From an uncultured bacterium (GTDB lineage Bacteria > GCA-001730085): 32,000 nt of DNA. Of the stretch, positions 1 to 32,000 are shown piece after piece; the first letter of the stretch is position 1; each line of letters starts with the position of its first letter. Below the pieces are notes generated by a model. That model saw only the letters and a program-made list of their open reading frames with translations. It was not told the origin of the DNA and made no database searches. The stretch covers positions 4,315-36,314 of the forward strand of contig CAZMGY010000025.1 of NCBI GenBank assembly GCA_964565945.1. The letters run 5' to 3'. Made by a program: the position numbers and the translations under genes.

Positions 1-1730
1 CTTTGAAACCACCCACGATGTTGGTCACTTCCTTCCAAATAAAGCTGCGCTGGAAACGCTAAACCTTCGGTCTGCTTCAAAACAGCATAATGGCTTGCTC
101 CAGAATCAAACCACACATCTAAAATGTCAGTCTCTTTTTCATACGATGTCCCTCCGCACAAAGGACATTCTTTTAAAGAACATAGTTCTTCTGAAGGTTC
201 GGAATACCAAACATCACACCCATCTTTACGCACACGATCCGCTACCTCGCGAATCAAATCCGCTTGCAAAATAGGCGTACGACACGAATCACAATAAAAC
301 ACAGGAATCGGAACACCCCAAGATCTCTGACGAGAAATACACCAATCGGGTCGATTTTTCACCATCTCGGACAAACGTGTTTGTCCCCACTCGGGCAACC
401 ATTGAACCCGTTCGATTGATTCCAAAACGCGTTCGCGCAAGCCTTGGTGATCCACATTAATAAACCATTGCTCAGTCGCACGAAAAATAACCGCTTTGCG
501 GCAACGCCAACAATGAGGGTAAGAGTGCTGAATATCCTCTTGATGATGCAGCACATCTAAGGATTTTAGTTTTTCGATAATAGGAGCATTGGCCGTAAAA
601 ACTTTTTGACCCGCAAATTCGGGCACCAAATCTGTAAACTCTGCACGAGCATTCACTGGTATAAACACACCTATCCCATACTCTTGGCCCACGCGAAAAT
701 CATCTTCACCATGACCTGGAGCAATATGAACACAACCTGTTCCATCTTCGACCGTTACAAAGTCGGCCAAAATCACCTGACGCTTTCCATTAAGCCCCTC
801 TACCTGCCCCATAAAGGGATGTGCATAGGTTAGCCCCTCCAAATCACTTCCTTGAACCGTCCCCAAGACCTTATATTGATCAACACCAGCCTTAGACATA
901 ATCGACTCGACCAGATTATGCGCCATCAGAACGGCCTCTCCCTCCAATTGAACACAGGCATATTTTAAATCGGGATGAACAGCCACAGCCATATTAGAAG
1001 GTAATGTCCAAGGTGTTGTTGTCCAGATCATAAGAGCGAGAGATCCTTCATAATCGATTTTCAAAGAGGTGTCTCCATTAGCATGACAAGCCAATTTTAC
1101 ATAAACAGACGGCGATGTATGATCACCATACTCAATTTCAGCTTCAGCCAAAGCCGTTTCGCAGTGCCCACACCAATAAATAGGTTTAAACCCCCGCTCG
1201 ATATAGTTTTTATCCACCAAATTAGCGAAGACCTCTAAAATACCTGCCTCATATTCGTAATTCATCGTTAAATAAGGATGATCCCAATGGCCCCAAATGC
1301 CCAAACGTTGAAACTCTTCACTTTGCAACTGTACAAATTCTTGGGCATAATCACGACACAGCTGACGCACTTCTAAAGGTCTTTTATGCTCTTTCTTTTT
1401 CTTCAAACGACTCATCACTTGATGTTCAATGGGAAGACCATGACAATCCCAGCCAGGAACATAAGAAACGTAAGAACCTTTCATTAAGCGATACCGCACC
1501 ACAATATCTTTCAAAATTTTGTTGAGCGCGTGCCCCATATGAATATGTCCATTCGCATAAGGAGGCCCATCATGCAAGGTGTACGAAACAGACTCATGTC
1601 TTTGGGCAAGCAATGTTTCATAAAGCTTAGACTGAGACCATTGCTCAGCCATCTTGGGCTCTTTTTGCGACAAGTTGGCCTTCATAGAAAATGAAGTTTG
1701 GGGTAAGTTAAGCGTTTCTTTGTAATTCAT
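1..1730 (-). CDS. ileS: Isoleucyl-tRNA synthetase, N-terminal ~576 codons (runs off the window edge)
   Basis: Absent from the ORF track because it is incomplete. My translation from ATG 1730..1728 gives MNYKETLNLPQTSFSMKANLSQKEPKMAEQWSQSKLYE...HDGPPYANGHIHMGHALNKILKD (HIGH-type motif). The same frame at positions 59..3 reads AFPAQLYLEGSDQHRGWFQ, a conserved IleRS motif. Confidence 0.9.
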   Translation of the reverse strand, partial: MNYKETLNLPQTSFSMKANLSQKEPKMAEQWSQSKLYETLLAQRHESVSYTLHDGPPYANGHIHMGHALNKILKDIVVRYRLMKGSYVSYVPGWDCHGLPIEHQVMSRLKKKKEHKRPLEVRQLCRDYAQEFVQLQSEEFQRLGIWGHWDHPYLTMNYEYEAGILEVFANLVDKNYIERGFKPIYWCGHCETALAEAEIEYGDHTSPSVYVKLACHANGDTSLKIDYEGSLALMIWTTTPWTLPSNMAVAVHPDLKYACVQLEGEAVLMAHNLVESIMSKAGVDQYKVLGTVQGSDLEGLTYAHPFMGQVEGLNGKRQVILADFVTVEDGTGCVHIAPGHGEDDFRVGQEYGIGVFIPVNARAEFTDLVPEFAGQKVFTANAPIIEKLKSLDVLHHQEDIQHSYPHCWRCRKAVIFRATEQWFINVDHQGLRERVLESIERVQWLPEWGQTRLSEMVKNRPDWCISRQRSWGVPIPVFYCDSCRTPILQADLIREVADRVRKDGCDVWYSEPSEELCSLKECPLCGGTSYEKETDILDVWFDSGASHYAVLKQTEGLAFPAQLYLEGSDQHRGWFQ

Positions 1731-1740
1731 AATCTAACCT

Positions 1741-2565
1741 TTATGCAGTCCATCTTTTCAAAAAAGACGTCACCAGACGACTCATTTTAGGCTCAGCCTC
1801 TTGGGCCACAGCAATAATTTCTTCAACATTTGCAGGCATCAAAGCATCTGGTAAACACATATCTGTCACACACGATATTCCTAATACCTTCAAACCTGCA
1901 TGCACCGCAACAATCACTTCGGGGACGGTCGACATTCCAATAACGTCAGCCCCCATCGCCCGCATGAATCGATACTCAGCTGCCGTTTCCAAACAAGGTC
2001 CCGTGACCCCAATATAGACCCCTCGATGAGCTTCTAAACCTTCGGTCAATGCAACCTCACAGGCCAGATCTTGACAATTCTTTGTGTAAGAGTCGGACAT
2101 ATCGGGAAAGCGTGGGCCTAAACGATCATCATTAGAACCCACTAAAGGGTTCACACCCATAAAATTAATATGGTCACTTATTATAACCAAATCGCCTGTC
2201 TTGTAAAGCGGATTCAAGCCTCCCGCGGCATTCGAAACAACTAATAAATCCACGCCTAAAGCTTTCATAACACGCACAGGAAACGTAATTTGATCCAATC
2301 TATACCCTTCATAAAAGTGAAACCGGCCTTGCATCGCAACAATAGGGCAACCAGCGAGGTACCCCGCTAAAAAGTCACCTTCGTGCGACTCTACAGTGGA
2401 TTGAGCAAAGTGAGGAATATCTTTATAGGCAACGCAAGCTGTTTGCTCCATTGTTTGAGCTAAATCTCCCAAACCTGTCCCTAAAATAAGTCCCACCTTA
2501 GGAGTTACATTGATTTGAGGCTGCAAAAACTCAACCGCCTGATTGATATACTTCATTAATTCCAT
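1741..2565 (-). CDS. punA: Purine nucleoside phosphorylase (trimeric PNP-I / PunA type)
   Basis: 274 aa ORF containing GLILGTGLG, AMQGRFHFYEGY, FPVRVMKALGV, SNAAGGLN, GPRFPDMS and GMSTVPEVIVA, the characteristic PunA blocks. It lies 10 nt upstream of the ileS start on the same strand. Confidence 0.85.
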   Translation of the reverse strand: MELMKYINQAVEFLQPQINVTPKVGLILGTGLGDLAQTMEQTACVAYKDIPHFAQSTVESHEGDFLAGYLAGCPIVAMQGRFHFYEGYRLDQITFPVRVMKALGVDLLVVSNAAGGLNPLYKTGDLVIISDHINFMGVNPLVGSNDDRLGPRFPDMSDSYTKNCQDLACEVALTEGLEAHRGVYIGVTGPCLETAAEYRFMRAMGADVIGMSTVPEVIVAVHAGLKVLGISCVTDMCLPDALMPANVEEIIAVAQEAEPKMSRLVTSFLKRWTA

Positions 2566-2583
2566 GATCGTTATCTCTTATCC

Positions 2584-2919
2584 TTAACTTAAACTATGAT
2601 CTTTGCCAATACTGCATTGAGGATCTTCCCCAGCAGGTCCAATCGTGTAGCTACCTCCAGCGAGACAGGACCCCAAAGAAGAATCCTGAGGAATGTGACC
2701 CTTAATCATGCTCCAAGAACAAATCGCGCCCTTCGGTTTTTCAGGCTCTTTAGCCCAGTGTTTTTTTGCCTCTCGTAAAATAGATAAATTATGCACACAA
2801 AAATGAGTTTCTGATTTCCGCTTAACATTCACGAAATTAGGAACAGCGATCGCGGCAAGCAACGCTAAGACCGCAACGATGATCATAATATCCATTAGGC
2901 TAAAACCTTGCCGACCCAT
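2584..2919 (-). CDS. Prepilin-type N-terminal cleavage/methylation domain protein (pseudopilin-like)
   Basis: The N-terminus MGRQGFSLMDIMIIVAVLALLAAIAVPNF matches the type IV pilin / T2SS pseudopilin leader plus hydrophobic helix. It is small (111 aa) with a Cys-containing C-terminal domain. Confidence 0.7.
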   Translation of the reverse strand: MGRQGFSLMDIMIIVAVLALLAAIAVPNFVNVKRKSETHFCVHNLSILREAKKHWAKEPEKPKGAICSWSMIKGHIPQDSSLGSCLAGGSYTIGPAGEDPQCSIGKDHSLS

Positions 2920-2992
2920 CTATTCCCCACCTCTTCTCACCAGTAAAAAATCTATTGTATCATCCCCTTCCCTAGAAGAAAAAGCCGAACCA

Positions 2993-3991
2993 TCAGACCC
3001 AATTCAAAAGAGGTAAACAAGGAAGAGCATCTAAATTCAAAGTATCAGTATGGCCTGCTTTCCATTTTTGGTAGGCAAGGCCGCCAATCATAGCCGCATT
3101 ATCAGCCGAAAGCCCCCTGCCTGGAAATGTCACTTGAATTCCAGCGGCCTCGCTTTGTTCGAGCATCACCTCACGTAAACGGCTGTTCAGGGAGACGCCT
3201 CCTCCCACAGCAAGGTGACTCACTCCACATTGTTCAACAGCCAGCAACGATTTTTTGCAGAGCACATCCACTACGGCCTCTTGAAACGACGCACATACGT
3301 CAGCCACATTTTCATTAGGATGATCCTTTAAATGGTAAAGAACAGCCGTTTTAAGCCCGCTAAAACTAAACGCCAAGGGGTTAGCCTTCACCTGACCACG
3401 AGGAAACTTAATTTTGTCTCGCTCCCCCTCTTTGGCAAGCTTATCAACAATAGGTCCTCCTGGATACCCTAGATCCAACATCTTGGCCACTTTGTCAAAC
3501 GCTTCTCCTGCAGCATCATCACAGGTTTGCCCCAAAACACGATATGTTCCCCAAGCCGAAACCCCCGCCAACAATGTGTGCCCTCCCGAAACGATCAAAC
3601 CAACACAGGGTAAAGTGGCTTTTTGCCCCATAAAATTAGCGTATATGTGAGCTTCAATATGATTGACACCAATCAAAGGCTTCTTGTAATGAAACGCTAA
3701 ACTTTTAGCACAACTCAAGCCCACCATTAAAGCTCCAATCAAGCCTGGACCGTATGTAACAGCAAATGCATCAATATCATCTAACGAACAAGCGGCAACC
3801 TCAATAGCCTGATCAACAAGGGGCAACAAAGCCTCTTCATGTGCCCGACACGCCAACTCGGGCACAACACCACCAAAACGTTTGTGCAATTCAACTTGGG
3901 ACGAGATAATATTGCTCAAAATACGATCACCAAACTCAACCACGGATACCGAAGTTTCATCACACGAAGTTTCAATAGCAAGAATTTTCAT
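2993..3991 (-). CDS. tsaD: tRNA N6-adenosine threonylcarbamoyltransferase TsaD (Kae1/Gcp family)
   Basis: MKILAIETSCDETSVSVV..., GVNHIEAHIYA, GLIVSGGHT and GYPGGPIVDKLA are canonical TsaD motifs. Confidence 0.9.
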   Translation of the reverse strand: MKILAIETSCDETSVSVVEFGDRILSNIISSQVELHKRFGGVVPELACRAHEEALLPLVDQAIEVAACSLDDIDAFAVTYGPGLIGALMVGLSCAKSLAFHYKKPLIGVNHIEAHIYANFMGQKATLPCVGLIVSGGHTLLAGVSAWGTYRVLGQTCDDAAGEAFDKVAKMLDLGYPGGPIVDKLAKEGERDKIKFPRGQVKANPLAFSFSGLKTAVLYHLKDHPNENVADVCASFQEAVVDVLCKKSLLAVEQCGVSHLAVGGGVSLNSRLREVMLEQSEAAGIQVTFPGRGLSADNAAMIGGLAYQKWKAGHTDTLNLDALPCLPLLNWV

Positions 3992-4665
3992 CTTATATCC
4001 TTATATATGTGTTTCATTAATGGACGAGGATCAATATTCAACGTTCCCATAAGCAATAAAAACGTATTAATCATCCGTTGTTTAGTGGCACCTACTTTTT
4101 GATAGCGTCGCGAACACGCAATCACAAATTTATCTTTAAACACATGCACAGACCCCTGGTTTCTTAAACGTCGATACAAATCCACATCTTCAAAAAAAGC
4201 CTTTTCGTCAAAACCTCCAAGCGCTTCAAAGTGTTCTCGTAACACAAAAAAACCTTGGTCTCCAAAAGAAAAACGATGAAATTGTGTCCCCCAAGAATGA
4301 ATTCTATTCAAAAAAGAGTCTTCATCAAACTTTAGACGAAATCGCCCAGCTATCATCTCTGTTTCTTCGAAGCATCCACGAATGAAGCACAAAGCCTTCT
4401 CTGGCAAAGAAACATCGCAATGCAAAAAAAGAAGAATCTCTCCAAAAGTATGCCTAGCACCAGTGTTCATCTGGCACGCGCGCCCTTTCTCCGAAGACAA
4501 AACTTTAATGGGGAATTTTTGAGCCTTAGCCCAAGTATCATCGACACTTCCACCATCCACAACACAAATTTCATTGGCTCCATAAGAGAGCAAAGCCTCC
4601 AATTTCTGCTCAATGCTCACAGCTTCATTGTAAACAGGCACAATAATCGATACCGTACGACTCAT
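3988..4665 (-). CDS. Family-2 glycosyltransferase, rSAM/selenodomain-associated transferase 2 type (TIGR04283-like)
   Basis: VSIIVPVYNEA...VVDGGSVDDT...GRACQMNTGA...LLFLHCDVSLP...FGDQGFFV...ACSRRY fits the TIGR04283 pattern as I recall it. An ATGA overlap joins it to the tsaD start. It sits in a cluster with a DUF2064 gene and arsS. Confidence 0.7.
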   Translation of the reverse strand: MSRTVSIIVPVYNEAVSIEQKLEALLSYGANEICVVDGGSVDDTWAKAQKFPIKVLSSEKGRACQMNTGARHTFGEILLFLHCDVSLPEKALCFIRGCFEETEMIAGRFRLKFDEDSFLNRIHSWGTQFHRFSFGDQGFFVLREHFEALGGFDEKAFFEDVDLYRRLRNQGSVHVFKDKFVIACSRRYQKVGATKQRMINTFLLLMGTLNIDPRPLMKHIYKDIR

Positions 4666-4769
4666 ATTTTTCGATCCTTAACAAACCCTATCATTATACA
4701 TGGATCCAGGCTGTCGACCATCTTGATTAATTCCACCAATTCTGGTAGAGAACATTGACGTAATTCAAT

Positions 4770-5103
4770 GTAAAAATAATAAAATTGTCTTTGCTCGGCA
4801 TAATCACAGGAGTTGTGGCAGGTCTTGTAGCAGTCATTCTAACATCCAGTTGTGTAAGCGCTCTTGATGCCGTATGAATAGGCGTTGGGTCCTGGATCAT
4901 TTGCTACATCTTCGTAGCCTACATTAAACCTAAATTGGGATACGACGATACCTTAGACGCCTTTGGTTTTCATGAAATCGACGGTGTACGGGGAGCGCCT
5001 TGACCACAGGTCTTTGGACCTCACCAAAGTGAATTTCGACGGAGCCAAGGGCCTTTTATGGCAATCCAGAATTATTTTTGATCCAAATCAAAGCCACTTT
5101 AAA
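4770..5103 (+). pseudogene. amt: Relic of an ammonium transporter (Amt/AmtB) gene, C-terminal ~110 codons with in-frame stops
   Basis: My translation gives KLSLLGIITGVVAGLVAVILTSSCVSALDAV*IGVGSWIICYIFVAYIKPKLGYDDTLDAFGFHEIDGVRGAP*PQVFG. This parallels E. coli AmtB KPSLLGACSGAIAGLVGVTPA...ALIIGVVAGL...LKRLLRVDDPCDVFGVHGVCGIVGCIMTGIFA. There are at least 3 stops, the N-terminal ~300 codons are missing, and there is no ORF of 60 aa or more. Confidence 0.7.
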
Positions 5104-5165
5104 GCCTAAAGAAGCTACTCCCGAGGCAAACACCACTTCCTCCTCCAATCACTATCACATAATAA

Positions 5166-5792
5166 TCACACTTCATTGTCGCCATCTTTCCTCAAGCTCT
5201 TCAAGTATCTCTCCAGATCCTCCACGGTATCAATATCGTACCAAGGTCTAAGCTCTTTAAAACTTAGGTTAAGTTTGTGTATGCCAGCCAAGGTTTGTGC
5301 AAAAACTCTCTTTGAACTCCATTCAATCGAATCAAACAACGCTTTATCATAAAACTTAGCCTGTACCCCTATCAAATAATATCCCCCATCTTCTGTTACG
5401 CCAATCACAACATTTTTATTTTTTAAGTGTTCATTAGCCAAATAAATCTGTTTTACAGGTAAATCAGGACTATCGCTTCCCACAACCATCACACTTTGGT
5501 ACCCTTGATTGATCACATAACGAAAACACGAATGCAATCGTTCACCTAAATCATGACCCTTTTGCTCTAACACATGTTGAGCACCTAGCCACTCCGTCCA
5601 AATGTCTGAGGATGAATTTGGAGTATGACAAAGCCATACATCGGCCGATACATGTTGAATTTTTTGCCAAAGGACCTCAACAAAGTGCCGATAATACATC
5701 AAAGCGCGATTATCGCCTATCGACTTAGCCAAACGGGTTTTGACCTTACCTAAAACAGGTTCCTTAACAAAAAATAAAAGAGCTGTCGTCAC
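5166..5792 (-). CDS. DUF2064 / rSAM-selenodomain-associated transferase 1 type (TIGR04282-like)
   Basis: The N-terminus TTALLFFVKEPVLGKVKTRLA is the DUF2064 signature. GTG start at 5792 with GGAAGG 7 nt upstream. Neighbourhood includes the TIGR04283-like GT and arsS. Confidence 0.65.
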   Translation of the reverse strand: MTTALLFFVKEPVLGKVKTRLAKSIGDNRALMYYRHFVEVLWQKIQHVSADVWLCHTPNSSSDIWTEWLGAQHVLEQKGHDLGERLHSCFRYVINQGYQSVMVVGSDSPDLPVKQIYLANEHLKNKNVVIGVTEDGGYYLIGVQAKFYDKALFDSIEWSSKRVFAQTLAGIHKLNLSFKELRPWYDIDTVEDLERYLKSLRKDGDNEV

Positions 5793-5893
5793 AATAGGCC
5801 TTCCTAAGACGAAGACTTAAGTTGGTATATCCTCCAACGCAAATCCTTACGATTGTTCAGAGGGACATGGGGCGCTATATACGAAAACAAAAC

Positions 5894-5983
5894 CTAAGCA
5901 TAGTCGTCATCTTTAAGATCGGCATTCCCATAAAGAGCCGTCGCCATAATCGCAAAAAACAACATAATAACGCCTAATCTCAT
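5894..5983 (-). CDS. Candidate 29-codon ORF translationally coupled to arsS (MRLGVIMLFFAIMATALYGNADLKDDDYA)
   Basis: Its ATG overlaps the arsS TGA stop as ATGA. AGGAG lies 7 nt upstream, inside the arsS 3' end. The N-terminus is hydrophobic and signal-like, the tail is acidic. It is below the ORF-track size cutoff and I recognise no homology. Confidence 0.3.
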   Translation of the reverse strand: MRLGVIMLFFAIMATALYGNADLKDDDYA

Positions 5984-6951
5984 AAGGTCGCTCCTGTACA
6001 ACTCGATCCATAACCAGCCGTGCAACCATAACAGTAAGATCCAGTCACAATTTCATATTTGCTACGTATCACTTCATCCAAATTGTTCACTGTCATCACT
6101 CGACCATTCGAATCACGTATGGGCTGTTTCTCCTGTTGATTAAAATCACAGTGATACAAAGTTCCGTGCCAATCAACGTTGATCAAGGAACGGCACATAA
6201 CCGCTTCTGCTACTTTAGTGTTAAAATGATCTGCTAACAGTTGTGTGTACGACTCTAAACGACCTTCTTTGCGCAAAAAATGTTTAAAACGACCGACTGG
6301 CAAATTAGCCAAAGCAAACAATCCCGTAAACTCTATGTCATATCTATCCCGCAATTCCTTGCGGTAGTGATCTTCAAGAATATTCTGTGGACTAGGTAAA
6401 AAATCTCCCGAAGGATTGTAAACCAAATAAAGATTCAAATCACAACCATAACCTCTTTGGTTCAATTGCCTTAATGCTTCAATGCTTTTATCAAAAACAC
6501 CCTTCCCTCTTTGTTCATCCACCGTTTTTTCTGTGTAACAAGGCAACGACGCCACTAAAGTAATTTTTCGCTGAGCGTACCATTCTGGTAAATCTATCAT
6601 CCCTGGTTCAAAAAAAACAGTTAAATTAGTCCGTACCATCACTCGATTCATGTAGGGTTGAGCTTGATCGACAAATGTTTGAAAGTTAGGATTCATTTCG
6701 GGAGCCCCACCCGTTATATCTAGGCAATCAATTTTATGCCTCATTATAAATGCAATGATGTTATCAAACGTGTCTTGTTCCATATTATTGCGACCATTAG
6801 GGCTAGCAGTAACATGGCAATGAACACAGGTCTGATTGCAAAGGTTCCCCACATTGATTTGCAAAGTTTCAATTTTCTTAGGAACCATTAAAGAAGGGTC
6901 AATAGCAAGCATGGTTTGGCGAAAGGCCTTCACTCCAGTCATGGACATCAA
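5980..6951 (-). CDS. arsS: Radical SAM / Cys-rich domain protein, ArsS family (TIGR04167-like)
   Basis: LQINVGNLCNQTCVHCHV (CxxxCxxC), DITGGAPEMNP, VASLPCY, QRGKGVF, MCRSLINVDWHGTLYHCDFNQ and the C-terminal CYGCTAGYGSSCTGA. The start is TTG 6951 or the adjacent ATG 6948; GGAGG lies upstream. Confidence 0.8.
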   Translation of the reverse strand: MMSMTGVKAFRQTMLAIDPSLMVPKKIETLQINVGNLCNQTCVHCHVTASPNGRNNMEQDTFDNIIAFIMRHKIDCLDITGGAPEMNPNFQTFVDQAQPYMNRVMVRTNLTVFFEPGMIDLPEWYAQRKITLVASLPCYTEKTVDEQRGKGVFDKSIEALRQLNQRGYGCDLNLYLVYNPSGDFLPSPQNILEDHYRKELRDRYDIEFTGLFALANLPVGRFKHFLRKEGRLESYTQLLADHFNTKVAEAVMCRSLINVDWHGTLYHCDFNQQEKQPIRDSNGRVMTVNNLDEVIRSKYEIVTGSYCYGCTAGYGSSCTGATL

Positions 6952-7055
6952 TAACAGCCTCCACTCAAAACAAGCTCTTCACTTGCTACAACAACAGGCT
7001 TACAGTCAAAATTCAAGGTTTCATCTGTTGTTCTTCATGGCGATAAGATAGCTAA

Positions 7056-7274
7056 TTATTCCTTGGTCATATTCGACACCCATCACGGGACCCTACTAAT
7101 TTGGAGGCTAAAAACATATCTCACTGTTCCACATCCTAAATCAAGAACAATAAACCCCTGCATTGCTAAAGAAAGCGGTGAAGCACAATCATAAAAATGA
7201 CCCAAAACTTCGTCATCAATCATTTTCAAAAGAGTTTTAGGGTCTTCCAGAATGACATCACTTAAACAGCACCC
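7056..7274 (-). pseudogene. arsM: Relic of an arsenite S-adenosylmethionine methyltransferase (ArsM/AS3MT-like), N-terminal part only
   Basis: My translation gives GCCLSDVILEDPKTLLKMIDDEVLGHFYDCASPLSLAMQGFIVLDLGCGTVRYVFSLQISRVP*WVSNMTKE*. This parallels the ArsM pattern ...ACC...EV...FYGCG.P.P..L.G..VLDLGCGSGRD.Y.LS.LVG..G.V.GVDMT.EQ. The Gly-rich SAM motif is corrupted, two stops are present, and the remaining ~200 codons are missing. Confidence 0.6.
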
Positions 7275-7298
7275 TTATGTTGAGGGGAAGTTTAAAAT

Positions 7299-7673
7299 TT
7301 AGTAATGCTGATGAGCTCCATCATGATCGTGCATCGCACGCTGAGCGTCAATGATTGAATGATATTTTTTAATTACATTAGGAGCGGTGTATTTCTCGGG
7401 ATTGCTTTGAAACATACTCAACTGTTTTTGTGCAGGAAAATAGTAGGTTTCCCCCTTGTATTGTGCTTGAAATTTAGGATTCCCCTTCATGACATGTCCC
7501 ATTTCGACCACACATACTGCACAATGGCCTTCCAATGCTACGTTATCTTTGTGTTCAACTTTTTTTTGACGATGGTCATCATTATCAAAGTGACCATAGC
7601 CTCCTCCCGAAGCCATCAAAATATGCCCCCTCATGCTCAGCCCTATAACCATCAATAACATAATTTTTTTCAT
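7299..7673 (-). CDS. Secreted YHS-domain protein with His-rich C-terminus
   Basis: Preferred start is ATG 7673 (MKKIMLLMVIGLSMRG..., signal-like) with GGTGAGGG upstream; the track ORF starts earlier and overlaps the sigma gene. The core ALEGHCAVCVVEMGHVMKGNPKFQAQYKGETYYFPAQKQLSMFQSNPEKY fits the YHS-domain family. The tail is HDHDGAHQHY. Confidence 0.6.
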   Translation of the reverse strand: MKKIMLLMVIGLSMRGHILMASGGGYGHFDNDDHRQKKVEHKDNVALEGHCAVCVVEMGHVMKGNPKFQAQYKGETYYFPAQKQLSMFQSNPEKYTAPNVIKKYHSIIDAQRAMHDHDGAHQHY

Positions 7674-7701
7674 AATACCCTCACCATTTATCACGTTAAC
7701 A

Positions 7702-8289
7702 CTACTCTTTCCCCTTACCAAACCCCTCTAGACTCAAACAATCTCTTAAACGGGCTCTTGCACGGTGCAACAAAACCCACAGGTTGGTCGATGAAATACC
7801 TAAAACCTTACACACCTCTTCCGAACTGAATCCATCTACTTCCTTCATATAAAAAGCACGCGCTTGTTTATCTGGCAATACCGACAAAGAGTTTTGTAAA
7901 GTTAACCAAAACTCTTTATTCTCGGTCAACTGCGCTGGATCAAAAAACCATTCCGAAGAGGGAGTCTTCCATTGTCCATTATTTTGAAAGAGCTGAGCCA
8001 GCCACTCATCGTTCTCCACAGCATCTGTGCTTTGATACTTTTGATTTTTACGGATCAAATCTACAATTTTATGCTTCAAAATTCCTGTTAACCAGGTAAA
8101 CTCCGTAGATTGACCAGCAAAATTATGCCGCGATTTAAGTGCTGCTAAAAAGGTTTCTTGCACAGCATTTTCCGCATCAGCCCGATTCTTCAAACGAGAC
8201 AAAGCAAAATAAAACAAGCGCTTTCCATAGGTATCGACCCACAAGTCGGGATCAATAGGCTCATGTTTCATATCCTTAGCCGTTGACAT
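7702..8289 (-). CDS. ECF-type RNA polymerase sigma-70 family factor
   Basis: 195 aa. Region 2 (FYFALSRLKNRADAENAVQETFLAAL) and region 4 HTH (FYMKEVDGFSSEEVCKVLGISSTNLWVLLHRARARLRD) are both present. The TAG stop here shows TAG is a genuine terminator in this genome. Confidence 0.85.
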   Translation of the reverse strand: MSTAKDMKHEPIDPDLWVDTYGKRLFYFALSRLKNRADAENAVQETFLAALKSRHNFAGQSTEFTWLTGILKHKIVDLIRKNQKYQSTDAVENDEWLAQLFQNNGQWKTPSSEWFFDPAQLTENKEFWLTLQNSLSVLPDKQARAFYMKEVDGFSSEEVCKVLGISSTNLWVLLHRARARLRDCLSLEGFGKGKE

Positions 8290-8375
8290 TCTCCATCTCC
8301 ATGCTTCTTATTTACCCCTACGTGGTCAAATCCTTGCTCCTAAAGATTACATCTTTTGAGCAAAAACACGAATGT

Positions 8376-8384
8376 ATTATACCA
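8376..8384 (-). promoter_or_regulatory. Candidate extended -10 promoter element (TGGTATAAT) upstream of the ECF sigma gene
   Basis: The minus strand reads TTAAAA-N17-TATAAT with TG at the extended -10 position, about 90 nt upstream of the sigma start. This rests on sequence pattern only. Confidence 0.35.
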
Positions 8385-8549
8385 TGATCGGTAACTCATT
8401 TTAAATAAAGGATATTAAACCATCTAATTTATCTAGCTTGATTAAGCGAAACAGAATTAAGACAATTCAAGAACACCAAAGGCTCTTGTTCATATTAAGA
8501 GTAATTCAAAGTAACAATCACTCCAAATACCCATTTCGTTCAAAATTAC

Positions 8550-8741
8550 CTAGATTTTCTTATAGTTTTGTCCCGTTTGGAGCAAACGGCTTTGTTCAGA
8601 TAAAGCCAAAACAAGTTTTTTCTCTGTAATGAAGCCACACTCCAAAGCGATTTGTCCAAAGTCTTTTTTACAAAATGACCAGATATTCCCAAGTTCCCCT
8701 TTTTTTGTTAAACTGCACAAAGTTGCTTTTGCATTAAGGTC
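8550..8741 (-). pseudogene. Possible fragment of a GspE-N/MshEN-type domain gene
   Basis: A 63-codon open frame with no ATG (internal TTG at 8720). It reads ...KGELGNIWSFCKKDFGQIALECGFITEKKLVLALSEQSRLLQTGQNYKKI*, resembling the repeated LGEILVEKGLITEEQLEEALEEQ motif of T2SSE N-terminal domains. Confidence 0.3.
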
Positions 8742-8807
8742 TTAGCATATTTGCAGCAAAAAAAGCAAAACTAACATTTTGACAATCAAATACAAGGATA
8801 CAGAGTC

Positions 8808-9221
8808 ATGGTTTCTACCGAAAATATTGATTTGGATTTCATTTTTGATAAACAAAGAGAACTCAACACACGCATTGAACCCGACCTCTACGAAAAGATG
8901 TCCGACCCAGACTTTCGTCGCCGTTGGTTTTTGAATTACACCTTAGCTTTGCAACAAGAAATTGCCGAAGCCATCGATAGCACACAATGGAAGTGGTGGA
9001 AAAAAGGCGAAGATGACTGGGACAACATTAAAATTGAACTGGTCGACATGCTTCACTTTTGGATCAGCATGTGCCAAGTAGCTGGCATGGATGCTCAAGA
9101 AGTTAAAGAGCTTTATCTTAAAAAAAACCAACTCAACCACACCCGTCAAGATCAAGGTTACAAAGAAGGAACCTATCAAAAAGTTGTCAATGGTCAAGAA
9201 GATAATCAAGCTCTTCTTTAG
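8808..9221 (+). CDS. All-alpha NTP pyrophosphohydrolase, dimeric dUTPase-like (dUTPase_2 type)
   Basis: The pattern FDKQRELNTRI...W...ALQQEIAEAIDSTQWKWWKK...IELVDMLHFWISM...Y..KNQLNHTRQDQGY matches my recollection of the dimeric dUTPase family. Its stop overlaps the convergent arsC stop by 4 nt. Confidence 0.6.
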   Translation: MVSTENIDLDFIFDKQRELNTRIEPDLYEKMSDPDFRRRWFLNYTLALQQEIAEAIDSTQWKWWKKGEDDWDNIKIELVDMLHFWISMCQVAGMDAQEVKELYLKKNQLNHTRQDQGYKEGTYQKVVNGQEDNQALL

Positions 9222-9607
9222 AGATTAAAGACCTCTTTAACCTTATTGCGAATGATATCACGGACTTGGGCAAACTTTTCTGGATCCATGTGTTTAGGAT
9301 CTGGTATGCCCCAGTCTAAGCGGTTTTTAGCTCGCACCACTGGACACGCATCCTCACAGCCCATAGTAATGGCATATTCATACTTGACCTGAGGAATCTC
9401 ATCAAGTGATTTAGACCCCTGCATACTCAGGTCATAGCCTACTTCGGCCATCGAAACAATTGCTTTGGGATTAACTTTTCCAGAAACTTTTGAACCCGAG
9501 CTAAAAATCTCCCAGCCTTCAGGAGCTAACATATGCGCAAAGCCTTCAGCCATTTGAGAGCGACACGAATTTTCAACACAAATAAACACGACATACTTTT
9601 TATCCAT
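9218..9607 (-). CDS. arsC: Arsenate reductase, LMW-PTPase (thioredoxin-coupled ArsC) family
   Basis: VVFICVENSCRSQMAEGF contains the CX5R(S) P-loop of LMW phosphatase-type ArsC. Size (129 aa) and the downstream Cys residues (GCEDACP) fit. Confidence 0.8.
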   Translation of the reverse strand: MDKKYVVFICVENSCRSQMAEGFAHMLAPEGWEIFSSGSKVSGKVNPKAIVSMAEVGYDLSMQGSKSLDEIPQVKYEYAITMGCEDACPVVRAKNRLDWGIPDPKHMDPEKFAQVRDIIRNKVKEVFNL

Positions 9608-9609
9608 TA

Positions 9610-9774
9610 CTATATCCTTTCGTTAACGACAAGAAGCTCCTGAACGTATACACAAACAGCTTTGTCTTTTCTAATTAAATTTTTGTTAGTACTTGTTAAC
9701 GTTGGATAAATCACATCTTTAGAAAATTTGGCCAAGCGCTCCAAGACCTCCCAAACACACTCATCCCAAGACAA
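9610..9774 (-). pseudogene. Possible 5'-truncated ArsR/SmtB-type repressor relic immediately upstream of arsC
   Basis: The frame (TTG)SWDECVWEVLERLAKFSKDVIYPTLTSTNKNLIRKDKAVCVYVQELLVVNERI* aligns in spacing with E. coli ArsR GELCVCDLCTALDQSQPKISRHLALLRESGLLLDRKQGKWVHY. It has only about 54 codons, no ATG, and the recognition-helix residues are degraded. The similarity is weak. Confidence 0.3.
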
Positions 9775-9802
9775 TATATTGCCTCACGAGCTCTATAAAA
9801 TC

Positions 9803-10483
9803 CTAGACTCGTATCGCTCGCAACATATGATGCTTACGAGGAGATCCTTGCAAACGCTCTAAAGAAAAACCCACCTCTTTCAATGCCTGCTTCACCGTTC
9901 CACGTGATGCATAGGTCACCACGACACCTCCTGGTTTCAGGGACTCATAGATGTTACGAAAAACATCAACCGTCCACAACTCTGGCTGAACACCTGGAGA
10001 AAAGGCATCAAAATAGACAAGGTCATACACGTTTTTTTCCATAAAAAACTCTAGCAAAGATTCTTGTTTTTTATGAAAAGAAAAACGATCCGACAAAGAA
10101 TGTTCAATCCCCCAGGAGCAATAATGCATCTTATCAAAAACCTCTTTGTTAGCAACGTCCAGCTGCAACAATTCCCAATAGTTCAGCGATTGATATTGCT
10201 CCATTGTTAAAGGATCTATTTCGAGAGTTGTATAATCAACATGCCAATGAACCTGTGCCAAGCTTTCCAAATAGGTTAAAATCGCGTTCAAACCTGTTCC
10301 AAAACCCATTTCTAAAATCGAAAACTTGCTTTGCTTTTGAGCCATATAGTGTAACCCACTAGAAATATAAACATGTCGTGATTCAGCAATGGCCCCAAAC
10401 CACGAATGATAATACTCATCCATATCGGGCAAATATATCGTGTAAGAACCCTCTTCTGTTTTGAATAATTCTTTACGATTCAT
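9803..10483 (-). CDS. mnmD: tRNA (mnm5s2U34) methyltransferase, MnmD / MnmC methyltransferase-domain-only type
   Basis: ILEMGFGTGLNA (SAM motif), YFDAFSPGVQPELWT and the overall 226 aa size match the DUF752/MnmD family. Confidence 0.75.
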   Translation of the reverse strand: MNRKELFKTEEGSYTIYLPDMDEYYHSWFGAIAESRHVYISSGLHYMAQKQSKFSILEMGFGTGLNAILTYLESLAQVHWHVDYTTLEIDPLTMEQYQSLNYWELLQLDVANKEVFDKMHYCSWGIEHSLSDRFSFHKKQESLLEFFMEKNVYDLVYFDAFSPGVQPELWTVDVFRNIYESLKPGGVVVTYASRGTVKQALKEVGFSLERLQGSPRKHHMLRAIRV

Positions 10484-10492
10484 ATATTTCTA

Positions 10493-11770
10493 TTACACTG
10501 ACGATGATGATTCCAAAAGAGCATCGCTCTCCTCGGTCTCTGAACTCACTAACGATTTAGGTCTTTTTTCCAATTGAGCAACATTGTCAACATCACTCTT
10601 CGAGGATATCCCCAAATCCTTGAATTTACGAACCGAAACCAAAACCCGACTTTCCAGGCTGGCAACGGATTGATTAAACGCGTCCGTAGCTTTTTCAAGA
10701 GACCGCCCCACTTTGCTATAATGGTCGACAAATTTAGCCAACCGTTCATACAACTCAGCACCTAACTGGCTGATTTCTTGGGCATTATGGGTCAGCTGTT
10801 CTTGACGCCAACCATAAGACACAGCTCGTAATAGTGCAATCAAAGTAGTTGGTGTTGAAATAATCACTTTCTGATGAATCCCATCTTCAATCAGGTTCTT
10901 CTCGAACTCCACCGCCACGCTAAAAAAAGATTCCCCAGGAATAAACATCACCACAAAGTCAAGACTTTCTTCGAATTGATCCCAATAAGATTTCTTGGCC
11001 AACCGTCGCATATGGTGCACCACATGCTGCGCGTGTCTCCTTAAACATTGCTCTTTTTCTTCGTCACTTTCAGCCTCTAAAGCCTCTAAATAAGCCTGCA
11101 AGGGCACCTTAGCATCGACAACAATCTTTCGGTTGTCAGGTAAATGAACCATCATATCGGGTCGCAAAAGCCCTTCGCCCCTATTCACCGTCGTTTGTTC
11201 ATAAAAATCACAATGCTCAATAAGTCCTGCCAACTCCGCAACACGCTTTAGAGTCATTTCTCCCCACCGCCCACGCACCTGAGGTTTTTTTAAGGCAGAG
11301 ACAAGGTTGCCTGTCTCTTTTTTGAGTTCGCGATTACTTTCTAATAAAAAACGCAACTGTTCTTCCAAGCCACCATACGTTTTTTGCCTTGTTTCCTCTA
11401 GCTTTTGGTTCTGCTCTTCAACCTTCTTCAACATATCCTGAATTGGCTGAACCAGATGGGCAATGCTATCCTCTTTTTGATTCAGCTTACCCTCGGCTTT
11501 GAGCAAAACCTTTTCCAAAGACGACTGAGCCATTTGCATAAACACAGAATGATTGCTCTCCAATGCTTTTTGGGACAAAACTTTAAAAGTATCACCTAAG
11601 GCATTTTGCATATCAGCACTGCGTTTATATTCTTGTTCGAGATTTTTAAGAGATGTTTCTAGCTCGATTTGAGTCTTCAAGTATTGGTGTTTCTGCTGAA
11701 TGAAACGCCAATAGGCAATGGCCGAAGCCACAGCAAAACCCAGTAAACAATAAAGCCAAGATGCCTTCAT
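10493..11770 (-). CDS. rmuC: DNA recombination protein RmuC
   Basis: An N-terminal TM helix and long coiled coil are followed by WGEMTLKRVAELAG...RPDMMVHLPDNRKIVVDAKVPL...VMFIPGES, the RmuC nuclease-like core. Preferred start is ATG 11770 (MKASWLY...) with GGAGGTG 6 nt upstream; the track start at 11806 is further 5'. Confidence 0.85.
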   Translation of the reverse strand: MKASWLYCLLGFAVASAIAYWRFIQQKHQYLKTQIELETSLKNLEQEYKRSADMQNALGDTFKVLSQKALESNHSVFMQMAQSSLEKVLLKAEGKLNQKEDSIAHLVQPIQDMLKKVEEQNQKLEETRQKTYGGLEEQLRFLLESNRELKKETGNLVSALKKPQVRGRWGEMTLKRVAELAGLIEHCDFYEQTTVNRGEGLLRPDMMVHLPDNRKIVVDAKVPLQAYLEALEAESDEEKEQCLRRHAQHVVHHMRRLAKKSYWDQFEESLDFVVMFIPGESFFSVAVEFEKNLIEDGIHQKVIISTPTTLIALLRAVSYGWRQEQLTHNAQEISQLGAELYERLAKFVDHYSKVGRSLEKATDAFNQSVASLESRVLVSVRKFKDLGISSKSDVDNVAQLEKRPKSLVSSETEESDALLESSSSV

Positions 11771-12231
11771 AGCCACACCTCCATCTATAGGCTTTAGTGG
11801 CGTCAATCACATATTTGGCAATTAACATCCCTTCAAGCAAAGGATAAGAATTTTTTCCCTAACAAGAACCGATCCTTGTAAGTTTCAGGCTCACCTTCGG
11901 AATCATTGCAAACCAGGTACTTAACCAGAGCTTGCTCACCACGCATATCACTCCATTTGACAAAAGCCAGAAACACAGCTCTTCCGCGTCCACAAAGGCC
12001 AGTTTTTTTGATTTTTTCAATCACTTATTCCAGGCTCATGCCCCACACACGCTTAATACCCTTAAGCCCCTTTGTCAACGCCCTATTATAACAAAGCCTA
12101 CCATCCAATCCAATTAGAAAATAAAGTCCTGCTCCAACAGGAGCCTGTGGCATTAACTGTTTGTGATGCAAAATGGGAAGCACCTCCTTGTCGGAAAACA
12201 GGGTCCCCTTTTTTTTGTAATAACCATCCAA
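11771..12231 (-). pseudogene. nuoF: Relic of a NuoF-type (NADH-binding 51 kDa subunit family) gene, N-terminal ~150 codons with nonsense and frameshift
   Basis: Track ORFs 12025-12231 and 11833-12024 are in one frame separated by TAA: ...YNRALTKGLKGIKRVWGMSLE*(V)IEKIKKTGLCGRGRAVFLAFVKWSDMRGEQALVKYLVCNDSEGEPETYKDRFLL. Compare E. coli NuoF [29 protein letters not shown]...YLLCNADEMEPGTYKDRLLM. A shifted frame continues LEGMLIAKYVIDATKAYR (NuoF VEGMLISAFALKAYRGY). The rest of the gene is missing. Confidence 0.7.
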
Positions 12232-12324
12232 AAGAAAAAACCTCTGGCTTGAATAAGACTTTTATGATCATAGGGTTGATAGGTCATCTTTCGATTTAAA
12301 AAAACGATAAACACTCAAAAAGAG

Positions 12325-12398
12325 TAGCGGCGCAGGGACTCGAACCCCAGACACGAGGATTATGATTCCTCTGCTCTAACCAACTGAGCTACGCCGCC
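12325..12398 (-). tRNA. tRNA with CAU anticodon (elongator Met; a lysidine-modified Ile2 cannot be excluded)
   Basis: The minus strand reads GGCGGCGTAGCTCAGTTGGTTAGAGCAGAGGAATCATAATCCTCGTGTCTGGGGTTCGAGTCCCTGCGCCGCTA. I folded the cloverleaf by hand: 7-bp acceptor stem (G1-U72), D arm GCTC/GAGC, anticodon stem GAGGA/TCCTC with loop ATCATAA, and a GGTTCGAGTCC T arm. CCA is not encoded. Confidence 0.85.
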
Positions 12399-12789
12399 AT
12401 TAAGATCCAATAATGTACTATACCTAGAACCTTTCGTCAAGCTTGTTTCAAGAACCTCTAAAACTACCTCACATTTTCTTTTCTGTCTTCATCCCTACGG
12501 ACAAACGCCACCTAAAATTTATTCCCTGGAACAAACGTATAAAAATTTCGTTTAAATTCTCTAATATTCAGCATAAGGGGACAACCTGCAGCAGGTGTAA
12601 ACACGTAAACCAGAACATTCGCCTCGGGAAACTACTCTGACAACTCACTTGTTCAAAAGCGTAAACTTTTGCCAGCGCCAAAGCTTGCAAATAAGAAGGC
12701 CTCTCTACAAGGGATACAACAATAATAAATGAACATACCAACCGATTCATAACAACCGCTGTGTAAGTCATTCCCAGAAGATATTCTAT

Positions 12790-12873
12790 TGTCGAAGGGG
12801 GGACTTGAACCCCCACGAGATTATCTCTCACTAGCCCCTCAAGCTAACGTGTCTACCATTCCACCACTTCGAC
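12790..12873 (-). tRNA. tRNA-Leu (GAG anticodon), class II with long variable arm
   Basis: The minus strand reads GTCGAAGTGGTGGAATGGTAGACACGTTAGCTTGAGGGGCTAGTGAGAGATAATCTCGTGGGGGTTCAAGTCCCCCCTTCGACA. Acceptor stem GTCGAAG/CTTCGAC, anticodon loop TTGAGGG, long variable arm, T arm GGGGG-TTCAAGT-CCCCC. Confidence 0.85.
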
Positions 12874-13079
12874 GACATGATAATTGATCATCTATTCTAT
12901 GATAGATCGACAATAAAGGAAATGAAAAGGTTCAAAAACTTATTTTTTAACGAACAAATAGTGACTAAACATCCCCTCACGGCCTTGAGCCAAGCCAAAC
13001 AACTAAGCAATAGCGACAGCCATGAAGAAAATTCTCCAGTAATGGACGAAAATCTCGCTTTAATCTCTTTAAATATCGA

Positions 13080-14075
13080 TTAAATGTCAGTGGAATGAGC
13101 ATCTATATTGTCAAGCCCAGCATTGCGAACAGAACAATCGTTTAAGCATCCTTGAAAGCTATTGCGCCGTTCAAGCTCTCGTTCTATACCGTTCAGAATA
13201 TCTTGTTTATTACGACTCCATTCAGGCACATACAAGTCCTTAAGGATAGGATCCCCGTTTAAACGCTCAATCACCATATAAGACAACAAACGCTCAAGGC
13301 TATCGCAAACAATGTTAATGTAATCCTCTTGGCTCAACAAATCAAACTGATAGTCATCATAAAATTTTTGTAAAGATGTGTTTTTTTCTATATAAAGGTT
13401 ATGAATCTTAATGGCTTCCAAATCGAGTTGTGCCACACGGTCCACAGTCGTCATCATATCGGCATAACTCTCATGAGGTAAACCCATAATCAAATGAGTG
13501 CAGATTTTCATATCATAATTACGGGTTAATTGAACGGCTTTTTCAAAATTAGCCCAGGTGTCTATCCGGTTAATCAAGGTGAGTGTGCGGTCGTGCGATG
13601 ATTCTAAGCCATATTCCATCCAAACTTCATAGTCTTGAGTGAACTGATTGATCATGTCTAACTTTTCACGATCAATACAGTCTGGACGAGTCCCAATAGC
13701 CAGAGACACAATATCGGGGTGGCACAATGCTTGCTTATAAATCTCTTCGAGTTCATCCACTGGAGCGTAGGTATTGGTGAATGCCTGAAAATAGATCATC
13801 ACCTTCTTAGCCTTGTAACCTTGTTTGACAAATTCGATTCCTTGCAAAACTTGTTCACGCACAGGAATCTTTTTCTTACCCGACCCTGAACCTTGAGCAT
13901 TGCAATAAATGCAACCACCTTTCGCCACAAAGCCATCCCGATTAGGACATGTAAACCCAGCATCGAGCACCACTTTATAAACTTTACAGCCAAAGCGTTG
14001 CTTTAAATAAGTGCTAAAGTCGAAGTAGCGCTTGCCTGGAGCAAAATGCTCTGGCAAGCTAAAAGAATTAGTCAT
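13080..14075 (-). CDS. Radical SAM protein, TIGR01212 (YhcC-like) family
   Basis: KVVLDAGFTCPNRDG...GGCIYCN is the family's unusual Cys cluster, and AIGTRPDC and the MEYGLESSHD blocks are present. Preferred start is ATG 14075 (MTNSFSLPE...), which removes most of the overlap with serA. Confidence 0.75.
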   Translation of the reverse strand: MTNSFSLPEHFAPGKRYFDFSTYLKQRFGCKVYKVVLDAGFTCPNRDGFVAKGGCIYCNAQGSGSGKKKIPVREQVLQGIEFVKQGYKAKKVMIYFQAFTNTYAPVDELEEIYKQALCHPDIVSLAIGTRPDCIDREKLDMINQFTQDYEVWMEYGLESSHDRTLTLINRIDTWANFEKAVQLTRNYDMKICTHLIMGLPHESYADMMTTVDRVAQLDLEAIKIHNLYIEKNTSLQKFYDDYQFDLLSQEDYINIVCDSLERLLSYMVIERLNGDPILKDLYVPEWSRNKQDILNGIERELERRNSFQGCLNDCSVRNAGLDNIDAHSTDI

Positions 14076-15669
14076 CAAACTTAACAAGGTCGGCTTGGAC
14101 AATATCGTCCAAGGAACGAATATTTTTAAGAACTTCATCGGTCACAAAATCATCAACATTGAAGACAGTGATCGCATGCTCCCCTTTAACCTTCCGGCCA
14201 AGGGTCATATTGGCAATATTGATATTGTTTTCGCCTAAAATGCTTCCAATCCGCCCAATAAAACCAGGTTTATCGATATTTTTGCACACCAAAACATTAC
14301 CCTTGGGTTGCATGTCCACATGATGCCCATCAATACGAATAATCCGTGTGTCATGTTTGCCAAACGTCGTTCCCGCAACACTCACTTGTGTTCCGTCATC
14401 CAAAGTAACGGTTGCACGAATCAAAGAAGAAAAGTCTTCCGACTGCCCTTTTTTCTCGACATTGATCGAAATGCCACGCTCCTTAGCAATAAAACGCGCA
14501 TTCACATCGTTCACATCGGTTTCCAAAATAGGTTGAAGCAAACCTTTAACCACAGAAACAGTTAAAGGAGTAATCTCGAGTTCAGCCAAATCACCAAAAT
14601 AGCTCACGGTTAAATCCGTGTAGCGACCACGCTTAAGATAGGACAACATGTTGCCTAAATGCTCGGCAAGGTTCAAAAATGGCTCAATCTCGGCAAAAAC
14701 TTCGGGAGCCACCTGAACATAATTCACCGCATTCTTAATCTTTTGCTCTTTGAGCATATCTACCACTTGATTGGACACATCAATCGCCACATTTTCTTGA
14801 GCTTCTTTGGTCGACGCCCCCATATGTGGCGTCATTACAACACAATCTAAATCATAAAAAGGGTGATTGTCTTCGGGAGGCTCAGACATATAGGCATCAA
14901 AAGCCGCTCCCGCCACTTGTCCCTCGTTAATAGCATCAACAAGAGCCATTTCATCAACAAGACCACCGCGCGCGCAATTAATAATCCGCACACCTTTTTT
15001 CATTTTGGCAAAGGTCTCTTTGTTAATCAAATTTTGGGTTTCATCAGTCAAAGGTGTATGCAAGGTGATAAAATCCGCCTGAGCAAACACGTCATCTAAT
15101 TCATTGCTAATCTCGATGCCTAAAGAACTTGCTGACTCTGAAACGGCATAGGGATCGTAAGCAATAATCTCCATCCCAAACGACTGCATCCTCTTGGCTA
15201 CCTCGCGCCCAATGCGCCCAAAACCGACAATGCCCAAAGTCTTGCCAAACAACTCCGTCCCCATAAAGCCCTTACGATCCCATTTCTTTTGCTTCATTGA
15301 AGCATTAGCCTGAGGAATATTGCGCGCCAAAGATAAGAGCATGCTAATGGTCAATTCCGCTGTCGACAAGGTATTGCCCGCAGGAGCATTCATCACCACA
15401 ATACCCTTGCAACTAGCCGCCTCAACATCAACATTATCAACACCCACACCAGCACGACCAACAACCTTAAGTTGATCAGCAGCATCCAAAATGTCCGCTG
15501 TCAGTGTCGTTCCACTTCGAATCAGAATGGCATCATACCCCAAAATTTCTTGTTTCAACTCATCAGGAGATAAGCCCAATTTTTCATCGACTTGAATATC
15601 ATCATAAGCTTGCAAGATCGCTAAGCCTTTATCCGACAGCTTATCGGTCACTAAAACTTTATGTGTCAC
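14068..15669 (-). CDS. serA: D-3-phosphoglycerate dehydrogenase (long form with ACT domain)
   Basis: KVLVTDKLSDKGLAIL, GRAGVGVDNVD, the GIVGFGRIGREVA Rossmann motif, CARGGLVDE and a C-terminal ACT-like region. Preferred start is GTG 15669 with AGAAGGGG upstream; the track start at 15738 overlaps dnaJ. Confidence 0.9.
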   Translation of the reverse strand: MTHKVLVTDKLSDKGLAILQAYDDIQVDEKLGLSPDELKQEILGYDAILIRSGTTLTADILDAADQLKVVGRAGVGVDNVDVEAASCKGIVVMNAPAGNTLSTAELTISMLLSLARNIPQANASMKQKKWDRKGFMGTELFGKTLGIVGFGRIGREVAKRMQSFGMEIIAYDPYAVSESASSLGIEISNELDDVFAQADFITLHTPLTDETQNLINKETFAKMKKGVRIINCARGGLVDEMALVDAINEGQVAGAAFDAYMSEPPEDNHPFYDLDCVVMTPHMGASTKEAQENVAIDVSNQVVDMLKEQKIKNAVNYVQVAPEVFAEIEPFLNLAEHLGNMLSYLKRGRYTDLTVSYFGDLAELEITPLTVSVVKGLLQPILETDVNDVNARFIAKERGISINVEKKGQSEDFSSLIRATVTLDDGTQVSVAGTTFGKHDTRIIRIDGHHVDMQPKGNVLVCKNIDKPGFIGRIGSILGENNINIANMTLGRKVKGEHAITVFNVDDFVTDEVLKNIRSLDDIVQADLVKFDD

Positions 15670-15692
15670 AGCTAAACCCCTTCTCTTAGGCT

Positions 15693-16811
15693 TTAAGCCC
15701 CTAAGGCATCTTTCACTTTTTGAAAAAAGCTTTTGCACATGGGCTGAACATCTTCTCCACTAATACTGGCAAATTCATTCAACAACTTATGTTGCTGTTC
15801 ATTCAATTTGGTCGGAGTCTCAACAATCACTCGAATCAATTGATCTCCGTGACCATAGCCCCTCACATTGGCAATTCCTTTACCTCTTAGGCGAAATACT
15901 TTCCCCGACTGTGTTCCCGCAGGTACTTTAATTTTACTACGTCCTTCCAAAGTTGGCACTTCAATTTCTGTACCTAAGGCCGCTTGGGCAAAACTAATCG
16001 GAACCTCGCAAATCACATCGTCATCCACACGCTCAAAGAAATCATGGACACGCACCGACATCACAACATACAAGTCACCACGAGGCCCTCCCTGAGGTCC
16101 AGCCTCACCTTCTCCACTCACTCGCAATGTCGTCCCACGTGCAACTCCTGCAGGAATGCGCACGCTAACTTTGTCGCGCGAATTAACAACACCTCGTCCA
16201 GCACAGCTAGAACAAGGCTTTTCAACACGTGAACCGCGACCAGCACACGCATGACACGTACGAGCCATACTAAAGACCCCTTGGGATACCCGTGTTTGAC
16301 CAGAACCTCCGCATTGGTGACAGGTCACCCTTTGCGATCCCGCCGCAGCACCAAAACCAGAACAGGTTGAACAAGTGGTTTCACGCTGGACTTGCATGTT
16401 TTTTTCGATACCAAAGGCAGCTTCCTCAAAAGTAAGCTCTACACTCACTTTAAGATCGGCACCTAGACGCGTCCCTGAAGAACGTCGCCCTCCGCCACCG
16501 CCAAAAAAATTCTCGAAAATATCCCCCAAATCAACGTCTTCAACCCCCTGAAAGCCACCGCCTCTAAATCCAAAGCCGTCACCTCCGCCAGCAGAATGAC
16601 CAAGGTGATCATACGTGCCCCGCTTTTGCTCATCGCTTAAAACACTGTAGGCTTCGGAACATTCTTTGAATTTCTCCTCGGCCTCGGGGTTGTCGGGGTT
16701 ACGATCGGGGTGGTATTTAGCCGCTAATTTGCGATAAGATTTTTTAATTTCATCTTTCGAAACGTTACGCTGAACACCTAAAACCTCATAATAATCACGT
16801 TTTTCAACCAC
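15693..16811 (-). CDS. dnaJ: Molecular chaperone DnaJ
   Basis: J-domain DYYEVLGV...YHPDRNP, a G/F-rich linker, four CxxCxGxG zinc-finger repeats and the C-terminal substrate domains. GTG start with AAGGAA upstream. Confidence 0.95.
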
Positions 16812-16875
16812 AATATTGTTTCCTTGTCATACAGATTCTCTTCCCTCCTCGTCCTTACAAAGAAAGAGCACGGTT

Positions 16876-16902
16876 ATCCCGCGACGCTAGAAATCGCGGG
16901 AT
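16876..16902 (-). other. Perfect 9-bp-stem hairpin in the dnaK-dnaJ intergenic region
   Basis: ATCCCGCGA-N9-TCGCGGGAT, GC-rich, 17 nt after the dnaK stop. No strong U-tract follows, so it is more likely an attenuator or mRNA-stability element than a full terminator. Confidence 0.35.
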
Positions 16903-16918
16903 CCACAACCTTAATTAT

Positions 16919-18820
16919 TTATTTTTCATCATCGACAACTTCGGCATCAACCACATCGTCATTGTTTTTCGACTCCGACCCAGCTTGCTTAGAACCAGAT
17001 TGATCTTGCTCAGCCGAAGCTGCTTTATAAGCCTCTTCCGCTAATTTGTGAGCCGCTTGGGCCAAGTTTTCTTGAAGTTTTTTGATCTCTTCTAAATTAT
17101 CCGACTCAATCGCCTTACGCAAAGAAGCAATGCCTTCTTCAATATTTTTCTTCTCATCGTCACCAACCTTATCCCCATATTCTTTGAGGGACTTCTCAGT
17201 GCTGTAAACAAAATTCTCAGCTTCATTTTTGGCATCAATCAGCTCACGTTTTTCCTTATCAGCATCAGCATTGGCTTCGGCATCTTTAACCATACGATCA
17301 ATCTCATCTTCACTGATTCCACTGGAGGATTCAATGCGAATCTTTTGCTCTTTGCCAGTAGAGGTATCTTTGGCAGACACATGCACAATCCCGTTAGCAT
17401 CAATATCAAAGGCCACTTCAATCTGAGGAACACCCCGTGGTGCAGGTGGAATATCGGTCAAATCAAACTTGCCTAAAATTCGATTATCACGAGCCATTTC
17501 ACGCTCACCTTGCAAAACAACAATGCTCACAGCCGTTTGATTATCAGCAGCAGTTGAAAACACCTGGCTTTTCTTGGTCGGAATCGTGGTGTTGCGTTCA
17601 ATTAATTTGGTAGAAACATCGCCCAAAGTTTCAATACCTAAAGACAATGGTGTAACGTCCAATAGAACAACATCATCGACATCTCCCGCCAAAACGCCCC
17701 CCTGAATAGCCGCACCAAGAGCCACCACTTCGTCAGGGTTCACGCCTCTATGAGGCTCTTTGCCAAACAATTCTTGAGCAACCTTTTGAACGGCAGGCAT
17801 CCGTGTCATACCTCCCACAAGAATCACTTCGTCAATTTCACTGGTCGACAAACCAGCATCTTTCAAAGCATTCAAGCAAGGGGTTTTAAGACGAGTTAAC
17901 AATTCAGCAACCAAGTTCTCGTATTGGCTACGCGAAAGAGTTAAATTCAAGTGTTTAGGTCCTGCTTGATCGGCCGTAATAAACGGCAGATTGACTTCCG
18001 TTTGAGTAGTCGAAGAAAGTTCAATCTTCGCTTTTTCAGCAGCTTCTTTCAAACGTTGCAAGGCCATCTGATCTTGACGCAAATCGATTCCTTGCTCTTT
18101 TTGGAACTCAGACGCCAACCAGCCAATAATCACTTGATCAAAGTCATCACCACCCAAGTGCGTATCTCCATTGGTGGCTTTCACTTCGAAAACACCGTCA
18201 CCAATCTCGAGAATAGAAACATCAAAAGTTCCCCCACCAAGGTCGAACACAGCAATTTTTTCGTCACTTTTTTTGTCCAAACCATAAGCTAAAGAAGCAG
18301 CAGTTGGTTCATTGATAATTCTTAATACATCCAAACCCGCAATCTTGCCAGCATCTTTGGTGGCTTGACGTTGACTATCATTAAAATAAGCAGGAACGGT
18401 AATCACGGCTTGCGTCACTTCTTGGCCTAAATAATCTTCGGCTGTTTGTTTAAGCTTCTGCAAAATCATGGCCGAAATCTCTGGTGGCGCATAACTTTTA
18501 TCACCGGCTGTGATTTCAACACTACCTGCAGAACTCGTGCCAACTTTGTAAGGTACCAACTTTTCTTCTGCACGCACTTCATCATGCTTACGTCCCATAA
18601 AACGCTTCGCCGAGAAAATAGTATTCGCAGGATTTGTCACGGACTGACGCTTCGCAGGTTGTCCCACTAACTTTTCTCCCGATTTGGAGAAAGCCACAAT
18701 CGAAGGCGTTGTGCGACCACCTTCGGCATTAGGGATCACAATAGCTTCTCCAGCTTCCATAATTGCAACCACAGAATTCGTAGTTCCTAAGTCAATTCCT
18801 ATCACTTTTCCTTTAGCCAT
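16919..18820 (-). CDS. dnaK: Molecular chaperone DnaK (Hsp70)
   Basis: [41 protein letters not shown]; full-length at 633 aa. Confidence 0.97.
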
Positions 18821-19353
18821 TATTCACCTCCTTCATTCGAATCATTATTCATGTGCTTAGCCACTTTCACTTTGGCAAAGCGAATCACTTTGCCGTGCAA
18901 CTGATAACCACTTTGCAACTCTTCCAAAATGGTATTATCATCCACATCTTTCGCATCGTCTTCATATGTTACTGCTTCATGCAAGTTGGGATCAAACGTC
19001 TCACCTTGAACAAGCATTTTTTTAACACCTTTATCGCAAAGTACATCCAAAAGCTGTTTTTGCACCAGCACAATACCTTGCATCATCGTTGTCACATCTG
19101 TTGTCGAGTGCGCACTAGCCATAGCTCGATCAAAGTTGTCCAAAACATCCAACAAACGAACAATCAAATCTTCCGACCCATAGCGCAAAAGATCCGATCT
19201 TTCTTTAATGAGTCTTTTACGAAAATTATCAAAATCTGCTTGCAAACGTAAGTGCTTGTCTTGGCATTCCAACAATTGATCTTCCACAGATGGTTCCTCA
19301 ACAGACGACTCAGCAACTTCCTCTTGCACCCGTTCCTTTTTTTCTTCTGCCAT
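18820..19353 (-). CDS. grpE: Nucleotide exchange factor GrpE
   Basis: [22 protein letters not shown] and the C-terminal beta domain. Its stop overlaps the dnaK ATG (TAATG). Confidence 0.9.
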
Positions 19354-19371
19354 TCCTACAATCTCCTCAAT

Positions 19372-20379
19372 TTAGTAATCTGCATCAGCCCACGCCAAAG
19401 CGCGACTCACCGAATCAGCGACACCTTCCACATGGGCAATCACTCGATCATAACGCATCCTTTTAGGTCCAATCACACCCAAGCTTCCACTTCCTCTTTG
19501 ATCCGATCCATAATTCGCTGTCACAATGCTATAGTCATCAAAACCAGGACCCTGCTCACCGATATAAATATTCACTTTATCACGCCTTAGGCTATCACGA
19601 AGAAGCCTTAACAATTCTGTTTTCTCATCCAACATACGAATAAAATTCGACAAAATATGGTAGTGACAAAATTCTGGGTATTTGGTCAAATTTTCCCAAC
19701 CTTGAATCACTAAATCTTCCGATACATGAAAAATATCCAATTTGACCAACTCATCCGTTAAGGCTTGTGTCGCCAAATCAGCCATAGCATCCAAAGTTTC
19801 TCCGCGTAAACGATACATAAGCAAGTTAGCCAAACTTGCAAGATCTTGATCGCTTTCGGGAAACGCCAACTTAACAATTTTTTGCCGCACCATTCCGTTG
19901 CTAAACAAAACAATCACCATCACCCGACGCTGATCTATGCGCACCATTTTTACTCGCTGAATATTATCCTCGTAAAGCAAGGGCATACTTACAATCGCCG
20001 TACACTCGTTTGAACTCGCTAAAGCTCGTGCCGCTTGATTCATCACCGATTCGACTTCTCTTTTCTTAAAAAAATATTTTCTGTCTATCCGCTCCTCTTC
20101 CTCACGCGTCATTTTTTTTTCTGGCAGCAAGTACTCCACATAAAAACGATAACCTTCGTCAGTTGGCACACGACCCGAAGAGGTATGTAACTGACGAATA
20201 TATCCTTTTTGTTCAAGACAACTCATAACATTTCTTATTGTTGCCGAACTAAGTCTAACATTAAAACTTTGAACCAAAATACGTGAAGCTACAGGCTCTG
20301 CCGTCATAATGTAAGCCTGTATGATCAAATTTAAAGTATCTTGCTCACGTTGCGTTAAGGACACAAGCACCTTGTTCAC
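19372..20379 (-). CDS. hrcA: Heat-inducible transcription repressor HrcA
   Basis: N-terminal winged helix (LTQREQDTLNLIIQAYIMTAEPVASR), the C-terminal GSLGVIGPKRMRYDRVI motif, and position upstream of grpE-dnaK-dnaJ. The start may be the GTG at 20370 rather than 20379, which gives better SD spacing. Confidence 0.9.
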   Translation of the reverse strand: MNKVLVSLTQREQDTLNLIIQAYIMTAEPVASRILVQSFNVRLSSATIRNVMSCLEQKGYIRQLHTSSGRVPTDEGYRFYVEYLLPEKKMTREEEERIDRKYFFKKREVESVMNQAARALASSNECTAIVSMPLLYEDNIQRVKMVRIDQRRVMVIVLFSNGMVRQKIVKLAFPESDQDLASLANLLMYRLRGETLDAMADLATQALTDELVKLDIFHVSEDLVIQGWENLTKYPEFCHYHILSNFIRMLDEKTELLRLLRDSLRRDKVNIYIGEQGPGFDDYSIVTANYGSDQRGSGSLGVIGPKRMRYDRVIAHVEGVADSVSRALAWADADY

Positions 20380-20399
20380 CTCTTTAATGCATTTTCAAT

Positions 20400-20426
20400 C
20401 TAGCACTCATGTCAATAGAGTGCTAG
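20400..20426 (-). promoter_or_regulatory. CIRCE operator (HrcA binding site)
   Basis: CTAGCACTC-ATGTCAATA-GAGTGCTAG compared with the consensus TTAGCACTC-N9-GAGTGCTAA. It is a perfect 9-bp inverted repeat with a 9-nt spacer, about 20 nt upstream of hrcA. Confidence 0.9.
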
Positions 20427-20431
20427 ATTAC

Positions 20432-20460
20432 ATCTTAGCACCCTCCTTCAAGGAGATCAA
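20432..20460 (-). promoter_or_regulatory. Candidate sigma-70 promoter of the hrcA operon (TTGATC-N17-TAAGAT)
   Basis: The minus strand carries TTGATC, a 17-nt spacer and TAAGAT. CIRCE begins 5 nt downstream of the -10 element, the usual CIRCE-over-TSS arrangement. Confidence 0.4.
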
Positions 20461-20470
20461 GATTTTTCTT

Positions 20471-21073
20471 TTAAAATCCCCAAAAATGTAAAAATGTGTG
20501 GACGCCTGTTTGGATCCACTTACCTACAAACCCAAAGTAAAACAAGGCCAAAACAATCACAAATCCATAGGGTTCAAGGCGTGCATAAGCCATTGCCTGT
20601 TTACGTGGCAAAAGGCCAGAAACAACCCTCGACCCATCTAAAGGCGGAATTGGAATCATATTAAGCATCGCCAGGGCTAGGTTCATCAGAATAAAAAACG
20701 TACACACCTCAACCTTCAATCCCTGTTGCCCCAGGGCACCAGTTTTCAGCAAGAATACCCCTAGAAGAGCCAAAATAATATTAGACAGAGGCCCCGCGAG
20801 AGCAACCCAAATCATATCGGTTTTGGGCTTCTTAAGTCTCCAGGGATTCACAGGCACTGGCTTGGCCCAACCAAACGGAACTCCAATAGTGAAGGCCAAA
20901 ACCAAAGGTACCACCACCATTCCCATAAGATCCACATGAGCCACGGGATTAAGCGTTAAACGACCCTGCTCTCTTGCCGTCTGGTCACCTCTTAAGAAAG
21001 CCACCCAACCGTGGGCAAATTCATGCACAGTCACCGAAACAAGCAAGAGCGGTATAATAATCAAAAATGACAT
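20471..21073 (-). CDS. Site-2 protease family (peptidase M50) membrane metalloprotease
   Basis: HEFAHGWVA (HExxH) lies in the first TM region. The protein is polytopic and hydrophobic, and NMIPIPPLDGSRV is the second conserved M50 motif. Confidence 0.75.
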   Translation of the reverse strand: MSFLIIIPLLLVSVTVHEFAHGWVAFLRGDQTAREQGRLTLNPVAHVDLMGMVVVPLVLAFTIGVPFGWAKPVPVNPWRLKKPKTDMIWVALAGPLSNIILALLGVFLLKTGALGQQGLKVEVCTFFILMNLALAMLNMIPIPPLDGSRVVSGLLPRKQAMAYARLEPYGFVIVLALFYFGFVGKWIQTGVHTFLHFWGF

Positions 21074-21111
21074 CTTATCGGTCTCTCCAATCAGGCCTTA
21101 TCTTAAAAATC

Positions 21112-21819
21112 TTATTTGATGTAAGATTTTTTGGCAGCCCTGGTCTTGGGGTGAAGGGCTTGAGAATCTTTTTTGGTGTAATTAGGAATCACAATAATTT
21201 CGACACGACGGTTTTTCTTGCGCCCTTTGAGCGTAGCATTGCTAACTACAGGATGATGTTCACCATAAGCCGCCAAAGAAAGTAACTTGGGATTAATGCC
21301 TTTAGCCATTAAAAATTCAAGAACTGTTAACGAACGTACCGCAGACAACTCCCAATTGGACGCATACAAAAATTTGGTTCTCTTAATCGGTTCATTATCG
21401 GTATGACCTTCGATGCGTAACTGACGATTCAATTTAAGCAATGTTTGCGAAATTTTTTCGAGCGAAGCATTGCCAGCTTTGGTTAAGTTGGCCTGCCCAG
21501 AACTAAAGAAAACTTGGGATAAAAACTGAATCACAAGTCCACGATCACTCATGGTGACCGAAGCTTCATTTTTTTCAATTTCCTTTTGCAATTTTTGACG
21601 CAACTGTTGCTGAATACTCTTTAAACGCTGAATTTCGATTTCTTTCTTGCGCTGAGCATTGTAAAGTTCCTGGTTCAGCTGCTTCACCTCGCCTTCAAGG
21701 CCTTCGATAATTTTATCTTGAGCCCGAGGCACTATATTCGTGGTCCGAAAAGCCAAACAACCATTGATTGAAAAAAGAGCAAAAACAAAAAATCCGAACT
21801 TAAGCACACCCTTGAACAT
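21112..21819 (-). CDS. OmpA/MotB-family lipoprotein with coiled-coil linker
   Basis: Signal peptide plus lipobox (FSINGC), a Q/K/E-rich coiled coil, and a C-terminal OmpA-like domain (IEGHTDNEPI...SNWELSAVRS...NRRVEIIV). Confidence 0.75.
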   Translation of the reverse strand: MFKGVLKFGFFVFALFSINGCLAFRTTNIVPRAQDKIIEGLEGEVKQLNQELYNAQRKKEIEIQRLKSIQQQLRQKLQKEIEKNEASVTMSDRGLVIQFLSQVFFSSGQANLTKAGNASLEKISQTLLKLNRQLRIEGHTDNEPIKRTKFLYASNWELSAVRSLTVLEFLMAKGINPKLLSLAAYGEHHPVVSNATLKGRKKNRRVEIIVIPNYTKKDSQALHPKTRAAKKSYIK

Positions 21820-21831
21820 GAAAAACGCCTC

Positions 21832-22455
21832 CTAGGTAAAAAGTTTTTTTAATGTTTGTTCCACATAACTTGGTAGGGGCACATTATACAATTGCACTAT
21901 TAAAAGAGCAAGCAAAGCCGAAACGAGCAATAGAGCTATCAACAAAAACCCCGAAGCCCACAAAGGTATTCTGTTTATCACCACATGTTTGACTTTTTGA
22001 GATTCTTGCGCACGCAAAGCATCGGAAAATTCTTCTTTAAAATCATCGAGATTAACCTCCTGCTCCAGTGTAAGATCTCGTGCTTGTTCAAGCAACTCCT
22101 CGCGATTGGGCAGAGTACTTGTCGCATCCACACCTACGGGAGATTCCGCAACTGCTTTATCTCTAGGATTTTCCAATAAATCATCGTCAAAGGACAAATC
22201 AATATCGGGCATAATCACCATATCTTCATCATCTTCTGTCACCTGTGACGAAGCATACTTCTGAACATTCACTAAACAGGAATCAGCTTTGTCTTTAGAT
22301 GGACTTTGAGACACGACAAATGGATGGGAACTTTGTGTCCCCAATAAAGACTCAACTTGCCAAGTAACAGCTTGTTCTTCTGCCACTTGCTTTTGTAAAA
22401 ATTGCCCCTCATCACCCATAGCGCATATTTTATCAGATGACTCACAGTGTTGCAA
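21832..22455 (-). CDS. Hypothetical acidic protein with C-terminal transmembrane anchor
   Basis: 207-aa ORF, D/E-rich, ending in a hydrophobic helix (IPLWASGFLLIALLLVSALLALLIV). No family recognised. The start is uncertain (TTG 22455 or ATG 22419, neither with a clear SD). Confidence 0.4.
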   Translation of the reverse strand: MQHCESSDKICAMGDEGQFLQKQVAEEQAVTWQVESLLGTQSSHPFVVSQSPSKDKADSCLVNVQKYASSQVTEDDEDMVIMPDIDLSFDDDLLENPRDKAVAESPVGVDATSTLPNREELLEQARDLTLEQEVNLDDFKEEFSDALRAQESQKVKHVVINRIPLWASGFLLIALLLVSALLALLIVQLYNVPLPSYVEQTLKKLFT

Positions 22456-22468
22456 AATTTTAACGTAC

Positions 22469-23173
22469 TTAATACTCGGGTAATAGATTCAAGGGGTTAA
22501 CCACCTTACCATGTTTGCGAATTTCGAAGTGTAGAACAGGATGAATCGTATCTCCCGTCTGTCCCAAGCTCGCAATTTTTTGTCCTTGCTTAACAACACC
22601 CCCCTCTTTAACGTAGGTTTGTCCTAAGTGTGCATACACCGTACTATAAGTATCTTGATGATCAATCACCACCAAACGCCCCATACCGCGCAAGGTATCG
22701 TTAAAAGTAACAACTCCCGTCTTAGAAGCAACAACCGCGGACCCAATCTTGGCCCAAATATCCACACCTTTGTTTTTAATACGTCCTTTGTCTTCGCCAA
22801 ATAAAATATCAACACGACCATTTTGAACAGGGCGAAAAAAGACACTTTCAGTCTTCACTTTTTTGTGTGTTTTACGAATTACAGGACGCTGTGCAGTTTT
22901 TTTCTGGTCGACATGTGGGACAAAGACCAATTGTCCCACGCGGAGTTGATTGTAATCCCGAATATGATTGACTCGAGCCAAAGCAACAATATCAACACCG
23001 TAAGTCTTCGAGATTCGCCATAAGGTTTCCCCTCTTTCTACTTCATGATAGACACCTTTGTTAAAATTAACAGATGCTTGAGGAAACTGAGGAATAAACA
23101 AACGACTGGAACGCGCACAGCCTCCCACATAAACACTTAACCCAATCATTGCAATCACAAACACCGATCTCAT
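22469..23173 (-). CDS. LysM-domain M23 peptidoglycan metalloendopeptidase lipoprotein (NlpD-like)
   Basis: Preferred start is ATG 23173 (MRSVFVIAMIGLSVYVGGC, lipobox). LysM (YHEVERGETLWRISKTYGVDIVALARVNHI) and the M23 core (VIDHQDTYSTVYAHL...GQTGDTIHPVLHFEI) are present. Confidence 0.8.
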   Translation of the reverse strand: MRSVFVIAMIGLSVYVGGCARSSRLFIPQFPQASVNFNKGVYHEVERGETLWRISKTYGVDIVALARVNHIRDYNQLRVGQLVFVPHVDQKKTAQRPVIRKTHKKVKTESVFFRPVQNGRVDILFGEDKGRIKNKGVDIWAKIGSAVVASKTGVVTFNDTLRGMGRLVVIDHQDTYSTVYAHLGQTYVKEGGVVKQGQKIASLGQTGDTIHPVLHFEIRKHGKVVNPLNLLPEY

Positions 23174-23186
23174 ACGATGTAAGAGT

Positions 23187-24764
23187 TTAACCACAATTGA
23201 TCCCTTTCCATAAAATCCATGGTCCACCAGAACCCGCTTCAACAGATTCTTTATGATACTTACCACATCCACCCCATTTGTTATAAGGCGTCACAGAAGC
23301 ATCACCGTCATCGTCCACTTTAGACTTTGCCACAATCCCATTCAATAAGGTGGGAACAGGATCTGAAAGCTCAATATGTCCTCCTTTGGGACCCAAAAAC
23401 ACGCGCCCCGTTAATTGCCCTTGCTTAATTTCTTGCAAATACTCCGTTCCAACTGTTAACCCCATTCCTTTAGGGTCTTCCATACCCCCATAAGCATTCT
23501 CGGCCAAAAAGCCATCGTCTACCATGGCAATCAATTCATCCAAAGTTTTATCTCCAGCCGTAAAGTAGGTGTTGGTTTGGCGAGCCATAATCGGATTACG
23601 CCACGACTCCCTCTTGCCATTCGATTGGCGTGGCGACTGGCCATTCACATCACCAACCAGCGAACTTATCAAATCATTCATCGGCGTTTGCAAATACCCT
23701 TTGTCTAAAATGACATGTTCTCGAGCCAACTGACCTTCGTCATCAAAAAAGTGGGATCCATTTTGCCCATAATTCAACTTACCCATACGAAAGACCGCAG
23801 CATTATTCACAATGCTGGCTTGTTCATTTCCAACCGGAGTCCCCTCTTTTTTAAGGTCTGGGGCACAACTACGTCCATAACGGCAGGTATCTCCTTCTTG
23901 GGTATGCCCAAAAGCCTCGTGCGCAATGACTCCTGTCACATCGGGTCCAGTAATCACCTGATAGCGACCTGGCTTCAAGAGCTCAGCGCCCTCAATTTTG
24001 ACAGACATCTTTGCAAGCTGCTCTAAATCTGCATCACTCAACGTTGCTGCTTCAAACCCAGCCATACCTCCCGAAATCTCCCGCACAGTACGTCCTTTGG
24101 GAGAAACAGCATAAGCATAAGCTAGCGATGTTAACAGGGCTTGTGACATATTCTTTTCACGATCGATGAAAATCTTGGTTTTGATTTTCTGCCTCAAAAG
24201 CACCCCCACCATATTCGCACTATCACTGGCCTTATCTTTAAGATAAGTTTTCATGTCACGAGCTTTTTGACTCATCCAAATCAAATCGGTTTCTTCAGGA
24301 TCTATTTCGAAAGGTGTGCCAAAATGAACTTCTGTTTGCGAACTTAAACCTTGAGGCAATTGCTCTTTCATAAGCGGGTCCAATTGAGACAAGTGTTCAT
24401 CAGCCCAAGCTATCGGAACATAATTGATCTGTTCCAACAAAGAAGATCCTTCCACATCTCCAACAAAACGCAAGGTTTCTTCGCGAAACTTTTGAGCCTT
24501 ATGAATCAAATCATTTTGCTCTAATTGATTCGTGGCGCATTCAAAATTGTGGCCACGAATCAACAGACGCATCACAAGTCCACGATCACACTTGACAACA
24601 ACAGAATCGGTCAAGGAAGCACTAACCGACTTTTGCGCCAAATCATCCAGAGTCACAAACACATAACCATCGTGACCTTCTTGCAGGATATCTAAAATAT
24701 GTGGCATAAATTCACGTATACGTTGCAAATGTTTAGGAAATTTAACTTTGTTCATTGCGTTCAC
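23187..24764 (-). CDS. tldD: TldD-family metalloprotease
   Basis: The HEAFGHTQEGD motif (HExxGH...E.D) characteristic of TldD, 525 aa, overlapping a PmbA-like partner gene by 4 nt. Confidence 0.8.
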   Translation of the reverse strand: MNAMNKVKFPKHLQRIREFMPHILDILQEGHDGYVFVTLDDLAQKSVSASLTDSVVVKCDRGLVMRLLIRGHNFECATNQLEQNDLIHKAQKFREETLRFVGDVEGSSLLEQINYVPIAWADEHLSQLDPLMKEQLPQGLSSQTEVHFGTPFEIDPEETDLIWMSQKARDMKTYLKDKASDSANMVGVLLRQKIKTKIFIDREKNMSQALLTSLAYAYAVSPKGRTVREISGGMAGFEAATLSDADLEQLAKMSVKIEGAELLKPGRYQVITGPDVTGVIAHEAFGHTQEGDTCRYGRSCAPDLKKEGTPVGNEQASIVNNAAVFRMGKLNYGQNGSHFFDDEGQLAREHVILDKGYLQTPMNDLISSLVGDVNGQSPRQSNGKRESWRNPIMARQTNTYFTAGDKTLDELIAMVDDGFLAENAYGGMEDPKGMGLTVGTEYLQEIKQGQLTGRVFLGPKGGHIELSDPVPTLLNGIVAKSKVDDDGDASVTPYNKWGGCGKYHKESVEAGSGGPWILWKGINCG

Positions 24765-26131
24765 GCTCCAACAATACTCACACCATTCATAATCAACATC
24801 TTTGAGGGACCATAATATCCCTTACCTTCGTAAAAGCCTGTACCTGGAAAGTTTACGGTGCCCAGCTCTTTAGAAAAATAGCAATGCTTTAAATTTTCAC
24901 GCACTTGTCCCGAGACAACCCCTCCCTTAAACAAAGTAACAGAACCATCCTCGTTATACTGCTTAGCCAGCTTAATCTCACTGCTCCAAGTGAGCTTGTT
25001 ATCGTCCACCAATAGAGATGAAAATTTGATCACTTCAATCACGTTGGGAACTTTATACCTCAAATCATCAACCGAATACTCCCCCGAAGAAAGCACCATG
25101 TTTCCTAAAATACCGTTGGCCTGCTTGCCTAAATATTGTCCAAAACGATTGCCAACGATTTGGGTTTGAATTTGCCCTTCCACAATCACATCCGCTGCTT
25201 GCGCAATCAACCCATCTCCTGTGTAAGGCGAGCTGTCCACCATAGCCGGCAAAAAGGGATCCAATCGCAAATGAAGCGCGTCCCCTTCACTTTCCAGTCG
25301 ATCTCCCTCTTGCAAACAAGGAAATTTGTAATATTCATTGGCACAGTTCAGCTGAGAACGTAAGGCCGCCATAAACGAAGAAATCGCATCTTCGTTCACT
25401 AAAACCACGGCCGACTCGCTTGTGGTCGGCTCCTGGGTTTGCCCCAAAATCAATGTTTCCTCGGCAGTTTTACGAATAAATTCGCTTACCTTCAAATCAT
25501 CATGCGACATAGAAGTGAGCACATTGTTCACTTCTTGGTTTTGATGGTCAGGTGTTTTTTCCATCGCCACTTCAAAATAAATATCCGATAGGTCTTTCCG
25601 CATCTGAACACCCGTGCTTGAAAAACGCTGAACACATGATTTGCAGACATAAAGTTCCGCAGTGGTCACCGCAACACCCTCGAGCCCAACCATCGTTTGT
25701 TTAGCTTCGCGCTCGATGTCTAGCACAACAGCTTGTGGATCTTGCAAAATAGCATCATCAGCCGTCTTAACCCTAGCATAATCTTCTTGAGGAGGTTGGA
25801 CAGGATCCCACATTTTATTAGGATTATTTTGAGCCATCTGAATGGCCAGCGCCAACTGCTCATCCAAAGGAGCATCACAATCCACATCAAGACTAGCTTG
25901 TCCAATCATACCTTCTTGATCGACAGGTACCAAAACCTCTAAGGCATAGGACACTTCGTCCACTTGACGAATTTGGTGCGGACACAAGATAAGCTCTTCG
26001 TCGCTCTGATACAAACGCTGAAAGCTCTCACGAAAAACAGAGCGAATTTCCCACCAAAACAACTGCTCACTCTGCTGCTCCAAATATAAATGTAACTCTT
26101 GAAAAAAACTGGTTTGCATCGACGTCAACAT
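24761..26131 (-). CDS. pmbA: PmbA/TldE-family protein (non-catalytic partner of TldD)
   Basis: About 457 aa, no HExxxH, adjacent and translationally coupled to tldD, with a general TldD/PmbA-fold C-terminal region. Preferred start is ATG 26131 (AAGGGGTG upstream); the track uses GTG 26143. Confidence 0.65.
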   Translation of the reverse strand: MLTSMQTSFFQELHLYLEQQSEQLFWWEIRSVFRESFQRLYQSDEELILCPHQIRQVDEVSYALEVLVPVDQEGMIGQASLDVDCDAPLDEQLALAIQMAQNNPNKMWDPVQPPQEDYARVKTADDAILQDPQAVVLDIEREAKQTMVGLEGVAVTTAELYVCKSCVQRFSSTGVQMRKDLSDIYFEVAMEKTPDHQNQEVNNVLTSMSHDDLKVSEFIRKTAEETLILGQTQEPTTSESAVVLVNEDAISSFMAALRSQLNCANEYYKFPCLQEGDRLESEGDALHLRLDPFLPAMVDSSPYTGDGLIAQAADVIVEGQIQTQIVGNRFGQYLGKQANGILGNMVLSSGEYSVDDLRYKVPNVIEVIKFSSLLVDDNKLTWSSEIKLAKQYNEDGSVTLFKGGVVSGQVRENLKHCYFSKELGTVNFPGTGFYEGKGYYGPSKMLIMNGVSIVGA

Positions 26132-26266
26132 AATGAATTTCACCCCTTTTTCAACACGACAGGGGGCATTATAACATAAGCAAACACTTTGTCATCGCGC
26201 CCGTGGGGAACACAGGCTGTTTCGCTACATCTATCTTAAAAAATATGTTATACTTTATGCTTGTGG

Positions 26267-26702
26267 GGGGGCGACCAGGTTTCGACCGGGGTCATTGTGC
26301 TCCTGGTGGCATGTCGAGGACTCAGGTGGCCTCGTAAAAAACCTGAACTTTGATAGATGCTAAATCATCTGTTGAAAATAAGGGTGTTGCCGTGAACGAT
26401 GCTAACAACGTGATCTCTTTGAACATGTTGAACAACATTCGTCCTATGGCAATGCCCTTCGCTGCGTAATATACGCTGCCGTCTGGTGCATCCTCGCCTA
26501 TAGGGCTGCATAGGGCGTTCGGTTATATAGGCTAGCAAAGCAATTTTATCTGAGGTTGTGGCGCGAAGTTTTATCAGGCTAGTCGTTGTGATAATCCTGT
26601 CTTTCGGAGTACACAAAGGCGAATGTAAAGGAAAGACTAAGCATGTAGGCACCCAGAGTATAAACCTACGGGACGCGAGTTCGATTCTCGCCGCCTCCAC
26701 CA
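26267..26702 (+). ncRNA. ssrA: tmRNA (SsrA), 436 nt, CCA encoded
   Basis: 5' GGGGGCGACCAGGTTTCGACCGGGG pairs with 3' CGCCTCCACCA (including the G3-U pair). The tRNA-like T arm is GCGAGTTCGATTCTCGC. The internal tag frame ends ...PMAMPFAA-TAA (stop at 26467-26469). Track ORFs covering this region on both strands are artefacts. Confidence 0.9.
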
Positions 26703-26707
26703 ATCGA

Positions 26708-26758
26708 AATGCTAGACGAACCCTCGTCCATAAAGAGTTCCGGACTAGCATTTTTTTT
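26708..26758 (+). terminator. Candidate intrinsic terminator of ssrA
   Basis: AAATGCTAG...CTAGCATTT forms an outer stem with inner pairings (TCC/GGA), followed by T8 (26751-26758). The loop is long, so confidence is moderate. Confidence 0.45.
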
Positions 26759-26782
26759 GCCTTTTTTTCAGATCTTCCACCA

Positions 26783-28396
26783 GCAAACGTATTGGTCACG
26801 CCTCCTAAGGATAAAAATGATGATTTTTCTCCAAGCTCGGGAGTTACAGTTTGGGAGTTTCCTGAGTGGTTCGTAAGTCAAGATGTAAAAAAAGGTGATT
26901 CTAAAACAAGATCACGTTATCTTGTTCATAAAACATCATTAAAGAGAAATAAATCTGAAGGTTTAGATCGTAATAAATACTCGGTTGTACCTGTTCGTTT
27001 TGTAAGAGCATGCAGAAAAGGACATATTGGTGATATAAACTGGCCAAAATTTGTCCATGGCGATGTTGACTGTAAAAGACAACTTTATATGGAAGAAAGA
27101 GGAAGAAGTGGTGACCTTTCAGAAATATTTATAAAGTGTGAATGTGGAAAGTCGCAATCATTACTTGAAGCAAGTAAAATGGATCAACATGCAATTGGCC
27201 CATGTGATGGGCACAGGCCATGGCTTGGTAACTGGGCAGAGGAAAAATGTGGAAAGCCAAATCGGTTATTAATTAGAAATGCTAGTAATGCCTACTTTCC
27301 TCAGATGATGAATGTTATTTCAATTCCTGCGAACGAAGATATTATTTCTGTTGATCTCGATAAAGTTTGGAATGATGTTAAAGAAGTGGAATCTTTAAGT
27401 GAGTTAAATCAACTTTTTAAATTTAATAAAAGTGCAAAAGAAAAACTATCTGCATATACTCCCGAGCAGATTTTTTCTTCTATAGAAGAAAAAAAGAATA
27501 ATTCAAGAAATAACTCTTATAAACCTGTAAAGCAAGCTGAACTTGAGACACTTTTACTTAGTACCGATGAAATTGGAGAAGATAAACCTGATGGTGCTTT
27601 TTTTGCAAGAAATCTTCCTCGTGAGAAGTGGGATCGACCTTGGATGGAGACTATTGACCGTGTGGTCTTAGTTCACAGACTAAGAGAAGTAACAGCGCAA
27701 GTTGGATTTACTCGTTTTGAGGCTGCCGCTCCTGACATATCAGGCGAACTTGACCTTGATATAAACGTAAAACGAGCCGATATTGCAAGAGAATTAAAAT
27801 GGCTCCCTGCTGTAGAAAATAGAGGTGAAGGAATTTTCCTTTCTTTTAACAAAGATGCCATTGAGAAATGGGTAAAGAAACCTGCGGTTATTGCACGATC
27901 AAAAAAAACTCGAAGAAGGTTTTTATAAATGGGCTGATGAGGCAAAGTCAAAAAGAGAGTTTCCAGGCCTTCCATACTACTTACTACATTCAATTTCTCA
28001 TTTATTAATTACTGCGGTGTCATTGGATTGTGGCTATCCTGCTAGTTCTATAATAGAGCGTGTATATGGAGAAGAAAATAGCCAAGGTTACGGTATTTTA
28101 CTCTTTACAGGCAGTCCGATGCAGAAGACACTCTGGGAGGCTTAATTGAAGTTGGTCGAAATATTCACAAGCATTTAAAATCAGCTTTGGAAATGGCTGA
28201 GTTATGTTCCAATGATCCTGTTTGTGCCCATCATTCACCTCCAAACCCTCATGAAAAAAGATATTTAATGGGAGCCGCTTGTCATAGCTGTCTACTCATT
28301 GCGGAAACTTCTTGTGAAATGCAGAATAATCATCTTGATCGTGCTTTAGTTATTCCAACTGTGGAAAATTTAGGTGCGGAATTTTTTAGGCCGTGA
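26783..28396 (+). pseudogene. drmB: DrmB-like DUF1998 protein gene (DISARM-type), 5'-truncated and split by two frameshifts
   Basis: Three track ORFs (frames 2/0/2) join into one protein. The N-terminal and middle parts read ...WEFPEWF...VPVRFVRACRKGHIGDINWPKFVH...CKRQLYMEERGRSGDLSEIFIKCECGKSQS...LLHSISHLLITAVSLDCGYPASSIIERVYG. The C-terminal part reads GSP(D)AEDTLGGLIEVGR...CSNDPVCAHH...GAACHSCLLIAETSCEMQNNHLDRALV (the DUF1998 Cys4 signature). The shifts are at the A8 tract 27901-27908 and near 28118. No start codon exists after the tmRNA. Confidence 0.7.
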
Positions 28397-29134
28397 CTAT
28401 GAGTGATATATTAAAAGATTTAACATCTTCAAGTATTTACGACATTATTGAAGCATTGAATGGAAAAAGAATTTCTCATCCATTTACTTCAATTACACTA
28501 TCAAGGTTTTTACCTAAATTAATATCTGAGGATATCTCAATTTATCTAAATGAGATGATTGCCAAAGGATTTAATGAAGTAACTTTGGCGATTACTTTGG
28601 AATTGGTAGCAAAGGAAAGGGAAAGTTGGAAAAACTTAAATGGTGACTCTGTTGATTTAGTATCGACTGGTCCAGAAGTTATTGAATAGACCTCAAAAGA
28701 TACGAGCGTTGTAGTGCGTGAACTTTTTCAATCAGCAAAACAGGAAGTTGTTTTATCAGGATATACTGTTTATCAAGGGCTTTCCGTTTTTAAGGCTCTT
28801 GCAGAGGCAATGGATGAAAATAAAAATCTTACTGTGAAGATGTATTTAGATGTAAAGCGCGAATATCGAGACACTAAAACAGAAAATGAAGAAATTTTAA
28901 AGGCTTTTATTGATCGCTTTTAAAATGAACAATGGCCGGGAAAACCATTTCCTGAAATTTACTATGATCCAAGGTCTTTAGTGAAAGACCCTAAAAAGAG
29001 ATCGTGCTTGCATGCTAAATGTGTTGTTATTGATAAAAAGGTTTCTTGTTCGTTCTGAGTGGCTTGCTCAAAAGCTTACTGCCCAGTTTCAAAAATTAGC
29101 AGAAGCTTCAATTATTGAAAAGATTGATTTTTAA
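28393..29134 (+). pseudogene. drmC: DrmC-like phospholipase-D-family nuclease gene with in-frame stops and internal deletion
   Basis: One frame reads ...VDLVSTGPEVIE*TSKDTSVVVRELFQSAKQEVVLSGY...AFIDRF*NEQWPGKPFPEIYYDPR...CLHAKCVVIDKKV (the HxK(x)4D half of HKD). It then shifts to LVRSEWLAQKLTAQFQKLAEASIIEKIDF*. The expected GSxN segment between these parts is absent. Confidence 0.65.
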
Positions 29135-29177
29135 TTTAATAAAATATAGAATTTCACAATAGAAGTAAGGAGGGAAT

Positions 29178-29291
29178 ATGTCTATTTGCTTAGTTAAAAC
29201 TGTTGCAATATATAGACATTACGAAGAACTTATAGAGGGGATACAAGCAGCGATACCGCAACAAAGAGGTTCAAGTTTGGTGAAATCTTAA
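29178..29291 (+). CDS. Small ORF (37 aa) with strong SD, function unknown, possibly a gene fragment
   Basis: TAAGGAGGGAAT-ATG gives MSICLVKTVAIYRHYEELIEGIQAAIPQQRGSSLVKS*. No recognisable family. It lies in the junction between two decayed systems. Confidence 0.2.
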   Translation: MSICLVKTVAIYRHYEELIEGIQAAIPQQRGSSLVKS

Positions 29292-29299
29292 TGAATGTC

Positions 29300-29530
29300 T
29301 TACCTCAAACTCTTTCAAGAAAAGTTTTAAAGTTCTCTAAAGTGTTCTTCGTAATTGGGCTTTTCTCTAACAAGGAACTTGTTTTTAAGGTCAATGAGTA
29401 TATATTGAGAAATCATGGAACATTCTTATATTCTATTCAAATCCTCATCACCTAAATAAAGGTTTTTATCTCCCAAAACCTTTAATAAAGTATATATTTC
29501 GCTCCATTCACCTTTATTTCCTGTAATCAT
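29300..29530 (-). pseudogene. Truncated restriction endonuclease relic, HpaII-family-like N-terminus
   Basis: Its ATG overlaps the methyltransferase stop (ATGA). The translation MITGNKGEWSEIYTLLKVLGDKNLYLGDEDLNRI* (stop at 29426) matches my recollection of the HpaII-family N-terminal NKGEWSE...LKLL.DGKLY motif. Roughly 270 or more codons of a normal enzyme are missing. Confidence 0.5.
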
Positions 29531-30576
29531 ATAAGATTAATCCTTTCAAGTATCTTTTTTGCCATTGCCTGAATAGCAGGAACAGCAACAGAATTACCAA
29601 ACTGTTTATATGCTTGTCCATCAGAAACCACAATTTTAAATTTATCAGGATAACCTTGTAATCTTGCCCACTCTCTAGGGGTCATTTTGCGTATACCTTC
29701 CCGATTTACTTCTCCTTTAATATGCGTCACAGGAATAAAATTAGTTAATTTCTTATCAATAACCAAATTTCTTTCTCTGCCCATACCACCAACAACAATT
29801 GCATTTGATATCCCTGTATCTTCTATAATTTCATATCCAAAGCCATTGCCCTTACTTTCATGTCTTGCCTTATGATTTTTAAGAGTTTCTAAATATTGTG
29901 TTGATAAATAATACTTAACAGAAACTTCCTTTTCTTCTAAAATATCTTTGACTTTAACTTTAATATCAAGCGAAGACGGATATTCAAAATCTTTAATACC
30001 TAAGTCACCTCTAAATCCAACAATAAAAATTCTTTCTCTATTTTGAGGAACTCCAAAATCTTTTGCATTAATAGTTTGAGGGTCTGGCACATAATAGCCT
30101 AAATCATTTCTTAAAACATGTAATATTGTAGATAAAGTTTTTCCTTTATCATGATTAAGTAAACCTTTTACATTTTCAAGAAAAAAAGCTTTAGGCTTTT
30201 TCCTCTTTATAATTTCTGCAACATCAAAGAAAAGAGTACCTCTTATATCTTCAACCCCCCCCCTTTTACCAGCTATTGAAAAAGCCTGACAAGGAAAACC
30301 TGCACACAATATATCAAAATTATCCGGGATATAACTCTTTGTTTCTTCCTTTGTGATATCAGCAAAGGGAATTTCACCAAAATTAGCTTCATATGTCTTT
30401 TTTGAATATGTATCCCATTCACTTGTAAAGATACATTTGCCACCTAAATTTTGAAATGCAAGTCTAAAACCACCTATACCAGCAAACAAGTCAATAAATT
30501 TAAATTTAGGGGATTCAAATTCAGGAAATGGGATATTTTTTTTTAAATCGTTAATTGATATCGTTTCTAACTTCAT
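29527..30576 (-). CDS. DNA (cytosine-5)-methyltransferase, intact
   Basis: All canonical motifs are present: I FIDLFAGIGGF, IV GFPCQAFS, VI ENVKGLL, VIII QNRERIFIVG, IX/X REWARLQGYP and GNSVAVP. Preferred start is ATG 30576 (MKLETISI...) with GAGAGG 7 nt upstream. Confidence 0.9.
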   Translation of the reverse strand: MKLETISINDLKKNIPFPEFESPKFKFIDLFAGIGGFRLAFQNLGGKCIFTSEWDTYSKKTYEANFGEIPFADITKEETKSYIPDNFDILCAGFPCQAFSIAGKRGGVEDIRGTLFFDVAEIIKRKKPKAFFLENVKGLLNHDKGKTLSTILHVLRNDLGYYVPDPQTINAKDFGVPQNRERIFIVGFRGDLGIKDFEYPSSLDIKVKVKDILEEKEVSVKYYLSTQYLETLKNHKARHESKGNGFGYEIIEDTGISNAIVVGGMGRERNLVIDKKLTNFIPVTHIKGEVNREGIRKMTPREWARLQGYPDKFKIVVSDGQAYKQFGNSVAVPAIQAMAKKILERINLI

Positions 30577-30949
30577 AAATAAGCCTCTCAATTTTTTCAA
30601 AACAAACACTTAAGTTTTTCTTAATTTCTTTGCCCCAAAATCTTAAAACCCTCTACCCAGCTCTTTCTATATTTTTTTTAATTTTATTATGCCAAAAATC
30701 CACATTGCTCTTGTGGTCATATTTTCTTTTTTCCCAGTCTTTTCCCTACCACAATTCACTACCACAAAAGATTGCTATTCTCAAAGACTTAAATGTTAAA
30801 TCCGGCTTACCAAAAACAGTTTTATCATTTTTTCTATATCGGTATCCCTTATGCCAGAGAGCTTTTGCAAGTTCTTGTTCTATCTTAGAACCTTTATTTT
30901 TAACAGCTCTCATATTTTTTTGTCTTTGTTCTTTCGTTAATTTATTCAT
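30551..30949 (-). pseudogene. vsr: Very-short-patch repair endonuclease (Vsr) gene with two in-frame TAG stops and a ~10-codon deletion
   Basis: MNKLTKEQRQKNMRAVKNKGSKIEQELAKALWHKGYRYRKNDKTVFGKPDLTF...IAIFCGSELW*GKDW...VDFWHNKIKKNIERAG*RVLRFWGKEIKKNL. Compare E. coli Vsr TRSKNMRAI...GRPDFVV...VIFTHGCFWHHH...FWLEKIGKNVERDRRDISRLQELGWRVLIVWE. The frame ends overlapping the MTase start. Confidence 0.75.
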
Positions 30950-31045
30950 AAGAATACCAAAATAAAACTTTGCAAAAAATTATAATATAAGATAGACAAA
31001 ATCGGAAGGCTAAAACATTTAAACTCACGCAATTTTCAATAAACA

Positions 31046-31110
31046 AGTTCTAACATTGTCTAACCAGCGACCCTTTTCGAGCACTCCAGCAAGTAAGACC
31101 CGCAAAATGA
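31046..31110 (-). repeat. Decayed copy of an internal segment of the neighbouring gene (compare 31735-31800)
   Basis: CCAGCGACCCTTTTCGAGCACTCCAGCAAGTAAGACCCGCAAAATGA aligns by eye with CCCAACGACTCTTTTCGGTACTCCAGCGAGTAATACCCGCAAACGGA (codons PFAGITRWSTEKSRWVG). Orientation is the same, identity is roughly 80%, and there is one indel. Confidence 0.55.
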
Positions 31111-31119
31111 AATAGTAAT

Positions 31120-31156
31120 ATAAAAAAGAAAAACCCCCTGGTTTTCACCATGGGGT
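31120..31156 (-). terminator. Rho-independent terminator of the 31188-32000 gene
   Basis: The minus strand reads CCCCATGGT-GAAA-ACCAGGGGG (9-bp stem with one mismatch, GNRA tetraloop) followed by TTTTTCTTTTTT, about 30 nt after the stop codon. Confidence 0.65.
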
Positions 31157-31187
31157 TTTCACAAATTTCTTCTGTATCCCATCGCTC

Positions 31188-32000
31188 TCAGGCGCTATAC
31201 AAGGTCGAGTTCCGTTCAAACGTTTGAGCTAAGCTTACTCCTTTAATGACCCATGTTCCCTCCACAATAGCAGAGAAAGATGCTCCTCTTTGCTTAGCAT
31301 CCAACGTATTTTGAGCCATATTAATCAATAATAATAGCTTATGAACAAGTCTTTGCAGATCTTTGTTACCAATAGCTTGGGCCAGCTTAATAGCCTCACC
31401 CAAACCCTTTACCGAATCACTAGGAACAGCCAGCGCCTCTAAACCCAAATCTTGAATCGTACCAACATTATTCTGGTACGCCCTTAATCCTAGCACTAAA
31501 TCTTCTAACTCGCTCACCTTCCTGTTAGCCATTGCTAAAGCATGAACTTTAGCATTGAATGCACCCAGAGCTATAATATACGCCTTACTATCCGCCGTAA
31601 TAGCCTCAGAAGTTAAACCATAGCGGGTAAGCATTTCTGCTTCCGAGGTAGCCCCAGCTTCTGTCATCATCAAAGCTTTGATACCTTCAAACAAAGCCGT
31701 ATATTCAAACACAGCCTCCGAAGGAAAGCTTTCTTTAACTCGAACAACTCCAACCCAACGACTCTTTTCGGTACTCCAGCGAGTAATACCCGCAAACGGA
31801 CTATCTTCTGATTTATCAGTAAGATAAACTGTTTCTGTTTTAAGCTCACCACCACCCGTTTCTCTAAACTGAACTTGTTTTTGAGTTATACCGCGAGCGC
31901 CAGTATCAAAAGGCCTAGCTTGACCTTTAAATCCTTGAACACGACTAGCAACTTCTAGGCTTACCAATTCCCCCCCCAAATCTAAGGTTAAGTAACTACC
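31188..32000 (-). CDS. Hypothetical protein, C-terminal 270 or more codons (frame remains open to the window edge)
   Basis: Long ORF; the codons upstream of the track's TTG start are still open to position 32000. Ala/Leu-rich, probably helical C-terminal half. No family recognised. A strong terminator lies downstream. Confidence 0.5.
   Translation of the reverse strand, partial: GSYLTLDLGGELVSLEVASRVQGFKGQARPFDTGARGITQKQVQFRETGGGELKTETVYLTDKSEDSPFAGITRWSTEKSRWVGVVRVKESFPSEAVFEYTALFEGIKALMMTEAGATSEAEMLTRYGLTSEAITADSKAYIIALGAFNAKVHALAMANRKVSELEDLVLGLRAYQNNVGTIQDLGLEALAVPSDSVKGLGEAIKLAQAIGNKDLQRLVHKLLLLINMAQNTLDAKQRGASFSAIVEGTWVIKGVSLAQTFERNSTLYSA

What the first reader, a model, noticed from the sequence alone, without database searches (positions are those of the whole stretch)
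26703..31110. Integrase-less, AT-rich island of dead defence genes abutting the 3' end of ssrA
Seen: directly after the encoded CCA of the tmRNA the sequence becomes visibly AT-richer. Gene content switches from housekeeping to defence-type genes (DUF1998/DrmB-like, PLD/DrmC-like, C5-methyltransferase, Vsr, HpaII-type endonuclease N-terminus). Every one of these except the methyltransferase carries truncations, frameshifts or stops. Established: tmRNA 3' ends are classic island integration sites, normally leaving an integrase next to ssrA and a direct repeat of the ssrA 3' end at the far side. Neither is present here. Inference: this is an old ssrA-associated defence island in late decay, with selective retention of one gene.
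Basis: partly seen in the sequence, partly recalled or inferred. Interest (0 to 1): 0.7.

Follow-up and report, generated by a model that had tools for sequence, protein, structure and literature searches.

The report
Decayed defence-gene block beside tmRNA gene
Next to the tmRNA gene lies a 4.3-kb stretch of foreign, AT-rich DNA holding the wreck of two anti-phage systems (a DISARM operon tail and an HpaII-type restriction-modification cassette) in which only the cytosine methyltransferase is still intact; this is an ordinary kind of genome scar, with one side-light: the chromosome strongly avoids CCGG, the site this enzyme family is expected to target.

Summary
The tmRNA gene is at 26267-26702. 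A low-GC block at 26801-31063 (33.5% vs 42.6% GC) deviates 10-16 sd from the backbone in di- and tetranucleotide signature. All five proposed families were recovered, and every gene but the methyltransferase is broken.

The interpretation needs four corrections.
- There are two modules, not one. The first is the last 2.3 kb of a class 1 DISARM operon: drmB lacking codons 1-67 with two frameshifts, and drmC with two stops and a 62-bp deletion. It is 86.5% nt identical to an intact drmD-drmMI-drmA-drmB-drmC operon in a metagenome contig. The second is a convergent vsr-M-R HpaII-type cassette, 79-81% aa identical to Flavobacteriia M genes.
- The foreign DNA starts 98 bp after the CCA, beyond a terminator-like hairpin, at a breakpoint inside drmB. 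The present junction is therefore a deletion scar, not an attachment site. ssrA-directed integration is plausible but unproven.
- The decay is structural, not old. dN/dS is 0.07-0.14, the pseudogene lineage shows no rate excess, and GC3 (0.16) is un-ameliorated.
- Selective retention of M is only suggestive (P about 0.07). R-before-M loss is expected anyway.

Extras: CCGG is the most under-represented tetranucleotide in the backbone (O/E 0.25), and M carries an improbable G9 tract. Overall this is an ordinary kind of feature, of low to moderate interest.

The parts
26267..26702 (+). ssrA (tmRNA gene), full length, ends in CCA
   Evidence: ARAGORN; Rfam RF00023 at 160.4 bits, model positions 1-374
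26703..26800 (+). 98-bp spacer of host-like GC (0.429). It holds a terminator-like hairpin (stem about 26706-26754) and two U-runs. The last 35 nt are of unknown origin.
   Evidence: Fold at -16.2 kcal/mol, z -2.7; GC; no similarity to L012 or other loci
26801..28396 (+). drmB pseudogene (DUF1998/MZB protein of DISARM). It lacks codons 1-67, has a +1 insertion at 27901, a -1 deletion at 28117/28118 and an in-frame 3-bp deletion at 26887/26888.
   Evidence: NCBIfam DrmB_fam at 508 bits, profile 76-604 of 604; PADLOC DrmB; 90% aa to intact P0126; block alignment to L012
28393..29134 (+). drmC pseudogene (PLD-family). GTG replaces the ATG start. TAG at 28687 (Ser in L012), TAA at 28921 (Lys in L012), and a 62-bp deletion at 29041/29042 just after the HxK motif.
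   Evidence: PADLOC DrmC at 205 bits; NCBIfam DISARM_DrmC_I at 98 bits; alignment to L012
29137..29428 (.). Unassigned 292-bp junction between the two convergent modules
   Evidence: No Pfam hit in six frames at E<=1; no significant similarity to R.HpaII homologs or to fetched loci; no Rfam hit
29426..29530 (-). First 34 codons of an HpaII-family restriction endonuclease gene, then a stop. About 325 codons are missing. Its ATG overlaps the M stop by 4 bp (ATGA), as in intact homologs.
   Evidence: PF09561 profile 1-39 of 359; tblastn 62-71% identity to R residues 1-34 of L009/L011, nothing further
29527..30576 (-). Intact C5-cytosine DNA methyltransferase: 349 aa from the ATG, with GAGAGG 7 nt upstream (an alternative GTG at 30609 gives 360 aa). 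All catalytic motifs are present.
   Evidence: PF00145 at 344.9 bits vs 348-352 for homologs in intact R-M pairs; aligns end to end with M.HhaI and with the 360-aa M of an intact HpaII-family pair on an Acinetobacter plasmid, 71% identity; 79-81% to Flavobacteriia M
30255..30263 (-). G9 homopolymer (C9 on + strand) inside the M gene, coding KRGGV in the catalytic-loop region
   Evidence: Homologs read CGA GGA GGT TTT where the window reads AGG GGG GGG GTT. P about 0.0003-0.003 under the gene's own codon usage. Length is identical in L001, L008 and L017.
30551..30949 (-). vsr pseudogene. In-frame stops at 30746-30748 and 30653-30655. Positions equivalent to E. coli Vsr H64, C66, H69, H71 and C73 are replaced. 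Its 3' end overlaps the M start by 26 nt.
   Evidence: PF03852 at 84 bits; TIGR00632 at 108 bits; alignment to 1cw0
30950..31063 (.). Very AT-rich (GC 0.246) region upstream of vsr; the right end of the foreign block
31064..31106 (-). 43-nt relic of a paralog of the 31188 gene (36/42 identical to 31755-31796, same orientation); host-like GC resumes here
   Evidence: Local alignment score 53 vs shuffles 19.7 +/- 2.2, max 28; repeat family D1
31118..31160 (-). Intrinsic terminator-like hairpin plus T-run of the 31188 gene. All short-read assemblies of this organism stop at 31129.
   Evidence: Fold at -23.7 kcal/mol, z -3.0; contig ends
31188..31979 (-). Host-GC ORF of a lineage-specific family with no known domains. 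It may run past the window end. There is a G8 tract at its 5' end (31970-31977).
   Evidence: No Pfam, NCBIfam, PADLOC or PHROG hit; only three fragmentary relatives among 1.84 billion representatives

Best explanation
The block 26801-31063 is a composite remnant of two horizontally acquired defence modules lying just downstream of ssrA.

Module A was a five-gene class 1 DISARM operon (drmD-drmMI-drmA-drmB-drmC). A deletion of at least 10.2 kb removed everything up to codon 67 of drmB. That deletion created the present junction 98 bp past the tmRNA CCA. What is left then picked up two frameshifts, two stops and a 62-bp deletion.

Module B is a convergently oriented HpaII-type type II cassette (vsr-M-R). 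All but 34 codons of R were deleted and vsr was knocked out. That leaves an intact methyltransferase, which is probably still active as an orphan and is predicted to act on CCGG.

Neither module can defend any more. DISARM needs DrmA and DrmB, and the R-M cassette has no nuclease. M survives first because a cell with a live R cannot lose M, so R goes first. Selection on M is possible but not demonstrated.

Shown: the gene identities, the lesions, the breakpoints, the foreign composition and the low sequence-level decay. Inferred: the order of events, an original site-specific insertion at ssrA (with any integrase lost in the left-hand deletion), CCGG specificity, and activity of M.
For: Gene identities and lesions.

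An intact drmD-drmMI-drmA-drmB-drmC operon exists in L012-L015. It is 86.5% nt identical to window 26801-29047, and the homology starts exactly at drmB codon 68. The class 1 gene set follows 10.1101/2021.12.28.474362.

M homologs are followed by full R.HpaII genes with the same 4-bp overlap in L009-L011 and on Acinetobacter plasmids.

Foreign composition.

Recent inactivation: dN/dS of 0.07 and 0.14, a non-significant relative-rate test, and GC3 of 0.16.

M is as good a match to PF00145 as the homologs in live systems.

The same junctions and lesions appear at >=99.9% identity in more than 10 independent SRA-run assemblies, so this is not a chimera.

The backbone avoids CCGG four-fold, and CCGG is the most under-represented 4-mer. 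That fits long exposure of this lineage to CCGG-specific restriction or methylation.
Against: - No integrase, no att repeat, and a 98-bp host-like spacer with a terminator. There is therefore no positive evidence that ssrA was ever the integration target.
- Only 5.3 kb downstream of ssrA is visible.
- No related genome lacking the block could be found, so insertion is inferred from composition and donor similarity only.
- CCGG specificity rests on family association with R.HpaII-family genes, not on a test.
- M carries 26 substitutions at positions invariant in seven homologs, including two in the catalytic loop, so activity is not certain.
- CCGG avoidance looks older than an un-ameliorated cassette and may be due to other systems.
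Confidence: 0.72

Rival explanations
1. There never was an ssrA-targeted integrative island. The region downstream of ssrA is simply a variable spot. The two defence fragments arrived by illegitimate or flank-homology recombination, possibly already truncated, and adjacency to ssrA is incidental.
For: No integrase or att repeat. The foreign DNA starts 98 bp past the CCA, after a terminator-like hairpin. The left edge lies inside a gene. The right edge abuts a 43-nt relic of a host paralog, which is typical of deletion or illegitimate joining rather than of site-specific recombination. The two modules have different closest relatives.
Against: tmRNA 3' ends are well-documented island targets whose far-side repeats can lie tens of kb away (PMC3146451), and the window shows only 5.3 kb. 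A single deletion from the ssrA-proximal end would remove an integrase together with drmD, drmMI and drmA.
Confidence: 0.3
2. The methyltransferase is kept by selection as a working orphan enzyme, for epigenetic regulation or protection against incoming HpaII-type systems. It is possibly switched on and off by its G9 tract (a phase-variable methyltransferase).
For: It is the only intact ORF among genes carrying about 2.6 lesions per kb, giving P(0) of about 0.07. Its PF00145 score equals that of live homologs. dN/dS to homologs is 0.07-0.085. The G9 tract is built by four substitutions and is improbable under the gene's codon usage. Another G-tract, at ssrA, varies between samples. CCGG is the most avoided 4-mer in the host.
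Against: P of about 0.07 is not significant, and R-first loss predicts an orphan M without selection. dS is saturated, so dN/dS mostly reflects history before transfer. The G9 tract has the same length in all four assemblies that cover it. There are 26 lineage-specific substitutions at otherwise invariant positions.
Confidence: 0.2
3. The C5-methyltransferase is DrmMII, the accessory cytosine methylase of the DISARM system, rather than part of a separate R-M cassette.
For: It matches the PADLOC DrmMII model PDLC02653 at 303 bits. Some class 1 DISARM systems carry an extra drmMII (10.1101/2021.12.28.474362).
Against: It scores better against type II MTase models, at 405 bits. It is on the opposite strand. 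Its stop overlaps the start of an R.HpaII remnant, exactly as in intact M-R pairs. The closest intact DISARM relative has no C5 methylase after drmC. The GC differs between the two modules.
Confidence: 0.03
4. The AT-rich block is an assembly or binning chimera that joins DNA of other organisms to this chromosome.
For: It is strongly deviant in composition, and its best matches are in other phyla.
Against: The left junction (ssrA through drmB) and the internal junctions are reproduced at >=99.9% identity in many independent SRA-run assemblies: L001, L008, L017, L018-L022, L024. L001 and L008 cross the right junction into 66 bp of host-like sequence.
Confidence: 0.02

Closest known systems
Class 1 DISARM (drmD-drmMI-drmA-drmB-drmC; 10.1101/2021.12.28.474362, PMC9142583)
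   Same: drmB and drmC are clear family members (NCBIfam DrmB_fam at 508 bits; DISARM_DrmC_I and PADLOC DrmC). They overlap in the same order as in the family, and they are 86.5% nt identical to a complete five-gene class 1 operon (L012).
   Different: Only the last 2.3 kb of about 12.6 kb remains. drmD, drmMI, drmA and 67 codons of drmB are absent, and both remaining genes are disrupted. It cannot work as DISARM.
HpaII-family type II restriction-modification cassettes (M followed by R with a 4-bp overlap), as in Flavobacteriia genomes (L009-L011) and Acinetobacter plasmids (NZ_AP021938.1)
   Same: The same M family (71-81% aa), the same M-to-R order and ATGA overlap, and a canonical M length of 349-360 aa. 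An upstream vsr resembles the arrangement I recall for the H. parainfluenzae HpaII locus (own knowledge, not checked here).
   Different: R is reduced to 34 codons and vsr is dead. The flavobacterial homologs have a 77-aa N-terminal extension and no vsr. The window's M carries a G9 tract and 26 private substitutions.
ssrA (tmRNA) genomic islands, e.g. Dehalococcoides ssrA-GIs (PMC3146451)
   Same: Low-GC foreign DNA immediately downstream of the single-copy tmRNA gene.
   Different: [quoted passage not shown]
Orphan DNA methyltransferases derived from degraded R-M systems (reviews PMC12707154, PMC6471742)
   Same: An intact M beside the remnant of its cognate R.
   Different: There is no evidence yet of conservation across strains or of activity. 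The Vsr repair partner is also dead.

Membership tests
ssrA-integrated genomic island (site-specific) | Foreign DNA begins at or within the 3' end of the tmRNA gene | tested here: inconclusive
   Foreign composition and donor homology begin at 26801, 98 bp after the CCA. The spacer has host-like GC and a terminator-like hairpin.
ssrA-integrated genomic island (site-specific) | Integrase or recombinase gene adjacent to ssrA | tested here: not met
   There is no room in the 98-bp spacer. No recombinase domain was found in any ORF or six-frame piece of 26703-31187.
ssrA-integrated genomic island (site-specific) | [quoted passage not shown] | tested here: not met
   None within the window. Only 5.3 kb downstream is visible, and repeats can lie much farther away (PMC3146451).
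ssrA-integrated genomic island (site-specific) | Block absent at this site in related genomes | not testable with these tools
   The closest genomes found share only 34-37% identity in the flanking PmbA-like protein and have no ssrA nearby. All close matches are the same near-clonal strain.
Class 1 DISARM | drmB (DUF1998/MZB) present | tested here: met
   NCBIfam DrmB_fam at 508 bits (cut-off 240) on the repaired reading frame. As it stands it is a pseudogene.
Class 1 DISARM | drmC (PLD) present | tested here: met
   PADLOC DrmC at 205 bits. NCBIfam DISARM_DrmC_I at 98 bits is below its 133 cut-off because of the deletion. It is a pseudogene.
Class 1 DISARM | drmA helicase, drmD SNF2 helicase and drmMI N6-adenine methylase upstream in the same operon | tested here: not met
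   ssrA lies where they should be. They are present in the intact relative L012.
HpaII-type type II R-M system | C5-MTase with all catalytic motifs | tested here: met
   PF00145 at 345 bits, covering profile positions 1-323 of 324. FxGxG, PCQ, ENV, QxRxR and GNS motifs are present.
HpaII-type type II R-M system | Full-length HpaII-family endonuclease (about 359 aa) downstream of M | tested here: not met
   Only codons 1-34 remain.
HpaII-type type II R-M system | CCGG recognition and methylation | not testable with these tools
   Inferred from linkage of this M family to PF09561 endonucleases. The host backbone's CCGG O/E of 0.25 is compatible but not specific proof.
Phase-variable methyltransferase (contingency locus) | Homopolymer tract in the reading frame whose length varies within or between populations | tested here: inconclusive
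   A G9 tract is present and is statistically unexpected. Its length is the same in the window and in three other assemblies. Read-level data were not available.
DrmMII (DISARM cytosine methylase) | Encoded within the DISARM operon | tested here: not met
   It is on the opposite strand, linked to vsr and to the R.HpaII remnant, and absent from the closest intact DISARM operon.

The most novel reading that the evidence does not exclude
The surviving enzyme is an active orphan CCGG cytosine methyltransferase that has lost both its nuclease and its Vsr repair partner. Unrepaired 5mC deamination, or earlier restriction pressure, has made CCGG the rarest tetranucleotide of the chromosome. The improbable G9 tract in its catalytic-loop codons makes it a switchable (phase-variable) epigenetic regulator in an uncharacterised bacterial lineage that also carries G-tracts at ssrA and at a lineage-specific multi-copy gene family.
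Probability: 0.15. Interest if true: 0.55.

Novelty: new member of a known kind. Interest (0 to 1): 0.3.

Why it matters
It is mainly a clean, datable example of how defence systems die. Decay goes by a few large deletions first and point lesions later. The methyltransferase outlasts its nuclease and its mismatch-repair partner.

It also corrects likely annotation errors. One is a 446-aa 'protein' that gene callers start inside ssrA. Another is a possible mislabelling of the methylase as DrmMII.

If the methylase is active, the locus offers a natural test of what an unrepaired CCGG methylase does to a genome, because the host backbone already shows four-fold CCGG depletion. None of this opens a new class of system.

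Tried and rejected
- Comparative synteny failed. Scans of GTDB species genomes and JGI metagenomes with the ssrA-flanking PmbA-like protein found only 34-37% relatives with no ssrA nearby. All exact-protein look-ups returned the same near-clonal strain.
- By eye I thought 29137-29428 held a C-terminal piece of R.HpaII. Alignment scores were no better than shuffles, and neither Pfam nor blastn gave anything.
- I worried that M was N-terminally truncated, because flavobacterial homologs are about 70 aa longer. This was rejected: M.HhaI and a 360-aa M from an intact Acinetobacter plasmid pair align end to end with it.
- I tried to tell deamination from restriction avoidance using the excess of TCGG (O/E 1.62). 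In sense-strand counts CCGA and TCGG are equal (58 vs 59). Also, the replacement bases at xCC|GGx are not enriched for T. No mutational signature can be claimed.
- The 31188 ORF gave no word-based homologs and no PHROG, Pfam or NCBIfam hit. AlphaFold without an alignment gave pLDDT 38.8, so no fold search was made. The look-up of its fragmentary relative P0246 found nothing on record.
- A search for the SRA run numbers in the literature found nothing. The host taxon remains unknown.
- Plasmid and phage collections hold nothing similar to the block as a whole, only M (plus R) homologs at about 70% nt.
- A permissive Rfam scan of the block found only the tmRNA.

Full report
**What is there.**

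ARAGORN and Rfam both place a full-length tmRNA gene at 26267-26702 on the + strand, ending in CCA. To its left lies a dense run of housekeeping genes on the minus strand. These include tldD/pmbA-like genes, an M23 peptidase, hrcA-grpE-dnaK-dnaJ and serA, at 42.6% GC.

To the right of ssrA the GC drops:
- 26801-29136: 0.358
- 29137-29428: 0.315
- 29429-30949: 0.308
- 30950-31063: 0.246
- from 31064 onward: back to 0.43

The first 98 bp after the CCA (26703-26800) have host-like GC (0.429). They fold into a terminator-like hairpin followed by U-runs.

The 4.3-kb block is far outside the backbone's own variation:
- GC is 33.5%, against a minimum of 39.3% for backbone windows of equal size.
- Dinucleotide delta* is 0.108 against 0.030 +/- 0.007.
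- Tetranucleotide distance is 0.0344 against 0.0113 +/- 0.0014.

The compositional observation is therefore confirmed, with corrected edges at 26801 and 31063.

**Module A: the tail of a class 1 DISARM operon.**

Once the frameshifts are bridged, the + strand reading frames give a DrmB-family protein. It scores 508 bits on NCBIfam DrmB_fam over profile positions 76-604 of 604, and it also hits PADLOC DrmB and PF09369. Next comes a DrmC PLD protein (PADLOC 205 bits; NCBIfam DISARM_DrmC_I 98 bits; PF13091 only 17 bits).

A database search found an intact 599-aa DrmB that is 90% identical (P0126). Its contigs (L012-L015) carry a complete operon: drmD (SNF2), drmMI (N6-adenine methylase, 1286 aa), drmA (1142 aa), drmB and drmC. 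This is the class 1 gene set as defined in 10.1101/2021.12.28.474362.

At the DNA level, window 26801-29047 is 86.5% identical to L012 10202-12451. Homology starts exactly at drmB codon 68. The lesions relative to the intact copy are:
- loss of everything upstream of that codon, at least 10.2 kb;
- a +1 insertion in an A-run at 27901;
- a -1 deletion at 28117/28118;
- TAG at 28687 (Ser in L012) and TAA at 28921 (Lys in L012) in drmC;
- a 62-bp deletion at 29041/29042, just after the HxK motif.

**Module B: an HpaII-type vsr-M-R cassette on the minus strand.**

M (29527-30576) is uninterrupted. It matches PF00145 over the whole profile at 344.9 bits, against 348-352 bits for homologs that sit in intact systems.

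Its best relatives are 79-81% identical proteins of marine Flavobacteriia such as Winogradskyella, Aequorivita and Gillisia. In three fetched loci, each of these is followed by a 359-aa HpaII-family endonuclease gene with a 4-bp overlap.

In the window the same ATGA overlap is present, but only the first 34 codons of R remain (62-71% identity), followed by a stop and unrelated sequence.

The flavobacterial M proteins have a 77-aa N-terminal extension that the window lacks. This is natural variation rather than a lesion. M.HhaI aligns end to end with the window's M. So does a 360-aa M paired with an intact HpaII-family enzyme on Acinetobacter plasmids.

Upstream of M, vsr (30551-30949) has two in-frame stops. 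It also has substitutions at the positions of E. coli Vsr H64, C66, H69, H71 and C73.

The 292 bp between the two convergent modules (29137-29428) could not be assigned.

**The right edge.**

At 31064-31106, where host-like GC resumes, there is a 43-nt stretch that is 36/42 identical to 31755-31796 inside the neighbouring 31188 gene, in the same orientation. Its alignment score is 53, against 19.7 +/- 2.2 for shuffles. I read it as a relic of a paralog clipped when the foreign DNA was joined or trimmed. A terminator-like hairpin of the 31188 gene follows.

**Is it real and not a chimera?**

Contigs assembled independently from more than ten sequencing runs reproduce the ssrA-drmB junction, the internal junctions and all lesions at >=99.9% identity. 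The population is nearly clonal, and no variant without the block was seen.

**How old is it?**

Against the intact L012 genes, dS is 0.6-0.7 but dN/dS is only 0.07 (drmB) and 0.14 (drmC).

I used the Bacteriovoracaceae MAG operon (L016, 66% aa) as an outgroup. Amino-acid changes private to the pseudogene lineage are then not significantly more numerous than those private to the intact lineage: 18 vs 11 (p = 0.26) and 11 vs 9 (p = 0.82).

Substitutions show no drift towards host GC: 132 GC-to-AT vs 113 AT-to-GC. GC3 of M is 0.16, against 0.37-0.45 in host genes.

The genes therefore spent nearly all of their divergence under purifying selection. The inactivation, which was dominated by large deletions, is recent on that scale. 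'Late decay' is true of gene content, not of sequence.

**Is it an ssrA island?**

Adjacency is the only positive evidence. There is no recombinase domain and no copy of the ssrA 3' end. The junction is a breakpoint inside drmB, beyond a spacer with a terminator.

One deletion starting near ssrA would explain the simultaneous loss of an integrase and of drmD, drmMI and drmA. I therefore keep ssrA-directed integration as the more likely origin, but a rival without any integrase cannot be excluded. Far-side repeats can lie tens of kb away (PMC3146451), and the window ends 5.3 kb after ssrA.

**Is the methyltransferase kept by selection?**

The neighbouring genes carry about 7 point lesions in 2.74 kb. 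That predicts about 2.7 lesions in M, so P(0) is about 0.07, which is suggestive only.

dN/dS to homologs is 0.07-0.085, but dS is saturated. M also has 26 private substitutions at positions invariant in seven homologs.

A cell with a live nuclease cannot lose M, so R-first loss yields an orphan M without selection. This is established R-M logic (reviewed in PMC12707154).

M is not DrmMII. It is on the other strand, it is tied to R.HpaII and vsr, and the closest intact DISARM operon has no such gene.

**Two side observations bear on M.**

First, CCGG, the site cut by HpaII-family enzymes, is the most under-represented tetranucleotide in the backbone.
- It occurs 8 times against 31.7 expected (O/E 0.25, z = -5.1).
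- This holds in all three thirds of the backbone.
- It is visible at synonymous positions: codons ending in CC are followed by GG once, where about 19 occurrences are expected.
- Unrelated control loci give an O/E of 1.1-1.2, while a Gillisia locus with a live HpaII system gives 0.48.
- The block itself is not depleted (3 vs 2.8).

Avoidance of R-M sites is a known phenomenon (PMC6286503). Whether restriction or 5mC deamination without Vsr caused it here could not be decided.

Second, M contains a G9 tract (30255-30263) in its catalytic-loop codons. It reads AGG GGG GGG GTT where homologs read CGA GGA GGT TTT. The probability is about 0.0003-0.003 under the gene's own codon usage. Its length is the same in all four assemblies, so phase variation remains a hypothesis.

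**Verdict.**

This is a real and well-delimited, but ordinary, remnant of two defence modules next to ssrA, with an orphan cytosine methyltransferase. It is a new member of known kinds, of low to moderate interest.

Noticed in passing
window 1-26800 and 31064-32000 (backbone): CCGG is the most under-represented tetranucleotide (8 observed vs 31.7 expected, O/E 0.25, z -5.1), and TCGG is the most over-represented (O/E 1.62). Codons ending in CC are followed by GG once, where about 19 occurrences are expected. The foreign block is not depleted.
   Followed up: partly
window 30255-30263: There is a G9 tract on the coding strand inside the intact methyltransferase. It was created by four substitutions relative to homologs, including a Phe-to-Val change at an otherwise invariant position. 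It is statistically unexpected in a gene with GC3 of 0.16. Its length is invariant in four assemblies.
   Followed up: partly
window 26265-26271: The G-run at the very 5' end of ssrA is G7 in the window, L001 and L008, but G8 in L017, L018, L022 and L024. This is a homopolymer length polymorphism between samples of an otherwise near-clonal strain.
   Followed up: partly
window 31188-32000 and 31064-31106: The 31188 ORF belongs to a lineage-specific family. Its only relatives among 1.84 billion representatives are three fragments (50, 131 and 102 aa; 67-88% identity) lying on one 9.9-kb NCBI contig, i.e. a broken paralog. A 43-nt relic of a further copy sits at the island edge. The ORF has a G8 tract at its 5' end (31970-31977). 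All short-read assemblies stop at 31129, at the base of its terminator hairpin, which suggests repeated sequence there.
   Followed up: partly
window 26356-26466: Following the Rfam alignment, the tmRNA tag reading frame encodes an unusually long 36-aa tag (AKSSVENKGVAVNDANNVISLNMLNNIRPMAMPFAA). The model shows a 78-nt insertion there. ARAGORN instead reports AAVWCILAYRAA from a different position.
   Followed up: no
window 26558-27928: Gene callers in public assemblies call a 446-456-aa 'protein' (P0127) that starts inside ssrA, reads through the terminator and continues into the drmB pseudogene. This is an annotation artefact.
   Followed up: yes
whole window: The host has no close relative in GTDB species genomes or JGI metagenomes; the best match to the flanking PmbA-like protein is 34-37%. 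Yet the same strain (>=99.9% identity) turns up in many SRA runs. Its taxon could not be determined. The backbone encodes arsenosugar-biosynthesis genes (arsS with two glycosyltransferase-like genes, at 3988-6951).
   Followed up: partly
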